A program made the translations under genes and the position numbers. Shown one piece after another: positions 1 to 64,000 of a stretch of 64,000 bases of DNA. The notes beneath the pieces were generated by a model. The model ran no database searches and was not told where the DNA came from. It saw only the letters and a program-made list of their open reading frames with translations. The DNA lies in assembly GCA_038897215.1 (NCBI GenBank), contig JAWAWX010000001.1, positions 896,001-960,000 of the forward strand, read 5' to 3'. Positions within the stretch are counted from its first letter, which is position 1. Each line of letters starts with the position of its first letter. Source of the DNA: Acidilobaceae archaeon. GTDB lineage: Archaea; Thermoproteota; Thermoprotei_A; Sulfolobales; Acidilobaceae.

Positions 1-335
1 CTAGCCTTAGCCTTAGTCAGCCCTGAAGCCGCGATCTTATCCTTCACCTCTCTCCCCGTAGTCCACCCGAGGAAGTTCAGCTTGTCTACGAGGCTCCAGG
101 GGAGAACGCAGACTGCGAACTCTCTCGTGGAGACTATCTTCTCGTACGTGTACCTCTTCGGAGAGATCGCTACGCCGAGAAGCGGGGGGTCTCTTGAGAT
201 CGGTGTGAGCCACGAGGCAGCCATCGCGCTATAGTCATCCCAGCTCCCCGAGACTACCACGAAGGCTGGTCTGGGGTGGAGCAGGTAAACCCAGTTCCTC
301 AAGGGTAGGTTCTCGAAAGCTTCTGGAAGCGACAC
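1..335 (-). CDS. Flavin reductase-like protein (DIM6/NTAB family), runs off the left edge
   Basis: Manual translation from GTG at 335: MSLPEAFENLPLRNWVYLLHPRPAFVVVSGSWDDYSAMAASWLTPISRDPPLLGVAISPKRYTYE...; LHPRP, MAASW and PP..GVAI motifs. Confidence 0.8.
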   Translation of the reverse strand, partial: MSLPEAFENLPLRNWVYLLHPRPAFVVVSGSWDDYSAMAASWLTPISRDPPLLGVAISPKRYTYEKIVSTREFAVCVLPWSLVDKLNFLGWTTGREVKDKIAASGLTKAKA

Positions 336-389
336 AGCCTAGACCCAGGAGTGTAGACTGGGATCGCTACCGCTATTTAGGTGTTCTCG

Positions 390-1454
390 CTACGCTAAGC
401 CTAATCTCGCCATGAGTTCCGCTATCAGAACACCAGTGCCAGCCGCGCCTCTGATAGTATTGCTACCTAGGACCACGTACTTCACCCCGCCTAGAGCCTC
501 GTCTACTCTCAGCCTACCCACTACTACGCTCATTCCGTTACCCTCCAGCCTGTCGAGTCTAGGCTGTGGTCTGTTCGGCTCTCTCCTCACTACTATCGGC
601 TTCTCCGGCTTCGAGGGGAGGTTTAGCCCTCTGATCTTGTTGCCGGGGAACTCTGCTAGAGCTCTAGCTACCTCCTCTAGGCTCGCTCTCCTACCTAGCT
701 CCACGAAGACTGACTCAGTGTGCCCTTCTAGCACGGGGACTCTACAGCATGTAGCTGAGACCTTGATATCGCTCCTAGGCTTGACCTCTCCCGCCTCCAC
801 GGACCCGAGTATCTTCAGAGTCTCTTTCTCCACCTTCTCCTCTTCTCCTTCAATGTATGGTATTATGTTGTCTAAGATGGCCATAGAGGGTAGCCCTCTG
901 AGACCGGCTCCGGAGACTGCCTGCATAGTCGACACTATGACTCTCCTGACTCCGAACTCGTCGAGTAGAGGCTTCAGAGAGAGCGTCAGTATGGCTGTAG
1001 TGCAGTTAGGGACCTTGACTATAGCCCCGCTCCACTCTCTCCTCCTTCTCTGCTCCTCGATCACCTCGATGTGATCAGCGTTAACCTCCGGGTTTAGTAG
1101 AGGAACGTCTGGATCGAGTCTCATATTGCTGGCATTAGACACTACGACTACTCCTCTCCTAGCTAGCTCTAGCTCGACCTCGCGAGCTATCTCCGCTGGG
1201 AGTGCTGAAAACGCGATCTCGACCCCCTCTCTGGCTATGAGGTCTGGAGAAGTCTCGTGCACCTCTAGGTCTCTTACCTTCTCGGGCATAGGGGTCTCTA
1301 TAGCCCACTCTACAATATCTCCATATCTAGCTCCAGCACTCTTCTCCGAGCCTGTCAAAAGCTCTAGCCTGAACCAGGGGTGGTTTGCTAGCAGGAAGAC
1401 GAACCTCTGCCCCACGAGACCCCCCGCTCCTAGAACGGCTACTCTCCTCTTCAC
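390..1454 (-). CDS. asd: Aspartate-semialdehyde dehydrogenase
   Basis: GAGGLVG Rossmann motif, catalytic PNCTT, QAVSGAG, RVPVLEGH, NTIRGAAG; start placed at GTG 1454 (track starts 1484). Confidence 0.95.
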   Translation of the reverse strand: MKRRVAVLGAGGLVGQRFVFLLANHPWFRLELLTGSEKSAGARYGDIVEWAIETPMPEKVRDLEVHETSPDLIAREGVEIAFSALPAEIAREVELELARRGVVVVSNASNMRLDPDVPLLNPEVNADHIEVIEEQRRRREWSGAIVKVPNCTTAILTLSLKPLLDEFGVRRVIVSTMQAVSGAGLRGLPSMAILDNIIPYIEGEEEKVEKETLKILGSVEAGEVKPRSDIKVSATCCRVPVLEGHTESVFVELGRRASLEEVARALAEFPGNKIRGLNLPSKPEKPIVVRREPNRPQPRLDRLEGNGMSVVVGRLRVDEALGGVKYVVLGSNTIRGAAGTGVLIAELMARLGLA

Positions 1455-1610
1455 GCCAACCGCCCCCGCTCTAAGCCACTCCACCTAGACCAAGCCGTAT
1501 TAGCTTCGCTTAAGCTAGCTATCCCGAAGACTGACAGCGAGCCGAGAGCAGCGCTCATGGCTGATTCGAGACTCCGAGAGCTTTTCCCGCAAGCTCGGCC
1601 TATGTGGAGC

Positions 1611-2720
1611 TCAGGTCTCTATGAGTTCTTCGTGGAGTCTCCGGAGAGTCTCTATGGCGTCTCCTCTCAGTATTTGCATCTTTAGCACAGGTCTTCCCAG
1701 AGGTAGCTCTATGCCGTCTACCTCGATGCCCGCTTTTAGGAGAACGTTGAGAGCTCTCAGCGCTCCCTCTACTCTGCTCTCTAGCTCGCCTATGAGAGCT
1801 ATAGTTTGCTGGCTCGTGCTAGATATTGTTGCTATCTTGAACCCAAAGCGGTGAGGTTTGCTCGATACTAGCGTGCCTCTCGATCTCCACGACCGGATCC
1901 TCAAGTCGATAGGTCTAACCTTCATTAACGGCTCGAGAGCCTTGGGATTCATTCTCTTAACCCCGTGGAGTGATGCTTCTGCAGCTTCGAGATAGCTCAG
2001 GCTATTGACTACTCTAGCTGAAGGGATTAAGCGAGGGTCAGCGCTCATTATCCCATCTACTTCAGTAACTAGCTCTGCCTCAGCTCCCAGAATAGAGGCT
2101 ATCGCTGTAGCCGTGTAATCGGAGCCTCCTCTCCCTAAAGTAGTCACTCTACCCTGGGGCGTAGCGCCCACAAAGCCCTCCAGGATGGGTACCGCTCTAG
2201 CCTCGACGGCTGCTCTATACATCTTCTCTACTCTGGGGCTTGTCAGCTCGTAGTCTATGCTGGCATCTCCGTGTCTCGCATCGGTTACTATGACGTCTCT
2301 AGCATCAACCTCGAAGACTCTCAACCCCTGTGTCTCCAGAGCCTCCCTCATGACCATCTTGCTTAATCTCTCCCCATAGGATAGCATGAGGTCTGCTAGA
2401 GCTGGAGAATCGGGGTCTCCTAGATCGGCTATCTTCTCTAGCTCGCTGAGCTCTTCTCTAAGCCTCCTCACACCAGGAGTGGAGCATAGCTCTTCGCAGA
2501 TCTCGGTATATACTCGGGCAACCGCTACATACGCTTCTCTAGCGCCTCGCGAGGCTTGAATAAGGAGGTCTGTGATACCGCGAGCTGCTGACACGACTAC
2601 CACCATATTCTTTCCTCTTGATTCAAGAGTCTCCGCGATGTTCTCCGCCGCCTTAGCGTAAGACTTAGCGCTATCGAGTAGAGAGCCCCCGATTTTCAGC
2701 ACTAGGGCATCTGTCTTCAC
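1611..2720 (-). CDS. lysC: Aspartokinase
   Basis: KIGGS, VVVSA, TTLGRGGSDYTA, DGIMSADPR. Confidence 0.92.
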   Translation of the reverse strand: MKTDALVLKIGGSLLDSAKSYAKAAENIAETLESRGKNMVVVVSAARGITDLLIQASRGAREAYVAVARVYTEICEELCSTPGVRRLREELSELEKIADLGDPDSPALADLMLSYGERLSKMVMREALETQGLRVFEVDARDVIVTDARHGDASIDYELTSPRVEKMYRAAVEARAVPILEGFVGATPQGRVTTLGRGGSDYTATAIASILGAEAELVTEVDGIMSADPRLIPSARVVNSLSYLEAAEASLHGVKRMNPKALEPLMKVRPIDLRIRSWRSRGTLVSSKPHRFGFKIATISSTSQQTIALIGELESRVEGALRALNVLLKAGIEVDGIELPLGRPVLKMQILRGDAIETLRRLHEELIET

Positions 2721-2727
2721 TAGTCTC

Positions 2728-3756
2728 TCAGCCCCCTTCTAGAGCTATGCTTAAGATGTCGTCGAGAAGCGTGTGTGCTGTCTCTAGAGCCCCTCCTCCT
2801 CTCCCGATGAGGACCACGGGCCCCACGTCTGTCTCCACGACTACACCGTTATCCAGCCCTCTCACGTTAGCTAGGAAGGATTCTCTCTGCAGTCTCTTCA
2901 GAGACACTCTGCCCAGGGACCTCTTGGCGTCAAGTTCCGCCACGTACTTCAAGACGAATCCTTGCTTTGCCGCTGCCACTACATCCTTCAATGTGACAGA
3001 GTCTAGAGGCTCTCTCTCGATATCCTCTAGTCTCAGAGGGCGCCCTATGAGGTGCGAGACTATGACGAGCTTGGCGGCCGCGTCAACACCCCTGATGTCT
3101 AGAGAGGGGTCTGGCTCGGCTACGCCTATCGCTTGAGCTTCTCTGAGAGCTTTCTCAAATTCTACTAGCTCCTCCTGCATCAGTGTAAGCACGTAGTTAG
3201 TAGTCGCGTTGAGCACCCCCTCTACTCTAATGACGTCACGGCTCCTCATAGACGAGAGCATGGCTATGAATGGAGAGCCTCCCATCACAGTCGCTCCAAA
3301 CCTGATAGATAGCCCCCGCTGTCTAGCAGTACTCGCTAGCTCCTCGAACGCCAGAGCTAGGGGTGCTTTATTAGCTGTCACTACGTGGACTCCTCTACTC
3401 AAAGCTAGCCTTATGTGAGAAAGACCGGGCTCGCCTGTCTCGTAGTTTGAAGGCGTGACCTCTACGTGGATATCGGGTCGCGCCTCCTCGAGGAGCTCCT
3501 CTAGACCCCACCCTCCTCTACCGTAGGGCTCGAAGTCCTTGAGGCTAGACCTGGGTAGCTCGGAAGCCTTCATCAACTCGTAGGGCGTGAAGCCTTCGCT
3601 CTTCACGATACAGCCTCTCGAGTCCGCTACCCCTGTGACCTCGACTAAGACTCCATGCCTTCTAGCTATCTCCTCTCGCTTTACGGCAATAGTCTTGACT
3701 AGAGCTCTACCCACAGTCCCGAAGCCTGCTAGAACAACCCTAACTCTCCTCAACAC
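2728..3756 (-). CDS. hom: Homoserine dehydrogenase
   Basis: GFGTVG, VVTANK, GVLNATTNY, AEPDPSLDIRGVDAAAK. Confidence 0.95.
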   Translation of the reverse strand: MLRRVRVVLAGFGTVGRALVKTIAVKREEIARRHGVLVEVTGVADSRGCIVKSEGFTPYELMKASELPRSSLKDFEPYGRGGWGLEELLEEARPDIHVEVTPSNYETGEPGLSHIRLALSRGVHVVTANKAPLALAFEELASTARQRGLSIRFGATVMGGSPFIAMLSSMRSRDVIRVEGVLNATTNYVLTLMQEELVEFEKALREAQAIGVAEPDPSLDIRGVDAAAKLVIVSHLIGRPLRLEDIEREPLDSVTLKDVVAAAKQGFVLKYVAELDAKRSLGRVSLKRLQRESFLANVRGLDNGVVVETDVGPVVLIGRGGGALETAHTLLDDILSIALEGG

Positions 3757-4684
3757 TCAACACCTCCGCTCCTCTAGCTGAAACTGTGCTCACTATTGTC
3801 TCAGCTATCACACCCTGATCGGCCAGGAAGTCTCTAAGTCTCTCCGCTAGTCTTCTAGCGCGCTCAATACTCTCAGCTATGAAGAAGACGGAGGGCCCAG
3901 CTCCGCTTATGTTGAAGCCTAGAGCTCCAGAGTCTAGAGCTAGCTTCTTGAGCTCTCCATAGTATGGTATCATCTGCGACCTCCTAGGCTCCGCTATCAC
4001 ATCAAACGAGACTGCTTCTCCGATCTTCTTCAAGTCTCCAGCGGAGATCGAGTAGACCAGCTTAGCTATGTTGAAGGATTGAGCGACATGCTCCTCTAGG
4101 CTGAGAGAGCGTGGGAGCAGAGACCTCGCGTAGCCAGTCTTCCTCTCAGGCACGTCCACGAGAGGGATGACGACACCCACGGGGACCTCTACCGGGGGCT
4201 CTATCTTGATGAACTCCCCGCCTCTAGGATTGGAGATCACGAAGCCTCCTAGGAGGCTCGCAGCCACGTTGTCGAAGTGCCTGGAGCCCGAGACGTACTC
4301 CTCTCCTCTCGCAGCTATCGAGATCACTTCCTCCACGCCTAGCTCTACTCCTAGAGCTACAGCGAGAGCCATAGCTGTGGCCACAGCCGTCGCTGCAGAG
4401 CTACCGAGACCTCTCGATGGGGGGACTCCCTTGTCTACCGTTATCTCTAAGCCTGCGCTCTCTACCCCTAGCTTCTCTAAGAACGCTTTAGCCACGATGT
4501 ATGCGACGTTCTCCTCGCCTGAGGGGACTCTGGGGTCTAGAGAGTGGACAATTATGCCTGACGAGTTCTTGCTCACGGTTACTCTAACCACGTCTCTAGG
4601 ACCTTCTAGCGCGAAACTCAGGATATCGAAGCCTGGGCCGACGTTAGCTACCGTAGCCGGAGCCGAGACAATAGCGCTTCTCAC
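3740..4684 (-). CDS. thrB: Homoserine kinase
   Basis: PATVANVGPGFD, GLGSSAA, HFDNVA, ISGAGPS. Confidence 0.95.
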   Translation of the reverse strand: MRSAIVSAPATVANVGPGFDILSFALEGPRDVVRVTVSKNSSGIIVHSLDPRVPSGEENVAYIVAKAFLEKLGVESAGLEITVDKGVPPSRGLGSSAATAVATAMALAVALGVELGVEEVISIAARGEEYVSGSRHFDNVAASLLGGFVISNPRGGEFIKIEPPVEVPVGVVIPLVDVPERKTGYARSLLPRSLSLEEHVAQSFNIAKLVYSISAGDLKKIGEAVSFDVIAEPRRSQMIPYYGELKKLALDSGALGFNISGAGPSVFFIAESIERARRLAERLRDFLADQGVIAETIVSTVSARGAEVLSVEES

Positions 4685-4687
4685 TGA

Positions 4688-4800
4688 GCCCCCTATAGGG
4701 GGCGTCCTTCCAAGCGCGAGTAGCCCCCGGGGCCTCTTAGTGTTTGGCGCAATCGAGTCACCTTTTAGCTCACTCGCTAACAGAGCTAGAGCTTAAATAC
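4688..4800 (-). promoter_or_regulatory. Putative promoter and structured leader of the thrB-hom-ask-asd operon
   Basis: TATA-like TTTAAG within 4791-4800 (minus); perfect palindrome GCCCCCTATAGGGGGC 4688-4703, 3 nt before the thrB GTG; SD-led 19-aa uORF 4752-4693. Confidence 0.45.
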
Positions 4801-5180
4801 TTCTATCAGTCTCTCAGCGTTACCACAGCTCTTCTCTAAGCTCTAACCCCACTCTTGCAGGAGCTTCGCGAGGCTCCCTCTCCGCTACTAGCTCGCTCGG
4901 GAAGGCTTAGCGCTCGAGGTCTTAGAGTTATAGAGGCGACTCGTGCCCTCGGGTTCGGCGCTCGCGGAAACACCTAGACCGGTGTGTGAACTGTGAGAGT
5001 GATGAGACGGGCTTAAGGCTTGATGGTAACGAGACTCGGGGAGCGTTCTCGGGCTTCTCGTGAGCGTATAGACACGAGAGCGGAGCGCTTAGGAGCTATG
5101 TCGCGATGACCTGCTGGAAGTGTTATCGCTCTACTTTTAAGCATTAGTGAGAGCTTGAGTTCTAAGACTTGGTGGGATAG

Positions 5181-5879
5181 CTGCCACTAGAAGAGCACAT
5201 CTACCGCATCGTCGTCCTAGCTCTCTTATCCGTAGCTGGATTCATGGATGTAAAGGCTAGAGAAGTACCTCCTCTCTACTGGGCTCTAGCGATCGCTATA
5301 GCCACACCTATCACTCTATACTCCTACACGATTCTCAATATAGGCTTAGCAGTAATAGCCGTGAACGTCCTCCTCTCCCTCTCGCTAACTCTACTCGTCT
5401 ACGTGCTCTATAGGGAGTGCGTAATGGGAGGAGCGGATGTTCTAGCGCTCCTCTTCCTCTCTCTAAGCTCTCCAGTATTCCCTGACTCCTTCATGCCAGG
5501 GCCTTTTCTCGCAGTATTGTATGCAGTCGTGCCAGTACTGGTCTACCACATCTACTCGGTTAGGCTAGTGTGTAGAGATATCAGGTGTCTTCTCAGACTA
5601 GAGTTCGAGATTCCCGCTTGGAGACTCATGGAGGACTCGAGGCTAAGGTGGTGGATCGTCTTGAGCGGCAGTGAGGAGTATTGTGAGGTAGAAGAGGATG
5701 CTCCTCAAGCAGCAGCTAGGATAAGCGGCGGGAACCCCAACGCGATCCTTAGAGCAACACCCGGTCATCCGTACATAGCTCATCTAGCCGTGGGCTACAC
5801 TATGGCGTGTATTATCGGAGACTATCCTCTAGAAGCGCTCATAGCCGCTTTAGTAGAGCCTGCTAGACTAGCGGGATAG
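5181..5879 (+). CDS. A24-family (prepilin/preflagellin) peptidase-like membrane protein
   Basis: D-x-K-x-REVP and MGGAD aspartyl motifs, hydrophobic helices; first helix lies upstream of ATG 5244, in-frame CTG at 5181 follows SD GGTGG. Confidence 0.75.
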   Translation: MPLEEHIYRIVVLALLSVAGFMDVKAREVPPLYWALAIAIATPITLYSYTILNIGLAVIAVNVLLSLSLTLLVYVLYRECVMGGADVLALLFLSLSSPVFPDSFMPGPFLAVLYAVVPVLVYHIYSVRLVCRDIRCLLRLEFEIPAWRLMEDSRLRWWIVLSGSEEYCEVEEDAPQAAARISGGNPNAILRATPGHPYIAHLAVGYTMACIIGDYPLEALIAALVEPARLAG

Positions 5880-5888
5880 GGGGAGAGC

Positions 5889-7202
5889 TTGAGAGTACTG
5901 TTGATTCACGCTGAGAGATTCTCCTTCAGCTCAGAGCAGGAGGCTCTCGAGAAGCCTCCAGACCCCCCGGCTTCGGGGAGTTTTGAGAACTGCCTCGTCG
6001 TATTCGTTACCGTAGAGGAGGGAGACGGTGCTGACGAGGCTAGATTAGCCGCTGCCGATGCCGTAGCTCAAGCTAAGACTGTGAGAGCTAGCGCTATAGT
6101 AGTCTACCCCTACGCTCACCTCTCGAGTAGAGTAGCTAGGCCCGAGGAGGCCTACGGGGTCCTCCTCGAGCTAGAGAAGGCGATTTCGAGCATGTGGGAG
6201 GGTCTCGTGGCCAGAGCTCCCTTCGGCTGGTATAAGTCGTTTCAGCTATCGTGCAAAGGACACCCCCTAGCTGAACTCTCGCGTTCATTCGCGGGAGTCC
6301 AGGAGGTTAGGTATAGAGGGCTTCCTCTCGAGGAAGCTGTTGCCCTAGAGCTAGTCGACGAGAGAGCTCTGAGGAGACCCCCCTGGGATAAGGATGTACT
6401 CGAGGCATACTCTAGGCTGAGATTCGACTCGCTAGAGGGGAGGAGGGCTCGAGTAGAGCTGGAGGAGAGAGCCTTCCGAGCACTAGGTCTCAGGAAGCTG
6501 GCTAGAATCAGCGAGCCTCGGTGGACCCACGGGCTTCGAGGAGTAGCAGCACTAGCATCGCTCTGCTCTAAGCTAGAGCCGGGAATACTGGCCTCCTGGG
6601 GAGACGTTGGGGACTCTGTGGCGTCGACTGAGGTCGACCCTAGAGGCTTCCTCTCCGAGATAGACTCGGAGCTAGCATCGATGCTGGAAGAAGTGAAGCT
6701 GGGAGAGGAGGGGCTGAGCGTCTCGAGTCTACAAGGCTCCGTCTACGCGTATAGAGCTAGAAGCGGGGGCCTGGCTCCTCTAGTGGTAGAACTGCCTAGA
6801 CTCAAATGCCTCGGCCCTCTCTCCTCTATCGTGCTCAGCCTGATAGACTTGGGTCTCAGGAGAGCAGAGAGAGGTAGAACGCCGAGCCTGCCCTTCTGGC
6901 TAGCCCCTATCCAGGTAGCTCTCCTACCAGTCTCCGAGAAGCACTCGAGCTTCGTTGAGCGCGTTGCCGAAAAACTCAGCGAGATAGGAGTGAGATTCAC
7001 TGTCATGAAGGAGGGGGGCCTCGGCTCGAGGATACGAGAGGCTGGAAGAAGCTGGGTCCCCATAGTGGCTGTTGCTGGAGATAGAGAGGTAGAGACGGAG
7101 ACTCTCTCGGTTAGAAAGAGGTGGGAGGAGGGGAGGCAAGAGGTTCTAACTCTCAACGAGTTCCTATCGCTAATTGCTGAACTTAAGAGAAGACGATTCT
7201 GA
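5889..7202 (+). CDS. Free-standing threonyl-tRNA synthetase editing subunit (ThrRS-ed)
   Basis: N-terminal archaeal editing domain (YPYAHLS, RAPFGWYKSF, CKGHPLAELSR), C-terminal anticodon-binding domain (LPFWLAPIQV), no intact catalytic domain. Confidence 0.9.
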   Translation: MRVLLIHAERFSFSSEQEALEKPPDPPASGSFENCLVVFVTVEEGDGADEARLAAADAVAQAKTVRASAIVVYPYAHLSSRVARPEEAYGVLLELEKAISSMWEGLVARAPFGWYKSFQLSCKGHPLAELSRSFAGVQEVRYRGLPLEEAVALELVDERALRRPPWDKDVLEAYSRLRFDSLEGRRARVELEERAFRALGLRKLARISEPRWTHGLRGVAALASLCSKLEPGILASWGDVGDSVASTEVDPRGFLSEIDSELASMLEEVKLGEEGLSVSSLQGSVYAYRARSGGLAPLVVELPRLKCLGPLSSIVLSLIDLGLRRAERGRTPSLPFWLAPIQVALLPVSEKHSSFVERVAEKLSEIGVRFTVMKEGGLGSRIREAGRSWVPIVAVAGDREVETETLSVRKRWEEGRQEVLTLNEFLSLIAELKRRRF

Positions 7203-7225
7203 GAGAGTAGAGGAGGGCAGCTAGC

Positions 7226-8440
7226 GTGACCGCGGAGAGTGTCGGAAGGAAAGCTATTGTGAGCGACGTGTTTAGAGAAAACCCGGAGCTTGCTAGCAGA
7301 CTTAGAGACTACGTGGGCAAACTCTTCAGCAAGCTTAGAGAAAAGTGGAGTCCAAGTCTTAGACTCAAGATCATGGATTTCTGTGGCACTCACGAGTGGA
7401 CCATAACTCACTACGGCTTGAGGGCTCTAATGCCCGAGGGGCTAGAACTCGTAGCCGGCCCCGGTTGCCCTGTTTGCGTGACGCCATCTAGAGACGTTGA
7501 GGCAGCCATAAGGCTCTCCTTGGAGGGAGTGACCGTCTACACCTACGGAGACGCTTACAGGCTGAGAGCTCTAAACCCAGTTGATGGAGCGTACTCTCTA
7601 GCCGATGCTAGAGCTCTAGGAGGAGACGTGAGGGTAGTCTCGAGCTTCTACGACGCTGTAGAAGACGCGAGGAGACACGGAAAGCCCTCCGTCTTCTTCG
7701 CTATAGGCTTCGAGACAGTTGCTCCCGGGTACGCGAAGACTCTGCTGAGGGGAGTAGTGCCGGCTAATCTCAAGATACTGAGCTCCGTCAGGCTAACCCC
7801 TCCCGCTATGTTCTACTCTCTCAGCATCCTTAGAGAGAAGCCTCCCGAGCCTCCGGTCATGGGGGTAATCGCTCCCGGGCACGTCTCGACGATAACGGGG
7901 GCTAAGGCTTGGGTGCCTGTAGCTGAAGCCTTCGAGATACCAGTAGTCGTGGCTGGCTTCGAGCCCATCGACGTACTCCTAGCTATCGCATCCATACTGA
8001 GACAGCTCCTCCAGGGGAGAGCAGAAGTAGAGATCGAGTACAAGAGAGCAGTAACCTTCGAGGGGGATCTGAGCGCTCAAGCAGCTATAGCCAAGGTCTT
8101 CGAGACTGTCGATGCGGCATGGAGAGGCATAGGGTTCCTCCCGAGAAGCGGGCTCGAGCTCAGAGAGAGATACTCGGAACACAACGCTAGAGTAGAGTAC
8201 GGGATAAAGCCCGAGAGCCCCGAGGAGTGGAGGAAAGACACACCGCCCGGCTGTAGGTGCGCTGAGGTAGTCTTAGGCAAAGCCAAGCCGACAGACTGCC
8301 CTCTATACATGAGAGCATGCACTCCAGAGAGCCCCTACGGTCCCTGCATGGTCTCAATGGAGGGGACCTGCGCTATCTGGGCTCGCTTCGGGGGCGGCAG
8401 AGTGGCTATAGATATAGCTAGAGAGCTGGGTCTAGAGTAG
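7226..8440 (+). CDS. hypD: Hydrogenase maturation factor HypD
   Basis: CGTHE, GPGCPVC, GFET, PGHVS, C-terminal Cys cluster GPCMVSMEGTC. Confidence 0.97.
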   Translation: MTAESVGRKAIVSDVFRENPELASRLRDYVGKLFSKLREKWSPSLRLKIMDFCGTHEWTITHYGLRALMPEGLELVAGPGCPVCVTPSRDVEAAIRLSLEGVTVYTYGDAYRLRALNPVDGAYSLADARALGGDVRVVSSFYDAVEDARRHGKPSVFFAIGFETVAPGYAKTLLRGVVPANLKILSSVRLTPPAMFYSLSILREKPPEPPVMGVIAPGHVSTITGAKAWVPVAEAFEIPVVVAGFEPIDVLLAIASILRQLLQGRAEVEIEYKRAVTFEGDLSAQAAIAKVFETVDAAWRGIGFLPRSGLELRERYSEHNARVEYGIKPESPEEWRKDTPPGCRCAEVVLGKAKPTDCPLYMRACTPESPYGPCMVSMEGTCAIWARFGGGRVAIDIARELGLE

Positions 8441-8453
8441 CGGGTGCTCTCTC

Positions 8454-8753
8454 ATGTGCTGGGGCACTCCAGCGATACTAGTGAGAGTGCTAGACGATAT
8501 AACGGCCGAGGTCGACTTCGGCGACGGAGTGCCTAGGAGAGCAGTCCTCGGCCTAGACCCCAGCAGGGTCAGCTCTGGGGACGCTGTGATCGTCCACGCT
8601 GGAGTAGTAGTATCTAAGCTCAGCTACGAGGAGATAGAGGACGTGATAAGGTACCTGGAGGAGCTAGCCTCCCTCACTGGAGACGAGCCCCCTAGAGACA
8701 TAATAGAGAAGCTTAGGAGAGTCCTGGAGGCGGCTAGGAGAGCTGGTGAATAG
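8454..8753 (+). CDS. hypC: Hydrogenase maturation chaperone HypC
   Basis: N-terminal MC(W)GTP, VIVHAG, position between hypD and hypE. Confidence 0.92.
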   Translation: MCWGTPAILVRVLDDITAEVDFGDGVPRRAVLGLDPSRVSSGDAVIVHAGVVVSKLSYEEIEDVIRYLEELASLTGDEPPRDIIEKLRRVLEAARRAGE

Positions 8754-8755
8754 CG

Positions 8756-9808
8756 TTGCCGCGCCTAGATAGGTACGTGAAGCTAGCTCACGGCTCTGGA
8801 GGCGTTGAGATGCACGAGCTAGTCGAGAGCATAGTGTTCTCTAGGATAAAGAGGAAGAAGGTGGAGGGAGGGCTGGGCGTAGACAAGCCCGACGACGGAG
8901 CCTTGATACCGTTGAGTGATGGGGGTTATCTCGTAGTCTCGACTGATAGCTATACAGTCAACCCCCCATTCTTCCCCGGAGGCAACATTGGAGTCTTGGC
9001 TGCCTCAGGCTCTATAAACGACGTGCTGATGATGGGCGGGAGACCTATTGCAGCTCTAGACTCGATCATAGTAGAGGAAGGCTTCTCCTTCGACGACCTC
9101 GAGGTAATAGTCGAGTCAATGATGGAGGTTTTCAATAGCGAAGACGTAGCGGTCATCGGGGGAGACTTTAAGGTGATGCCTCGAGGGTCTCTAGACAAGA
9201 TAGTGATCAACACGACGGTCTTAGGCATAGCTAGGAGACCTATAGTAGACGAGCCTAGAGAAGGCGATAAGATAGTAGTCAGCGGCTATCTGGGAGACCA
9301 CGGAGCCGTCATCATGCTCCTCCAGATGGGCTTAGAGAAGAGAGTTGAGGAGCTCGAGAAGGGGCTCTTGAAGAGCGATGTGAGACCCCTCACTAAGCTA
9401 ATGATACCGCTCGTGGAGAAATACGGGGAATACATACACGCTGCCAGAGACCCGACGAGAGGAGGCCTAGCCGGGGTCCTCAACGAGTGGGCTAGAGCCT
9501 CGGGCTCAGTGATAGTAGTCGAGGAGAGCAGGATCCCCGTGAGAGCTCCTGTCAGAGACTACGCGGAGATGCTGGGAATAGACCCGCTATACCTGGCTAG
9601 CGAGGGAGCGGCCGTGCTCTCAGTAGACGGGAGCGTTGCCGAGGACGTGGTGGAGTTCATGAAGAGACTTGGCTTCGAGGAGTCTCGGGTAATAGGGGAG
9701 GTTAGGAGTAGCGAGAAGTACAGAGGCTATGTTTTGATGAAGACAGTCGTGGGCGGGTACAGGCTTCTAGAGCCTCCTCGAGGAGAGCTAGTCCCGAGAA
9801 TCTGCTGA
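8756..9808 (+). CDS. hypE: Carbamoyl dehydratase HypE
   Basis: LAHGSGG, DPTRGG, C-terminal PRIC. Confidence 0.97.
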   Translation: MPRLDRYVKLAHGSGGVEMHELVESIVFSRIKRKKVEGGLGVDKPDDGALIPLSDGGYLVVSTDSYTVNPPFFPGGNIGVLAASGSINDVLMMGGRPIAALDSIIVEEGFSFDDLEVIVESMMEVFNSEDVAVIGGDFKVMPRGSLDKIVINTTVLGIARRPIVDEPREGDKIVVSGYLGDHGAVIMLLQMGLEKRVEELEKGLLKSDVRPLTKLMIPLVEKYGEYIHAARDPTRGGLAGVLNEWARASGSVIVVEESRIPVRAPVRDYAEMLGIDPLYLASEGAAVLSVDGSVAEDVVEFMKRLGFEESRVIGEVRSSEKYRGYVLMKTVVGGYRLLEPPRGELVPRIC

Positions 9809-9819
9809 GGAGAACCTAG

Positions 9820-10425
9820 ATGCCCAGGAGAGTCTTGGTTGGAGCGATAGCCGTGGAGAGAGAGGGGCTAGCTGGAGTGAGGATAAGAGAGGTCTCGAGC
9901 AGTGCTGAGCTCTGCATAGACGTCTTAGACCCCCAGGGGTGCACCTACAAGCTCTATACTCACACACACGAAAACCACTACCCCAGCAACCCCCCGGGAG
10001 ACGCCTTCTCCCCCGCTGGGCCTAGGAGAGTAGCTCCAGGAGACTCTATGAGCCTCCCCCCCTTCTTCGTCCGCGCTGTCCACGCCTACAACAGAGAAGA
10101 CTTGGAGAGAGCTCCGAGACACAGGAGGGGGGAGGGAGTGGGATACATAGTCTACCACGGAGACTACTCCATCTACCACGTAGGAGACAGCGACCTCATA
10201 CCTGAGATGGCTTCACTCAGGTCTCTGGAGATCGACGTGATGCTGGTCCCTGTAGGAGGAGGCTCTGTTATGGAGCCAGAAGAGGCTCTAGAGGCTGTGA
10301 AGACTGTCAGGCCCTCGGTAGCAGTCCCGATACACTACTGGAACCTCAGAGACGCTGAGAGATTCAAGCTACTCTCACACCCGTACTCTCAGGTAATCCT
10401 GCTGGCATCGAGGAGCTCGCCATGA
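9820..10425 (+). CDS. Metallo-beta-lactamase-fold protein (UPF0173/UlaG-like)
   Basis: THTHENH (variant of HxHxDH), YHVGDS, VPIHY. Confidence 0.75.
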   Translation: MPRRVLVGAIAVEREGLAGVRIREVSSSAELCIDVLDPQGCTYKLYTHTHENHYPSNPPGDAFSPAGPRRVAPGDSMSLPPFFVRAVHAYNREDLERAPRHRRGEGVGYIVYHGDYSIYHVGDSDLIPEMASLRSLEIDVMLVPVGGGSVMEPEEALEAVKTVRPSVAVPIHYWNLRDAERFKLLSHPYSQVILLASRSSP

Positions 10426-12239
10426 GTTTAGTCACACCCCCCAGCATGAGGTACAACGCTGTAGAGCCTAGGGAGTACATGAGGATACACGCTGAGACAG
10501 TGAGTGACCTCGAGTCATTCTGGGCTCGCCAGGCGTCACAACTCCTCCGCTGGGAGAAGTCGTGGAGTAGGGTGCTCGCGGGAGAGAGCGCTCCCCGCAT
10601 CCGCTGGTTCGAGAACGGGCTCCTCAGCCCCTACTTCAACATAGTTGGGAGGCACCTATCGACCTCTATAGAGAGCAAGCCCGCTCTGATAGTAGAGGAT
10701 GAGGATGGATCGGCTAGGATAGCGAGCTATAGAGAGCTCGACGCGATATCGGGCATCCTGGCTAGAGCTCTCCGAGACCTAGGAGTGGGGAAGGAGAGCT
10801 GGGTTCTCTTCTACGCTCCGTACTCCGTGGAGGTTCTCGCCGCATTCCTGGCTTCTCTGAGGCTAGGGGCTTCCGCTGAGTTCGTCTTCACAGGGTTCGG
10901 GTGGCGTGAGCTGAAGAAAAGGATACTCAACAGGAGACCCAGAGTAGTCGTCGCACTCGATGCTATCACGAGACGCGGGAAGAAGATAAGCCTCATAGAG
11001 GCTCTAGAGAGGTCTCTCGCAGGCACTGAGCCCAAGCCGGAGGTAGTCGTGGTAGAGTCTTCGAGAAGCTCGGTCAAGTGGAGGAGCTTCGATGAGTTCC
11101 TCAAAGGCTCCTCAAGGCTGGAGAGAGACGCTGTAGTCGAGTCCTCTCACCCACTAGTAGGCTTCCACGTCGGGTACGAGGAGGACTTCGAGCCTCTAGC
11201 TCACGGAGCCGGGGGCTACTTGACTCAAGTAGTCTCAGTCACGCGATGGCTAGGCTTGAGAGCTAGAGACACTCTCTACTGCACTGTGAGCCCTGGCTGG
11301 ATAACCGCTGTATCGCACTGCATCGTGGGAGCTCTAGCAATAGGCTCTACTATAGTAGCCTACACGGGGGCTCCCGACTATCCGAGCTGGGAGAGATGGC
11401 TGGAGATCCTGGACTACTACTCTGTGACAGTCTTCTTGACTACGAGTTCTGCTCTAAGACTCCTCTTGAGGAGAGCCGGTGACAGAGTTGGAGACTACGA
11501 GCTGGACTCTCTGAAGATAGTTGTGACCACAGGAGAGCCCATGGAGGAGAGCTTGTGGAGCCAGGCTTACGCTAAGTTAGGCTCGAGCTCCTCCCCGCTC
11601 ATAGACTCGATACCAGGCAAGTCTGGCAGAATACCCGTATTCAACGCATACATCCAGACAGAGCTAGGAAGCTTTGCTACAGGCCATCTGACTAGCTCGG
11701 CATTCGGTCCAATAGCCCCAGGCTCCGCAGGACTCCCCGTGCTCGGTCTAGCTGTAGACGTAGCCGGGGAGGACTGCTCTCCTGTGAGGAACGCTTGGGG
11801 GAGGCTGGTCTTGAGGAAGCCCTGGCCCTCTATCCCCGTAGAGTACCCGAGAGAGTTCGAGGAGAGCTGGAGTGGTGGCTGCTACGATACGAGAGACTCT
11901 GCCCTCATGACTAGCGAGGGCTACATCTACGTGAGAGGCAGGAGAGACCAGGTCATTAAAGCAAGCGGCTACAGGCTGAGCCCTGGGGCTATAGAGAAGG
12001 CTATAGAGGAGTCTGGAGCGGCCGGGAAAGCCGTGGCTTCAGGCGTCCCAGACGAGGAGAGATTCGAGGCTGTGCTCGTAGCAGTCGAGAACGGAGACCC
12101 TCAAGCAGTGAGGAAGACTGTGAGAGAACTCGTGGGGCCTATAGCCGAGCCCTCCATAGTCTTGCATTTAGAGCTCTCGGGTGACAAGAGATCGCTGAGG
12201 AGAGCTCTCCGAGAGAGGAGTGCTCGAGGATACTCGTAG
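10422..12239 (+). CDS. Acetyl-CoA synthetase-like adenylate-forming-fold protein with degenerate P-loop
   Basis: WFENG, PGWIT, TGEP, QTELG, GRRDQVIKASGYRL align with ACS; YTSGTTGKPKG replaced by FHVGYEEDFEP. Confidence 0.8.
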   Translation: MSLVTPPSMRYNAVEPREYMRIHAETVSDLESFWARQASQLLRWEKSWSRVLAGESAPRIRWFENGLLSPYFNIVGRHLSTSIESKPALIVEDEDGSARIASYRELDAISGILARALRDLGVGKESWVLFYAPYSVEVLAAFLASLRLGASAEFVFTGFGWRELKKRILNRRPRVVVALDAITRRGKKISLIEALERSLAGTEPKPEVVVVESSRSSVKWRSFDEFLKGSSRLERDAVVESSHPLVGFHVGYEEDFEPLAHGAGGYLTQVVSVTRWLGLRARDTLYCTVSPGWITAVSHCIVGALAIGSTIVAYTGAPDYPSWERWLEILDYYSVTVFLTTSSALRLLLRRAGDRVGDYELDSLKIVVTTGEPMEESLWSQAYAKLGSSSSPLIDSIPGKSGRIPVFNAYIQTELGSFATGHLTSSAFGPIAPGSAGLPVLGLAVDVAGEDCSPVRNAWGRLVLRKPWPSIPVEYPREFEESWSGGCYDTRDSALMTSEGYIYVRGRRDQVIKASGYRLSPGAIEKAIEESGAAGKAVASGVPDEERFEAVLVAVENGDPQAVRKTVRELVGPIAEPSIVLHLELSGDKRSLRRALRERSARGYS

Positions 12240-12760
12240 TAGGCGTGGGGAACAGACTCTATGGAGACGACGGAGTGGGTAGTTGCCTAGTCGAAGCCAT
12301 ATCTAGGTGCCAGAGCCCGATAGAGACCAGGGTCTACGAGACTCTCGGCCTCTGGGAGCTCGATATATTCGAGTCTAGGAGACTCGTGGTCTTCGTGGAC
12401 GCTATCGGGCAACACGCTGAAGGCCTCAGAGTATTCAAGGTGGAGCCTGAACGCCTCTCTACCGAAGACCTTCTCGAACTCTCCAGGTCTCTAGACCCTC
12501 ACGACGTGGCTCCCTCAACGCTAGCAGTCCTAGCTCTAGCTAGTGGTACTCTGAGCGGAGAGTGCTACATAGTAGGGATACCCGCTGAGAGCCTAGAGCC
12601 GGGTCTCGGGCTCTCGGAGAGAGCTCTAAGAGGAGCTCTAGAGGCTCTAGAGGCTATTGAGCGCTTGCTAGGTAAGCATGAGTGCTACATCAGACTCGAT
12701 AGAGTGTGCGTTGAGAGAGAGATAGCGAAGAGCTGCGGGCTTCGAAGCATGGTAGTATAA
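12230..12760 (+). CDS. Hydrogenase maturation endopeptidase (HycI/HybD family)
   Basis: RILVVGVGNRLYGDDGVG, VFVDA, DPH; start uncertain because the motif extends upstream of GTG 12245. Confidence 0.85.
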   Translation: MLVVGVGNRLYGDDGVGSCLVEAISRCQSPIETRVYETLGLWELDIFESRRLVVFVDAIGQHAEGLRVFKVEPERLSTEDLLELSRSLDPHDVAPSTLAVLALASGTLSGECYIVGIPAESLEPGLGLSERALRGALEALEAIERLLGKHECYIRLDRVCVEREIAKSCGLRSMVV

Positions 12761-12788
12761 TTAGCCTGGAGGAAGAGAGCTAGAGCGG

Positions 12789-13544
12789 TTGTGGTGCTCT
12801 GGATTGAGTCTGATTAGAGCTGTGTGTGGTCAAGACGAGCACTGCTTCATAGAGCTCTGGGGCTTCATGGAGTCTCTAGCCGAGCTGGATAGGAAGCTCG
12901 GAGAGGTCAGAGTAGAGGGCTCTCTAGGAGCCGCTGCCCCCGTGATCATCGGGGTCCCCGAGGAGACCATCTCAGAGATGAGCGATAAGCTCTACAGAGC
13001 TCTCAGAGAGCTCGGCTACGATATAGAGAAGGAGAGCGTCGACAGGGGGGCTAGAGGAGCGTACGAGCCCGAAGACCAGGCGTCTTCATTCGCCTCATTC
13101 GCATTCAAGAGGCTACTCTACAAGACTGCTAGAGGAGCAGAGCACCAAGCGCTATCACAGCCCTGGAGTGAGACCTACTGCCCTGTCTGCGGGCTTCTGC
13201 CCGTAGCTGTGGTCGATGAGCGTGATGAAAGCGGCTTTCCTCAAGCTAGGTACAAGTGCCTCTGTGGAAACTCGTGGAGACAGAGTGAGTTCATGTGCCC
13301 TAGCTGTAAAGCCAGAGGAGGAGAGAACTTTGAGGTACACCATGTCGGCAGGCTCCCCATGTATCTATGCAAGAACTGCGGTCACATGATGCTAGTAGCT
13401 AGCTCGGAGCACATTAGTGGAGCAGAAGATGAGGAGATACTCCCGATAATAGCGGCGATAGCTGCAAACACCATACTCCAAGAGCTCTCGCAAGAATCAG
13501 GAGAAGAGGGGGGAGATGAGAGAGAAGACGTGAGGATAGAGTGA
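12789..13544 (+). CDS. FdhE-like accessory protein
   Basis: W...CPVCG, CxC...W, CPSC, CKNC cysteine pattern of FdhE. Confidence 0.7.
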   Translation: MWCSGLSLIRAVCGQDEHCFIELWGFMESLAELDRKLGEVRVEGSLGAAAPVIIGVPEETISEMSDKLYRALRELGYDIEKESVDRGARGAYEPEDQASSFASFAFKRLLYKTARGAEHQALSQPWSETYCPVCGLLPVAVVDERDESGFPQARYKCLCGNSWRQSEFMCPSCKARGGENFEVHHVGRLPMYLCKNCGHMMLVASSEHISGAEDEEILPIIAAIAANTILQELSQESGEEGGDEREDVRIE

Positions 13545-13720
13545 ACCACTCTACTCGCCAACACTGCTCCAGTTGCCTCTCGATAGGTTGCTACTTGCTA
13601 GTATCTGCTATCCGGTAACCTCTCACAGCTCTCCTCTAGCTACGTGGAGGAAGGCTTGATAAGTCATACTCACGCATCATCGACAAGTAGCTCTGTCGCT
13701 GATCTCGAGTAGGCTCTACT

Positions 13721-14761
13721 CTAGTACGCCATGGCTTCTACCGCGTAAGCTTCTCTAGCCAGCCTCGTGGGAGGCTTAGAGCTCACTTCTCTCGCTAGCT
13801 TCCAGGCAATGTACATCGTTAGAATTCTGGGCAGTAGTCTCGATATAATGTGGACTATTAGCGGTATCTTGATCCTAGCTCCGGCTGCTCGAGGGTGCCC
13901 ACCACCGCCCAGTCTTCTCGAGAGCTCCTGCACGTCGACTGTTCTACTGCGTAGAGAGATGCCCCCATTTGGTCTAGCTATGCAGGCTATGTCCGCAGAG
14001 TATCTAGCCATCATTATAGCTGCTAGAATACCGTTAGCTGGAGGCCCCTCGTCTTTGAGAGCTACAGCTATGCGTACTCCTCTAGCCTCCATCACGGAGA
14101 CTGTTGAGAGAGCCTTGCTCACATTCTCGAGCTCCATAGAGACGTACTCCTCTACTCGAGAAGCGAGCTCCTCATCCCAGAGCACTCCGCTAGCTAGCTT
14201 CTCGACTACTCTAGCTTTCCACTTGTAGCTAGCTTCTCTTGCTCCTACAGCTCTGAACAGCTTGGGCGAGTAGGGGTTATCCCATCTCCAGAGGTCCGCT
14301 GAGCAGACAGCGTCTACGAGCCTAGCGGTATACTCGTCCGGCTCTCCCCCCCAGAGTATTGGAGCATACCTGGCTACTACTCCCGTAGCACACGTCGTTT
14401 TATCGATAAAGATGCTGACTCCACGTCTTCTGAGCTCCTCAGCCTCCCCGCTGTCCCACACGTGGTGGTCGTACCACTCTACTCGAGCCCCCTTGCTCGA
14501 TATGAGGGATACTGCTCTCAGGAGCTCTCTCCAGCTCTCCGGGTTTACTCCTAGGTCGCTTATCGCTACGCAATCTCCTCGCTCCACGTGCTCTGCTAGG
14601 CTAGAGAGAGCTTCGTGGAGGTCGTATGGCTCAGCGAAGACTAGCGTAGCGTCATAGCCTAGCCTTCTGCCAGCTATCCTCAAGAGCACTGCTGCTGCGC
14701 CAACGCCGTCTAGGTCTGTGTGAGTCACTATGTATAGGTGATTGCAACTACTCGAGTCCAC
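13721..14761 (-). CDS. DHH/DHHA1 phosphoesterase
   Basis: HTDLDG, SDLG, DHH, GGGGHPRAAG; start placed at GTG 14761. Confidence 0.9.
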   Translation of the reverse strand: MDSSSCNHLYIVTHTDLDGVGAAAVLLRIAGRRLGYDATLVFAEPYDLHEALSSLAEHVERGDCVAISDLGVNPESWRELLRAVSLISSKGARVEWYDHHVWDSGEAEELRRRGVSIFIDKTTCATGVVARYAPILWGGEPDEYTARLVDAVCSADLWRWDNPYSPKLFRAVGAREASYKWKARVVEKLASGVLWDEELASRVEEYVSMELENVSKALSTVSVMEARGVRIAVALKDEGPPANGILAAIMMARYSADIACIARPNGGISLRSRTVDVQELSRRLGGGGHPRAAGARIKIPLIVHIISRLLPRILTMYIAWKLAREVSSKPPTRLAREAYAVEAMAY

Positions 14762-15287
14762 TGCCGCCACCCAGCTCCGAGAACTGCTTCCTGAGGATAG
14801 CCCAAGTGTCTGAGAGTAGCTGGGGGAGCACCTTGGTTCTGCCAACTACGAGCATGAAGTTAGAGTCTCCGATCCACCTAGGCACTACGTGGATATGGAC
14901 GTGGCCTGGGACGCCTGCTCCCGCTGCCTCCCCTATGTTGGCTCCCACGTTGAAGCCGTGAGGCTCGAATGCTCTCCTCAGAGCCCTGAGGCTCAGCCCT
15001 AGTAGCTCGAAGACCTCTAGAGCCTCTTCTCTCGTGAGCTCCTCGAATGAAGGCACGTGACGGTAGGGGGCTATCATTAAGTGCCCGGTGTTGTACGGGT
15101 ACTTGTTGAGGATAACGTAGGCGAGCCTACCTCTATAGACTATCAGAGAGTCCTCGTCTCTCAACTGTGGAGCAGTGCAGAAGAGGCATTCTCCAGCTCC
15201 GCCTCTACCAGCTGCCTTAGCTGCATCCTGAACGTAGGCTAGCCTCCAGGGAGCCCAGAGTATGTCGAACATTGGCTTATCGCTCAC
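14748..15287 (-). CDS. HIT-family nucleotide hydrolase (Ap4A phosphorylase-like)
   Basis: LWAPWR, CLFC, NKYPYNTGH, HVHIHVVPRW. Confidence 0.92.
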   Translation of the reverse strand: MSDKPMFDILWAPWRLAYVQDAAKAAGRGGAGECLFCTAPQLRDEDSLIVYRGRLAYVILNKYPYNTGHLMIAPYRHVPSFEELTREEALEVFELLGLSLRALRRAFEPHGFNVGANIGEAAGAGVPGHVHIHVVPRWIGDSNFMLVVGRTKVLPQLLSDTWAILRKQFSELGGGSGLE

Positions 15288-15364
15288 CAGCTAGCACCCC
15301 TCAAGTAGCCTTCTTCTCTTCGAGTTCAAGCAGTGGAGGCGAGCAGATAAACGTTAGGGTAGAC

Positions 15365-15426
15365 TGCTGGTCAGCCAGGTCCCCAGTCCTCACTACTCGG
15401 TCTTCGGCAAACACTTCATCCCAGCA
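15365..15426 (-). ncRNA. Box C/D guide sRNA
   Basis: TGCTGG/CCAGCA terminal stem; C GGGATGA, 15-nt guide, D' CCGA, C' GTGAGGA, 12-nt guide, D CTGA. Confidence 0.8.
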
Positions 15427-15585
15427 TAGAGTATGTAGGAGAGAGGAGCCTAATTAGCGTGCTCGACGCGAAGACCGCTCATCACCGCACTCCATCTAGC
15501 TACTCTAGTCTTCGCTGAGGAGGAGTAGTCGAGACTGGCTCTCGGAGGGCCTCTCTGTAGCCAGCGCTCCTCCTCGCGTGACTCG

Positions 15586-16509
15586 TCATTGAGTAGTGTG
15601 GGATAGCTCTTGTAGCAGGTAGTCTACGAACTCTCGCGGGTTGAAGGGCTTTAGGTCCTCGTATTTCTGCCCCACCCCCAGGTATAGGATAGGCTTTCCT
15701 ATAGCGGCCGCGACCGAGATCACGACTCCGCCTTTAGCATCTGCATCAGCTTTAGCTATTATCACTCCATCTACTCCAACTCCCTCGTTGAAGACTCTAG
15801 CTTGCTCTACAGCATCGTTTCCGGCTAGAGAGTCTACCACTAGGATCCTCATGTTCGGCTTCGCTACTCTAACTATCTTCCTCAACTCATCCATCAGGTC
15901 ATCGTCCACGTGGATCCTCCCAGCTGTATCGGCTAAGACTACGCAATGCCCTCGAGACTTGGCGAAGCCGATAGCGTCTACTATGACGCTAGCCGGGTCT
16001 GAGCCGTACCGCCCTCTAACCACAGGGACTCCTATTCTCTCAGCGTGAGCCGCTAGCTGCTCTTGAGCTCCCGCTCTGAAGGTGTCGGCTGCAGCAACGA
16101 CGGGCTTGAGCCCCCTGTTCTTCATCATGTAGGCTACCTTAGCTATACTGGTAGTCTTCCCGACACCGTTGACCCCAAAGAAGACTATCGTGTAGAGAGA
16201 CCGTGTTGCGCACGCTCTCGCGCACTCCTCTAGGAGCGGTGGGGGCTCTATCGAGACTAGCTTCTCGAGTTCTCCTCTAAGAGCCTCTAGGACTGCTGAA
16301 CGGGGGTCCTCTAGTCTGCCTATCCTGGCTTCTCTCAGCTTCTCTGAGACTCTCTCAGCTATCTTCTCCGAGACCTCTAGAGCCACGTCTGCGTCTACGA
16401 GCTTGAGTATCAGCTCTTGACTAAGCTTCTCGATCTCCTCGTCGGAGAGGTGTCTGTACTTTACTCTATCGACTAGCTCTGAGAAGACTCGCCGGATTCT
16501 CTCAAACAC
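15586..16509 (-). CDS. ftsY: SRP receptor FtsY
   Basis: GVNGVGKTT, DTFRAGA, DTAGR, KGG, GVGQ. Confidence 0.97.
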   Translation of the reverse strand: MFERIRRVFSELVDRVKYRHLSDEEIEKLSQELILKLVDADVALEVSEKIAERVSEKLREARIGRLEDPRSAVLEALRGELEKLVSIEPPPLLEECARACATRSLYTIVFFGVNGVGKTTSIAKVAYMMKNRGLKPVVAAADTFRAGAQEQLAAHAERIGVPVVRGRYGSDPASVIVDAIGFAKSRGHCVVLADTAGRIHVDDDLMDELRKIVRVAKPNMRILVVDSLAGNDAVEQARVFNEGVGVDGVIIAKADADAKGGVVISVAAAIGKPILYLGVGQKYEDLKPFNPREFVDYLLQELSHTTQ

Positions 16510-16959
16510 CTACCTCTTCCTCTCCGCTTGAGCAACGAGTTGCTGGAGGAGCAGATAGTATCTATCGTGGAGCGATGCTAGCTGAGAGATCGTCTTAGCG
16601 GTCTCGTCTACAGCTCTCTCTAGTCTAGCTCTCCTCTCCTCTAGGATCTTTACCGCCTGGTCTGTGGGGAGCTTAGCGTAGATATTGAATCCTAGAGAGA
16701 CTAGAGCCCTCCCTCTCTCTAGAGGAGCCACAGCTACCGCTACGTTGTACGCTGGGTCTAGGAAGACTATCGCCGAGTCTTCGGACTCGTTTATGCTCTT
16801 GAGTCCAGCTATCGCTCTCTCAACGCTCTCCTTAGCTTCAAGCAATCTCCTCAGGTAGTCTTTAAGAGCGTCTATCTCTTCTCTCACTAGCTGGATGTTT
16901 AGAGCTAGAGTCTCCAAGTCCACCTCGGGTCGCTTCGAGCTAGAAGTAGTAGACAACAC
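16510..16959 (-). CDS. pfdA: Prefoldin alpha subunit
   Basis: Coiled-coil/hairpin layout, VSLGFNIY, conserved slot between LX and ftsY. Confidence 0.85.
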   Translation of the reverse strand: MLSTTSSSKRPEVDLETLALNIQLVREEIDALKDYLRRLLEAKESVERAIAGLKSINESEDSAIVFLDPAYNVAVAVAPLERGRALVSLGFNIYAKLPTDQAVKILEERRARLERAVDETAKTISQLASLHDRYYLLLQQLVAQAERKR

Positions 16960-17220
16960 CTACACCACTATCTTGTCCAGGGAGGCTAGCTTAACTATAT
17001 TTCTATCCTCGACCTCGGATAGCGGTACCTCGCGTATACTCTCTACCCTTATGTGGCTTCTCTTCAGCTTATGCCTGCTACCCAGCTCTGAGTAGACTAT
17101 CTCTAGAGCGTCCTCTGGTCTCAGCGCTCTAACGTATCTCCTGAACTTTCTCCACTCGGGGTTTCTATCGTGCCCTATGAGCATGCGACCCTCTACCAGA
17201 TACGTCTTCACCTCAGTCAC
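16960..17220 (-). CDS. rpl18a: 50S ribosomal protein L18Ae/LX (eL20)
   Basis: YSELGSRHKLKR. Confidence 0.93.
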   Translation of the reverse strand: MTEVKTYLVEGRMLIGHDRNPEWRKFRRYVRALRPEDALEIVYSELGSRHKLKRSHIRVESIREVPLSEVEDRNIVKLASLDKIVV

Positions 17221-17907
17221 CTACCCTCCACCCCCCAGAGCCGCCTGTATTCTAACTATCTCGGGGCCCGTGGTCTCAGAGCCTACTAGCGCTCCCTTAG
17301 AGTTCGCTACTAGCCCTGCTCTCACGAAGGAGACGCCGAAGTTGACTGTAGCCGTCGCTATCGGGACTCTGAAGTACTCCTCTAGGAGCTTAATCTCGTC
17401 TTCTGTAGCCTCGGGGCAAACCACGCCCCCCCTATTGGTTACTACTAAGACGGAGCCTACTACGTTGAAGCCGCCTATGCTCGCTCTCCTAACCTCTACT
17501 CCTAGAGCGTCCGATATGGTTTTAGCTAGAGAGTTGTCGAAAAACGGGTATATTATCGCTGCTCTGTCGTTTGCCGCTAGCAGGTTCCCGATAGCGTTTT
17601 CCGCCACGTCGACCAAGACTATGTTTATATCTCCAAGCTCTCTCTTTATCTTCTTCACCTCATCCTCCGGGACTCCTCTAGGCAGGATGAGACCGTTACT
17701 GTTCCCTCCAGCAAAGACCCCTATTAGCCTAGTGTTGAATAAAGTCGCTCTAACAACCCTATCTACTCTCAGCGTGCTCCTAACTAGCTCCTCCTCTTTC
17801 TCTGTAAGACTCGGGGGCACGAGAGCATAGTTCTCCGCTACGTGCATGTAGACTCCTATGTTGGGGTTACCGTCTACCGTCATCTTAGCGATCTCGAATC
17901 TAGCCAT
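17221..17907 (-). CDS. eif6: Translation initiation factor 6
   Basis: GNPNIGV, GNSNG, TVNFG, NSKGALVG.ETTGPE. Confidence 0.95.
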   Translation of the reverse strand: MARFEIAKMTVDGNPNIGVYMHVAENYALVPPSLTEKEEELVRSTLRVDRVVRATLFNTRLIGVFAGGNSNGLILPRGVPEDEVKKIKRELGDINIVLVDVAENAIGNLLAANDRAAIIYPFFDNSLAKTISDALGVEVRRASIGGFNVVGSVLVVTNRGGVVCPEATEDEIKLLEEYFRVPIATATVNFGVSFVRAGLVANSKGALVGSETTGPEIVRIQAALGGGG

Positions 17908-17929
17908 GGGTTGCTAATCCTCCCCTCTT

Positions 17930-18241
17930 CTAGCTGAGAGCTCCGGGTCTCGCTTCTCTTGGAGCGAGCTTTACTACAGCGACCTTCAGCGGCTCCTCTC
18001 CCTCTCTCTTCTCCTCCTTGAGTTCTACGAGAACCTTGACTCTCGCTGGAGGCTTTTCTCTCCCTCTAGACCAGATCAGGTTGTTTACCTCGTCGTAAAC
18101 GACTACTCTATCTGCTTTAGTGTGTCTAGCTATGAACTCTCTCAGTAGCCGGACGGCTCTATCCGCTCTATTGGACCTCCTGCCCCAGTACACCCTCCTC
18201 AGGTTGACCACGTAGACTATCCTCTCGGGCTTCTCGGACAC
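17930..18241 (-). CDS. rpl31e: 50S ribosomal protein L31e
   Basis: RADRAV, IWSRGREKPP. Confidence 0.95.
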   Translation of the reverse strand: MSEKPERIVYVVNLRRVYWGRRSNRADRAVRLLREFIARHTKADRVVVYDEVNNLIWSRGREKPPARVKVLVELKEEKREGEEPLKVAVVKLAPREARPGALS

Positions 18242-18245
18242 CTCT

Positions 18246-18401
18246 CTACACCTTCAGCTTGCTCCTCCTCCAGTTTCTAGCCGCTGGCCTCCAGGTCACC
18301 TTCCTCCTAGTCTTCGCTACTACCCAGATGGGTAGAGCTCTATTAGAGTCTAGTGCTGAAGCTAAGCGTAGCTTCCTCCCTAGAGGCTTGTTTCTAGCCA
18401 A
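18246..18401 (-). CDS. rpl39e: 50S ribosomal protein L39e (below ORF-track length cutoff)
   Basis: TTG start; MARNKPLGRKLRLASALDSNRALPIWVVAKTRRKVTWRPAARNWRRSKLKV. Confidence 0.95.
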   Translation of the reverse strand: MARNKPLGRKLRLASALDSNRALPIWVVAKTRRKVTWRPAARNWRRSKLKV

Positions 18402-18411
18402 TCTCCTCCAC

Positions 18412-18768
18412 CTACTTTCTTCTAAACGTTATCTTGTACTCACGCCTACTCCTGCTATCCAGCTCGGCTAATAAACTCTTAACGAACTCCTCGTCAATAG
18501 GTGGAGTGAGCCTCCCAGCTGAGACCAGCTGTATTATGTAGTTCTCGGCTAGCTCTGCTAGCTCTGGCCTAACTAGCCTGATGTTCTCGAGTCTAGCTCT
18601 AGCCTCGCTCGTCAAGATAGACCTGAGGATAGCCCTCCTCCTCTCCTCTGCTTCAAGCTTCTTCTTCTCCTCCTCAGCTCTCCTCTTAAGCTCCTCCAGC
18701 TTCCTTCTCTTAAGCTCCTCTAGCTCTAGGGCTCCCGCATCTTCATCGAAGCCCGTAGAGTAGCTCAT
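18412..18768 (-). CDS. PDCD5-like DNA-binding protein
   Basis: ILTSEARARLENIRLVRPE; conserved slot between S19e and L39e. Confidence 0.9.
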   Translation of the reverse strand: MSYSTGFDEDAGALELEELKRRKLEELKRRAEEEKKKLEAEERRRAILRSILTSEARARLENIRLVRPELAELAENYIIQLVSAGRLTPPIDEEFVKSLLAELDSRSRREYKITFRRK

Positions 18769-19107
18769 AGCCTCTCCCTGCTCCCCACAATAGCATCTAG
18801 CCCTATAAATGCTCTAACTATCTCCGTCCCGCTCTAAGCCCTCTCTCCTAGAGCTAGTAGCGCTCCTACCCGGCTACCCTCCGTGGCCACAGGCTAGTCT
18901 AAGCTGGAGTCGAGAGCGCGAGACTTCTCTAGGCTCTCTCACAGAGTTCTCGGAGGGTCTAGCGCTATCCCGCATTTCAGAGTATAGAGATGTAGCGAGA
19001 TGCCTAGAGGCTCCTATTGAGGCTATAGAAGGCTGTGAAGGCGTGCCACGTGCTTCCGAGAGCTTTGCCTAGACGCGTGTCTCGCGTCGCCTGGTTGAGC
19101 GAGCGCT

Positions 19108-19569
19108 CTACGCGTACTTAGCTAGTTCAGGCTTTTCTCTAACCAGCTCTTCCGCAACCTCTCTCGCAACGCTGTCTAAGAGGCTTCTACCGCTCGGGCT
19201 GAGTGTTCTGCCCTTGCCCGGCACCTTGACTACTAGCCTTGCTCTCTCGAGTTGCTGGAGTATCTTTCTCACAGCTGAGCCCCCGCTAGGCTTGAAGTGA
19301 GGCGGGGCTGAGCCTCTTCTCTGCCTCCCACCGTATACTATCCTGAACGCGCCTACTCCCACGGGCTCTCCCGATTTGTAGAGCTTTCTCAGAATAGAGG
19401 CAGCCCTGTAGTACCACCAATCGGGGTCCTGCGGTGGTCTGTCTTTGTGCGGCCCTGTTTTAGCGAAGTACGCCCAGCTAGGCGGCTTTACTTGAGGATA
19501 CTTCTCCTTCAATACTTGAGCTAGTCTTCTGATCAGCCGGTCTGCTGGAACCCACAGAGCTGAAACCAT
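19108..19569 (-). CDS. rps19e: 30S ribosomal protein S19e
   Basis: KTGPHKDRPP, WWYYRAASILRK, RKILQQLE. Confidence 0.97.
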   Translation of the reverse strand: MVSALWVPADRLIRRLAQVLKEKYPQVKPPSWAYFAKTGPHKDRPPQDPDWWYYRAASILRKLYKSGEPVGVGAFRIVYGGRQRRGSAPPHFKPSGGSAVRKILQQLERARLVVKVPGKGRTLSPSGRSLLDSVAREVAEELVREKPELAKYA

Positions 19570-19572
19570 GCC

Positions 19573-19857
19573 TTATCTCCTCTCTGCACTCATAGACCTA
19601 GGCTTATATAGTATGAACGTTCTCCCTCTCACGTCGAGCAGGCGAGCTCCCACAGCTTCACTCACCATCTTGGCTAGCTCTTGTCTAGTAAGTCCTGTAG
19701 AGACTAGTGCTGACTTCAGGATCCGCACTTTAACTACTCCCTTCTTATCGAGTCTACTCTTGATCTCGCTGATGACCCCCTCTGTTAGACCCTGCTTGCC
19801 TATCTGGACGTCGCTAGGGCCGTGTACGCTCTCCGAGACTCTCTTCTTAAAGCTCAC
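19573..19857 (-). CDS. YhbY/CRM-domain RNA-binding protein
   Basis: IGKQGLT, VKVRIL, VRGRTFILYK. Confidence 0.88.
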   Translation of the reverse strand: MSFKKRVSESVHGPSDVQIGKQGLTEGVISEIKSRLDKKGVVKVRILKSALVSTGLTRQELAKMVSEAVGARLLDVRGRTFILYKPRSMSAERR

Positions 19858-20204
19858 TCTAGAGCCCTCTGGTATCTCTTGTACGGACGCCTATGAATGT
19901 ACCCGCAGAGCTTGCATCTAACCACGAGGTAGGAGAAGCGCCTGCTCTGAGACCTGGCTCTAACTGTGCACGTGAGCCCAGGGATTAGGGGAGCTCTGCA
20001 GTTCTTGCAGATAGCTCTCTTCAGACCTCTGGGGAGCCTAACGCCTGCTCTCATAGCTAGAGTGACAGCGTATACTCCCAGCTCTCTGGCTCTCGCGTAG
20101 TCCCCTCTCCTAGCAGCTTCTACAGCCTGAGAGAGTATGATCTTCGCTCTCTGGCAGACTAGGTCTCTAAGCAGCCTCCTGACTTTCGAGGGGCGCTTCT
20201 TCAA
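19854..20204 (-). CDS. rnp4: RNase P protein Rpp21
   Basis: CKNC...LIPG...CKLCG zinc ribbon. Confidence 0.9.
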   Translation of the reverse strand: MKKRPSKVRRLLRDLVCQRAKIILSQAVEAARRGDYARARELGVYAVTLAMRAGVRLPRGLKRAICKNCRAPLIPGLTCTVRARSQSRRFSYLVVRCKLCGYIHRRPYKRYQRALE

Positions 20205-21999
20205 TTCTCCTCAGCTGCCTCCTGTACATCTCAACTATCTCATCCTCTGTGGTAGCGTCTTCTGGACTCTTATCGGGCCTCCATCTGATGAATCTAGGGA
20301 ATCTAATCGAGATCCCCACGTCAGCCTTCACTACATCCAAACCGCAGGTGTGCATTGGCGAGAGAGTCAGCTCTGCTCCAAGTATCTCCGCTACGAATCT
20401 AGGCTCAATCCAGACGTCTGGCTTCAGCTTGCTCACTACTCTAGCGTGCTTGTGGGGGATCACGTAGGGTTTCAGCATCTCGTTCATCTTATCTAGCTCC
20501 TCGTCTGTAAACCCTGTAGCTACCTTGCAGACAGTCTTGAAGACATCTGCTCTCGGGTCGTATGCAGCCATGAGGAGACTGCTGAGCTTCCCTCCGCGCT
20601 TCCCCTTACCATAGAATGCTCCGACAACAACCAGGTCTACGGTGTCTATCATCTCGCTCTTGTAGTCTCTCTTGAATTTAACCCAGAGCCATCCTCTGAC
20701 TCCAGCTGTGTAGACGCTGTTATCGTGTATAGCTTTAATCATCAGCCCCTCTGCTCCCTCGGATATCGCTTCGTAGAAGAAGCTCATTATGCTCGAGGCG
20801 CTATCTGTCACCACGTTTCTGGCTATAGCCCAGTTTTCATCCTCTACTATGATGCTCTCCAGGTACTGTCTCCTCTCTAGGAGAGGTTTGACTGTCAAGT
20901 CTACTCCGTCGACGTAGAGAGCGTCGAAGAGGAACACCTTGACTGGAACTTCTTTCATCACCTTGTCTATCTCGTGCTTCCTCTTCCTCTGCATGAGCTC
21001 CTGGAATGGCTTCAAGTCGCCTGTCTCGGGGTCGTACGCGACTATCTCTCCCTCTATTATGGCTTCTCTAGCTCTGATTCCTCTCCTAGCGTACTCCACG
21101 ACGTCGGGGAACATCCTGGTTATGTTCTCCAGCCTCCTCGAGAATATTCTCACCTCCTCCCCCATCTTGTGTATCTGAGCTCTCTCTCCGTCGTACTTGA
21201 ACTCTACGAGAGCTCTGCCGCCGACTTTCTCCATGACCTCCTCGATGTCTTTGCCTCGCTCTGCGAGCATGGGTCTTATGGGCACGCCAGGCTGGGGCGT
21301 GATGTGCTGAAGAGCACTTACTCCCTCTCGCGCCACGATTTTAGCTATTGCTCCCAAGTCTGCTCTCAGATTGTACGCTCTCTCCACGATAGGCCTGGCT
21401 GATGAGCCTCCACCGAATGCTACAGCTAGAGCGTCTAGTATCGTGGCGTCTCCAACCCCTAGCCTCAGCCTCCCCTCCACGAATCTGACTATGTACTTCG
21501 CCTCGAGAGGCTCGGCGTCAGCAAGAAGCCCGGCGAGCAAGCGGATCTTGACGTCCTTGCTCCCCTCACCCGTAGCCTCTGCTACCCTACGTAGAGTATC
21601 GAAGACTCTCGTCACAGTGAGTTTTCTCTGCTGCCCTCCGACGAAGAGCTCTAGCCCCGAGGGCTTCTGCCTAGACTGCCTAGAGAGCCTCTCAGCCAGG
21701 GACCCCATATCGCCCAGCGATTTGAAGAGCTTCTCTACAGTGTCGACAGACACTCTGTAAGCTTGAGCTAGAGAAGCTAGTAGCATCTTCTCTCCTACGC
21801 CGAGCTCAGGAATATCCATCCAATCGGGGCCCAGCTTGCCCTGGATTAGGTAGACGACCTTGTCTATCACCTCTGGAGGAGAAGCCTTGAAGAGCTTCAC
21901 TAGAATCAGCGCTAGCTGAGTCCTAGCGCTAACTCTCTCCAGACTCTGGAAAACCTCAGCGACCCTAGAGAACTCCATGTCTGCAACCGGCCCGCTCAC
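20167..21999 (-). CDS. lig: ATP-dependent DNA ligase
   Basis: PMLA, EFKYDGER, EGLMIK, RFPRF. Confidence 0.98.
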   Translation of the reverse strand: MSGPVADMEFSRVAEVFQSLERVSARTQLALILVKLFKASPPEVIDKVVYLIQGKLGPDWMDIPELGVGEKMLLASLAQAYRVSVDTVEKLFKSLGDMGSLAERLSRQSRQKPSGLELFVGGQQRKLTVTRVFDTLRRVAEATGEGSKDVKIRLLAGLLADAEPLEAKYIVRFVEGRLRLGVGDATILDALAVAFGGGSSARPIVERAYNLRADLGAIAKIVAREGVSALQHITPQPGVPIRPMLAERGKDIEEVMEKVGGRALVEFKYDGERAQIHKMGEEVRIFSRRLENITRMFPDVVEYARRGIRAREAIIEGEIVAYDPETGDLKPFQELMQRKRKHEIDKVMKEVPVKVFLFDALYVDGVDLTVKPLLERRQYLESIIVEDENWAIARNVVTDSASSIMSFFYEAISEGAEGLMIKAIHDNSVYTAGVRGWLWVKFKRDYKSEMIDTVDLVVVGAFYGKGKRGGKLSSLLMAAYDPRADVFKTVCKVATGFTDEELDKMNEMLKPYVIPHKHARVVSKLKPDVWIEPRFVAEILGAELTLSPMHTCGLDVVKADVGISIRFPRFIRWRPDKSPEDATTEDEIVEMYRRQLRRIEEAPLESQEAA

Positions 22000-22045
22000 A
22001 GAGCCCCCTCCTAGAGAAAATCTAGCACACCAAACCTAAAGGAGA

Positions 22046-22111
22046 GAGGAGCTCGGCGCTTGCACTCCTCGGTCACAGGGGTCCCAGCGCGCGGACTCCT
22101 CACAGCCCCCC
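22046..22111 (-). ncRNA. Possible box C/D sRNA just downstream of tRNA-Leu
   Basis: GGGGGGC/GCTCCTC terminal stem, C-like GTGAGGA, D-like CCGA; internal boxes degenerate. Confidence 0.35.
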
Positions 22112-22139
22112 AGTTACCCAGCCTGACCGCGCAATAGAG

Positions 22140-22227
22140 TGGTGCGGGGGGTGGGATTTGAACCCACGCAGGCCTACGCCATCGGGTCCTGAGCCCGACC
22201 CCTTTGACCAGGCTCGGGCACCCCCGC
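22140..22227 (-). tRNA. tRNA-Leu (anticodon CAG), intronless, CCA encoded
   Basis: GCGGGGG/CCCCCGC acceptor stem, TCGGG-CTCAGGA-CCCGA anticodon arm, long variable arm, GGTTCAAATCC T-loop, ACCA end. Confidence 0.97.
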
Positions 22228-22285
22228 ACTCTACCCTCTAGCTGGTGACCTCTGACTCAACCTTGTGTCTGATATCGAGCCCAAG

Positions 22286-22301
22286 AGCCTTATAAGCTTT
22301 C
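22286..22301 (-). promoter_or_regulatory. BRE-TATA, likely for tRNA-Leu
   Basis: Minus strand AAAAGCTTATAAGG about 60 nt upstream of the tRNA. Confidence 0.55.
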
Positions 22302-22538
22302 AAGCATTAGCAGACTAAACGAGAGCACGCTAAGCAGATGCTCGTTCTCAAGCCTAGATAGCATCCACTAAGAGAGTAGACCGTAACCACTAGCACGATA
22401 ACGCGAGCTCTCCGAAGATTCGAGCCTCCACTAACCCTCCGCAGCTCTAGCCCTATAGTCATCTAAAGCTCCTGAATAGCATCCACTCACAGCACTACGC
22501 TAGAACGTGCCCCTAAAGCAGAGAGAACACAGAAGAGT

Positions 22539-22863
22539 AGCGGAGGCGAGCACCCCCAAAGGTTCGAACAACCAGACCCCCCACCCCCGGGCCCGGTGGG
22601 CTTGGGGGTGTGTTAGAGAAGATAGCTAGAGGAAAGCCTCTATATAGCAGAAGGCCCCACAACCTGCAGGGCTCGGAGGTACTCGAGAACCCAAGGCTCC
22701 AGCATGAGCCGGAGCCCCGGATTCCCGGATACCTCCGGCCTCCTCACGGCTGTGGAGCCTTCTGCTATATAGAGGCTTTCCTCTAGCTATCTTCTCTAAC
22801 ACACCCCCAAGCCCGAGCGGGGGGTCGTGGTCCCCGCGGGCTTTGGGGGTGCTCGCCTCCGCT
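22539..22863. repeat. Large nested inverted-repeat (fold-back) element
   Basis: Perfect 58-bp IR 22598-22655/22757-22814; perfect 23-bp IR 22539-22561/22841-22863; imperfect pairing continues to a 4-nt loop at 22704-22707. Confidence 0.95.
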
Positions 22864-22949
22864 TCTTTTTTGCTTTCTGGGTTAAAGAGGGAATAGGCTG
22901 GTGTTACTGTTTGCTGGTATTTAGCGGCGCTAGTATATAGGGTTTTGTT

Positions 22950-23351
22950 TTAGTATACGTAAGCTATTAGGATGCCGCCTATTCTTCTAGCTATTGCTTC
23001 TTTGTGTGACATCACACCGCGGTCTGTGGAGAGTATGAGTATCCCTATGTCTCTGCTTGCTAGGTACTTCTTCAGGTGGTCTGGCATTCTGAGGAGCTCT
23101 CGGTAGGTCGCAGAGAATCTGGGCTTCACTACTCCGCAGTCGTTCACTCTGCCTAGGAGGTGGACTCTGAACTTGCCGAATCTACCGTCGTCTATGTACT
23201 CGAACTCGCCTATGTATCCTTCTCTCTGCATTACTCTAAGCACGTTGGCTATGAGCTTCGAGGCCGGCATTATTATTGCTTCTCTCTTTCCCCTCATCTC
23301 CGCGTTCTTTATCGTGGCCATCGCGTTAGCTAGAGTGTCTAGCATCACCAC
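22950..23351 (-). CDS. rps8: 30S ribosomal protein S8
   Basis: [33 protein letters not shown]. Confidence 0.97.
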
Positions 23352-23363
23352 GGCTCTCTCACC

Positions 23364-23528
23364 CTAATCGTACTTCTGGAAGCCAAGAGTGTAGGCTATC
23401 TCTCTGAAGCACTGTCTGCACACGAAGAGACCGTATTTCTGTATCACTGCGTCTCTCGACCCGCATCTCTGGCATTTCTGAGCTCCTCTCCCCATGGTTT
23501 TGGGTGTTGGAGGCTTGAATTTACCCAT
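23364..23528 (-). CDS. rps14: 30S ribosomal protein S14, zinc type (below ORF-track cutoff)
   Basis: MGKFKPPTPKTMGRGAQKCQRCGSRDAVIQKYGLFVCRQCFREIAYTLGFQKYD. Confidence 0.97.
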   Translation of the reverse strand: MGKFKPPTPKTMGRGAQKCQRCGSRDAVIQKYGLFVCRQCFREIAYTLGFQKYD

Positions 23529-23539
23529 CTCTCACACCC

Positions 23540-24127
23540 TTACACGAAGGTTACTCCGAAGAGTTGGTTTAAAAGCACCATGGTCTCCTCTCTCGTGACC
23601 ACCTTGTGTCTCCTGGGAGCTCTGGACCTAGCTCTTCTCCTCCTAGCTACCCTCATGCCCGGTCTCTCTATCGTTATGCAGACGTCGAAGCCCCATATGC
23701 CTATCTCCGGGTCGTACTTGACTCCTGGCACTTGGATGTGCTCTTTCACACCGAAGGATATGTTTCCATGCTCGTCTATGCTGGAAGCCTTGAGCCTATA
23801 GCCTACAGCCTCCAGGACTCGCTTCAGCACCTCGAGCGCTTTCTCTCCTCTCAGCGTCACGGTAGCGCCTATGTTCTCTCCTCTCTTTATCCCAAACGCT
23901 TTGATAGTCTTCTTCGCTCTCCTAGGCACAGGCTTTGCTCCAGTAATGGACTCCAATACTTTGAGTGCTTTGAGTAGCCTCTCTCCGCTCTGCCCAACGC
24001 CTATGTTTAGAGTCACCTTAGCTATCCTCGGCTTCCTCATAGGCTGCCTGCTCCAGCTCTCTAGGATCCTGTTGACCTCCTCCTCTGTTAGAGGCAATCC
24101 TTTTTGAAGCATCTGCCCTGAGCTCAC
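23540..24127 (-). CDS. rpl5: 50S ribosomal protein L5
   Basis: [23 protein letters not shown]. Confidence 0.97.
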
Positions 24128-24891
24128 CTCCAGACGCCCTCCGGTAGGCTTATGAGAGGCTTATCGGAGCCTATCACCATTATGTACTCCAGGATCGTCT
24201 GGAAAGACTGGCCTCTAGCGTCCTCTAGCGTGACTATACTCCTAGCCTTCTTCCAGGCGCTCCACTGTATGCTCTTGACTACTCCGACTCTTCCAACTAG
24301 TCTACCTCCTATGACGATAGCTATAGCTCCCTCTCTGAGAGGAACGTAGCTCTTGATTTCCTGTTCTGGAATAGTTATGAGTAAGCTCGCTCTAGTCTCG
24401 TAGAGAGCTCCCTCTGCTGGTCTCCTCGGATCGCTTACTCTCACTAGTATGTTCCTACCGTCGTGGAGATGGAGCTGAATATGCCCTCCTCTAACGGTAG
24501 ACTTGTCCTCTATCCTGACAATCTTCAGTCTAGCCTCCTCTCTGCTTATGGGGTGAAGCGTTAGGAAGGTTGTGGGAGCGGGGAGAACCCTGTAGGCTTC
24601 TCCAGTCTTAGGTATCTCTAGTACATCCATAGGGCCTATAGGGAACTTGTAGTCTTTCCGCACCACGCCATCGACCTTGAAGTGCCCCTCTGCTATTAGC
24701 TTCCTAGCCTCTCTCGAAGTCTTAGCGTAGCCGAGGAGGTCTCTGACCACGATTAGTAGAGGCAGGCTTCTCTCAATGGGGTGAGGTCCTGGAGAGGGCT
24801 TGACTGTCCACTTGAACTCCTTCCTCTTGATAGGCCACCATGCTGGAGCAGCTAGAGCTTTGAGGTGGCGGCTACCACCGATTCTAGCCAT
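24124..24891 (-). CDS. rps4e: 30S ribosomal protein S4e
   Basis: [20 protein letters not shown]. Confidence 0.97.
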
Positions 24892-24893
24892 AG

Positions 24894-25313
24894 CTATCCA
24901 CCACTCTGACTCTTAGACTGCTCCTCGCTACGGCTTTTAGACCTCCTCTCTATGATCTTCTGCCTCCACTTATCGCTTAGGTCTAGCTCTACTATCATGA
25001 CTTTGCTTGGGTGGATTGGGACGAATCTAGGAGTCCCGTCGGCTCTCTTCACGACTGCTCCCTCCACGTGAATCCTGGCTCTCTTGAGGTCTACCTCGAC
25101 AACCTTGCCCACGTGTCCTCTAAACTTGCCTCTCATTATCATGACTTTATCGTTTACTCTCACGGGGAGATTCCTCACTCCATACTTCTCTCTCAGCTCT
25201 TTGCTAAGAGGAGCTGAGAGAAGCTTGTGTCTAGCGTGTAGAGGGGCTTCGCGAAGAGCTCTCCTCTGTTTTCTAGGCTGAGAGCTAGCTGTCAGCACAG
25301 CCAACTCTACCAC
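24894..25313 (-). CDS. rpl24: 50S ribosomal protein L24
   Basis: [22 protein letters not shown]. Confidence 0.97.
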
Positions 25314-25314
25314 C

Positions 25315-25746
25315 TCACACTATCATTGTTGCCAGCTTGGCTATTCTAGGCCACCTCTCGGCTGCCTCCTTGGCTACAGGCCCTCTGATCTCCGTGCCTC
25401 TAGGGCTCCCGTCGGGGTTGACTATGATTGCCGCGTTGTCCTCGAAGGAGACCCAGTAGCCTTCTGGTCTCCTGTAGGGCTTCTTCTGCCTAATTATGAC
25501 AGCGTAGACAACCTGTTTTCTGAGCTGAGGAGTCCCCTTCTTCACAGAAGCTACTACAAGGTCTCCGACTCCAGCATCGGGGACTCTCCTAAGCCTGGTC
25601 TTGACTAGCGGGACGTTTATAATCATGATCTCCTTGGCTCCAGTGTTGTCGGCTACAGCTAGCCTGCTACCTACCTGTAGCCCTGTGCTGACTCTAGTCA
25701 TCGATGTAGTCATAACGTACTTCTTCGTCTTAGCCACTGCTCTCAC
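25315..25746 (-). CDS. rpl14: 50S ribosomal protein L14
   Basis: [24 protein letters not shown]. Confidence 0.97.
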
Positions 25747-26104
25747 CCGCTCTCCTGACTACACCGACTATCGAGAATCTAACAGTCTTCGATATAGGTC
25801 TGCACTCGCCTATAACCACTACGTCGCCCGAGCTTACTCTAATGCAGTCCGGCTTGTGCACGTGAATCTTCCTCCTCCTCTTCTCATACCTCTTGTATTT
25901 GCTATCGTAGTGTAGGTACTCGTGGACGACTACGGCTGTTCTTTGAGCTCTCACCTTCTCCACGACCGCCTCTAAGATCACGCCTCTAATCCTTAGAGTG
26001 CCGTGCCAGGGGCAGTTTTTATCCTGGCATGTAGTCTCGGGGGGCGTTACCCCCGGTATCTTGAGATTCTTGACTGGCTTAGGCGCTGGCACTACACCTC
26101 TCAC
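25730..26104 (-). CDS. rps17: 30S ribosomal protein S17
   Basis: CQDKNCPWHG, KYKRYEKRR, GECRPISKT. Confidence 0.97.
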   Translation of the reverse strand: MRGVVPAPKPVKNLKIPGVTPPETTCQDKNCPWHGTLRIRGVILEAVVEKVRAQRTAVVVHEYLHYDSKYKRYEKRRRKIHVHKPDCIRVSSGDVVVIGECRPISKTVRFSIVGVVRRAGESSG

Positions 26105-26378
26105 CTCTAGCTATCCTCTTAGCTCTCTCGAATGGACTCTCAAGTATGTCGTCTCCCTTCACCAACGCTTTCTCACCGCTAGGTAGCTTGATCTCGAGGA
26201 GCAATCCGGGTTTAAGAAGAGTTATGCGTCTAGCCCCGGTATCTAGGGTTATGCTCCTCTCTGTCTCCCAGTAGACTCTGCCCTGAAGCCCTTCTAGAGT
26301 CGAGTCCGGGTATCTGATCACTCTCGCCTCCAGGCCTATCAGCTCGTGGCATAGAATGTTGTTCAAGGAGATCCTCAC
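26079..26378 (-). CDS. rnp1: RNase P protein Rpp29
   Basis: HELIGL, G.V..ET; conserved slot before S17. Confidence 0.9.
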   Translation of the reverse strand: MRISLNNILCHELIGLEARVIRYPDSTLEGLQGRVYWETERSITLDTGARRITLLKPGLLLEIKLPSGEKALVKGDDILESPFERAKRIARGERCSASA

Positions 26379-26402
26379 AGTCGGCCCACCTCCTGCTTAG
26401 GC

Positions 26403-26618
26403 TCAAGAGCTCTTCTTAGACTCTTCTTCTCTAGTCACTGTGAGGATTCTCGCTATGTTTCTCCGGAGCTCTCTGATCCTAGCTGTCTCTTTGAGAGCTC
26501 CCTGCTTGGCTTTAAGCCTTAGGCTGACTAGCTCTCTCCTATACTGCTCTATGAGCTCTCTCCTCTTCTCTATAGGCATTCCTCTTATCTCCTCGGGCTT
26601 GAGCTTGTACTTAGCCAT
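26403..26618 (-). CDS. rpl29: 50S ribosomal protein L29
   Basis: IRELRRNIARILT. Confidence 0.95.
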   Translation of the reverse strand: MAKYKLKPEEIRGMPIEKRRELIEQYRRELVSLRLKAKQGALKETARIRELRRNIARILTVTREEESKKSS

Positions 26619-27394
26619 TACCTACCCTCCTCCTCTATACTCTCTATGGCTACCTCTGCTTCAGCCTCCTCCTCTACCTCTACTCTGGGAGCGTAGACGG
26701 GAGCCTCGGCTACCATGGGGGCTATGCCTTTCTCGACCATGTATGCTCTGATCTTCTCGAGCTGTGATTGAACCTCTTGAGGCTCCTTGACTCTAACGTA
26801 GTCTGGAGGGGTTCCGGGCTTCGTTATTATTATCTCGACTCCTACTATGCCCTTGGGGAGCCTAGCGTAGGCTACAGCTCTATCTACGAGCATGTCTACT
26901 ACGTGACCGGCCTTGTACACCTTCCCTTCTCTAAACTTCTCGAATCTGGCTCTCTCCGTGGCTAGCTTGCCGCTCACGGTTATCTCTACTCCTAGAGCTC
27001 CGTTAGCCATGATTCGTCTAACCATAGCGAAAGCTATCCTCCTAAAGTGGAAGCCTCTCTCGAGGAGCCTAGCGAACCTGAATGCCTGTATTCTAGCGTT
27101 AAGCTCTATGTTTTCAGGAGTGCTCACTGTAACCTGAGGGTTCTCGAAGCCCATCACTGTCGATAGTGCTTTCTGGAGCTCTCTGATAGTCTGACCCTTC
27201 TTGCCGATTATCAGCGCCGGCCTCTCAGCGTATATGTGTACTCGAGTGCCTAGAGCAGTCTTGGTCACATTTACTCCAGCATAGCCGGCCTCGTAGAATA
27301 CCTGAGCTAGGTACTCGTCGAGCTTAACCTTTGATAGCGATTGCTCTAGAAAGAACTTCTTCAGCTTAGGCGAAGTGCCGCCCAAGCCGTTCAC
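26618..27394 (-). CDS. rps3: 30S ribosomal protein S3
   Basis: KH domain IIGKKG, GVEITVSGKL. Confidence 0.97.
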   Translation of the reverse strand: MNGLGGTSPKLKKFFLEQSLSKVKLDEYLAQVFYEAGYAGVNVTKTALGTRVHIYAERPALIIGKKGQTIRELQKALSTVMGFENPQVTVSTPENIELNARIQAFRFARLLERGFHFRRIAFAMVRRIMANGALGVEITVSGKLATERARFEKFREGKVYKAGHVVDMLVDRAVAYARLPKGIVGVEIIITKPGTPPDYVRVKEPQEVQSQLEKIRAYMVEKGIAPMVAEAPVYAPRVEVEEEAEAEVAIESIEEEGR

Positions 27395-27864
27395 CCTTCT
27401 TCCGAGACGACTACCTCGACGTGACTGGTGACTCTGAACTTGGGGGTAGCTCTGCCGAATGCTCTAGGCATCCATCTCTTCAACGTCATCCCCTTATGTG
27501 AAGCGATATGGATTATCCTGAGCTTCTCTAAGTCTAAGCCCTTGACCTCAGCGTTATTCTCAACGTTCTCCAACAGTTTCAGCAAGTATCTAGCTGCTTT
27601 GACTGGATACCTGCCGATAGGCCAGCCCCACTTGTCGGCTAGACCTCTTCTGTGCGCCTGCTTTCTATAGCTTCTTCTAAAGGGTACTGGCTCCTCGAGT
27701 TCTACCACTCTCTCCAGGTACTTCTTAGCGTCAGCTAACCTCATCCCCTTAAGGACACTACAAACCTCTCTCATCACCTTAGGGTGGACAGGCACATCCC
27801 ACATAACTGCTTTAGCTATCTTGCTCTCATCAGCTAGCTGTATCGAGTAGCTCCATCGAGGCAC
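27391..27864 (-). CDS. rpl22: 50S ribosomal protein L22
   Basis: GRYPVKAA, PRAFGRA. Confidence 0.97.
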   Translation of the reverse strand: MPRWSYSIQLADESKIAKAVMWDVPVHPKVMREVCSVLKGMRLADAKKYLERVVELEEPVPFRRSYRKQAHRRGLADKWGWPIGRYPVKAARYLLKLLENVENNAEVKGLDLEKLRIIHIASHKGMTLKRWMPRAFGRATPKFRVTSHVEVVVSEEG

Positions 27865-27875
27865 TATAGTCCACC

Positions 27876-28325
27876 TTACCCTTTAGCCTCTACGTGGAGA
27901 CTGCTCTTGGTTGCTTTGAGACCGGGCTCTCCGTGCTTGACTATCTTCGTCGTGAGAGCGAACTCTCCGAGATAGTGTCCTATCATCTCGGGGGTCACTT
28001 TTACCTGGACATACTCCTTGCCGTTGTAGACACCAAAAGTTAGTCCCACCATCTCCGGGACTATAGGCATATCTCTAATGTGGGTTTTTATCACGACCTC
28101 CTTGTCGATCCTGCCGTCCATGATAGCCTTCCTTATGCTCCTAATCTTCTCTAGGAACCTCTTCCGCCTAGGGTCGAGTCCTCTCAGTATCCTAATGACG
28201 CTCCTCCTCTGGCGTGATGGGAGAAGCTTGGCGAAATCCTCTAGAGGCATCGATACTATCTCGTCGAAAGCTCTACCTCTGTAAACGAACTTCCTCCACT
28301 CAGGCTTTATCAGCTCCACAGACAT
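27876..28325 (-). CDS. rps19p: 30S ribosomal protein S19 (uS19)
   Basis: [22 protein letters not shown]. Confidence 0.97.
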
Positions 28326-28410
28326 ACCTAGACCCCCGCGTTCTCCTCTCGGAGCGAGCTTTAAGCCTTATATAGCGAGCTACAGCCGTGACCCTACTCT
28401 AGAAGCCTCT

Positions 28411-29490
28411 CTAGCCCGGTTTCTGGAAGACCTCTATAGCGACTTCGAGGTCTCCGTGGAGAACCTCTAGCTCTTCTAGGAGCTCGAAGCCTTCTCGAGC
28501 TGCTACTCTCTTCGAGTGAGACGCGTGGGGAGTGATGAGAGTCAGCGTGCCTCCAGGCTTTAGTGCTCTCCAAGCTTCGGGGATGAAGAGCTCTATCAGT
28601 CTCCTCGACCGCCTCACATCACTCATCCTGACCCCGTAGGGTGGATTGGTCACGATCCTGTCTACTGTCTCTAAGCCTATGATCGAGGAGAGCTTTCTGG
28701 CGTCTCCCTGGATGAATCTTATCCTCCTGTAGACTCTTGCCGCGAGCGCGTTCATCAAGGCTCCTCTAAGATACTCTAGCTCTAAGTCCATGCACGTCAC
28801 TAGGGAGGATTCGTAGAGGAGAGCCGCTTCTACCGCTATCGTGCCTCCTCCACACATAGGGTCTAGTATGTGGTCTCCGTCTCTAGCTCTCGATAGTCTC
28901 AGCATGCCGTACGCTATGGTTGGCTTTAGTGCTGCAGGATGGTCGTAGACTCTGTATCTTCTAGCGTGTAGAGACTTCTCTGGGGTGAGCACTACCCCGA
29001 AGCTGAACACGTCACTGTAAACTTCAGCATAGAAGACCACGTGGGGGCTGTTTAGTCTAACCTCGGGAGTGAAGCCTCTAGCTCTCCTAGTACACTCTTG
29101 GACAGCAGACCCTGCTACTCTGGCTACGTCTATCGACGTGTAGGAGTGCCCCTCTCCTATCCTCTGGCTCTCTACAGCGAACGCGTAGCCTGGGAGCAGG
29201 AAATTCCACGGCTCTGCTTTGCACACGGCTTCTCTAATCTCCTCGAGCCCCGAGGAGCTCTTGCTGACCTGCCTCTGGGAGAGTAGGAGGACTGCTGAGT
29301 GGATAGACTTGAGCTTGAAGACTCTCTCGATGCTAGCTAGAGGTATCTCGGCTATCACTCTCCCCCTCAGGGGAGACTCGAGCACTCTAGACTCTGCTAT
29401 CTCCTCCTCCACCTCGGCTACGGCTATGCGCTCCAAGCCCGGGTCACAAGTGGCTAGCAGTACTACTCTCTCCAACCTCGTCGACGCCAA
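28411..29490 (-). CDS. THUMP-domain tRNA guanine-N2 methyltransferase (Trm14-like)
   Basis: THUMP region, HPAALK, DPMCGGGT, TNPPYG. Confidence 0.85.
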   Translation of the reverse strand: MASTRLERVVLLATCDPGLERIAVAEVEEEIAESRVLESPLRGRVIAEIPLASIERVFKLKSIHSAVLLLSQRQVSKSSSGLEEIREAVCKAEPWNFLLPGYAFAVESQRIGEGHSYTSIDVARVAGSAVQECTRRARGFTPEVRLNSPHVVFYAEVYSDVFSFGVVLTPEKSLHARRYRVYDHPAALKPTIAYGMLRLSRARDGDHILDPMCGGGTIAVEAALLYESSLVTCMDLELEYLRGALMNALAARVYRRIRFIQGDARKLSSIIGLETVDRIVTNPPYGVRMSDVRRSRRLIELFIPEAWRALKPGGTLTLITPHASHSKRVAAREGFELLEELEVLHGDLEVAIEVFQKPG

Positions 29491-30199
29491 CTTCTACCTC
29501 GCACCTCCCTACGAGCCTCCTGCACGCTCTCGAGAGTATCGCTAGAAGAGACTCCGCTTCAGACTCGTAGACGCCAGGCTTGACCACAAGCTTGGCGACG
29601 CCTCTAGCTATGGACTCGGCTTTATTCTCGTCAGCTATGAGAGCTCTCGCCAGGGCTCTAGCGTAGCTCCTCAGAAGGCTCATTGTTCTCGGGCTCACTG
29701 GCTTTACGCCAATATGCCCTCTGCCTCTTCTCTTGAAGAACTCGTAGAGGAATATCGCTGTAGCGTTGCTGAGATTCAGCTCGGGATAGCTGGGGCTCGC
29801 TGGTATCGTGGCCAGAGTAGAGCAGAGCTCTATCTCCTCCCTCTTGAGCCCCGTGCTCTCTCTACCCATAACTAGCGCGACCGTGCCTTCCGTAGCAGCC
29901 GCGACCTCAGCAGCCTCCCATACCGTCAGAGCGGTTCTAAGAGTGTCCTCGAGCGAGGCTATAGCGGAAGTACATATCGAGAGAGAGACTCCCCTTAGAG
30001 CCTCGGCTAGACTCTCGACCACCACAGCTGACCGGAGCCTCTTAGAAGCTCTAGCAGCATACCTCTCAGCCTCCTCTATGCTCGCCTGGGGGCCGACGAG
30101 ATAGAGTTCGTCTACAGCAAAGTTCTCCGCTAGCCTGGCTATGAAGCCTAGGTTGACCGAGCCCTCGACCCCCACGAGAACCAGCCTGAGCTTATCCAC
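29444..30199 (-). CDS. SPOUT RNA methyltransferase, TrmJ-like
   Basis: NLGFIAR..ENF, GRESTGL, YPELNLS. Confidence 0.88.
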   Translation of the reverse strand: MDKLRLVLVGVEGSVNLGFIARLAENFAVDELYLVGPQASIEEAERYAARASKRLRSAVVVESLAEALRGVSLSICTSAIASLEDTLRTALTVWEAAEVAAATEGTVALVMGRESTGLKREEIELCSTLATIPASPSYPELNLSNATAIFLYEFFKRRGRGHIGVKPVSPRTMSLLRSYARALARALIADENKAESIARGVAKLVVKPGVYESEAESLLAILSRACRRLVGRCEVEVGVDEVGESSTASHL

Positions 30200-30405
30200 G
30201 AGAACCTCCCTAGATTCGTGTAGCTACGCGAGCCTTAAGCTAGCATCGGGCTCCCCGATCGCGTCAAAGAACCAAGCGAGAAGAGGGGAGAGCTCTCCTG
30301 GAGACCTGTCCTCGGAAGGCACAAACTCTATTACCATCTTCGACTCGATCGCTACCGTGGGGGGAAGAGATAGGGGTTCTCGATTACCCGCGAGACTATA
30401 GAGCT

Positions 30406-31938
30406 GTGGTCGAAGACAGCGTTCACGGAGCTATAAGGATAACTAGCGAGGAGTACGTCCTCCTCCAGACCCCTTTTCTGAGAAGACTGCATGAAATCAA
30501 GCAACTCGGCCTAGCCTACCTAGTCTTCCCCACTGCTACTCACTCGAGGCTTGAGCACTCTCTAGGCGTTACTCACTTAATGCACAGAATAGTCTCGAGA
30601 GTCGTAGCTAAGGCTGGAGCAGACCCCCAGCTGTGTAGCGCTATCTCCTCGAGCTGCTCGGCTAGAGAGCTCAGCGTATTCGTTGACGTATCGAGACTAG
30701 CTGCTCTAATCCACGACTCAGGGCATCTGGCTTTCAGCCACGCTACAGAAGAGGCTTTAGCCGACCTCATCAAGAGATGCTCTAGCAGAAGAAGCCACTC
30801 CTCTAACGCCTGCAAAGCCGTGAAGCAGTTAGAGCGAGAAGCGGAGAGACTAGGCTCGAGCTTCAAGATCCACGAGGTCTACACACTGCACTTAGTCGAG
30901 AAGATGGCTGAAGCTGTTAGAGGAGAGAGTGAGGAGCTCTCGCTCAAGATACTAGCTGCTCTCGAGACTCTCAAGAGCACTAGTGTTGAGAAGAACGAGG
31001 AGACGTGGGAGAGTCTAGGGCTCAGAAGGGGGGCCCTGAAGCTAGTCTCTAGCCTCCTCTCCAACGAGATCTACGACGTGGATAGAGTAGACTACCTAGT
31101 CAGAGACGCTAGATACACTGGAGTAGTCTACGGCTACATAGACCTAGACAGGTTGATCGAGGGGCTCGAGGTAGTTGTGAGAAACGAGGAGCCCGAAGTC
31201 CAGGTGACCCCTAAGGCGCTCCAGTCTATAGAAGACGTTTTCGACGCTAGATTCAAGATGTATAGAAGCGTCTACTTCCACCACAAGCTCCTCTCGATCC
31301 AGCTAGCTGTATCGAAGACCCTCGAGTACATTCTCGAAGAGTGGGATAGCCTGAATCCCCAGATATACGAGCATCTGCCAGACCCTGCTTCTCTACTAGC
31401 TCCCTCCAAGCTAGCTGAGCTAGTTTCCGATGGGCTCCTGTACTTCGACGACAACGAGATGATGTATGTGATAAAGCTCTCGGCTATGAGGGGGAGCAGA
31501 TTGCTGAAGAGGTGGGCCAGGTCTCTCCTACACGAGAGACACCTGCTCCCAGTCTCGCTCATCAAGAGAACAGAGGAGCTTCTCGAGGATAGGATAGCTC
31601 CATCTCTCAACCTAGACGAAGCCCTCTCCAAGCTAGACTTCGAGCATCTATCCGAGAGCCTAGCCGAGATAGTTGCTCGCCAGCTCGGAGTAGAGAGGAG
31701 CGATGTTGAAGTCTACTTCTCCTTGAGGAGGATCGTTGACCCGAATGCTGTCAAAGGCTTCGAGCTAACACAGTACCTTAGAGCAGTGTCTAGAGCCGCG
31801 TCGACACCAATACTTCAAGTCTACGCGTTCTCAGACGATGAGAGAGTCCAGAGAACTCTCTACAGCCATAGATGGCTTCTGCGCGAGAAGTGTAGAGAGC
31901 TTATGCTAGAAGAGCTCCTAAGCTATTGGAGGGGGTAA
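30406..31938 (+). CDS. HD-domain phosphohydrolase (dGTPase/SAMHD1-like)
   Basis: DSVHG, RL..IKQLG, HSRLEHSLG, HDSGH..FSH, DVDRVDYLVRD. Confidence 0.9.
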   Translation: MVEDSVHGAIRITSEEYVLLQTPFLRRLHEIKQLGLAYLVFPTATHSRLEHSLGVTHLMHRIVSRVVAKAGADPQLCSAISSSCSARELSVFVDVSRLAALIHDSGHLAFSHATEEALADLIKRCSSRRSHSSNACKAVKQLEREAERLGSSFKIHEVYTLHLVEKMAEAVRGESEELSLKILAALETLKSTSVEKNEETWESLGLRRGALKLVSSLLSNEIYDVDRVDYLVRDARYTGVVYGYIDLDRLIEGLEVVVRNEEPEVQVTPKALQSIEDVFDARFKMYRSVYFHHKLLSIQLAVSKTLEYILEEWDSLNPQIYEHLPDPASLLAPSKLAELVSDGLLYFDDNEMMYVIKLSAMRGSRLLKRWARSLLHERHLLPVSLIKRTEELLEDRIAPSLNLDEALSKLDFEHLSESLAEIVARQLGVERSDVEVYFSLRRIVDPNAVKGFELTQYLRAVSRAASTPILQVYAFSDDERVQRTLYSHRWLLREKCRELMLEELLSYWRG

Positions 31939-32930
31939 GTGGTGTGAGCCTACTAGACCAGTATCTCTTGTGGCCAGAGCTCTTGAGAGAAGGGTTTTCT
32001 AGAGGCTTAGAGAAGCGAGTCGACGTGAGGAGAGCTGAGAGAATCCTGGTATGCGGGATGGGTGGAAGCGGTGCTGCAGGAGACTTAGCGCTACTAGTTG
32101 CTCGAATATACGGTTCTAGAGTCTCGATCGATGTAGTTAAGGATTTCTCGGTAGGATTTGAGACCAGAGACTACGACCTAGCGCTAGCTGTGAGCTACTC
32201 GGGCAACACTATAGAGACTATCTCTTGTCTCTCCGAAGCTCTAGCGGGGGGCGTTAAAGCCGCTGTTCTCTCAAGCGGGGGTTTGCTTAGAGAGATAGCT
32301 GAGAGACGAGGGCTCCCATGGATTCCTCTGAGGAGCGGGTTGAAGCCTAGAGCAGCTCTGCCAGCAATGCTGGGCGCTATTCTAGGAGTCCTAGCGTCTA
32401 CCGACTGCCTACGCTTAAGCGAGGAGGAGGTAGAATCGGCTACAGCGCGGCTAGAGAGAGTGAGCGTAGAGGAAGCCAGAGCGTACGCTGAAGCTATAGC
32501 TGAGAGCAGCATTGTCACGATAGCCTCTACTAGAGACGTCTCGGCTCTAGCAGAGAGATGGAGGTCGGAGATAGCTGAGAACTCCAAGAAAGTAGCTAAG
32601 GTTGAAGTGTACCCCGAGTCTGCTCACAACGACCTCAACTCATGGCTCTTCTTCAAAGCCCCCGCTTCCTTCATAGTGATAGAAGGCTGGAGCGAGTATA
32701 GCAGAGAAGCTCTGAGAATAGCGTCGAGGGTCTTCAAGCAAGTCGGTAGAACACTACAAGTGAGTGTCGAGAAGAGTCTAGCGGGCGTCCTGGAGACCTC
32801 TCTTCTAGCAGGTTACTCTACAGTTCTGGCAGCTCAAGCTCTAGGCCTAGACCCAGCCGCCACGCCAGCCATAGATGCTTACAGAGGAGAGCTCGAGAAG
32901 CTCTGGAGAGCTAGAAGGTCGGGACTCTAA
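31926..32930 (+). CDS. Bifunctional phosphoglucose/phosphomannose isomerase
   Basis: GMGGSG, SYSGNTIET, SSGG, ENSK, PESAHN. Confidence 0.9.
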   Translation: MEGVSGVSLLDQYLLWPELLREGFSRGLEKRVDVRRAERILVCGMGGSGAAGDLALLVARIYGSRVSIDVVKDFSVGFETRDYDLALAVSYSGNTIETISCLSEALAGGVKAAVLSSGGLLREIAERRGLPWIPLRSGLKPRAALPAMLGAILGVLASTDCLRLSEEEVESATARLERVSVEEARAYAEAIAESSIVTIASTRDVSALAERWRSEIAENSKKVAKVEVYPESAHNDLNSWLFFKAPASFIVIEGWSEYSREALRIASRVFKQVGRTLQVSVEKSLAGVLETSLLAGYSTVLAAQALGLDPAATPAIDAYRGELEKLWRARRSGL

Positions 32931-33000
32931 GTCAACTAGGATACTCTAGAGCAACAATATAACCTCCTAGGCTAGCTGATAGCGTGGTGGTGCTCGGTCC

Positions 33001-33855
33001 TTGAGGGTGAGGCTGCCGGCTCACGCTGGCACATTCTACCCGAGTAGGAGAGAGAGCTTGCTGAAAGCGATCAAAGACTCGTTCCTGCACAGACTAGGCC
33101 CAGGAGTCCTCCCCCCGAGAGGCGAGCCTCAGGGAAGAAGTAGCCTAGGCTTTCTAGTGCCTCACGCGGGTTACGTGTACAGCGGGCCTATAGCTGCTCA
33201 CGCGTACCTAAGGCTGGCTATCGAAGGCTGCCCTGATACCGTCGTCCTAGTAGGCCCGAATCATACAGGGATGGGGCTCCCCGTCTCAGTGTATAGCGAG
33301 GGCTACTGGAGGACTCCTCTCGGGGATGTAGAGGTTGATTCTGAGATAGCGAGAAGTATCGCGGCTTTCAGCGAGATAGCTGCTTTCGATCACAGAGCAC
33401 ATCTGGAAGAGCACTCTCTCGAGGTTCAGCTACCATTTCTCCAATACGTTTGCGGCGAGAAGCTCAAGATAGTGCCGGTAACAGTCCTCATCCAGACAGC
33501 AGAGGTGGCGAAGAAGCTGGGAGACGCTATCCTAAGGGTTAGGAGAGAGCTGGGAGCAGACCTAGTCGTCGTAGCGACCTCAGACTTGAATCACTACGAG
33601 CCGCACGACGTCTCAGTGAAGAAGGATGAAGCAGTGCTAGAGGAGTTCCTAGAGCCAGACCCCGAGGGGGTCTTTAGAGTAATCGACGCTCTAGACGTCT
33701 CAGTCTGCGGCCCCGTCTCGCTAGCAATGCTAGCATACATGGCTAAAACCATGGGAGTGAAGCCGGAACTCCTAGCTCACGCGACCTCTGGAGACGTGAC
33801 TGGAGAGAGAGACTTCGTCGTAGGCTATGCTAGCGCCAGAGTCCCTCTAGCTTGA
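33001..33855 (+). CDS. MEMO1/AmmeMemoRadiSam protein B family
   Basis: AGTFYP, PHAGYVYSG, GPNH, EHSLEVQLPF, SDLNHY. Confidence 0.92.
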   Translation: MRVRLPAHAGTFYPSRRESLLKAIKDSFLHRLGPGVLPPRGEPQGRSSLGFLVPHAGYVYSGPIAAHAYLRLAIEGCPDTVVLVGPNHTGMGLPVSVYSEGYWRTPLGDVEVDSEIARSIAAFSEIAAFDHRAHLEEHSLEVQLPFLQYVCGEKLKIVPVTVLIQTAEVAKKLGDAILRVRRELGADLVVVATSDLNHYEPHDVSVKKDEAVLEEFLEPDPEGVFRVIDALDVSVCGPVSLAMLAYMAKTMGVKPELLAHATSGDVTGERDFVVGYASARVPLA

Positions 33856-33871
33856 CGAGGTAGAGACTTCA

Positions 33872-34684
33872 TTGTTTAGAGCGAGATACCTGGTGAGAGT
33901 ACCAGCTATACTCGCTGGAGTACCCATACCTGGGAGTAGAAACCCCTTTATAGCCGCTCCTCTAACGAGCCTCAGGCTCGACGTGGAGCTAAGAGAGTGC
34001 GATGCTCCTAGAGTGGAGGCTAGAGGAGTCTCTAGCTTAGAGGATAGGATTAATTCTCTCTGGAGTAATCTCCTGGAGAACATGGGGCTCCGTTTCTGCT
34101 CTAGAGTAGAGCTAGCTGAAGAGGGGAGGGTTGAAGAGACTCCTCTAGGAGGGCTTTACGCCTCAGTCTCCTCAGCGCTCTACTATGCTTTGGGAGAGGC
34201 TCACGGAGAGAAGCTCTCTCCACGAGACATAGTCGAGAGCCTGAGTCTAGCTGAGCCAATGAGTCTAGATGAGAGCGAGAGGACTCTAGTAGACTCTCTG
34301 AGGTACTCTGCATCCTCGGGTAGTGTTGTGGCTTACAGAGATGTTGATGAAGTCTACGAGTTCAAGACTGTCAAGTTGAGGTCAAGCATTAGCGTTAAGG
34401 GTAGAGTCTATAGGCAGGCTTCTGCTCTCTCTCGAGACGCGCTCAGCATAGACCTCTACAGCTCTCTAGTACATCTAGCGGGGCTAGCTGTTCTCGAGAT
34501 AGCCGAGGAGGTGAGAGACGGGGTAGAACTCCTAGACGCTATAGCTAGACGCAAGCAACTCCTAGACGCTATAGCTATAGCCGTATGGGATCTCGAGAAG
34601 CCTCCTAGAGATTGCTTGTGGAGCCCCTCGCTACCCGGGCTCTTCGAGCTCCTGTGTGTAGAGGAGTGGAGGAGAGGTGTGTAG
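33872..34684 (+). CDS. Divergent GHMP-kinase-like protein in the mevalonate kinase slot
   Basis: Position between MEMO1 and ipk; weak echoes of GHMP motifs (PAILAG...PFIAAPL; TPLGGLYASVSSAL). Confidence 0.5.
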   Translation: MFRARYLVRVPAILAGVPIPGSRNPFIAAPLTSLRLDVELRECDAPRVEARGVSSLEDRINSLWSNLLENMGLRFCSRVELAEEGRVEETPLGGLYASVSSALYYALGEAHGEKLSPRDIVESLSLAEPMSLDESERTLVDSLRYSASSGSVVAYRDVDEVYEFKTVKLRSSISVKGRVYRQASALSRDALSIDLYSSLVHLAGLAVLEIAEEVRDGVELLDAIARRKQLLDAIAIAVWDLEKPPRDCLWSPSLPGLFELLCVEEWRRGV

Positions 34685-35423
34685 GCTAGCCGTAGTCAAG
34701 CTCGGGGGGAGTGTTGTAACCAGGAAGAGCGAGCCTGAGACTATAGACTACGAGAATCTAGCCTCGTGCTCTCGAGCGGTGAGAGAGTACCTGGATAGAG
34801 GCGGCAGGCTGGTTCTAGTGCTGGGAGGGGGGAGCTTTGGTCACTACGCTGTCCGCAAGCTACTCGAGTCTAAGAGGGGTCTCGACGCTAGAGACTCTAG
34901 CGTAGTACAGCTCTCGATGATGAAGCTAGCCTTAAGCGTTCTACTCGAGCTCCATCGCTCAGGCGTGCCAGCTGTAGCACACCCTCCTCACTCTATCTGC
35001 GAGAACGCTGACGCAGAGTCCTGCGATACAGCGGTGATCCGGAGAGACCTATCTCTAGGGCTCGTGCCCGTAGTCTTCGGAGACGCCATCCCGTCTGGTA
35101 GAGGCGCGGAGATAATCAGCGGAGACGATATAGCAGCTGAGATAGCGTCATCGCTGAGAGCAGACTGCCTGATATTCGTGACGTCGGCTCCGGGAGTATT
35201 AGCTAGAAACGGTGAGGTTGTGAGGGTAGTGAGAAGCCTAGACGAAATCGAACTCTTCTCCACAGAAGGCTTTGACGTAACGGGAGGCATAGCTAGAAAG
35301 GTGGAGAGAGCTCTGCAAGCCTCGAGGATGGTTGAGAACGTTAGGATAGTTGGCGTTAAAGACCTAGGCAGAGCTCTCGCTGGAGACGATGTGGGGACTA
35401 GGGTGGTAGCTAGTGGGGAATAA
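34677..35423 (+). CDS. ipk: Isopentenyl phosphate kinase
   Basis: KLGGSVVT.K, GGGSFGH, ISGDD, DVTGGI. Confidence 0.9.
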   Translation: MCRLAVVKLGGSVVTRKSEPETIDYENLASCSRAVREYLDRGGRLVLVLGGGSFGHYAVRKLLESKRGLDARDSSVVQLSMMKLALSVLLELHRSGVPAVAHPPHSICENADAESCDTAVIRRDLSLGLVPVVFGDAIPSGRGAEIISGDDIAAEIASSLRADCLIFVTSAPGVLARNGEVVRVVRSLDEIELFSTEGFDVTGGIARKVERALQASRMVENVRIVGVKDLGRALAGDDVGTRVVASGE

Positions 35424-36522
35424 CACTCCTTCGAGAAAGCTAGAGCACGTCTTGATCTCGGTTAGGGAAGACGTAGAGTACAAGGCTTCAACTCTCCTCG
35501 AGTACCTCAGATTAGTCCACGACCCCCTACCAGACTCGGACCTCGAGGATGTAGACTTGAGCGTAGACTTCTGCAACTCAGGCAAGACTCTCAGCGCTCC
35601 TATAGTGATAGCGGGGATGACTGGAGGACACTTAGACGTGGCTTGGATAAACGAGGCTCTAGCTCGGCTAGCCGAGGAGCTAGGCTTAGCGATGGGCGTT
35701 GGTAGCCAGAGAGCAGCTCTAGAAGACCCCTCTCTAGAAGCCACGTTCAGGGTCGCTAGAGAAGCAGCTCCGAGAGCGTTCCTGATAGCTAATATCGGGG
35801 GAGCGCAGCTAGTGAGAGGGTATAGTGCTAGAGAGTTGAAGAAAGCAGTAGACATGATTAGAGCAGACGCTCTAGCAATACACCTAAACCCCGCTCAGGA
35901 AGCCTTCCAGCCAGAGGGAGAGCCGACCTATAGAGGGCTCGTCGAGAAGCTAGCCGAGATAGTAGACTCTCTCGACGTCCCAGTCATCGTGAAAGAAACC
36001 GGAGCCGGGCTCGGGAGAGAGGCTATCAGAGAGCTCTACAACATAGGCTTTAGATGCTTCGACGTCCAGGGGCGTGGTGGAACCAGCTGGATCAAGGTAG
36101 AGTATTATAGGAGAGGAGGGGGGAGCTCTGAGATAGCAGACGAGTGGGGCAACCCTACAGCCGTAGCCGTAGTAGAGGCTAGAGTAGCCGCTCCGAGAGC
36201 ATTCGTAATCGGTAGCGGAGGGGTCAGGAGTTCTCTCGATATAGCGAAGGTGATAGCTCTAGGAGCTGACTCTGCTGCTCTCGCTAGACCATTCTTGAAG
36301 ACTCTCTTCGAGGAAGGCTACGAGAAGCTGAGAGAGAAGACGAGGAGCCTCATAGGGGAGCTTAGAGCCCTAGTGTTCCTCAGTGGAGGGCGTAGAGTCA
36401 GAGACCTGTGGAAGACCCCCATAGCTGTCACGGGGAGGCTTAGAGAGGAGCTTGAAGCTAGAGGGGTCGATGTAGAGGAGTATATAAGAAGAGGGAGGCT
36501 ACTACCACTCCTCAGGATTTGA
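35413..36522 (+). CDS. fni: Type 2 isopentenyl-diphosphate isomerase
   Basis: RKLEH, MTGG, GVGSQR, HLNPAQE, KETGAG. Confidence 0.96.
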   Translation: MGNNTPSRKLEHVLISVREDVEYKASTLLEYLRLVHDPLPDSDLEDVDLSVDFCNSGKTLSAPIVIAGMTGGHLDVAWINEALARLAEELGLAMGVGSQRAALEDPSLEATFRVAREAAPRAFLIANIGGAQLVRGYSARELKKAVDMIRADALAIHLNPAQEAFQPEGEPTYRGLVEKLAEIVDSLDVPVIVKETGAGLGREAIRELYNIGFRCFDVQGRGGTSWIKVEYYRRGGGSSEIADEWGNPTAVAVVEARVAAPRAFVIGSGGVRSSLDIAKVIALGADSAALARPFLKTLFEEGYEKLREKTRSLIGELRALVFLSGGRRVRDLWKTPIAVTGRLREELEARGVDVEEYIRRGRLLPLLRI

Positions 36523-36533
36523 GGGGAGAGGAG

Positions 36534-37547
36534 ATGGTGAGAAGCTTAGAGGAGGCTCTGCAGAAGTACTCGAGGCTAGTAGACCACTTTCTCTTCGAGA
36601 ACATCTCGGGGATGCCTGAGGAGCTCTACCGAGCGTCACTACATCTCATTAAAGCTGGCGGGAAGAGGCTCAGGCCAGCGCTCACACTACTCACTGCTAG
36701 AATGCTGGGAGGCGTTGAGGCTGAGAGTAGAGCTCTCCCTCTAGCCGCAGCTGTAGAGGTAGCTCACACTTTCACCTTGATCCACGATGATATAATCGAT
36801 ATGGATGACTATAGGAGAGGGGTTCCTACTGTGCATAAGCTATGGGGGGTAGACTGGGCTGTGCTAGCTGGAGACCTGCTTCACGCTTACGCGTACAAGT
36901 TCATAGTGAACAGCTACAGGTATGGGCTCACTAAAGCCGAGGCTCATGAAGCCATGGAGGTGTTGACGGAGGCTGGCATAAAGATCTCTAGGGGGCAAGC
37001 TTTCGACATGCTCTTCGAGAAGACGTGGGACGTAACTGTGACCGATTACCTAACCATGGTCTACCACAAGACTGGAGCCATGATGGAAGCTTCGGGAAAG
37101 TTTGGAGCAATAGCTGCGCGAGCCTCAGGAGACGTGGTGGAACTCATGGGGCAGTACGGAGCTTTCGTGGGAGTAGCTTTCCAGATAAGAGACGACTATC
37201 TGGGAGTCTTCGGAGACCCGGCTAAGACAGGCAAGCCTGTGTACAGCGACCTTAGGAGAGCTAAGAAGACATTCCTGGTTCTCTACGCTCTCTCAGTACT
37301 CGATGCAGACGAGAAGAAGCAGCTGATGGACATACTGACAAAAGGCTACAAGGCTACAGAGGAGGAGCTGAGGACAGCCGCTGAGCTGATCAAGAAAGCT
37401 GGAGCAGACGTGGAGGCGGATAGGCTAGCGAGAGTGTACGTGGGTAGAGCTAAGGAGATACTGATGGGTTTAAGCAATGTTGTCGACAAGCAAGCTAGAA
37501 AGAGTCTAGAAGAGCTGGCTGATTACGCGATCGAGAGGGAGAAGTGA
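36534..37547 (+). CDS. idsA: Short-chain polyprenyl (geranylgeranyl/farnesylgeranyl) diphosphate synthase
   Basis: GGKRLRP, HDDIIDMD..RRG, KTG, FQIRDDYL. Confidence 0.93.
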   Translation: MVRSLEEALQKYSRLVDHFLFENISGMPEELYRASLHLIKAGGKRLRPALTLLTARMLGGVEAESRALPLAAAVEVAHTFTLIHDDIIDMDDYRRGVPTVHKLWGVDWAVLAGDLLHAYAYKFIVNSYRYGLTKAEAHEAMEVLTEAGIKISRGQAFDMLFEKTWDVTVTDYLTMVYHKTGAMMEASGKFGAIAARASGDVVELMGQYGAFVGVAFQIRDDYLGVFGDPAKTGKPVYSDLRRAKKTFLVLYALSVLDADEKKQLMDILTKGYKATEEELRTAAELIKKAGADVEADRLARVYVGRAKEILMGLSNVVDKQARKSLEELADYAIEREK

Positions 37548-37574
37548 GAGTCTAGAGGGAGCTGGTGCTATCTC

Positions 37575-39284
37575 GTGAGCTCAGAGCATCTAGAGAGACT
37601 CGTTAGGGGCTATGTGTGCAAAGATATCTACAAGCACGGAGGCAGAGCTAGAGTAGAGAGCGTAGTCTCAATGATACTCTCAGACTACCCTGAGCTGAGG
37701 AAGCAGGCTAGAGAGATAGCCGAGATCGCTAGAAGGCTAGCTCAAGAGCTCTCAGGACTAAGCGTGCCTGAAGCTGAGCGCATCTTGAGAGAAGAGTACC
37801 CAGAGCTTCTGGGAGAGAAGGAGAAGACCGTGGAGAAGAAGACACTACCACCGCTTCCAGGAGCTCTCGAGGGGAGAGTTAGGCTTAGATTCGCTCCCAA
37901 CCCCGATTTCCACATACACCTAGGCAACGCGAGACCAGCCATAGTTAGCGACGAGTACGCGAAGATGTACAGAGGAACGCTAATCCTGAGATTCGAGGAC
38001 ACAGACCCTAGGACTAAGACTCCTCTTCTCGAAGCCTACGATAGCATAAGAGAGGACCTGCGCTGGCTCGGAGTAGTGTGGCACGAGGAGTATATTCAGA
38101 GCTTGAGGCTAAACGTGTACTACGACGTGGCTCGAGAGATGCTGAAGAGAGGGCACGCATACGTGGATACCTGTAGAGAGAAGAGCAGAGAGCTGCTCAG
38201 AGCAGGGCTGTACTGCAGAGACAGAGATAGGGAAGCCGAGTGGCAGCTAGAGCAGTTCGATAGAATGCTCGAGGGAGCCTACGGAGAGGGAGAGGCTGTA
38301 GTCAGGGTCAAGACAGACCCCCAGCACCCTAACCCCAGTGTGAGAGACTGGGTGGCTCTCAGGATAATAGACACGGAGAAGTACCCACACCCCCTCACTG
38401 GCTCCAAGTATAGAGTATGGCCTACCTACAACTTCGCCGTAGCTATAGACGACTACTTGATGAATGTGACGCACGTGATTAGAGGCAAGGAGCACGAGGT
38501 GAATACCGAGAAGCAGCTCTACGTCTACAAGGCTATGGGGTGGAGCACGCCGCACTTCATCCACGTGGGGAGGCTCAAGCTAGAAGGCTTCATCTTGAGC
38601 AAAAGCAAGATAAGAGAGCTCCTCTCAAGAGAGAAGGGCAGATTCCTGGGCTACGATGACCCGAGATTCGGGACTATAGCCTCTCTCAGGAGGCGCGGCG
38701 TAACTCCAGAGGCGATCAGAGAGCTCATCCTAACAGTGGGAGTGAGAGAAGTGGATGCTAAGATAAGCTGGGAGAATCTAGCAGCGATCAACAGGAAGAT
38801 AGTGGATAGGAGAGCGGATAGAGTAATGTTCGTATGGAACCCTGTAGAGCTAGAGTACGATGGGCCCTGCTTCGATGCAGAAGTCCCCTACCACCCAGAC
38901 GACCCTAGCCGCAAGAAGACTATAGGAGTGTGTGGTGGCGACAGGATCTACATAAGCGGAGACGACGCCAGCTTGAAGGAGTTCAGGCTGATGGGTGGAG
39001 TGAACGTGAGAGTTGAGGATGGCAGAGCAGTCTTCGTCTCTAGAGAGCTCGACTACGCGAGGTCCCGGAGACTCCAGATAATCCAGTGGGTGCCTGATAG
39101 AGGCAAGGTGGACCTCACAGTACTCGAGCCCTCAGGCTTAGACCTGATAGCTTATAGAGGGTATGCTGAGCCAGCTCTCCGAGAGTACAAGACTGGAGCC
39201 CGGCTACAGCTAGTTAGGTTCGCTTTCGTCGTGATCGACTCGGTGAGCGGCGACTCCTACACAGCTATACTAACGCATAGATGA
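37575..39284 (+). CDS. gltX: Glutamyl-tRNA synthetase
   Basis: RFAPNP, HLGN, LSKS. Confidence 0.97.
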   Translation: MSSEHLERLVRGYVCKDIYKHGGRARVESVVSMILSDYPELRKQAREIAEIARRLAQELSGLSVPEAERILREEYPELLGEKEKTVEKKTLPPLPGALEGRVRLRFAPNPDFHIHLGNARPAIVSDEYAKMYRGTLILRFEDTDPRTKTPLLEAYDSIREDLRWLGVVWHEEYIQSLRLNVYYDVAREMLKRGHAYVDTCREKSRELLRAGLYCRDRDREAEWQLEQFDRMLEGAYGEGEAVVRVKTDPQHPNPSVRDWVALRIIDTEKYPHPLTGSKYRVWPTYNFAVAIDDYLMNVTHVIRGKEHEVNTEKQLYVYKAMGWSTPHFIHVGRLKLEGFILSKSKIRELLSREKGRFLGYDDPRFGTIASLRRRGVTPEAIRELILTVGVREVDAKISWENLAAINRKIVDRRADRVMFVWNPVELEYDGPCFDAEVPYHPDDPSRKKTIGVCGGDRIYISGDDASLKEFRLMGGVNVRVEDGRAVFVSRELDYARSRRLQIIQWVPDRGKVDLTVLEPSGLDLIAYRGYAEPALREYKTGARLQLVRFAFVVIDSVSGDSYTAILTHR

Positions 39285-39299
39285 GAGAGCACTCGAGAC

Positions 39300-39425
39300 C
39301 TAGCAGCCTAGCGCGTAGTAGGACGCCTTGTAGAACTCTAGCTCCTCCTCGTCCTCGCTAACACTCACTCTACTCTTCCTCTCCGGCTCCTCGACCCCGG
39401 TTCTCGCGAGCCAGACTAAGCTCAC
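39300..39425 (-). CDS. Small hypothetical peptide (41 aa; 45 aa if started at 39437)
   Basis: MSLVWLARTGVEEPERKSRVSVSEDEEELEFYKASYYALGC; SD GGTGGAG and TATA-like CTAATAAG upstream. Confidence 0.45.
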   Translation of the reverse strand: MSLVWLARTGVEEPERKSRVSVSEDEEELEFYKASYYALGC

Positions 39426-39500
39426 ACACTCCACCACTCAATAGGCTCTAGCCGAGCCCTTATTAGGAGGTGTCCAGAGCCTCTATCGACAGAAGACTAT

Positions 39501-39566
39501 GTGAGCAACGGTCCCCTAGGTGAACGCTCCTCACGCGCTCGGGCGACCGTCGTCCGGTCATCCCAC
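39501..39566 (-). ncRNA. Candidate box C/D guide sRNA
   Basis: C GGGATGA, D' CCGA, C' GTGAGGA (same boxes as 15365-15426); D degenerate (CCGT); GTGGG/CTCAC ends. Confidence 0.55.
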
Positions 39567-39590
39567 TCTACTATACCCTGAGAGGGAGCC

Positions 39591-40757
39591 TTATATGGTG
39601 AGCTTTCTAGCTCGCCAGAGAACCGAGGATGCCCTCGTCCCCGCGAGGATAGCTTTGCTTATCTCCGAGAGGACCTTCTTATCGTGATAGGGGATCTCGA
39701 TCTTGTCTTTGTCGTAGATGTGGAGTAAGAGCTCTAGCTTGAATAAGAGGTATTCTCGCATAGCTCTCCTCGAGCTCCTCGTTAGAGGGTCCCAGGGGTA
39801 GCTTTTAGAGCCCAGTAATCCTAGAACGAATGCTTGCAGAGCTCTCTCTAAGCCCGCTCCGTAGCCTCCTTCGAGGACGGCGACGACTGCTCTCTTAGCG
39901 CGGCTAGCTATAATCCTGCCTAGAGAGTAGTAGAACTTAGTCCCTATATTCGATGGGACCATATCGTAGTCTCCTCTGTAAGAATCGAAGCCTGCTGATA
40001 CGACAACGTAATCAGGGCTCCAGGACTTGAGAGCTACGTCTACGAGCTTTAGCGAGTCTAGAGCTATATCGTCTCCCGCTAGCATCGGGAACACTATGTT
40101 GAGCTTTGTGCCCTCTCCGCCGCCAGCTCCTATCTCGCTAGGTCTCCCGGTAAACGGGAAGACAAACCTGGGGTCGAAGTGTAGGTCTATGTGGAGCACG
40201 TCACTCCTACTATAGAATATCTCTGCTGTGCCGTTACCGTGGTGAGCGTCGAAGTCCACGACTGCAACGCCGCCGTGATTAGCTAGAACGTTAGCAATCG
40301 CCGCTGTAGCGTTCACGAGGCAGAAGCCTTGAGACGGAGAGCCTCTAGCTCTGCCATCGAAGCCAGCGTGGTGACTCGGAGGTCTAGCAGCCACTAGAGA
40401 GCTCTTCCCGGAGAGAGCGTAGGATACTGCTTTCATCGAGGCTCCCGCTAGTCTCTCAAGAGCAGCCCTCGTGCCCGGAGAGATGTAGGTATCCGAGTCT
40501 ATGTACGTGGCGCCGCCTCGTCTCAGCATGTCTCTTAGACGCTCGAGGTACCTACTGGAGTGAACAATCCTGAAGAATGAAAGAGAAGCTCTCGGGCTCT
40601 TCGTGAAAACAACCCTCCTGCCTTTCGGTAAGAGCTCTGAGAGCTTCTCCAAGGACTCGAGAGCTCTAGCTAGTCTCTTGGGGCGCTCGGGGTTAGAGTC
40701 GGGAGGCTCGTGTAGCATGAAGTCTTCATGCGTTATGACGGCGAGCTCTCTAACCAC
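39591..40757 (-). CDS. Zn-dependent deacetylase (HDAC/acetylpolyamine amidohydrolase family)
   Basis: PERP.R, RPPSHHA, GFC, DFDAHHGNGT, SAGFD, LEGGY; start placed at GTG 40757. Confidence 0.93.
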   Translation of the reverse strand: MVRELAVITHEDFMLHEPPDSNPERPKRLARALESLEKLSELLPKGRRVVFTKSPRASLSFFRIVHSSRYLERLRDMLRRGGATYIDSDTYISPGTRAALERLAGASMKAVSYALSGKSSLVAARPPSHHAGFDGRARGSPSQGFCLVNATAAIANVLANHGGVAVVDFDAHHGNGTAEIFYSRSDVLHIDLHFDPRFVFPFTGRPSEIGAGGGEGTKLNIVFPMLAGDDIALDSLKLVDVALKSWSPDYVVVSAGFDSYRGDYDMVPSNIGTKFYYSLGRIIASRAKRAVVAVLEGGYGAGLERALQAFVLGLLGSKSYPWDPLTRSSRRAMREYLLFKLELLLHIYDKDKIEIPYHDKKVLSEISKAILAGTRASSVLWRARKLTI

Positions 40758-41039
40758 TCTAAAGACTCCTAGAGCTTCTCTCCTAAAATAAGAGTATTTA
40801 ACGCTTAAAATTAACGCCAAGCCCGCGCCTCAGTCTCGCATAGCTACCCGGAGCTTTGCGAGCCAACCCGGGTAGAGACCCCGGCTCTATGGCGAGACGA
40901 GTCAGCTGAAACGCGGGCTGTAGTATAGCTATAGTCTACAAGCAATCCTCGAGCCTAGCTGGATGTAGCTTCTAGCGCGTAGACTCTCTCCTATTAACGT
41001 CTAAGAGTCGAGAGCCGATCTCGAGAGGGCTCGAGTAGA

Positions 41040-41540
41040 GTGAAGTCTAGGCGAGTAGCGGACTTGTTCGATTTCGTTAACTTCGGGAGTATCTGCGCGA
41101 AGTGCAAGAACAACTGCTGCCATAGATTCTACGCTGTGCTACTCCCCGAGGAGGAAGAGTTGTTTGAAGAAGCCTCCACGGAGGTCTCTACCCCGCTGGG
41201 GCCAGTCAAGACCCTAGGCCGCCCTGGTAGAGTATGCCCCTTCCTAGACGAGAGAGGCTTCTGCAGAGTCTACAATAAGAGACCTATGGATTGCAGAGCG
41301 TGGCCTGTGATAATGTACTACGATTTCGAGACAGGCGAGAGAGTAATCTACCTAGACCTAGACTGCGAAGCTGTGAGAGAGAAGAGGGTCCCAGCTTCTC
41401 TAATCAACAAGATAATAGAAGTCCTAGCTAGAGCCCCTATAGACGACGAGTGGTTGAAGAGATACACTCTAGCTCCATGGCCTAATAATCTCGTCGAGAT
41501 AGCTAGGATTAAGCTTGAGAAGCTCGAGGTCTCTGGCTGA
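41040..41540 (+). CDS. YkgJ-family cysteine-cluster protein
   Basis: CAKCKNNCC, CPFL...C.VY..RP..CR.WP. Confidence 0.85.
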   Translation: MKSRRVADLFDFVNFGSICAKCKNNCCHRFYAVLLPEEEELFEEASTEVSTPLGPVKTLGRPGRVCPFLDERGFCRVYNKRPMDCRAWPVIMYYDFETGERVIYLDLDCEAVREKRVPASLINKIIEVLARAPIDDEWLKRYTLAPWPNNLVEIARIKLEKLEVSG

Positions 41541-42014
41541 CACTGTGACACTGATGGGAGAGGGGGAGAGCTTCACGGAGCCCGGATGCCTCCAAGCCAG
41601 AGCTCTGGGATACGAGCTGAGACCCTGGATCATCTTGAGCCCCAGGTCTTCCTCTCCACTAGCTAGGAGCGCCCACGCTTTGAGTATAGTGCTGTCCCCT
41701 AGTCTTCTCGAGAACCGGGCTCCTCGAGACTCCTCTATGCTTATTCCTGTATCCACGTAGAGTCTAGATATGGGAGTCGTGGGCCCGCACGTGTAGGATA
41801 GCACGAGACCCCCGTAGACCATAGCGTACGCTATCACTGCATCTCTCCAATCAAGAGTCTTCAGAGCCTCCACGTCTCCTAGAGTGAACGCTAGGATTGC
41901 TGCTTTGAGAGCCCTGGAGGGTATGGGGAGGAGTCTTTCCGCATCGAGATAGGCCGAGACTGCTAGACACTGCCCCTCAGCTATCAGGAGCGGTGTTTTC
42001 ACCTTCAGCTCCAA
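41469..42014 (-). CDS. Hypothetical protein
   Basis: 181-aa ORF abutting the upstream minus-strand gene; no recognised motif. Confidence 0.5.
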   Translation of the reverse strand: MELKVKTPLLIAEGQCLAVSAYLDAERLLPIPSRALKAAILAFTLGDVEALKTLDWRDAVIAYAMVYGGLVLSYTCGPTTPISRLYVDTGISIEESRGARFSRRLGDSTILKAWALLASGEEDLGLKMIQGLSSYPRALAWRHPGSVKLSPSPISVTVSARDLELLKLNPSYLDEIIRPWS

Positions 42015-42015
42015 G

Positions 42016-42546
42016 CTACATCACCGTCATATCCTCCCTCCTCCTAGCTCCCAGCTCTACTCCCCTGATGGAGAGCTCTCTGTTGAGGATTGACACTATG
42101 AGAGCGAATGCGTTCGACATCTCTCTCACTGCTGTCGATAGCTTCTCTCTCGAGAGGTCGCTCGCGTAGAGGACCTTGGTGACGTTTATGAACTGGAGCT
42201 CCTCTAGGGAGGGTTGCAAGCCGACGCTACAATCTCTGCAGAACATGACTAGGTCGTGGAGGATCTGAGAGGCTATAGCTATCCTCTCGTTTCTAGGGAG
42301 GCTCGCGAATGCGTCTCTGTGGTCTGGGCCTAGAGCGACACCTATCCCTAGAGCTACTATATCGTCTCTAGCTTTAGGCTTCTGGATCGCTACGTGTATC
42401 CTCGGAATGCTCGGGACTTCTACTAGAAGTAGCCAGTCGAGAGGAGCGAATGGGGGGACGCTCTCGACCCTAACAGAGAACCCCTCGGCTGTAAGCCATC
42501 TCAAGACCTCCTCCTGAGAAACCAACCTGGAGCCCCTCCGAGACAC
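42016..42546 (-). CDS. Hypothetical protein, DUF2299-like
   Basis: WLTAEG N-terminus, LGPDH, helical C-terminus. Confidence 0.55.
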   Translation of the reverse strand: MSRRGSRLVSQEEVLRWLTAEGFSVRVESVPPFAPLDWLLLVEVPSIPRIHVAIQKPKARDDIVALGIGVALGPDHRDAFASLPRNERIAIASQILHDLVMFCRDCSVGLQPSLEELQFINVTKVLYASDLSREKLSTAVREMSNAFALIVSILNRELSIRGVELGARRREDMTVM

Positions 42547-42645
42547 GTTGGAGAACGAAGCCTAGAATATCTAGCCTTGGGGAGAGCTCGCTGATAGACG
42601 TCCCGTATATTTAGGCGGGGCTCTGAATCATCCGCGGGACCGCTC

Positions 42646-43407
42646 GTGTACTGGAGCGCGAAGCTCTTGGAGCTGAGAGAGCTCTCTCCGGGCTACCATC
42701 TGCTCAGAGTCGAGCTACTAGGAGTGGTCCCACGAGAGCCGGAGCCTCTCCAGTTCGTCATGCTCTGGGTCCCTAGAGTAGACGAGATGCCCATGTCTGT
42801 AGCGGACTACGAGAACGGGGTGCTGACGATAGTGTTCAGGGTCAGAGGCGAGGGTACTAGAGCTCTGAGCAGAGGGCCTCCCTTCCTCGGAGTGAGGGGG
42901 TTCTACGGGAGAGGCCTAGTCCCGAGACGCGGGGAGAGAGTGCTGTTCGTAGCGGGAGGCATTGGGATAGCCCCCTTCCCGTACCTGGCTAGAGTCGCTG
43001 AGAGAGCCGGGGCTCGAGTGGGGCTAGCCTGGGGGGTCAGGAGGGGCTCGGAGCTATTCGATGTCTCTAGCGTGGCCCCCTTCTCGTCGGTAGACGAGGT
43101 GGAGGTAGCTACAGAAGACTGCAGTAGGGGCTTCTGCGGGAACGCTGTAGACCTGGCTCTCAGCATGTATAGTAGAGGAGGCTGGGATAGAGTTATCGCA
43201 GTAGGCCCTAACGCGATGCTGGCCGCTGTCTGCGAGAAGCTGGGCTCCAGGGCTCTGGTAGCTCCCGAGGTGATGACGAAGTGCGGAGTGGGGGTCTGCG
43301 GCTCCTGCACTCTAAAGCCTCACCCTCTGCTACTCTGCGTTCACGGAGCTCTACTCTCATGTGGTGACATTCGAGGCTTTCTGGTGGGGTCTGATGCTAG
43401 AGGTTAG
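42646..43407 (+). CDS. pyrK: Dihydroorotate dehydrogenase electron-transfer subunit
   Basis: QFVMLWVP, AGGIGIAP, KCGVGVCGSC...C.HG. Confidence 0.92.
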   Translation: MYWSAKLLELRELSPGYHLLRVELLGVVPREPEPLQFVMLWVPRVDEMPMSVADYENGVLTIVFRVRGEGTRALSRGPPFLGVRGFYGRGLVPRRGERVLFVAGGIGIAPFPYLARVAERAGARVGLAWGVRRGSELFDVSSVAPFSSVDEVEVATEDCSRGFCGNAVDLALSMYSRGGWDRVIAVGPNAMLAAVCEKLGSRALVAPEVMTKCGVGVCGSCTLKPHPLLLCVHGALLSCGDIRGFLVGSDARG

Positions 43408-44296
43408 CGTAGCCGGGCTCAGGCTGAGGCACCCGGTTATGAACGCGAGCGGGATCTTGGGCTCGGAGCCCGAGCACGTGGAGATACTAGCTGGCTACGG
43501 CGTGTCTGCAGTAGTCACCAAGACGATAACCCCGGAGCCTAGAGAAGGGTACCCTCCCCCCATAGTGGTAGAGCTCGCAAACGGCGGCTTGCTCAACGCC
43601 GTCGGGCTGGCTAACCCCGGAGTCTCCGCTGTCAGAGGCATCGTCGAGAAGGCTAGGAGCCTAGGAGTCCCCATAGTAGTCAGCGCGGGAGGGAGGACGC
43701 TCGAGGACTTCATCGTAGTAGCCGCGGAAGCCGAGAAGTGGGGGGCTTCTGCTGTAGAGCTAAACCTCAGCTGCCCGCATACGAGAGGCTACGGTATAGA
43801 GATTGGAGCAGACCCGGCTAACGTCTACGAGGTTGTGAAGAATACAGCGTCCACAGTGAAGATCCCGGTTCTAGCGAAGCTAGGCCTAGCTGACAGAGTC
43901 GTGGAGGCCTCCGGGAAGGCTCTGGAGGCCGGGGCTCGAGGGCTCACTCTGATAAACACCGTGAAAGCCATAGCCATAGACGTCTACTCAGCTAAGCCAA
44001 TACTATCGAATATCCACGGGGGCCTCTCGGGCCCGCCGATCAAGCCCATAGCCGTCAGAGTAGTGTACGACGTGTACAGAGAGTACGAGGCAGACATAGT
44101 GGGCTGTGGAGGCATAACGAGCTGGGTTGACGCGGCTGAGTTCATACTAGCGGGGGCTAGAGCAGTCCAGGTCGGGACAGCGCTAGCGCTGAGACCGGGG
44201 GTCGTTAGAGAGATAATCGAGGGGCTCGAGCAGTGGGCCGCGAGACTGGGGGCTCGTAGCGTGAGCGACCTGGTGGGGGCAGCTCACAGAAGGTGA
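43394..44296 (+). CDS. pyrD: Dihydroorotate dehydrogenase catalytic subunit (family 1B/1S)
   Basis: NASG, NAVGLANPG, ELNLSCPH, INT, GGLSG. Confidence 0.95.
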   Translation: MLEVSVAGLRLRHPVMNASGILGSEPEHVEILAGYGVSAVVTKTITPEPREGYPPPIVVELANGGLLNAVGLANPGVSAVRGIVEKARSLGVPIVVSAGGRTLEDFIVVAAEAEKWGASAVELNLSCPHTRGYGIEIGADPANVYEVVKNTASTVKIPVLAKLGLADRVVEASGKALEAGARGLTLINTVKAIAIDVYSAKPILSNIHGGLSGPPIKPIAVRVVYDVYREYEADIVGCGGITSWVDAAEFILAGARAVQVGTALALRPGVVREIIEGLEQWAARLGARSVSDLVGAAHRR

Positions 44297-44366
44297 GAGA
44301 GGAGCCGGGAGGCGTGCAGAGAAATGAGGGGTTGTGCGCGGAGAGCTCGCGAGCCGAGGGCTCAAG

Positions 44367-46493
44367 CTACGCTACTGCTCTCAGGACGTCTTTCACTGAG
44401 AGTACTCCAGCTAGTCTCCCTCCCTCTCTGAGTATCACCACGTGTCTTATGTTGTGTCTGACCATTAGCTCTGCAGCGTCTCTGACTGTGGCTGTGGTCG
44501 GCACGCTGATGACCTCTCTTCTCATCACCTGCTCCACTGGAGCCTCTGGGTCTAGGTCGTGGGCTAGCATCCTCACTATATCGCTCTCGGAGATTATGCC
44601 AAGCACTCTCCCATCAGCGTCCACTATGGGGACTAGCCCTACGTTGTTCCTCGCGATGGTCTTGATCACGTCTCCCAGCTTGGAGTCGAGAGTGACGTAG
44701 ATGGGCTCTCTGGGGGCTGCGTCGAGAGCCTTGACTCTGAGAGCCACCTTCTTCTCGAGGACCTTCCTCAGCGATAGCGCCTCATTTAGCAGCTCTCTCT
44801 CCTCGATGACCCCCACTACTTCATCGCCGTCGCTGCAGACTGGGACTGCTGGGACGCCGTAGCTCTGCATTATGACGAAGGCATCTACTACCCTAGCGTC
44901 TCTCCTCATGCACTCCACTCTAACCATGGCTCTCGAAGCCGGCTCCTCGGGCTTAACGCCTGCTGCTAGAGCTCTGACTATAGACCTGGTGTATATCAGG
45001 CCGGCGAGCTTGCTGGACGCTACGACAGCGACTCTGTTCCTGGCCCCGGCCATGGCTCTAGCGACCTGTCTTAGCGGCATGTCTGGAGAGACTATGAGCG
45101 GCTTCTTGGCGAACCTCTCTGCCGAGAGCTCAGCCCAGATCCTCACTCCCAGAGTCTCGGGGCCTCTCACGAGGAAGAGAAGAGCCATCACCGCGGGGAC
45201 TAGCCCGGCCCATATCAGGGTGGCTAGGTAGAGGTCTTTCGTGATGTAGCCGTAGATCGCTGTTATAGCCAGGGGGGTGAGGCCTCCGGTGACTCCGTAG
45301 CCTAGGTTGTACGCGAGAGCGACGCTACTTATCCTGATCCTGGCGGGGAAGATCTCTAGAAGCCACGCTGACATAGCTCCGCTGTAGCCTATGCCGTTGA
45401 ATATAGTCATGGAGAACATCGTGAGGAACGCCATTAACGCGTTGTTCTCGACAACGCTCCTCTCTAAGAACCTCAGAGCTACTATGAACCAAAGCGCGTT
45501 ACCGTATATGCCCAGGAGTAGGATCGGCTTCCTCCCCAGCCTGTCCGATATGTATCCGAAGAGCGGGTACATCCAGAGAGAGAGCAGAGCAGCCACCATG
45601 AGGTAGAAGGACGCGTCGAACGTCACCTGGGCCCCGACTTCTCTAGCGAATATCCTGACGTACTCTCTAGCGTAGAGCATGTTCGTATACCATATGGGTC
45701 CGTGAGCTCCCACTACTCCGATCCAGGCTAGTATGACCAGAGGCAGGTACTCTCTCGAGAACACCTCTCTTATCGGAGCCGATGTGACCCTCCTCACTGC
45801 TCTGAGCGCTGCGAAGATAGGCGTCTCCTTGTAGATGAACATTATTATCCCTGCTATGATCACGTCTGTGAAGGCAGCTAGGAAGAAGACCAGCCTCCAG
45901 CCCCAGTCGGTGAAAGCGTCGCCAGTCAGCCACTTAGTGAAGCTGTATAGACCCATCGTTATTCCCATGCCAGCGGGAGCCGTGGTGAAGAGGAAGCCTG
46001 TGAAGAACCCTCTCCTATGCTCTGGCACGAACTCTCCCAGGTAGACTATCGCTGACCCGAAGCCACCGCCTAAGCCCAGGCCCTGCAAGAACCTCAGGAA
46101 CGCTAGCGCTATCGGCGCCGCTATGCCTATCTCCGCGTACGTCGGCAGGAGCCCCATGGCTACTGTTGAAAGGAAGAGAGTCATTAGAGCCGCTACGAAC
46201 GCCACCCTCCTACCATACTGGTCTCCGATCTTCCCGAAGAGAAGGGCTCCGAGAGGCCTGCTCAGGAAGCCTATAGCTAGAATGCCGTAGGCTCCTATCA
46301 GCGCCGCTATGGGGTCCGCCTTGGGGAAGAACTTGGGGGCTATGATCGGCCCGGCTAGCACCACGTAGGAGTAGAAGTCTAGCCACTCTGTCAGAGCCCC
46401 GGCCCAGGAGACGACGCTGACAGAGGCTACGTCTCTAATCCCGGCCCCTGTTCTAGCTCCCGTAGCCTGCCCAGCCATCATCTCACCCACCAT
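44367..46493 (-). CDS. MFS transporter (MHS/ProP-like) fused to four CBS domains
   Basis: EWLDFYSY, RPLG..LFG.IGDQYGRR, SDRLGRK; C-terminal ~250 aa holds two CBS pairs. Confidence 0.9.
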   Translation of the reverse strand: MVGEMMAGQATGARTGAGIRDVASVSVVSWAGALTEWLDFYSYVVLAGPIIAPKFFPKADPIAALIGAYGILAIGFLSRPLGALLFGKIGDQYGRRVAFVAALMTLFLSTVAMGLLPTYAEIGIAAPIALAFLRFLQGLGLGGGFGSAIVYLGEFVPEHRRGFFTGFLFTTAPAGMGITMGLYSFTKWLTGDAFTDWGWRLVFFLAAFTDVIIAGIIMFIYKETPIFAALRAVRRVTSAPIREVFSREYLPLVILAWIGVVGAHGPIWYTNMLYAREYVRIFAREVGAQVTFDASFYLMVAALLSLWMYPLFGYISDRLGRKPILLLGIYGNALWFIVALRFLERSVVENNALMAFLTMFSMTIFNGIGYSGAMSAWLLEIFPARIRISSVALAYNLGYGVTGGLTPLAITAIYGYITKDLYLATLIWAGLVPAVMALLFLVRGPETLGVRIWAELSAERFAKKPLIVSPDMPLRQVARAMAGARNRVAVVASSKLAGLIYTRSIVRALAAGVKPEEPASRAMVRVECMRRDARVVDAFVIMQSYGVPAVPVCSDGDEVVGVIEERELLNEALSLRKVLEKKVALRVKALDAAPREPIYVTLDSKLGDVIKTIARNNVGLVPIVDADGRVLGIISESDIVRMLAHDLDPEAPVEQVMRREVISVPTTATVRDAAELMVRHNIRHVVILREGGRLAGVLSVKDVLRAVA

Positions 46494-46761
46494 AGTAGAG
46501 TGTATCTATGGAGGGCTCTGTCGGGCTGGCTGCTGCTCGCTTTGTCTTGTTACAAGTCCCTATTGCAATCTCTACTAGATTTGTTTTAGACAGGCGCATA
46601 GAACCTCCACCTATTCTAGTCGAATTCTGCGGAGAGTCTGACGGTTAAATATCTTTCTCTCAACCTGCACTCTTGCGAGACGAGGCTGCTTGAAGCCGCT
46701 CTCAAGCCTAGCGAGTCACTCTTATAACCTAAAGCTGGCACTTAGACCTCTGGGGCGCTTA

Positions 46762-48093
46762 TTGGTGCTAGACGGGGTTAGAGCAGCGCTACAGAGATTC
46801 CTCGGTAGCTCTAACTACGAGAAGGCGGTAGAGGAGTTCGCTAGAGACCTTCAAAGAGAGCTCTTGCGCTCCGACGTCAACGTCAAGCTGGTGATAGAGG
46901 TCACTCAGAGAATCAAGGAGAGAGCCTTCAAGGAGCCCCCGCCCTCGATGGTGAGCAGGAGAGACTGGTTCACGAAGATAGTCTACGAGGAGCTAGCCAG
47001 GCTCTTCGGGGGAGACTCGGAGCCCAGAGTAGACCCCCCTAGAACCCCCTGGGTCATGATGCTAGTCGGAGTGCAGGGCTCCGGGAAGACCACTACCGCC
47101 GGGAAGATCGCGTTCTTCTACTCGAAGAGAGGCTACAAGACGGGGCTCGTCTCGACCGACACCTACAGGCCCGGGGCTCTAGAGCAACTGAAGACTCTAG
47201 CCGAGAGGGTCGGAGCCTTCTTCTACGGAGAGAGCTCCGGAGACCCTGCTGATATAGCTGAGAGAGGGGTTAGAGAGCTCGTCTCGAGAGGAGCTCAGGT
47301 AATCGTCATAGATACGGCTGGTAGGCACGGCTACGGGAGCGAGGAGAAGCTACTAGAGGAGATGAGGAGACTAGCTGAGAGAATCAAGCCGGATGAGATA
47401 GTCCTCGTTATAGACGCTGCTATGGGTCAGAGAGCCTACGACTTAGCTAGGAGATTCCACTCAGTCACACCGATAGGGTCCATAGCTGTGACCAAGCTCG
47501 ACGGGACGGCTAGAGGAGGTGGGGCTCTATCGGCCGCGGCTGCTACCGGAGCTCAGATAAAGTTCGTGGGAGTGGGGGAGAAGCTGGAGGAGCTAGAGGT
47601 ATTCAGGCCCAGGAGGTTCGCTGCACGCATCCTAGGCCTCGGAGACCTCGATACTCTCCTCGAGAAGCTGAAGATGATAGAGGAGGCTAGAGAGCTAGAA
47701 GAGGCGGCTGAAAGCCTAGCCCGGGGGAGGCTGAGCCTCAGGCTGGTCTACAGGCAGCTTAAAGCGACTAGAAGCATGGGCTCTCTATCCAAGATCATCC
47801 AGTACCTCCCGGGCGCCGGGCTCCTCGTAGACGTGCCGAAGGACGTCTTGAAGCTAGGCGATGAGAGGATCAAGAAGTGGATGGCGATATTGGAGAGTAT
47901 GACCTACGAGGAGCTAGACAACCCAGACATCATAGACAAGAGCAGGATCAGGAGGATAGCTATCGGTAGCGGTGCTAGCCCCGATGAGGTTAGAGAGCTC
48001 CTCACATACTACAAGACCATGAAGAAGCTCGCAGCGAAGCTCAAGAGAGACAAGAGCTTGCTTAGAAGACTAGGGCTGGGCGATATCCAGTGA
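46762..48093 (+). CDS. srp54: Signal recognition particle protein SRP54
   Basis: GVQGSGKTT, DTAGRH, TKLDG, SMT..EL, RIRRIAIGSG; start placed at TTG 46762. Confidence 0.97.
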   Translation: MVLDGVRAALQRFLGSSNYEKAVEEFARDLQRELLRSDVNVKLVIEVTQRIKERAFKEPPPSMVSRRDWFTKIVYEELARLFGGDSEPRVDPPRTPWVMMLVGVQGSGKTTTAGKIAFFYSKRGYKTGLVSTDTYRPGALEQLKTLAERVGAFFYGESSGDPADIAERGVRELVSRGAQVIVIDTAGRHGYGSEEKLLEEMRRLAERIKPDEIVLVIDAAMGQRAYDLARRFHSVTPIGSIAVTKLDGTARGGGALSAAAATGAQIKFVGVGEKLEELEVFRPRRFAARILGLGDLDTLLEKLKMIEEARELEEAAESLARGRLSLRLVYRQLKATRSMGSLSKIIQYLPGAGLLVDVPKDVLKLGDERIKKWMAILESMTYEELDNPDIIDKSRIRRIAIGSGASPDEVRELLTYYKTMKKLAAKLKRDKSLLRRLGLGDIQ

Positions 48094-48575
48094 GCTCTCC
48101 AAGCGTGGCGCGAGCACACGTCTACACTACGCCGGCCAGCGCTCTAGACTCCGCTAGATTCATAGCTGCCTCGCTCCTCGTCTCCCACGGTCTGAGACCC
48201 TATGCTCTCGCTGCAGCGCGAGTTGGCGATAGGTGGGTGATCGCTAGAGGAGATAGGGTCAGGCATCTGAGGCCAGACGAGGATAGCCTCGAGGGCTGGA
48301 TTAGAGCCGTTCTGAGAGGTAGCCCTCTAGGAGCTCTAGTCGCGCCCGCTCTTCCCGAGTCTCCCAGACCCGTTGTCTGCATAGATGAAAGCGGGAGAGA
48401 CGCTATGCTAGCTCTTCTAGAGATAGGAGAGCCCGTCACTCTCACCTACGGAGCTTCTCTCGAGCTCTGCGACTACAGGCTTAGAGTAGGGTTAGAGCTC
48501 CCAGCGTTTCTACAAGCAGCTATAGCCAACGTGCTTCTAGACAACTGGAGAGCCTTGAGGAGAGCTAGGCTGTAG
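48090..48575 (+). CDS. Shortened TrmY (DUF358, SPOUT)-like protein
   Basis: [10 protein letters not shown] and [10 protein letters not shown] resemble TrmY; overlaps the srp54 stop. Confidence 0.55.
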
Positions 48576-49182
48576 CGCTCTCCACCTTAGCCGCCATGAA
48601 CTGCTCGTAGTCGAGGTCTAAGTCCTGGTCTCCTGCTAGAACGCCCCTATTCCTCAAGATCTCTCTAGTGAGTATCCAGTAGAGGAGAGCTAAGCTCCTC
48701 CTGCCCCTGTTGTTAGCCGGGATGGCTAAGTCCACCATCTCCACCTTGTTATCCGTGTCGACGAAGGCCACAACGGGGATCCTGGCTTTAGACGCTTCTA
48801 CGAGCGCCTGCTTGTCTGTCCTAGGGTCGCTTATCAAGACCACCTCTGGCTCTATGTAGTAGCTCAGCTTGGGGTTCGTGAAAGTGCCGGGAACAGTCCT
48901 CCCGGTTATAGCCTTGCAGCCGAGGTACTTGCACATCATCTCAGCCGGCTTCTGAGCGTATATCCTAGTGGCTACGACAGCTATCTTAGATGGCTCGAAG
49001 CGCGCTAGGAACCGGCTAGCTATCCTGAGCCTCTCGTCTACCTTGACTACGTCGAGTAAGTAGAAGCCCTCCGGTAGTATCTTGTAGGTGAACCTCCTCA
49101 TGTACTTAGTGCAGATCTGAGTGCCTATGATGACCCCGGCCTTCTTGTAGAGGTCTGCTGGCACTAGTAGCTCTACCATCAC
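48565..49182 (-). CDS. rps2: 30S ribosomal protein S2
   Basis: [22 protein letters not shown]. Confidence 0.97.
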
Positions 49183-49445
49183 AGCTCACCCCTCACTTGA
49201 GCTGAGAAGTGCTCTTTTATCACTCTATCTCTAAGCCTCGAGTAGACGTTGTACTTGGATATCTCCTCTATGTAAGTCACGGAGGTGAAGAGTGTTCTCC
49301 TACAACAGTACCTTCTAACACCCAAGCTGTCTAGAACTCTAGCCGGCTCTTCGCCCTCAGAGACTCTCTTCGAGAACTCTTCCCACAAGTGCCCCAGAGG
49401 GGCTCCGCACGTGAAGCACCTGACGGGGGGCAGCATGGCTGTCAC
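49179..49445 (-). CDS. rpoN: RNA polymerase subunit N (Rpo10)
   Basis: [14 protein letters not shown]. Confidence 0.96.
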
Positions 49446-49909
49446 CTATACGACCTCTGCTTCCTCCTCCTAGCGCTATACCTCATAGGCTTCTCCGACT
49501 CCGTTCTCCTAGGGTCTCCGACTAGCATGTGTCTATCGTACTCCTCGAAGACTCTCCTCAGCTTCTCCCCTACCTCTCTCAAGCTCTTGCACACCTCTGT
49601 CTCGTCCTCGCAACTGAAGAACTCGACGAGACCCCTAGCTATCGCTATCCTAGCTGCCTCAGCTTGGCCCATGAAGCCTCCTCCTTTAACATTGACATGG
49701 ATATCGACCAGGTTTCTGAGCCTGCCTGCTAGGAGGAGAGGCTCCTCGATCTTCATGCGAGCCATCTCTACAGGCAGTATCTCGAGTGGGACTCCGTTGA
49801 TGAATACTCTGCCCGACCCCCTCCTTATCACTGCTGTTGCTCGCGCAGTCTTCCTCTTCCCGCTAGCCACGACTATCCTATCGCCCACAGCCTCGAGAAT
49901 ACTGCTCAT
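49442..49909 (-). CDS. rps9: 30S ribosomal protein S9
   Basis: [24 protein letters not shown]. Confidence 0.97.
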
Positions 49910-50364
49910 CTCTCGCCACCCCTCCATCCAAGAGCTCTAGCTATAAGTGCTAGAGTAGCCTGAGGAGGGCTCGAGAGCCTCGAGGCGTCGGCTTCAGGGA
50001 AGCGGGTGAAGCTCTTGTCTTTCAAGCTGTCGGGAATCCCCGAGTAGGCTCTGAGCCTCTTGAGTGCTCTCACACCCCTCATATTCTTAGGCAGCATGCC
50101 CCACACTGTCTTCTTGAAGATCATCACGGGGCTTCTTGGCCTCTTAGGTCTCCACTTGTGAGAGTAGTGAGACCTCACTCCTAGCACTGTCCTCTTGTAT
50201 GAGTCTACCACCATGGCTCTCCGTCCGCTAACAACTATCTTGTCCACGTTGACAACGTAGACTCTATAGCCCTCTAGCAACCTCTTAGCGATAATGCTAG
50301 CAAGCCTGCCTAAGATCATCCCGGAGCCGTCGACGTATATCTCTCCTCTGACCTCTCCCCTCAT
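49906..50364 (-). CDS. rpl13: 50S ribosomal protein L13
   Basis: ILGRLAS, VWGMLP. Confidence 0.96.
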   Translation of the reverse strand: MRGEVRGEIYVDGSGMILGRLASIIAKRLLEGYRVYVVNVDKIVVSGRRAMVVDSYKRTVLGVRSHYSHKWRPKRPRSPVMIFKKTVWGMLPKNMRGVRALKRLRAYSGIPDSLKDKSFTRFPEADASRLSSPPQATLALIARALGWRGGER

Positions 50365-50374
50365 GGCACCTCGC

Positions 50375-50740
50375 CTAGACTATCAGCTTCACGTTTCTAG
50401 CCTCAGGGTTGACTCTAACAGCTTCCTCTAGGGTTAGGAACTGGCAGCCGGAGCTCTTGATCTTAGCTAGAGCGGTTGCTGAAGCGCTGAGCGCTGCTAT
50501 GGTTAGAGTCTTCCCAGCTATAGACCCTACTCCGAGCACCTTGCCCGGGACTACTACGAAGTCTCCGTTGCTAGCGTATCTGTTGATCTTGCTCAGGTTT
50601 ACCGCGACTCTCCTCCTCCTAGGCTTCTCTATCTCCTCGGCTACTCTCAGCCAGGCTGGCGCCTTGTTCTCTCTAGCAACCTTCCTCAGCATCCTGGCTA
50701 GCCTCCTGACCAGAGCGTTCGTGGGGCCTGTGGGCTTCAT
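50375..50740 (-). CDS. rpl18e: 50S ribosomal protein L18e
   Basis: TGPTN, VNLSKINR, VVPGKVLG. Confidence 0.96.
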   Translation of the reverse strand: MKPTGPTNALVRRLARMLRKVARENKAPAWLRVAEEIEKPRRRRVAVNLSKINRYASNGDFVVVPGKVLGVGSIAGKTLTIAALSASATALAKIKSSGCQFLTLEEAVRVNPEARNVKLIV

Positions 50741-50744
50741 CTTC

Positions 50745-51584
50745 TCACCTCAGCTTCCTGAGCTCCTCTATTAGGGCTAAGGCTCTACTCTCTAATGCTC
50801 TTATAGCTTCATAGACTATCCTCTGAGGGCTCAGAGCTCCCGTGCTTTCCACGATGAGTTCTAGCGTGCTCCTATCGTATTTCAAGGTTACTGCTCCACT
50901 GCACTCGCTCTCAGCGCAGTACCTGAGCCCGCTCGTGTTCGCCACGTGGTGGAGCTCTAGAGACCCCTTCTTCAGCCTAGCTAGCTCCTCGTAGAGCTCC
51001 TCGCTACAGCTCTTGAGGCACTCGATGCATCTCTTCTCTGCTTTCTCCAAGTCGAAGGTTATGACGGGAGTGAATCTGAGAACAGAGACGCTAGCAGGGC
51101 TCCACTTAGCGTGCTCTCTCCCCCTCCCTAGCCTAGCGTAAGCTACGAGCTGGAGTCTCTGCCCTGGAGCCACGTAGGTTATAGGGGTCTCGGGGTAGGC
51201 TGGCTTAACGTCGGGGTCTGAGATCTTCAAGTCCGAGGCTTTCACGTAGGAGCCTGTGAGAGACCCCCTGTCTACAGCGTAGTCTAGGTATATCTCTACG
51301 AAGCACTTCTCGCTAGGGGGCTCTACGTCTCGGCACTCCTCGGGAGACCCGTACTTGCCCAGAGCTTCCTCAGACCTCAGTACCGTCAAGCCTAGTCTGT
51401 GAGCTATCATCTCATCGTAGACGTCCGTGGAGTTCTCGTAGAAGTAGACGACGTCTACAGCAATAGTGGGGACGTCTGAGAGAACCAGTCTCCTCAAGGC
51501 GTTAACGTACGCTACCTCGAATCCTCTAGCCACGAGCTTTATCCTTCGGTCGTCGAGACTGAGGATAGAGACAGATGTGGGCAA
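50745..51584 (-). CDS. rpoD: RNA polymerase subunit D (Rpo3)
   Basis: NALRR, DEMIAHRLGL, EHAKW, ESTGAL; Cys-rich insert. Confidence 0.96.
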   Translation of the reverse strand: MPTSVSILSLDDRRIKLVARGFEVAYVNALRRLVLSDVPTIAVDVVYFYENSTDVYDEMIAHRLGLTVLRSEEALGKYGSPEECRDVEPPSEKCFVEIYLDYAVDRGSLTGSYVKASDLKISDPDVKPAYPETPITYVAPGQRLQLVAYARLGRGREHAKWSPASVSVLRFTPVITFDLEKAEKRCIECLKSCSEELYEELARLKKGSLELHHVANTSGLRYCAESECSGAVTLKYDRSTLELIVESTGALSPQRIVYEAIRALESRALALIEELRKLR

Positions 51585-51590
51585 GAAGCT

Positions 51591-51992
51591 TCAGACCCTC
51601 CTCCCTCTCCTGCCACCAGGCTTCCTGATAGAGTCGTGAGGTATCGGAGTGACGTCCTCGATCCTGCCTATGATGAAGCCCGCTCTAGCTAGAGTCCTTA
51701 TAGCCGCCTGAGCCCCGGGCCCTGGCGTCTTAGGCCCGTAGCCTCCGGGAGCTCTTACCTTAACGTGGAGAGCTACCACGCCTTTCTCGAAGGCTTGCTG
51801 AGCGACTCTGTTAGCTGAGAGCATGGCGGCGTAGGGAGAGGGCTTCTCTCTATCAGCCTTCACGACCATGCCCCCGCTAGCTCTAGCTATAGTCTCTGCT
51901 CCAGTCAGGTCCGTTATGTGGATGTGCGTGTTGTTGAAGCTACTGTATATGTGCGCTACCCCCCACTTTATCTCTCTAGATGCTAGAGCCAT
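51591..51992 (-). CDS. rps11: 30S ribosomal protein S11
   Basis: [23 protein letters not shown]. Confidence 0.98.
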
Positions 51993-52004
51993 TCTCAGCT
52001 CACC

Positions 52005-52523
52005 CTACCCGGCTTCAGCTCGCTGAGCCTCAAGCCTCTCCCGGTAGGGGCTGCCGGGAGCGTAGTCTACTAGGTGCTCCTCGTCTACTGAGACCAGGTA
52101 GCCGGGAGAGGTCACTCTCCTCCCCCCGATCGCTATGTGGCCGTGAGCTATCAGCTGCCTCGCCTCGTATATCGTTCGAGCTAGTCTCTTAGCGTAGACG
52201 ATAGTCTGTAGCCTCCTCTGGAGGAAGTGCTCTCCTGTGAGGCTCAGCACGTCGTCTAATGTAGCGTTCTCGCTCAAGACTCCCAGCTTGGCTAGCTTGG
52301 AGGCGAGCTTTCTGAACTCTACTTCTCTAACGTCCTCTGGTAGAGCTAGGAGAGCTCTAGCTCTATGCCTGTACCTCCTAGCCATGGTCTCGGCTAGCCA
52401 GAGCTCTCTCTTGTTCCTCAAGCCGTATCTGCCCATCAGCTCTATCTCTTTCTGTAGTTTCTCCTTGATCCAGGGGTGCTTGGGGCCCATCCACTTCCTC
52501 CTAGACTTCTTGGGGTCACCCAC
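52005..52523 (-). CDS. rps4: 30S ribosomal protein S4
   Basis: [28 protein letters not shown]. Confidence 0.98.
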
Positions 52524-52542
52524 TAGGCTAGCACCTCGCGCT

Positions 52543-53001
52543 CTACTTCTTCTTCTTAGTCACTCCCACAGTCGCTCCTATCCTGCCAGTCGTCCTAGTC
52601 CTCTGCCCTCTAACCTTGTAGCCTAGCTTGTGCCTGACGCCTCTCCAAGTGTTCAGCCTGATCTCTCTCTCTATATCCCTCCTAGCGTACAAGAGGAGGT
52701 CTGAGCCCACGAGGTGCACGTCTCTACCGGTCTCGTAGTCTCTCCTCCTGTTATACATCCAGCTCGGGAGCCCCAAGCTAGTCAAGTCGGCTACAGCGCT
52801 CTCTACTCTCCTTACCTCCTCCTCAGTCAGAAACCCAGCCAGCATGCCGGGATTCAGTCCAAGCATTCTAATAATAGCCATAGCCGTACTATACCCGATA
52901 CCCTTAACCTCAGCTAGAGCCCAAGGTAGCTTCAAATCCCCCCTCACGTCAGTACCAGCTATCCTAACTATATGCGTGAACGACCTAACCTCCCCACTCA
53001 C
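52543..53001 (-). CDS. rps13: 30S ribosomal protein S13
   Basis: KGIG, WRGVRH..G.KVRGQRT. Confidence 0.97.
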
Positions 53002-53074
53002 GCCAACGAATCCCCTTGCATAAAACCCAAAACACGAGTAAAGCTTAAATCTATTCTAGAAGCAAACCCCCACA

Positions 53075-53340
53075 TCCCAAACCAGACAAGGGAGCCTTTT
53101 AAAGCGTTTAAAACACTCCCAGCGATGGAGCGGAGTAGAGCAAGCAAGGCGCTGTCATCGCTGATGGAGCGATGGCTGCGATGAAGCGGAATCCCGCGAG
53201 AGACTAGAGCGAGCCATCCCCAGCACCTAAAAACGTAACCAGAGTCCAAGAACGAAAGCAGGCCCCCGCCACGACAGCCAAGAAGCTTAAAACACCAACA
53301 CGACTAAAAATCAAGTGAGCGAAGAAACAGCCACGACACG
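53075..53340 (+). promoter_or_regulatory. CRISPR leader, copy 1
   Basis: Near-identical to 63697-63961; abuts the first repeat; TATA-like AAGCTTAAAA about 50 nt before the repeat. Confidence 0.85.
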
Positions 53341-53433
53341 GAATCCGACACATGGAGTTGAAAGGAGAATTCGAGCCAGTTCTCCCCGAGCCCGTTACAG
53401 AAAAATTAAGAATCCGGCACATGGAATTGAAAG
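53341..53433 (+). CRISPR. CRISPR mini-array: two 24-nt repeats, one 45-nt spacer
   Basis: GAATCCGACACATGGAGTTGAAAG (53341-53364), spacer 53365-53409, GAATCCGGCACATGGAATTGAAAG (53410-53433, 2 differences); TTGAAAG 3' end typical of archaeal repeats. Confidence 0.85.
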
Positions 53434-53501
53434 GTTTACTCCCCGGTTATGTGTCGAGGGGAGAGAAGCTGGTAGGGGTTTGGTGCGTTTGTGTGTGGGG
53501 G

Positions 53502-54461
53502 TTAGAGGTTGTTTTTTGCCCATTCTAGGAAGTCTCTTACTGCTTCTTGTAGGCTTCTCCAGTTCTTCTTGAGTATTCTGCTTCTGTACTCGTAGTTTAG
53601 GCTTAGGAGCTCGAGGGTTAGTGCTTCGGGTCTGCCTCTGGGTATTAGGGGTTTTAGTGCTAGAGCAGTGCTTGCTAGGGGCTTGAGGGGTATTGTTATG
53701 CATCTGGCTCCGGTTTGTCTGCACCCCTCTATCACTAGGTCGCTTAGGTCTGGGTGGTGTGATACGGCGTTGAGCCAGAGGCCGTCGTATCTCCCTTCGC
53801 CGGCTTCTGCTAGTATTTCTGCCACGTCCTTGACGTGTACTAGCGGTATTCTTCTACCTAGCTTGGGGGCTATTCTCGCTGATAGCGCTCTCCTGTAAGC
53901 CGCCCACTCTGAGTGGTATGCCCAGGGGCCTAGTAGAAGCCCTGGTCTCACTATGCTCCACTTGCCTCTCAGCTCTCTAGAGCTTCTGAGTAGCCTCTCG
54001 CCCTCAGCCTTGGTGAGCCCGTGGTAGCTGTAGTGCTTGTGGACTTCGGGGTTTAAGTGGTCCTCCTCCTCGTAGACAACGCTCCCGGGCTTGAGGCCCC
54101 TCACTTCGCCCACAGCGCTTACAGCGCTCACGTAGACAACTCTAGCTCCCAGCTCTCCAGCCGCCTTAACGGTCTCTCCTAGGAGTTCTACGTGCGCTTC
54201 TCTAAACTCCTCCAGGCTCCCGGAGATCCTGCCGACCAGGTAGTAGTACACATCGCCCCCCAGGTCCCTCAAGCCCCCGGCTCTCAGAGACTCCGGGAGC
54301 TCTAGTTGCACTCCCATCGCTCTAAGCCTGGCCGCGATACGAGGCCTCCTAGCCTCCGAGCCCCTCCTGCCGACGACGATGACCCGAAAGCCCCTCCTCT
54401 CGAGTTCTTCAGCGAGATTAACCCCCAGGTATCCGAGACCCCCTACTATAACGTGCCTCAA
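53502..54461 (-). CDS. NAD-dependent epimerase/dehydratase (extended SDR)
   Basis: GGLGYLG, TKAEGE, RPG...GP, VHVKDVA. Confidence 0.88.
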   Translation of the reverse strand: MRHVIVGGLGYLGVNLAEELERRGFRVIVVGRRGSEARRPRIAARLRAMGVQLELPESLRAGGLRDLGGDVYYYLVGRISGSLEEFREAHVELLGETVKAAGELGARVVYVSAVSAVGEVRGLKPGSVVYEEEDHLNPEVHKHYSYHGLTKAEGERLLRSSRELRGKWSIVRPGLLLGPWAYHSEWAAYRRALSARIAPKLGRRIPLVHVKDVAEILAEAGEGRYDGLWLNAVSHHPDLSDLVIEGCRQTGARCITIPLKPLASTALALKPLIPRGRPEALTLELLSLNYEYRSRILKKNWRSLQEAVRDFLEWAKNNL

Positions 54462-54499
54462 CCAGCCAACCCTCCAGCCTCCGCACCGAGCCCTATTCT

Positions 54500-54570
54500 A
54501 AGCCTCTCCCGGCTTCTCTCTCGTATTCCACGCGCTAGCTCCGGAGGAGAGAGGGGGAGAGGAGAGGCTT
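54500..54570. repeat. Intergenic imperfect inverted repeat downstream of rpl7ae
   Basis: AAGCCTCTCC/GGAGAGGCTT outer stem, CTTCTCTCTC/GAGAGAGGGG inner stem. Confidence 0.55.
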
Positions 54571-54622
54571 GAGGAGCTGTGAGCGCGCTGAGCTAGAGAG
54601 TTGTGGCTGGCTCGCGCTGGCT

Positions 54623-55006
54623 TTATACGCCTGCTCTTGCTTTTAGCTCTTTCACTTTCTCCGTGATCTCTCTGAGTAGTGTCTCCGCTTCTCCGGGCTC
54701 TATGATCGCTACGCTGGAGGCTTGTACTTCGATGCCTGCTGCTTCTCCTAGCCTCTTCTTGCTGGGCACGTATGCGTAGGGTATCTTCTTCTCGTCGCAG
54801 AGATAGGGTAGGTGCATGACTATTTCTGGTGGGTCTACGTCTTCAGCTATGACGACTAGCTTAGCGAGGCCTCTCTCGACAGCCTTCGTTGTCTCGTTCA
54901 CGCCCTTCTTTATCTTCCCGGTCTTCCTGGCTCTAGCTACAGCCTCGTATATCTTCTCGGCTAGCTCGGGGGGCACGTTGAATCTGACGTAGATAGGCTT
55001 AGACAT
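54623..55006 (-). CDS. rpl7ae: 50S ribosomal protein L7Ae
   Basis: [23 protein letters not shown]; ATG 55006 follows SD GGAGGAGG (track start 55222 is over-extended). Confidence 0.98.
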
Positions 55007-55091
55007 AGTCATCCTCCTCCCCGCAGGTCGTCCGCATCTCGACCCTCTCTTAGCTTCAACCTTATAAGTCTTAGGGAAGCCGGGTGACGCG

Positions 55092-55634
55092 GTGACCCGC
55101 TTGACCTGCTTGGAGAGACTAGGTCCTGGGAAGAGTGCTCCCGAACTCGTTAACGTCGTGGTCGAGATCCCCATGAATAGCAGCGTTAAGTACGAGTTCG
55201 ACAAGGAAGCCTGCGTAGTCAAAGTAGATAGGTTTCTCTACACCAGCATGGTGTACCCCTTTAACTACGGCTTCATCCCGGGCACTCTCGAGGAAGACGG
55301 AGACCCCGTAGACGTGCTGGTAATCAGCAGAGAGCCCGTCCAAGCCGGGGCAGTCATCGAGGTCAAGCCGATAGGCTTGCTAGAGATGGAGGACGAGGAG
55401 GGTCCAGACGCTAAAGTCATAGCCGTCCCTAAGGCGAAGCTAGACCCCTACTACGCTGACTGGAACGATATAACCGATATCCCGGACGCGTTGAAGGAGA
55501 GGATCAAGCACTTCTTCGAGCACTACAAGGAGCTAGAGCCCGGCAAGTGGGTCAAGGTGAAATCCTGGAGGGGAGCAGCGGAGGCTAGAGAGAAGATTAG
55601 GAGAGCTCTAGAGAGAGCTAGAGGTAGCTCCTAG
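55092..55634 (+). CDS. ppa: Inorganic pyrophosphatase (family I)
   Basis: VEIP, KYE.DK, YPFNYGF, DGDPVD, FFEHYK. Confidence 0.97.
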
Positions 55635-55732
55635 CAACTAGTAGCGCGCTCCCTCCCCCGGGGGAGGCTACTCGGAGATAAGAGTGCTGAGAGCTCGCTC
55701 TACCGGGGCTCTGCTCTCTAGAGGGGTATCTC

Positions 55733-56716
55733 TTGCTGAAAGTCAAGGCGTCAGTGACGAGGAGTGGCGCGATACTGCTAGGCGAGTGCTTCAGCGTAGA
55801 CGGTCACAGCTTGAGGCCCGCTAGAGTTGTTACTCACGCTCACAGAGACCACTTAGTGAACATTGAGGCAAGCTTGAGAGAAACTCCCTACATAGTGGCC
55901 ACTCCCTACACCTTCGAGCTACTCGAAGCCCTCGGGTACACTGTGAGCGAGAGTAGAGCAGTCCGGCTAGACTACGGGAGCTCTTTCAGGCTACGGGATG
56001 AGATAGTGACTCTCCTACAAGCTCGGCACATAGTGGGTAGTGCGCAAGTGCTAGTCGAGGGTAGAGACTTCAGAGTAGGGTATACTGGAGACTTCAAGAT
56101 GCCGGGAACTCCGCCCATGACCGACCTAGACGTGCTGGTACTAGACGCGACCTACGGGTCTCCCCATCTGGAGAGGAAGTGGAAGGAGTGGGATGCTGTA
56201 GGGGCTCTCGTAGACATTCTATCCAAGAAGCTTAGAGAAGGCTGTGTGGTCGTAAGAGGCTACAATGGGAAGCTGCAGGAGGTGATGGTTGAGCTGAGGC
56301 TGAGAGGAGTCAGAGACCTCTTTCTCGCCGACGAGGTCACCTACAAGATAGCGAGGATTGCTGAGAGATTCTACAAGACGAGCTTGGAGCCCTTGAGAGT
56401 CTTGAGCGAAGACGTTGTCTGCGGAGACCCGGTAGTCGTATTCAAGCACATAAACTCAGGCTCGCTCAACGAGCACAGCTGCTGCACGCAGGTAATAGTG
56501 ACAGGCTGGGAGCTTAGAGCTCCCGCTGTAGAGATGAAGAAGAGATACGTGAGAGTAGGGCTGAGCGACCACGCTTCATTCAGCGAGATACTAGAGTACG
56601 TGAGCGAAGCTAGGCCGCGCTTAGTGATAGTAGACGGGTATAGAGGTAGAGACGCGGGGGTTACAGCTAAGTACTTGAGTAGAGTGATGGGGATAGACGC
56701 TATAGTGATGCCCTGA
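55733..56716 (+). CDS. MBL/beta-CASP-like nuclease-fold protein
   Basis: THAHRDH, HIVGS, YTGD, DATYG, SDHA. Confidence 0.85.
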   Translation: MLKVKASVTRSGAILLGECFSVDGHSLRPARVVTHAHRDHLVNIEASLRETPYIVATPYTFELLEALGYTVSESRAVRLDYGSSFRLRDEIVTLLQARHIVGSAQVLVEGRDFRVGYTGDFKMPGTPPMTDLDVLVLDATYGSPHLERKWKEWDAVGALVDILSKKLREGCVVVRGYNGKLQEVMVELRLRGVRDLFLADEVTYKIARIAERFYKTSLEPLRVLSEDVVCGDPVVVFKHINSGSLNEHSCCTQVIVTGWELRAPAVEMKKRYVRVGLSDHASFSEILEYVSEARPRLVIVDGYRGRDAGVTAKYLSRVMGIDAIVMP

Positions 56717-56724
56717 GAGCTCAG

Positions 56725-58938
56725 CTATGGGCCTAGAAGGTCTTCTAGAGACGGTGGGCTTGGCGGCAAGCCCTTCCTCTTCCTGATAGCCGAGACCAGC
56801 TGGTCTAGTAGAGAGTCGGGTACTGGAGCCCACCTGCTGAACTCCACGCCCCAGAAAGCCTTGCCTGCTGTAGCTCCTCTCAGCTCGCTAGCTAGGTCGA
56901 AGCTCTCCGCTACCGGGACTTCCGCTATGACTCTAGCAGCGTTGCCGGTAGTGATCACGTTCAGCATCCTCCCCCTCTTGCGCGCCAAGACTGCAGCGAT
57001 ATTGCTTATGTAGTCCATCGGCACTCTTATATCGAGCTTCTGTATAGGCTCTAGGAGCGTTGGCTTAGCTGTGAGAATCCCAGCCCATATAGCGTTCCTC
57101 GTGGCTGGATAGAGCTGACCGGGGCCTCTATGCGCTGGGTCTTCGTGGATGATTGCATCGTGTAGCACCACCTTGAGCCCTCTCACAGGCTCTGCTGCTA
57201 GAGGCCCTTCTCTAACCGCTAGCCTAAACCCGGCTATGATAGTGTCCTTGACTTCTCTGAGGTACTGGACGCCAGCTGTTTTGTCTACGAATACGTTGAA
57301 CCCCTCGTCTATAGCCCAGATCCTCTTAGCCTCATCGTAGTCCCATCCAGCCTTGTCTCTCAGGATAGCTGCTCTATCCTTCGGGTCCATGCTCTCTCTA
57401 ACCTCTCCTCTAGCGATCAACTCTATTGTCTCATCGTTGAGAGGCTCTACGCTTATGTAGAGCTTGTTATGCTTGTTGGGGCTCTTGCCCTCGAACACCT
57501 TGCTCGCAACTCTAGCAGCCTCCCTATACACTACGATTGGCTGAGCAGTCTTGACCTCGACTCCGAACTTCTCTTTGAGTAATGTTAGAGCTACCTCGAG
57601 GTGGAGGGGGCCCATTCCCGACAGCAGGTACTCTCCAGTCTCCTCGTTTATCTTGAGGACTAGGTTGGGGTCTTCGATAGTGAGCTTTCTGAGAGCATCT
57701 ATCACCTTAGGCAAGTCCTGGACTTTCAGAGGCTCTACCGCAATAGTGACCACGGGCTCGCTCACGTATCTAAGAGGCTCGAAGGGAGCGCATGAAGCAG
57801 AGTACCTCATGTCGACTATGGTCTCGCCAGACCTTATGTCCTCGATCCCCATGATCGCTCCGATATTGCCCGCTGTTATCTTGTGCGTGAGCTCCCTGAA
57901 AGGCCCCATGTAGAGGCTGACCTGGAGAATCCTGCCTGTTCTCCCCCCGGATACCAGATACACCTCTCTACCGGGCTCAAGCGTCCCCGAGAAGAGCCTC
58001 CCCGTAGCGACAAGCCCTGCCTTCTCTACTCTAACGTCGTTCACGTAGAAGACCAGAGGCCCGTTGGGGTCGGCTTCTATCATCGCTCTGCCTAGCTCTG
58101 AGTCGAGCTCCCCTCTCCATATCCTGGGGATCCTGTACTTCTGCGCTTCTCTAGGGTTCGGCACGAACTTGACGACAATGTCTAGTAGAGCTTCGTGAAG
58201 CGGGACTTGCTTAGATAGCTGAGCCACGAGCTCCTTATCGTCTCTGCTGTAAGCGTTGATCACGTCGGAGAGAGAAACGCCCTTCTTCTTGACCAGGGGG
58301 ACTGTGAGCGCCCACTTGTCTCTCGCGCTCCCGAAAGCCACCTGGCCCTCGGCTGGGTTCACTTTCCACCTCTTGGCGAACTCTGGCTCTCCGTAGTTGT
58401 CGATTAGGCTATTGAACTCCTTGATTATCTCCACGAATCTCTCCTGTATGCGCTCAGGGGTCATCTTGAGCTCTCTGATCAGCCTATCCACCTTGTTTAT
58501 GAATAGGATTGGTCGAACTCTCTCCTCCAAAGCCTGCCTTACTACTGTCTCCGTCTGAGTCATGACCCCCTCTACGGCATCCACCACTACTATGGCTCCA
58601 TCGAGAACTCTAAGGCTTCTAGTGACTTTGCCCGTGAAGTCTACGTGGCCCGGAGTGTCTATTAGGTTGATCACGTAGGGCTTGCCTTGATACTCGTGGT
58701 AGAGGCTTACGTTTGCAGCCTTAACCGTGATCCCTCTCTGCTTCTCCACAGAGAGGTAGTCTAGGACGAGTGCTTCGCCGGCAAGCCTCTCAGATATAAG
58801 CCCGGCTGCGGCTAGGAGAGAGTCGCTCGTCGTCGTCTTCCCGTGGTCTACGTGAGCTATTATCCCTATATTCCTCACTTGCTCTATGTTACCCATTATC
58901 TTCTCTATCTCAGATACCATCTTGACCCTGATACCCAT
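56725..58938 (-). CDS. fusA: Elongation factor 2
   Basis: [18 protein letters not shown], diphthamide loop HEDPAHRG; start placed at ATG 58938. Confidence 0.98.
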
Positions 58939-59021
58939 ACCGATACACCTAGCCGAAATCCACAACCCCTATAGCCCTAGAACCTTTAAAGGCTTATGAC
59001 TGACCGCTTCTCGAGCCCCGG

Positions 59022-59564
59022 CTAGTCTTGCTTGAAGAGAGCCGAGAGCCTCAGCTCTGGGCCTACCTGCCTCCCTCCATAGAAGAACCTAACGAGGCAG
59101 AGGTCGCTACCATGAGCTGAGACCGAAGCTATGATAGAGTCTCGCGGAGCCTCGTCTACGAGGAGCTTTGCGTGAAACGCTTTAATCAACTCCTCTGCAA
59201 CCCTATCCGATGCCTCCGACCCATCGCTAGCAACGTAGAGAGCTCTAGGTCTAGACGGGGCTCTAGAGCCTACTTCTCGAGCTAGCTTGACGCCGCGGAG
59301 GCTGAAGACGCTCAAGAGCTCTAGAGAGAGAGGCTCGGCTCGCGGCACGTATACTCTGATGAAGCCCGGGTTCCCTTTCCTTTCTGAGACAACGACGACT
59401 CTAGAAGCGCTGAGAGCTAGCGCTAGCCGAGCTAGGTCCTCCATGGATGCGTGCCCTCTCGTGAATCTAGTGGCGGATGGTAGCACTGAGACCAGGTCTT
59501 TGACTAGGCTTCTCGAGCGACGGCTAGGTCTCCTGCTAGTAGTCACGACTATCTTCCCGGTCAA
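59022..59564 (-). CDS. Brix/Imp4-domain ribosome biogenesis protein
   Basis: TTSRRPS.R.RS, RG, KGNP, GP.L. Confidence 0.9.
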   Translation of the reverse strand: MTGKIVVTTSRRPSRRSRSLVKDLVSVLPSATRFTRGHASMEDLARLALALSASRVVVVSERKGNPGFIRVYVPRAEPLSLELLSVFSLRGVKLAREVGSRAPSRPRALYVASDGSEASDRVAEELIKAFHAKLLVDEAPRDSIIASVSAHGSDLCLVRFFYGGRQVGPELRLSALFKQD

Positions 59565-59747
59565 GCTAGCACCCCCTCTAGCCTGCAGCGCTCTCGGATA
59601 AAGTAGCTGTTCTTGGAGCCTAGCCGAGAGGCTGGGCTGACGCGGCTTACCCGCATAAAAGCTTAAAAGGAGCCTGCTGAGAAGTGGGGAGATTAAGGTG
59701 GATCAGTTGGACTCGAAATACTCAAAGCAAGGCTTCGAGCACGCTTC

Positions 59748-60593
59748 CTGGATAGAGGTAGGTGTCTAGAATGCTTTATCCACTCTAGAGCTAGGAAGAT
59801 GAAGGCTAGCACTGCTCTACTCGGTGTTCTCGAGAAGAGCGCGACGAGAACCGAGGTCTTCACTGAATCCTTTAAGCTAATGTATCCGCTAGTCAGAGAG
59901 GAGATAGAGAAGCTGAAGAGAGCTCTTAACGAGAAGTTCCTCGATATCCTCTACGAGGTGAGGGGAGAGAGCTGGAGGAGCCTCTTGACTCTATCAGCTC
60001 TAGCGAATGCTGTAGACTACGAGATGAAGTGGTCTAGCGTGAGCACAGAGCTAGTGTGCGCTAACAGCGGGGAGTGCGGGATTGTAGATAGCGATGCGCT
60101 AGACCTCTTAGAGGACTCCGAGGAGGTAGCCATCCTCCTAGATAACGCTGGAGAAGCAGTAGTCGACCTAGCTCTAGCTTTGAAGCTAGCTGCTTCGGGG
60201 AAGAGGGTTCTAGTGATAGCTAGAGGTGAGCCTTACGAGGTAGACGTGACGGCTGGCGAGGCTAGAGAGCTGGCAGTGAGGGTAGCTGAGCGTATCGGAG
60301 AGAAGGAGGCTCTCAGGAAGATAGTAGTGTTGAGTACTGAGAGCTCCTACCCGGCTTTCGCCGCCACGAGTAACAGCGTGCTCTCAGCTAGCTTGAGTAG
60401 AGTCGACGCTATAGTATCGAAGGGTATAGCTAACTTCGAGGCAGCTGTTGACTACGAGTTCCCGGAGAGCGGTAAAGTCATCGTAGCTCTTAGAGCTAAG
60501 TGCCCGCCAATAGCTGAGCTCCTAGGAGCTCCTCTCGGAGCCCCTGTCATCAGGATACTTAGCAGGATCAGAGCCGAGAGGTGGTCTGTGTGA
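59748..60593 (+). CDS. ARMT1/DUF89 damage-control phosphatase-like protein
   Basis: ANAVD, LDNAGE...D, SKGIANFE, AKC; CxxC (CLEC) lies upstream of ATG 59799, so start provisionally placed at CTG 59748. Confidence 0.82.
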   Translation: MDRGRCLECFIHSRARKMKASTALLGVLEKSATRTEVFTESFKLMYPLVREEIEKLKRALNEKFLDILYEVRGESWRSLLTLSALANAVDYEMKWSSVSTELVCANSGECGIVDSDALDLLEDSEEVAILLDNAGEAVVDLALALKLAASGKRVLVIARGEPYEVDVTAGEARELAVRVAERIGEKEALRKIVVLSTESSYPAFAATSNSVLSASLSRVDAIVSKGIANFEAAVDYEFPESGKVIVALRAKCPPIAELLGAPLGAPVIRILSRIRAERWSV

Positions 60594-61528
60594 GGGTCCT
60601 CGTGACCGAGACTGTTAGCGAGAAGCTACTGAAGATTCTTGCAGACGCAGGTCTTCATGTAGACTACAGACCCGGTATTAGCAGAGACGAGTTGATTAGA
60701 GTAGTCGGGGAGTACGACGTGATAGTTGTTAGAGGGAGGACTCGAGTAGACTCCGAGGTGCTCGAGGCTGGAGCGGGGAGGCTGAAGATAGTAGCGAGAG
60801 CTGGGATAGGCTTAGACAACATCGACGTAGAGAAAGCGGAGAAGCTGGGAGTAGTCGTGGTGAACGCTGGAGACGCTTCTATCGAGAGCGTAGCCGAGCT
60901 GACTATAGCGCTGACTCTGATAGCTCTCCGCAGGCTAGACTACGCCATGGGCTTGGTTAAGAGCGGTAAGTGGGAGAGACCGCTTGGGAGAGAGCTCTCA
61001 GGCAAGAGGCTCCTTGTAATCGGCTTCGGGAGGATAGGGAGGAGGGTAGCGGAGCTAGCGAAAAGCTTTGGAGCACTAGTCACAGCCTACGACGTCGTAG
61101 ACGTTAGGAGCGAGGCTGAGAAGAGGGGAGTCGAGGTAGCACCAGACCTCTGTAGTGCTCTCAGAGAAGCCGATATAGTCTCTCTCCACGTGCCTCTCTC
61201 AGAGTCCACGCGCAAGCTTGTGAACAAAGACCTGCTAGAGAGGTGCTTCAAGAGAGGGTCTATACTGGTGAACACCAGCAGAGGAGCCGTAGTAGATGCT
61301 GAGGCAGTGTTGTGGGCTCTAGACCACGGCATTCTCTCAGCCTACGCGGCCGACGTGCTGGAGGAGGAGCCTCCCGTGAGCGAGCTCCAGAAGAGGCTGG
61401 TCACGCACCCTAGAGTGATAGTGACTCCCCACGTGGGAGCTCAGACACTCGAAGCTCAAGAGAGAATAGCTGAGGTTATTGGAGAGGCTATAGTGAGGCT
61501 CGTTAGGAGGCTCGAGAGGAATGCCTAA
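60581..61528 (+). CDS. serA: D-3-phosphoglycerate dehydrogenase (no ACT domain) or related D-2-hydroxyacid dehydrogenase
   Basis: RAGIGLDNID, GFGRIG, NTSRG, TPHVGAQT.EAQ. Confidence 0.85.
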   Translation: MVCVRVLVTETVSEKLLKILADAGLHVDYRPGISRDELIRVVGEYDVIVVRGRTRVDSEVLEAGAGRLKIVARAGIGLDNIDVEKAEKLGVVVVNAGDASIESVAELTIALTLIALRRLDYAMGLVKSGKWERPLGRELSGKRLLVIGFGRIGRRVAELAKSFGALVTAYDVVDVRSEAEKRGVEVAPDLCSALREADIVSLHVPLSESTRKLVNKDLLERCFKRGSILVNTSRGAVVDAEAVLWALDHGILSAYAADVLEEEPPVSELQKRLVTHPRVIVTPHVGAQTLEAQERIAEVIGEAIVRLVRRLERNA

Positions 61529-62612
61529 GCTACTAACCCCGGGCCCCGTAGAGGTCCCGAGACCAGTGCTAGAGGCTATGCTGAGAGCTCCTAAGTACCA
61601 TAGAGATAGAGAGTTCAGAGAGTTCTTCTCGAGGCTGAGAGAGAAGCTACTGAAGCTCTCGAGAGGAGCGGCTGAGGTCGCTGTTCTAGCTGGGAGCGGG
61701 ACTACCGCTGTCGATGCTAGCGTATGGTCTCTGATCGAGCGAGGAGAGCGAGTCCTGGCTCTAGTCTGGGGGGAGTTCGGGGAGAGAATGCTGGACTCGG
61801 CTATCAGGCGGGGGGCAATCGTCGACGTGATGAGAGCTCCTGCAGGAAGCGTTGTCGACGAGTCCTCGGTCTTGGAGAAGCTGGAGAGCGGGCTCTACAG
61901 CTCCCTGATCCTCGTGCACAACGAGAGCAGCACGGGCGTTGTCTACTCGCAGCTAGAGACTCTAGCCAGGAGGTCTAGAGACCTCGGAGTCAAGGTGATC
62001 GTAGACTCTGTCTCCGGCTTCGCTGGAGCCCGCATAGAGAACTCTTGGGGGATAACTGCTATAGCGACTAGTAGCCAGAAGGCTCTCGCAGCTCCCCCGG
62101 GCGTCGGCCTCGTCTTCCTCTCCGAAGAGGGGGTCGGGGAGGTCGAGAAGAAGGGGCGCTCAGCACCACCCATGCTCGACTTGAGTATGTACGTAGAGTA
62201 CAGTAGGAGAGTCAGCGAGACCCCCTTCACTCCAGCTCTCCCGATACTCTCCGCTCTAGACGCTGCAGTCGACCTCGTGCTATCAGCAGGTTTGGAGAGA
62301 TACATAGAGGAGCACTATAGGAGAGCTGGCTTCCTCTACGAGAGGCTAGCTGAGGCAGGCTTGGAGCCCCTGCCGGAGAGCCCCTCGATCAGGAGTCCTA
62401 CGATAACAGCCTTCAAGACCCCTATTGACTCGAAGATAGTGGTTGAGAGTGTCCTCAAGCGAGGCTACAAGATAGCTCAGGGGATGAGAGAGTTCAAAGA
62501 CAAGATTGTGAGGATAGGAGTCATGGGGGACGTCACACTCTCAGACCTCGAGGTCGTGGCTTCAACGATAGCCGAAGTCGTGGCAGGCCGTGGGCTCCGC
62601 GGTAGCGAGTGA
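61521..62612 (+). CDS. Class V PLP aminotransferase (serine-pyruvate/phosphoserine type)
   Basis: LTPGP, GSGT, HNESSTG, DSVS, SQKAL..PPG. Confidence 0.9.
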   Translation: MPKLLTPGPVEVPRPVLEAMLRAPKYHRDREFREFFSRLREKLLKLSRGAAEVAVLAGSGTTAVDASVWSLIERGERVLALVWGEFGERMLDSAIRRGAIVDVMRAPAGSVVDESSVLEKLESGLYSSLILVHNESSTGVVYSQLETLARRSRDLGVKVIVDSVSGFAGARIENSWGITAIATSSQKALAAPPGVGLVFLSEEGVGEVEKKGRSAPPMLDLSMYVEYSRRVSETPFTPALPILSALDAAVDLVLSAGLERYIEEHYRRAGFLYERLAEAGLEPLPESPSIRSPTITAFKTPIDSKIVVESVLKRGYKIAQGMREFKDKIVRIGVMGDVTLSDLEVVASTIAEVVAGRGLRGSE

Positions 62613-62621
62613 GTAGCGCTA

Positions 62622-63647
62622 CTACGCGATCACGTTGTCGAGAGGCTCTCTCCCAGACTCGAGCTCCGGAGCTGTGAGAGCTAGGAGGCGCTCGAACTCT
62701 CCCCGCTTCAGACTACACAAATGGTGGGCTACGGCTAGAGGGTGCGGGTAGCCGTCGTTCACAGAGAGCACGGCCAAGTCTCCAGCGATCTTCTCGGCTT
62801 CTTCGAGCGTAATCTGTCCGGGGACTGTTAGCTTGTAGGCTTTACCCCACGGGCTTAGAAGCGCGTAGAAGACCGTGTAGACGCTCGGCAACCCGCTAGC
62901 CGAGCTAGCGGCTTCGCTCTCGCTCACTGCCACGTACGGCCTAGCGGGCCACAGTATGCCTGGAGCTTTCGCGCTCTCTTCTCTGAGAACTCTCCACACT
63001 ATCAGGAAGTCGGGGACCTCCGCGTCTTCTCCCGCTATCTTCACTCTAACCCCGCAGTCTCTCACAAGCACTGGCTTGCTGACGTTCTTCGACACGAACA
63101 CTGCTCTAGTAGACTCTACGATCCTGCCGAGTTGCTCGAGTCTCTCTCTCCACCCTCTACTCAGGCTCTCTCCGAGAGGCTGCCTGGGAGAGACGAGTAT
63201 GGCTTCGACGAAGCTCTCATACGAGCCGTCGAAGAGAGCGTAGCCGGGCTTGAAGCCCCTCCTCATAGCTCTCTCCACAGTCCTGACCTCCATGTTCTTA
63301 GCCGAGTTGTCTAGAACCGCCTCCACGAGCCTCCTAAGCCTCCTCTCGCTCCTGCCAACAAGCTCGATAGCGCCAGCATCGGCATCAGTCTCGCTCCACA
63401 AGACGCCCCTGCTAGCGTGATAGACTACCGCAACCCCCTGAACAGCGTAGACAACCACACCCCTGAAGTTCTTATGGCGCCTACTACTATCACTCGCCAC
63501 GACGAGAAGGTCGCCGCCCCCACCCCCACTCAAAGGAACCCACTCCAGGCCCTCAACCCTCATCTCGCTAATCCTAGCCACAATCTCCTCAACACGACCC
63601 CTAACAAGCCGCATCCTATCGACAAGCTCCTCGAACACAGGCACCAA
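62622..63647 (-). CDS. NurA-domain nuclease
   Basis: ASDSS, LFDGS, VSK, GYPHPLAVAH. Confidence 0.75.
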   Translation of the reverse strand: MVPVFEELVDRMRLVRGRVEEIVARISEMRVEGLEWVPLSGGGGGDLLVVASDSSRRHKNFRGVVVYAVQGVAVVYHASRGVLWSETDADAGAIELVGRSERRLRRLVEAVLDNSAKNMEVRTVERAMRRGFKPGYALFDGSYESFVEAILVSPRQPLGESLSRGWRERLEQLGRIVESTRAVFVSKNVSKPVLVRDCGVRVKIAGEDAEVPDFLIVWRVLREESAKAPGILWPARPYVAVSESEAASSASGLPSVYTVFYALLSPWGKAYKLTVPGQITLEEAEKIAGDLAVLSVNDGYPHPLAVAHHLCSLKRGEFERLLALTAPELESGREPLDNVIA

Positions 63648-63696
63648 GCAAGACCCGCAACAAACAGCACGAAGCCCAAGCTAATAAAGCAAGCAC

Positions 63697-63961
63697 TCCC
63701 AAACCAGACAAGGGAGCCTTTTGAAGCGTTTAAAAAACACCCTCAGCGATGATGCTGAGCAGAGCCAGCAAGGCGCTGTCATCGCTGATGGAGCGATGGC
63801 TGCGATGAAGCAGAATCCCACGAGAGACTAGGGCGAGCCATCCCCCAGCACCAAAACATAACCAGAGTCCAAGAACGAAAGCAGGCCCCCGCCACGACAG
63901 CCAAAAGCTTAAAACACCGACACGACTAAAAATCAAGTGAGCGAAGAAACAGCCCGACACG
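63697..63961 (+). promoter_or_regulatory. CRISPR leader, copy 2
   Basis: Near-identical to 53075-53340; followed directly by a repeat. Confidence 0.85.
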
Positions 63962-64000
63962 GAATCCGACACATGGAGTTGAAAGAGACCTGTCAGCGAC
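63962..64000 (+). CRISPR. Start of a second CRISPR array (first repeat plus 15 nt of spacer), cut by the window end
   Basis: GAATCCGACACATGGAGTTGAAAG at 63962-63985, identical to 53341-53364, followed by a different sequence. Confidence 0.8.

Follow-up and report, generated by a model that had tools for sequence, protein, structure and literature searches.

An acetyl-CoA synthetase-like protein lacking the ATP-activation motifs, and its predicted MBL-fold partner, as a candidate accessory module of [NiFe]-hydrogenase maturation in anaerobic Thermoproteota

In well-studied anaerobes, HypA-F alone suffice for hydrogenase maturation. Enzymes of the ANL superfamily, which includes the AMP-forming acetyl-CoA synthetases (ACS), require both the lysine of the A10 motif and a glycine/threonine-rich loop for adenylation. 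A further maturation protein, HypX, serves aerobes (PMC12134894). Formyl-CoA is discussed as a possible precursor of the CO ligand, the origin of which in anaerobes is described as unknown in a 2025 review, and no mutants specific for CO synthesis are known (PMC12134894). Here we describe a locus from a hot-spring archaeon of the Acidilobaceae, contained in the window (the whole stretch of 64,000 nucleotides that was analysed), in which genes encoding an ACS-like protein, hereafter ACSL, and a small MBL-fold protein lie amongst the hyp genes. Nothing on these two genes came up in full-text searches of the literature, and we put the pair forward as an undescribed candidate helper in metal-centre building in about two dozen related anaerobic archaea.

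The genes of the locus all lie on the + strand. The first of them, hypD (7226..8440; Pfam HypD E 2.3e-122), encodes canonical CGTHE and GPGCPVC motifs and is followed by hypC (8454..8753; Pfam HupF_HypC E 3.6e-13), the product of which starts MCWGTPA, with Met-Cys at its N-terminus, and by hypE (8756..9808; Pfam AIRS and AIRS_C), the product of which ends in the canonical C-terminal PRIC (...VPRIC). The genes for the 201-residue MBL-fold protein (9820..10425; Pfam Lactamase_B_3 E 8e-18) and for ACSL (10422..12239, an intact ORF encoding 605 residues) come next, and overlap by 4 nt, the ATGA at 10422-10425. Downstream of these are genes for a hydrogenase maturation endopeptidase (12245..12760; TIGR00072 61.7 bits, cut-off 47.45) and a Cys-rich zinc-ribbon protein (12789..13544). 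An earlier interpretation of this DNA, here referred to as the sequence-only reading, had given this gene order correctly. It had also reported that ACSL overlaps both of its neighbours, which is true of the upstream MBL gene but not of the protease gene, since the first possible start of the latter, a GTG at 12245, is located 5 nt past the ACSL stop codon. Likewise, the gene that it had called fdhE is present at the expected position, but the name corresponds to a weak match only (TIGR01562 E 0.0027; Pfam FdhE_central E 0.031).

ACSL has the domain order of ACS, with Pfam matches to ACAS_N, AMP-binding and, weakly, AMP-binding_C, and can be aligned over its whole length with acetyl-CoA synthetases of solved structure (8rpk, E 4.9e-65) at a sequence identity of 26-30%, which bears out the full-length ACS-like fold proposed previously. 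Its scores are below the cut-offs of the curated equivalog models TIGR02188 (316.6 bits vs 724.95) and NF001208 (320 vs 657), and a canonical ACS is encoded at another place in the same genome. All of the motifs singled out in the sequence-only reading, both degenerate and retained, could be located in the protein. FHVGYEEDFEP at residues 248-258 (11163..11195, + strand) replaces the phosphate loop (T/S)SG(S/T)TGKPKG, and LELSGDK at residues 583-589 (12168..12188, + strand), a remnant of the A10 motif from which the conserved lysine is absent, replaces PKTRSGK; the retained elements are QTELG (412-416), Asp 492 and GRRDQVIKASGYRL (506-519). The A3 phosphate loop is found in 68/68 canonical sequences vs none of the 48 aligned ACSL orthologues. 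In the ACSL clade the column of the A10 catalytic lysine is occupied by E, a gap, A or S, and no lysine is conserved at or near this position; several orthologues terminate upstream of A10, and across the family the C-terminal tails vary or are cut short. Since the degenerate motifs are common to all 48 aligned orthologues, they are no quirk of a single ACSL copy. The replacement loop follows the family consensus L-H-x-G-Y-x-[DE]-[DG]-[FYL]-x-P, with His249 present in 44, Tyr252 in 46 and an acidic residue at position 254 in 40 of the 48 members, and carries a negative net charge in 40/48 and a positive one in 0/48.

To assign residue equivalents we used Salmonella Acs numbering, mapped via the set of 68 canonical sequences. 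The equivalents of T311, E388, P389, E417, D500, R515, D517, G524 and R526 are invariant in 48/48 ACSL members and that of Q415 is retained in 45/48; in terms of these equivalents, ACSL keeps the AMP/ribose contacts, the hinge Asp and the A8 pantetheine loop. In the acyl pocket, different residues have become conserved (V386 to T and W414 to I or V in 48/48, G387 to A in 44/48), and the acetate-specific pocket formed by Val386 and Trp414 is not retained in the clade. The AF2 model of ACSL (pLDDT 92.9, pTM 0.93) has a TM of 0.91 to ACS structures with CoA or acetyl-AMP bound. It is in the CoA-bound conformation, with a TM of 0.90-0.91 to 1pg4, 2p2f and 5jrh, vs 0.77-0.78 (rmsd about 9.7 Å) to 1ry2 and 5u29, which we take to represent the ACS adenylation conformation, although this thioester-like pose might simply result from the prevalence of such a state amongst the ACS structures that have been solved. 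The invariance of the residues at the AMP, ribose and pantetheine sites, as read from the aligned sequences, argues for retained ligand binding over a dead scaffold.

The ACSL clade comprises about 50 sequences, all of them from Thermoproteota, and is monophyletic (51/51, support 0.93); its stem is long, at 1.14 substitutions per site. Within the clade, dN/dS is 0.11-0.15 for unsaturated pairs, indicating purifying selection and not neutral evolution, and this supports the earlier view of ACSL as a repurposed ACS relative. To examine its distribution, we sampled 401 genomes (the source genome and 400 others of the phylum), of which 27, including the source genome, carry the ACSL gene; about 10% of the sampled HypD-bearing genomes have it. 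We defined the closest HypD type as the 26 genomes, amongst the 400 others, with the most similar HypD (at least 545 bits). These include 24 of the 26 other ACSL carriers; ACSL occurs without this HypD type in 2 genomes and the HypD type without ACSL in 2, and all four are fragmentary cases. Carriers that share this one HypD type span at least seven families, and the pairing is repeated in three within-genus contrasts (g8, g21 and g22).

Linkage to hyp genes, anticipated in the sequence-only reading, is widespread, with the MBL partner or a hydrogenase gene located within 10 kb of ACSL in 24 of the 25 other loci. The genes found near ACSL in these 25 loci encode the MBL protein (19), HypE (18), HypC (13-14), HypD (11), HypA plus a Mrp-type ATPase (8), NikR (7) and HypF (6), and the commonest order is hypD-hypC-hypE-MBL-ACSL. 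The arrangement of the hyp genes in which ACSL is embedded varies. In Thermoproteaceae-type loci it has nikR on one side and hypA, with the Mrp-type ATPase gene, on the other, and in three Thermoproteaceae loci hypD is 10-80 kb distant, which counts against a role in the Hyp system; in most other lineages the ACSL/MBL pair is located with hypCDE, the iron-ligand branch. Other genes of the source locus do not qualify as parts of the module: the protease gene is near ACSL in only 3 of the 25 other loci, the Cys-rich FdhE-like ORF has no counterpart in any of them, and neither this ORF nor the HIT and DHH genes are conserved beside ACSL elsewhere. A tie to one hydrogenase class was also rejected, as the HynL type of the source genome is present in 18/26 carriers and also in about 14 non-carriers, and the remaining carriers have other [NiFe] large-subunit types. 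Finally, we discarded a fused form as a functional clue, since P0126, the only representative of such length (1273 aa), consists of two ACS units in tandem and falls outside the ACSL clade.

The MBL protein had been overlooked as a partner of ACSL in the sequence-only reading. Its AF2 model (pLDDT 94) is closest to the solved folds 3kl7, 3x2y, Igni18 (6hrg) and 7e3w (Foldseek TM 0.73-0.80), and the crystal of a close structural neighbour, 3x2z, contains nickel. Orthologues are present in 19/25 ACSL loci, mostly immediately upstream of the ACSL gene. The HxHxDH motif reads HTHENH here, with loss of the Asp; amongst 18 members this position is R, G, N, A or S in 17 (Arg in 9) and D in 1. The ligands H48, H50, H53, H101, D123 and H172 are retained in 15-16 of the 18, and the loss of metal-binding histidines in 3/18 weakens the case for a hydrolytic step carried out by the partner. 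Modelling of the ACSL/MBL complex gave an ipSAE of 0.85 (runs 0.83-0.86), compared with 0.01 for the best of 3 controls, with at least 90% of contacts common between runs and a partner pLDDT of at least 89. The mark for such models is reached by 58/80 solved complexes and 2/110 mismatched pairs, counts that are only approximate for ACSL/MBL because the alignments were our own. The predicted contact is on the N-terminal domain of ACSL, away in sequence from the catalytic motifs. Positions in the predicted interface are barely more conserved than the remainder (0.68 vs 0.62), a gap too small to be used in support of the complex. The modelling, together with the shared loci, supports an MBL protein that is co-inherited with ACSL and predicted to bind it.

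The best reading of these data is that the ACSL/MBL module is tied to one particular branch of the Hyp machinery with which anaerobic Thermoproteota mature their [NiFe]-hydrogenases. As to function, we lean, with some reserve, towards a Hyp accessory module made up of two proteins, with the ACS-derived ACSL as the larger subunit, which would handle adenylates or thioesters without ATP activation. ACSL descends from an AMP-forming acetyl-CoA synthetase and has lost both elements for ATP activation of a carboxylate, the A10 lysine as well as the phosphate loop; according to this proposal, it would no longer produce acetyl-CoA from acetate and ATP. The residues for the AMP moiety, for the hinge between the domains and for the pantetheine channel are retained throughout, and the acyl pocket is remodelled. 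We infer that ACSL may bind an adenylate and/or a thioester and perform, or gate, the thiol-transfer half-reaction only, that the MBL partner would dock onto its N-terminal domain, and that the module may assist the assembly of Fe(CN)2CO on HypCDE, with the provision of CO or CN, metal handling and regulation as candidate roles.

ACSL might instead be a non-catalytic pseudoenzyme, acting as a scaffold or as a sensor of AMP, CoA or acetyl-CoA, with the task of recruiting the MBL protein and the Hyp complex or of regulating them. Both hallmark elements of adenylation are missing in all members, the C-terminal tail is variable or truncated, metal ligands are also missing in some MBL partners and the predicted partner contact is distant in sequence from the catalytic motifs, all of which would fit such a role. 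We nevertheless consider it unlikely, since the second half-reaction and hinge equivalents D517, G524 and R526 are invariant in 48/48 members, the acyl pocket has moved to new invariant residues instead of drifting, and the overall pattern of conservation exceeds the needs of an AMP-only sensor. It is improbable, too, that ACSL has remained a full ligase in which the nucleotide site is rewired, the acidic loop gripping the phosphates of ATP through a metal such as Mg2+. Such an enzyme would not act on acetate but would convert a different small acid, formate for instance, to a CoA thioester for maturation. The possible role of formyl-CoA as a CO precursor (PMC12134894) adds to the appeal of this idea, as do the conserved pattern H-x-G-Y-x-[DE]-[DG] of the loop, the changed acyl pocket and the retention of the Mg-binding Glu, the adenine/ribose contacts and the CoA-side residues. 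However, a negative loop would repel the triphosphate unless bridged by metal, the A10 region has no conserved lysine and several members end before it, and ANL enzymes do not adenylate without this lysine and a glycine/threonine-rich loop, as outlined above.

Metal handling by the pair, in which Ni or Fe would be bound at the MBL histidine cluster and in the His/acidic ACSL loop and passed to HypA, HypB or HypCD, is suggested by the conserved His in this acidic loop, by the nickel in 3x2z and by the Thermoproteaceae-type loci, where ACSL is flanked by nikR and by hypA with the Mrp-type ATPase gene; we regard it as highly improbable, because it offers no reason for the invariant nucleotide and pantetheine residues and because the pair is beside hypCDE, the iron-ligand branch, in most other lineages. 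That ACSL is an unrelated metabolic enzyme merely travelling with the hyp genes, as its public annotation (acetyl-CoA synthetase or AMP-binding protein) and its absence from most hyp-bearing genomes might imply, is scarcely credible in view of its association with one HypD type in 24/26 carriers, which represent seven families or more, and again in three contrasts within genera, its embedding between hyp genes in differing orders and its score far under the curated ACS cut-off (316.6 vs 724.95).

Returning to the accessory module that we favour, we asked how it relates to HypF and HypX, for which a search of the rest of the genome had been advised in the sequence-only reading. A complete HypF with all five domains (727 bits) is encoded at C1:684583-686937, adjoining hydrogenase structural genes, and HypF also adjoins ACSL in 6 other loci, so ACSL is an addition to HypF and its role as a replacement is ruled out. 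The HypX-type domains PF00551 and PF00378 gave no match in the whole-genome search. As well-studied anaerobes mature their hydrogenases with HypA-F only, ACSL does not represent a general requirement. A more specific proposal is that the pair constitutes a lineage-specific enzyme system from which HypCD, in a hot and anoxic setting, would receive the precursor of a diatomic ligand. In its most attractive version this ligand would be CO, derived from the thioester or adenylate of a formyl or another acyl group; this is a long shot, which, if true, would for the first time open to genetics the question of how anaerobes obtain the CO ligand of [NiFe]-hydrogenases.

ACSL and the MBL protein are a conserved, selected gene pair in the hyp operons of strict anaerobes, combining a CoA/adenylate-handling fold with a metallo-hydrolase fold, and even if they were to function as a chaperone, a regulator or a metal device they would be a new component of a pathway long considered to consist of HypA-F (plus HypX). 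ACSL would also provide a clean natural case of an ANL-superfamily member that retains the second half-site only. The public label of acetyl-CoA synthetase is almost certainly wrong and distorts metabolic reconstructions of the archaea that carry this gene.

Amongst known systems, HypX resembles ACSL by analogy only, both being lineage-restricted additions to HypA-F that are encoded with hyp genes and have a CoA-handling enzyme fold. HypX is a formyltransferase-crotonase fusion without homology to the ACS fold, and serves aerobes, whereas ACSL occurs in anaerobic thermophile lineages. The likeness to HypF is conceptual, in that HypF takes an acyl-type group off an adenylate and places it on the thiol of a protein, namely the Cys at the C-terminus of HypE, but its fold (acylphosphatase, zinc fingers, YrdC and Kae1) is unrelated to that of ACSL. 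The MBL partner shares its fold with UPF0173/Igni18-type hydrolases (3KL7, T. maritima 3X2Y, Ignicoccus Igni18 6HRG and cAMP-bound 7E3W) and differs from them in the systematic replacement of the HxHxDH Asp, in the loss of histidines from three members, in being encoded in hyp clusters and in its predicted binding to ACSL. The closest described relative of ACSL is AMP-forming Acs (EC 6.2.1.1; ANL superfamily; Salmonella enterica 1PG4/2P2F, Chloroflexota 8RPK/8RPL), with which it shares ACAS_N, the large N-terminal and small C-terminal domains, the A5 (Q-T/S-E-x-G), A7 (Y-x-x-G-D) and A8 (G-R-x-D-x-V-x-K-x-S-G-Y-R) motifs, the adenine-site E-P and the invariant Arg in the R-x-G stretch. Unlike Acs, ACSL has a conserved acidic His/Tyr loop in place of the A3 loop, has lost the A10 Lys, carries Ile/Val instead of the acetate-gating Trp and Thr instead of V386, has a three-residue deletion within the M-L-R stretch, scores less than half of the curated cut-offs and is found in the context of hyp genes, not of carbon metabolism.

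The protein under analysis, an acetyl-CoA synthetase (ACS)-like protein (ACSL), is encoded by an intact open reading frame of 605 residues at 10422-12239 on the plus strand. It matches the Pfam families ACAS_N (E 6.8e-14), AMP-binding (E 3.8e-35) and, weakly, AMP-binding_C, and solved AMP-forming acetyl-CoA synthetases align with its full length at ~28-30% identity (top match 8rpk, E 4.9e-65). Against the NCBI curated acetate-CoA ligase cut-offs it reaches under half the required score (316.6 bits vs 724.95), and public annotation names it 'acetyl-CoA synthetase' or 'AMP-binding protein'. The degenerate motifs described in the sequence-only reading are borne out by residue-level alignment: the phosphate loop reads VGYEEDFEP where ACS has TSGSTGKPKG, the C-terminal catalytic-lysine motif (A10) reads LELSGDK where ACS has PKTRSGK, and QTELG, Y-D-T-R-D and GRRDQVIKASGYRL are retained. 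The same reading had the gene overlapping both neighbours. This stands for the upstream gene, whose stop codon overlaps the ACSL start codon (ATGA, 10422-10425), but the earliest possible start of the downstream protease gene is a GTG at 12245, 5 nt past the ACSL stop, and ACSL therefore overlaps one neighbour, not both.

Conservation was compared between 68 canonical ACS and 48 members of the ACSL clade. Of 276 columns conserved at ≥90% in ACS, the clade retains 95, has another conserved residue in 38 and varies in the other 143. The phosphate loop is lost in all 48 members, with the clade consensus L-H-x-G-Y-x-[DE]-[DG]-[FYL]-x-P (His in 44/48, Tyr in 46/48, position 254 acidic in 40/48) and a net charge that is negative in 40 and positive in none. 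The A10 lysine is likewise absent throughout, the column holding E, a gap, A or S; several sequences stop short of it. Using Salmonella Acs numbering, anchored via motif positions and residue names in PDB titles, the equivalents of T311, E388, P389, E417, D500, R515, D517 (the hinge), G524 and R526 are invariant (48/48); that of Q415 is kept in 45/48 and that of T416 is Ser or Thr in 46/48. The acyl pocket has been remodelled, with Thr in place of V386, Ile/Val of W414, Ala of G387 and Ile of V310, all of them new invariants. The functional labels of these residues are background from the Acs literature (the Gulick and Reger structures). An AF2 model of ACSL (pLDDT 92.9, pTM 0.93) superposes on ACS structures with CoA or acetyl-AMP at TM 0.90-0.91 and on 1ry2 and 5u29, which we take to be adenylation-state structures, at only 0.77-0.78 (rmsd ~9.7 Å), a preference that may in part mirror the share of each state among the structures solved so far.

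The residue pattern is as expected if ACSL has kept the ability to bind an adenosine monophosphate moiety as well as a pantetheine-type thiol, without ATP use or pyrophosphate release. On balance we lean towards a Hyp accessory module of two proteins, of which ACSL would be the subunit derived from ACS, its ATP-dependent activation gone and the adenylate/thiol half-site kept. A ligand-sensing or scaffolding pseudoenzyme seems to us unlikely. Less probable again is a ligase that is still complete, with another small acid as its substrate and a nucleotide site rewired to work through a metal.

A search of 5.8 billion proteins returned ~52 ACSL-type sequences (40-67% identity, 352-909 bits) annotated as coming from Acidilobaceae, Thermofilaceae, Desulfurococcaceae, Sulfolobales, Thermoproteus, Pyrobaculum and Infirmifilum, below which scores fall sharply to canonical ACS (≤261 bits). 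Only ~8 ACSL-type clusters at 50% identity came up when 1.84 billion cluster representatives were searched with a profile, and the remaining aligned matches keep the P-loop in all but two unrelated oddities. These two lie outside the clade and have damaged phosphate loops: P0126 is a 1273-residue tandem ACS-ACS fusion, and P0137 (662 residues) reads FLNGSKGESIK / PRLEDGK. The ESM Atlas cluster of ACSL has 67 members, archaeal without exception. A tree that includes canonical ACS sequences recovers the clade as monophyletic (51/51, support 0.93), with a stem length of 1.14 substitutions per site. To judge from pairwise dN/dS values of 0.11-0.15, for pairs with unsaturated dS (0.05-1.0), the gene is clearly under purifying selection.

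Directly upstream lies the gene for a small metallo-β-lactamase (MBL)-fold protein of 201 residues (9820-10425, plus strand; AF2 pLDDT 94), in which Cys32, Asp34 and Cys41 are nearly invariant. With each chain supplied as an alignment, the predicted ACSL-MBL complex gives an ipSAE of 0.85 (0.83-0.86 in three runs), compared with 0.01 for the best of three controls; ≥90% of contacts are common to the runs and the partner's pLDDT is ≥89. In the tool's calibration the mark for a complex was reached by 58/80 solved complexes and 2/110 mismatched pairs, rates that are rough here since our own alignments were used. The predicted contact joins ACSL 85-105, 282-284 and 328-336/360-363 to the partner's N-terminal strand and C-terminal helix, and interface conservation is only marginally above background. 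The prediction supports binding of ACSL to its MBL partner. The Asp of the partner's HxHxDH motif is lost in 17/18 orthologues, with Arg instead in nine; the other metal ligands are kept in 15-16/18, and three orthologues have lost histidines too. A metal-handling role for the module is quite improbable.

The operon runs from a threonyl-tRNA synthetase editing-domain subunit through hypD, hypC, hypE, the MBL gene and ACSL to a hydrogenase maturation endopeptidase (TIGR00072, above cut-off) and a Cys-rich protein. The first gene (5889-7202) codes for a free-standing archaeal editing-domain/anticodon-binding protein, and hypD follows 24 nt downstream on the same strand. The last (12789-13544, 251 residues) encodes a zinc-ribbon protein with weak likeness to FdhE (E 0.0027), to which nothing next to ACSL in other genomes corresponds. 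Genes for a DHH/DHHA1 phosphoesterase and a HIT-family nucleotide hydrolase (13721-15287, minus strand) converge on the operon end; both proteins act on nucleotide derivatives, and neither is kept beside ACSL elsewhere. HypC has its N-terminal Met-Cys, HypE its C-terminal PRIC and HypD the usual cysteine motifs, so the core Hyp machinery looks standard.

The host genome is a single contig of 1.16 Mb (89.7% complete) and also encodes a canonical ACS. About 220 kb from the window lie, in order, genes for an Mrp/ParA-type ATPase, HypA, a hydrogenase small subunit, a cytochrome-b-like protein, the large subunit, a 193-residue open reading frame and HypF. Since this HypF is complete, with five domains (727 bits), substitution of HypF by ACSL is ruled out. 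The HypX domains Formyl_trans_N and ECH_1 were not found in the genome. The hydrogenase large subunit (within C1:679395-686937 of the genome contig) is 78% identical to that of G256, a genome from another family (f30), and the window's HypD shares 66-69% identity with its counterparts in that family. All 12 genomes sampled from the family to which the window belongs lack HypD, this large subunit and ACSL. Both modules, hydrogenase and hyp (C1:679395-686937 and window 7226-12239), seem to have been gained laterally by this lineage or to be retained in it alone.

Of 401 genomes sampled evenly across the phylum, 27, the window's genome included, have an ACSL orthologue (≥419 bits), and the next-best matches (≤290 bits) are canonical ACS; HypD is far commoner (269/401). 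Within 10 kb either side of 25 orthologues, compared with the window proteins, we found MBL at 19 loci (mostly directly upstream), hypE at 18, hypC at 13-14, hypD at 11, hypA with an Mrp-type ATPase at eight, nikR at seven, hypF at six and hydrogenase structural genes at 5-6; L055 is the only locus without any of them. The most frequent order is hypD-hypC-hypE-MBL-ACSL. Thermoproteaceae-type loci read nikR-ACSL-hypA-ATPase, with the MBL gene adjoining hypD 10-15 kb off; in these hydrogenase superclusters the NikR-type regulator is directly upstream of ACSL (L035:8518-8934, with equivalents at L036, L038, L039, L041, L056 and L058). Of all HypDs in the sample, the 26 most similar to the window's (≥545 bits, 60-69% identity; next HypD 514 bits) cover 24/26 ACSL carriers, with the caveat that related genomes do not count as independent samples. 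Each of the four exceptions is a fragmentary case: the two HypD-only genomes are 150-contig assemblies, in one of which an MBL orthologue adjoins hypD, and in the two ACSL-only genomes ACSL lies on a 6.2-kb contig ending at the expected hypD site or next to a hypD fragment. Within three genera (g8, g21 and g22), carriers have this HypD type and non-carriers another, at 50-56% identity. We regard a hitch-hiking metabolic gene as very improbable. The large-subunit type of the window's genome occurs in 18/26 carriers and ~14 non-carriers, and the other carriers have different [NiFe] types, which rules out a tie to one hydrogenase class and points to the module serving shared Hyp chemistry rather than one hydrogenase.

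ACSL is a candidate hydrogenase-maturation factor repurposed from the ANL fold. A full-text literature search found no description of the ACSL-MBL gene pair. We know of no solved ACS-MBL complex, and the listed structural neighbours of both proteins are titled as single-protein entries. As to what the module might supply, it may be the CO ligand, by a lineage-specific route that works under anoxia, though this is rather doubtful, and most anaerobes do without these genes; the origin of this ligand under anoxia is the main unresolved question according to a 2025 review, with a CO-specific mutant unknown (PMC12134894). Among known systems, the MBL partner resembles small, poorly characterised hydrolases (3kl7, 3x2y/3x2z, 6hrg and 7e3w), of which the Thermotoga maritima protein (3x2y/3x2z) was solved with nickel, 6hrg is Igni18 from Ignicoccus and 7e3w is bound to cAMP.

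What the first reader, a model, noticed from the sequence alone, without database searches (positions are those of the whole stretch)
22539..22863. ~325-nt nested fold-back element with minus-strand G.U bias and switchable arms
Seen: perfect 58-bp and 23-bp inverted repeats share roughly one axis, and pairing continues to a 4-nt loop (22704-22707), giving a stem of roughly 150 bp. Most core mismatches are G.U on the minus strand (A.C on plus), e.g. CCACAGCC/GGTTGTGG, GGGAATCCGGGGCTCCGGC/GCTGGAGCCTTGGGTTCTC, GACCCCCCGCTC/GGGTGGGGGGTC. CACCCCCAA/TTGGGGGTG occurs four times, so each end can instead fold on itself. Each 58-bp arm carries a BRE/TATA-like GAAAGCCTCTATATAG pointing inward. No ORF, transposase or clear target-site duplication. 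Inference: a long hairpin RNA read from the rps8 side, a single-stranded-DNA/cruciform element (MITE-like or origin-like), or a convergent promoter pair. I recognise no RNA family for it.
Basis: partly seen in the sequence, partly recalled or inferred. Interest (0 to 1): 0.8.

Follow-up and report, generated by a model that had tools for sequence, protein, structure and literature searches.

The report
Conserved giant hairpin gene after rps8
A single-copy, roughly 320-base near-perfect hairpin sits right after the ribosomal protein S8 gene in two related genera of uncultured hot-spring archaea; it is most likely a gene for a previously undescribed rod-shaped RNA, and its DNA also behaves as a self-correcting palindrome.

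Summary
Window 22540-22862 is a 323-nt hairpin (perfect 58-bp and 23-bp inverted repeats, 4-nt loop, fold z-scores -22 and -27). Unitigs from two independent studies cover it without a difference.

It is not a MITE. It is single-copy, and it lies at the same place (just downstream of rps8) in all 10 species of two sister genera of Acidilobaceae. It was found in none of about 330 other genomes of the class.

- **Base:** helices P1 and P2 covary. They carry three unpaired motifs (X, Y, Z) that are each self-complementary and stay so by covariation.
- **Middle:** a 65-90-bp stem that is unrelated in sequence between species yet nearly perfectly paired.
- **Apex:** conserved within one genus.

Two features point to an RNA made in the rps8 direction (window minus strand). 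A TATA-like box sits about 28 nt before the first paired base in every lineage. Loop residues on that strand are 55% A and 8% U.

Family-wide it is 57:67, so arm identity is probably kept by DNA-level correction. A sharp strand-composition flip flanks the element in 6 of 9 genomes.

The function is unknown and no Rfam family matches. No RNA data could be obtained. This scan had already noted this same stretch in other readings.

The parts
22540..22862 (-). The whole element: a 323-nt hairpin, proposed RNA gene read on the minus strand (same direction as rps8).
   Evidence: Folds; bounds; homologues in 9 other species.
22879..22892 (-). TATA-like promoter box (CTTTAA on the minus strand at 22882-22887), about 20-25 nt upstream of the first paired base.
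   Evidence: A box at a fixed position in all 13 distinct sequences. Same geometry as the SRP RNA and tRNA promoters.
22841..22862 (-). P1, 5' strand of the basal helix. It pairs with 22540-22561.
   Evidence: Perfect 23-bp inverted repeat; covarying pairs in RNAalifold.
22540..22561 (-). P1, 3' strand of the basal helix.
22833..22840 (-). Motif X (CCCGCGGG), a self-complementary 8-mer on the 5' side of the internal loop. It is CCGCGCGG or CTGCGCAG in the sister genus.
   Evidence: The change C2-G7 to U2-A7 keeps self-complementarity.
22562..22569 (-). Motif Y (GTTCGAAC, core TTCGAA at 22563-22568), a self-complementary motif on the 3' side, opposite X.
   Evidence: Variants are TTCCGGAA, TTCATGAA, TTCTAGAA and TTCCAGGAA. 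Y tracks the length of X: six-base cores CCGCGG/TTCGAA in this genus, 8/8 in the other.
22570..22582 (-). P2, 3' strand. It pairs with 22819-22832.
   Evidence: The sequence differs in every lineage while pairing is kept.
22819..22832 (-). P2, 5' strand.
22587..22597 (-). Motif Z (ACCGGGCCCGG on the minus strand), an 11-nt bulge present only on the 3' side.
   Evidence: Invariant in 7 species and ACGGGGCCCCG in 3, a compensatory change that keeps the palindrome.
22598..22664 (-). P3 long stem, arm 1 (58 bp perfect, 67 nt at 97%). The sequence is hypervariable between species.
22748..22814 (-). P3 long stem, arm 2.
22665..22747 (-). Core and apex of the hairpin with a 4-nt loop (22704-22707). 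In this genome the mismatches here are mostly G.U on the minus strand.
21700..22539 (.). Flank that is A/C-rich on the plus strand. It covers the spacer, the tRNA-Leu gene and the start of the ligase gene.
22863..23200 (.). Flank that is G/T-rich on the plus strand. It covers the spacer and the 3' end of rps8.
22950..23351 (-). rps8, the only constant neighbour. It is the last gene of the truncated ribosomal-protein operon.
   Evidence: Pfam Ribosomal_S8; synteny.
22140..22227 (-). tRNA-Leu(CAG), 313 nt downstream on the same strand, with no TATA-like box of its own within 60 nt.

Best explanation
The element is a lineage-specific gene for a rod-shaped non-coding RNA of about 270-325 nt. It is transcribed from its own promoter in the rps8 direction (window minus strand), starting at the first base of the basal helix.

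The RNA has two sequence-constrained ends joined by a spacer:
- **Base module:** P1, an internal loop made of the self-complementary motifs X and Y, P2, and a one-sided bulge Z.
- **Apex module:** short helices separated by A-rich loops.
- **Spacer:** a long duplex whose sequence is free but whose pairing is kept.

Inferred, not shown:
- X, Y and Z are contact sites. Because each keeps its self-complementarity, they may serve pairing between two copies of the RNA, or binding by a symmetric protein.
- The near-perfect arm identity is maintained mainly at the DNA level. The palindrome folds or breaks and one arm is corrected against the other, rather than pairing being kept by RNA-level selection alone.
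- That DNA-level activity would also explain the flank composition flip, the rearrangements at its border and the contig breaks.

The cellular role of the RNA is unknown.
For: **Real and ancient.**
- There is one copy in each of the 10 species of genera g1 and g7, always just after rps8. There were 0 hits in 57 other family genomes. The only other hit in the order and class scans was a chance match in a coding region.
- g1 and g7 form a clade with 100/98 support.
- Eight more full copies and two truncated ones were found in metagenomes.

**Structure under constraint.**
- RNAalifold predicts 68 pairs, 47 of them with compensatory double changes.
- Between G045 and L139 there are 14 double changes, and all keep pairing.

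**Promoter.** A TATA-like box is centred about -28 from the first paired base in all g7 lineages and about 5 nt closer in g1, despite variable spacers. SRP RNA and tRNA genes of the same genomes have the same geometry.

**Strand.** On the rps8-sense strand, loops (excluding X/Y/Z and 1x1 mismatches) hold A 118, U 17, C 47, G 31. On the other strand they hold U 106 and A 39. The A excess is seen in both halves of the hairpin, so it is neither a palindrome effect nor the flank skew.

**Motifs.** X, Y and Z stay self-complementary through changes on both sides. X and Y change length together.

**Precedent in the same genome.** The other large palindromic structure is a true RNA gene, SRP RNA.
Against: - There are no expression data. 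Two metatranscriptome runs gave 0 reads on any part of the stretch, from only about 3% of each run, so this is no test.
- Unlike SRP RNA in the same nine genomes, the hairpin has no consistent better-folding strand. SRP sense always folds better, with G.U 108 against 54. The hairpin shows G.U 57 sense against 67 antisense.
- Uninterrupted Watson-Crick runs of 40-70 bp are far beyond the 7-11 bp seen in g7 SRP RNAs.
- X, Y and Z read the same on both strands, which would equally suit a DNA-level or two-strand function.
- There is no clear oligo-T terminator right after P1.
- No partner protein has been identified.
Confidence: 0.55

Rival explanations
1. A cis-acting DNA element that works in folded form (single-strand hairpin or cruciform). 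It could be a recombination, replication-priming, segregation or origin-like site. P1 and P2 would be protein-binding arms, X/Y an unpaired central region, and Z the extra-helical strand marker, as in integron attC sites or the folded CTX-phage attP.
For: - There is no strand bias among arm mismatches (57:67), and very long perfect arms.
- X, Y and Z are palindromes that read the same on both strands.
- The flank composition flips with the polarity expected for diverging forks or outward single-strand exposure, in 6 of 9 genomes. In this genome it is the 7th sharpest flip genome-wide; the second-sharpest and the sixth lie beside the two CRISPR leaders of this window.
- Rearrangement breakpoints lie on both sides: the operon is cut, and the CitMHS gene is inverted in two species.
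Against: - Loops are strongly A-rich on one strand only, and a promoter box is conserved on one side only. A symmetric DNA site does not predict either.
- The two orc1/cdc6 genes lie at 262 kb and 470 kb, not near 918 kb.
- There is no recombinase or initiator next to it in any genome.
- There is no cumulative-skew minimum at the element.
- The centre is GC-rich in several species.
- The spacing of the TTC/GAA half-sites varies from 0 to 3 nt, which is odd for a dimeric DNA binder.
Confidence: 0.2
2. A two-way transcriptional end-stop or insulator. The hairpin would form at the 3' end of the very highly expressed ribosomal-protein operon transcript and, in most g7 species, at the 3' end of the convergent CitMHS transporter mRNA. 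It would stabilise both and keep them apart. Both strands would then be transcribed, which would explain the symmetry.
For: - In six g7 species the convergent CitMHS gene ends 9-158 nt from the hairpin.
- The spacer between rps8 and the hairpin is A/C-rich with no T-tract. T-rich sequence begins only after the hairpin, in each exit direction.
- The mismatch spectrum is symmetric.
- G000, where everything is co-directional, is the one genome with a clear sense G.U bias.
Against: - Archaeal termination is known to depend on oligo-T tracts, not hairpins (established knowledge).
- A 300-nt hairpin with conserved loop motifs and an apex module is far more than a terminator needs.
- The conserved promoter box just upstream would be pointless.
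- In g1 and in G045/G072 there is no convergent gene.
- A-rich loops occur on one strand only.
Confidence: 0.12
3. An immobile relic of a fold-back or MITE-like insertion that caused the operon break. It would persist only because palindromes homogenise themselves, and would have no function.
For: - It sits exactly at the rps8 | rpl6 operon break.
- It has a palindromic architecture with a fast-evolving interior.
Against: - It is single-copy in every genome. There is no transposase, no target duplication and no second match of the variable stems.
- It is retained in 10 of 10 species across two genera whose neutral DNA is saturated.
- Motifs, helices and the upstream box are under clear purifying and compensatory selection.
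Confidence: 0.06

Closest known systems
Archaeal SRP (7S) RNA, Rfam RF01857
   Same: It is a rod-shaped RNA of about 300 nt whose 5' and 3' ends pair. Two functional ends are joined by a long helix, and it has its own TATA promoter. In this genome SRP RNA is the only other structure of comparable palindromic strength.
   Different: There is no Rfam match even at E 10. There is no helix 6/8 branch. The true SRP RNA lies elsewhere in every genome. SRP RNA shows a clear sense-strand fold advantage and short helices, and the hairpin does not.
Integron attC sites and the folded CTX-phage attP (recombination sites that act as single-strand DNA hairpins)
   Same: Structure is conserved while sequence is not. 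There are two helical boxes separated by an unpaired central spacer, an extra-helical element on one strand only, and a terminal stem of variable length and sequence.
   Different: Those sites are 57-141 nt, occur in arrays or on mobile DNA, and sit next to a tyrosine recombinase. Here there is one 270-325-nt copy at a fixed chromosomal locus with no recombinase nearby, a promoter box and strand-specific A-rich loops. This resemblance is recalled from knowledge and was not tested with a model.
Long chromosomal palindromes cleaved by SbcCD / Mre11-Rad50 and repaired by recombination (E. coli model), and GRINS skewed repeats (PMC8256042)
   Same: It is a long palindrome with a very short spacer. 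The arms are kept identical, there is an intense local nucleotide skew next to sequence that undergoes gene conversion, and rearrangements occur at its border.
   Different: Those are engineered or protein-coding repeats, not a conserved, promoter-equipped, single-copy element. Cleavage or conversion here is inferred, not shown.
Bacterial 6S RNA and eukaryotic hairpin-RNA / pri-miRNA loci
   Same: These are long, mostly double-stranded RNAs. Function depends on shape, and conserved junction or loop features flank a stem of free sequence.
   Different: No Argonaute, RNase III or reverse transcriptase is found in this single-contig (89.7% marker-complete) genome. The Rfam miRNA hits are far below threshold.

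Membership tests
Archaea_SRP RNA (RF01857) | Match to the covariance model, with a branched S domain (helices 6 and 8). | tested here: not met
   cmscan found no SRP hit on 22000-23100 at E up to 10. The real SRP RNA is at C1:51512-51834 with 162.9 bits.
MITE / fold-back transposable element | Multiple dispersed copies in a genome. | tested here: not met
   There is one copy in the own genome and one per genome in all 10 carriers. The variable stems have no second match.
MITE / fold-back transposable element | Target-site duplication and variable insertion sites. | tested here: not met
   The site is always directly downstream of rps8. No flanking direct repeat was found.
Archaeal replication origin (oriC with ORB elements) | An adjacent or nearby orc1/cdc6 (or whiP) initiator gene. 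| tested here: not met
   Cdc6_C hits lie only at 262.7 kb and 470.4 kb, while the element is at 918.7 kb. The neighbours are rps8, tRNA-Leu and DNA ligase.
Archaeal replication origin (oriC with ORB elements) | An A+T-rich unwinding region between inverted ORB repeats, and a chromosome-scale skew switch. | tested here: inconclusive
   The centre is AT-rich in some species and GC-rich in G000 and the G054 clade. The skew flip is local (about 0.3-0.5 kb) and there is no cumulative minimum at the site. The ORB consensus was not tested with a model.
Retron non-coding RNA (msr-msd) | An associated reverse transcriptase. | tested here: not met
   There is no RVT_1 match in the single-contig genome.
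Hairpin-RNA / small-RNA precursor (RNAi-like) | Argonaute/Piwi and an RNase III-type processing enzyme. | tested here: not met
   There is no Piwi and no Ribonucleas_3_3 match. The Rfam miRNA hits score 19-30 bits against cut-offs of 46-150.
Integron attC-like folded recombination site | A neighbouring integron integrase, cassette arrays, and a length of 57-141 nt. | tested here: not met
   It is a single element of 270-325 nt. No recombinase-like neighbour is present in g1 or g7.
Independent structured ncRNA gene (generic) | Its own promoter at the right distance, and covariation supporting the fold. | tested here: met
   The box is centred about -28 in all g7 lineages and about 5 nt closer in g1. 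47 of 68 pairs have compensatory changes.
Independent structured ncRNA gene (generic) | A discrete transcript detected. | not testable with these tools
   The only RNA runs offered gave 0 reads for the whole stretch from 3% samples, which is no test.

The most novel reading that the evidence does not exclude
A new class of archaeal rod-shaped RNA that self-associates through three covarying self-complementary loops (X, Y, Z). Its gene would be kept a near-perfect palindrome by hairpin-templated DNA correction, a process that also leaves strand-asymmetric mutational scars in the flanking genes, as seen beside CRISPR arrays in the same genome. That would link an RNA gene's structure to a so far undescribed local DNA repair or mutation process in hyperthermophiles.
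Probability: 0.2. Interest if true: 0.85.

Novelty: new variant of a known kind. Interest (0 to 1): 0.62.

Why it matters
If it is an RNA gene, it adds a large, clade-specific structured RNA to the short list of big archaeal non-coding RNAs. Its design is unusual: conserved ends, a free-sequence but perfectly paired spacer, and self-complementary loops. That design gives clear handles for experiments.

Independently of function, it is a natural long palindrome retained in every species sampled of two genera. It shows concerted evolution of its arms, flank composition scars, operon breakage and a neighbouring gene inversion. That makes it a good natural system for studying how hyperthermophilic archaea tolerate and process hairpin-forming DNA.

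It also breaks short-read assemblies at this locus, which matters for binning these lineages.

Tried and rejected
- **Rfam.** Scans at the gathering threshold and at E up to 10 gave only tRNA-Leu and sub-threshold miRNA or IRES noise.
- **SRP or RNase P identity.** Both RNAs are elsewhere in the genome.
- **MITE or REPIN.** It is single-copy.
- **Viral origin.** The 40 pattern hits in viral contigs are chance hits in GC-rich DNA with ordinary fold energies. An arm 30-mer gave none.
- **Targets of the variable stem.**
  - No significant second match in G007. In G045 the best second match is short and imperfect (29 nt, 86%, E 0.008).
  - One exact 19-nt match in a G000 coding region (E 0.008) is judged to be chance.
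- **CRISPR relation.** The repeat sequences are unrelated.
- **ORB-like repeats elsewhere.** The other CACCCCCAA copies lie in G/T-skewed DNA beside a degenerate array.
- **Global skew as an origin test.** The cumulative minima follow gene orientation and match neither the orc genes nor the element.
- **A second long palindrome at 1.038 Mb.** It is two facing tRNA genes.
- **The rpl6 upstream region.** It has an ordinary promoter and no related element.
- **Expression.** No RNA holder is listed. The two metatranscriptome runs laid gave 0 reads for the stretch, so this is no test.
- **NucS link.** NucS was found in 5 of 6 genomes with flank skew and in 0 of 3 without. This amounts to one or two evolutionary events, and G007 is an exception, so it is only suggestive.
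- **Literature.** Searches for long hairpins or palindromes in Crenarchaeota returned nothing relevant.
- **One tool failure.** The first try of the look-up of sequencing runs failed.

Full report
**1. What is in the window**

Positions 22540-22862 form one long hairpin. The perfect inverted repeats are 58 bp (22598-22655 / 22757-22814) and 23 bp (22539-22561 / 22841-22863). With a few mismatches the arms extend to 67 nt at 97% and 38 nt at 87%.

Folded as RNA, the plus strand gives -272.6 kcal/mol (z -22.4) and the minus strand -303.9 kcal/mol (z -26.8). No shuffle comes close.

All neighbouring genes are on the minus strand: S4e, L5, S14 and S8 (22950-23351), then the hairpin, then tRNA-Leu(CAG) (22140-22227), DNA ligase, Rpr2 and S19e. 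The usual continuation rpl6... is missing. In this genome rpl6 lies 46 kb away with its own promoter.

Rfam finds nothing but the tRNA. SRP RNA and RNase P RNA are elsewhere.

The genome is a single 1.16-Mb contig of an uncultured member of the Acidilobaceae, named from the record titles of relatives.

The element is the strongest palindrome in that genome; the runner-up is SRP RNA. Unitigs from two independent hot-spring studies cover it with no difference, including a 161-nt unitig that spans arm, core and arm. It is therefore not an assembly artefact.

**2. It is a conserved, single-copy, syntenic element**

It occurs once in the own genome.

In the sister species the same locus holds a homologous hairpin split over two contig ends. 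Among 30 family genomes, a long hairpin directly after rps8 is present only in genera g1 and g7. Elsewhere rpl6 follows at once.

I scanned with a pattern taken from two conserved motifs (ACSGGGCCCSG, 17-20 nt, TTC, 0-3 nt, GAA):
- It hits exactly once in 2 of 2 g1 genomes and 8 of 8 g7 genomes.
- It hits 0 of 57 other family genomes.
- In 258 further genomes of the order it hits once, by chance, in a coding region.
- In 18 further genomes of the class it hits nowhere.

Among 160 more rps8 loci from genomes and metagenomes, every locus with a long hairpin also carries the motif. This added eight full copies and two copies truncated at contig ends.

In an S8+L5 tree g1 and g7 are sisters with 100/98 support. 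The element therefore arose once, together with the operon break, and has been kept in every descendant sampled.

**3. Anatomy, read on the rps8-sense (window minus) strand**

- **P1:** a basal helix of about 20 bp.
- **Internal loop:** motif X lies on the 5' side and motif Y on the 3' side.
- **P2:** 13-19 bp.
- **Z:** an 11-nt bulge on the 3' side only.
- **P3:** a 65-90-bp stem.
- **Apex:** in g7 this is a conserved series of 4-8-bp helices separated by small loops.

P1 and P2 differ in sequence between lineages but stay paired. RNAalifold on 13 sequences gives 68 pairs, 47 of them with compensatory double changes.

P3 cannot be aligned between genera or between most species, yet it is nearly perfectly paired in each. 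Between G045 and L139 there are 14 double changes, and all preserve pairing.

X, Y and Z are each self-complementary and remain so when they change:
- X is CCGCGCGG, CTGCGCAG or CCCGCGGG.
- Y is TTCGAA, TTCCGGAA, TTCATGAA, TTCTAGAA or TTCCAGGAA.
- Z is CCGGGCCCGG or CGGGGCCCCG.

X and Y also change length together: six-base cores (CCGCGG and TTCGAA) in g1 and 8/8 in g7. X does not covary with Y. So the self-complementarity of each motif, not pairing between them, is what is conserved.

**4. Evidence for an RNA made from the minus strand**

*Promoter.* A TATA-like box is centred about 28 nt upstream of the first paired base in every g7 lineage, although the spacer sequence varies. It reads TAACCCCTTATAAAC or TTAAAA in g7. 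In g1 the box reads CTCTTTAAC and sits about 5 nt closer. SRP RNA and tRNA genes of the same genomes have boxes of the same kind at the same distance. No box is conserved on the other side.

*Loop composition.* In the sense fold, unpaired residues outside X/Y/Z and outside 1x1 mismatches are A 118, U 17, C 47 and G 31. In the antisense fold they are U 106 and A 39. The A excess is present in both halves of the hairpin. It is therefore neither a by-product of palindromy nor of the flank skew. A-rich loops are typical of structured RNAs (established knowledge).

**5. Evidence that the DNA itself is also active**

*Arm mismatches.* Over nine complete elements there are 1004 Watson-Crick positions, 57 G.U on the sense strand, 67 G.U on the antisense strand and 93 other positions (mostly X/Y). 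G020 shows 5:16 the other way, and the better-folding strand differs between species.

*SRP RNA control.* In the same nine genomes SRP RNA always folds better on its sense strand (G.U 108 against 54). In g7 its longest uninterrupted helices are only 7-11 bp.

*Inference.* The hairpin's 40-70-bp perfect runs and strand-neutral mismatch spectrum are better explained by correction of one arm against the other at the DNA level than by RNA-level selection alone. This step is inferred.

*Flank composition.* G+T minus A+C flips from about -0.4 just upstream to about +0.3 just downstream and decays over 300-500 nt. It reaches into the rps8 3' end and the ligase 5' end. The flip is present in 6 of 9 genomes and absent in the G054/G071/G073 clade, whose arms carry more mismatches than those of most carriers. 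In this genome it is the 7th sharpest flip genome-wide; the second-sharpest and the sixth lie beside the two CRISPR leaders of this window. That agrees with earlier notes of this scan.

*NucS.* It was found in 5 of the 6 genomes with skew and in none of the 3 without. This is only one or two independent events.

*Rearrangements and assembly breaks.* The distal border is a rearrangement point. It carries tRNA-Leu and ligase in g1 and a CitMHS transporter in g7. That transporter is co-directional in G045 and G072 and convergent in the other six. Three assemblies break inside the element.

**6. What it is not**

- It is not a MITE: it is single-copy and syntenic, with no target duplication.
- It is not SRP RNA.
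- It is not a retron, nor an RNAi-type precursor. There is no reverse transcriptase, Piwi or RNase III in the single-contig genome.
- It is not viral.
- It is not related to the CRISPR repeats.
- It is not next to an initiator gene.
- The inward TATA boxes in the arms of this genome lie in the hypervariable stem and are not conserved.
- On 'switchable arms': the 5' part can fold locally in all members (-17 to -37 kcal/mol), but the extended base is 40-58 kcal/mol better. At most this is a co-transcriptional intermediate.

**7. Verdict**

The best reading (about 0.55) is a new, clade-restricted gene for a rod-shaped RNA read from the rps8 side. It has functional modules at base and apex and a free-sequence duplex spacer, and its palindromic gene is homogenised at the DNA level.

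The rivals are:
- a DNA element acting in folded form (0.2);
- a two-way transcript end-stop between the ribosomal operon and the downstream gene (0.12);
- a functionless fold-back relic (0.06).

Function is unknown, and no transcript data could be obtained. The decisive experiment is deep, stranded mapping of transcripts and their ends at this locus.

Noticed in passing
L007:1501-1823 (G000 C1:51512-51834, outside the window): The SRP RNA of this genome has a 40-bp uninterrupted Watson-Crick helix 5. The eight g7 SRP RNAs have at most 7-11 bp. This suggests that hairpin-forming genes in this genome are being 'perfected'.
   Followed up: partly
window 22140-22290: tRNA-Leu(CAG), 313 nt downstream of the hairpin on the same strand, has no TATA-like box within 60 nt, unlike most other tRNA genes of the genome. 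It may depend on read-through from the hairpin promoter, or its promoter may have been eroded by the flank skew.
   Followed up: partly
L039:1621-2988 and L042:1057-2424 against L040, L043, L044, L045, L046: The CitMHS transporter gene next to the hairpin is co-directional in G045 and G072 but convergent in six other g7 species. An inversion breakpoint therefore lies at the hairpin border.
   Followed up: partly
L003 and L005 (G001 contig ends); L130; L133: Short-read assemblies of three relatives end inside the hairpin. The element is an assembly breakpoint and may be missed in fragmented MAGs.
   Followed up: yes
G000 C1: 949420, 959970, 28810, 12770, 441990, 148210 (the first two are window 53420 and 63970): These are other very sharp local flips of G+T against A+C. 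The two inside the window lie beside CRISPR leaders or arrays, and two others lie beside arrays at 10.4-12.8 kb and 23.9-28.7 kb. The sites at 441990 and 148210 were not examined.
   Followed up: partly
L006:1501-1519 (G000 C1:330509-330527): There is an exact 19-nt match to the hairpin arm (CTCTAGCTATCTTCTCTAA) inside a coding region, with E about 0.008. It is judged to be chance, because the relatives' stems have no convincing counterpart (best 29 nt at 86% in G045).
   Followed up: partly
G000 C1:1037719-1038134 (outside the window): Two facing tRNA genes (Ile and Gln) create a 320-nt pseudo-palindrome through their complementary T-arms.
   Followed up: yes
window 22610-22802: There are mirror-image 58-codon ORFs on both strands inside the arms. 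They are a by-product of the palindrome and the sequence is not conserved in relatives.
   Followed up: partly
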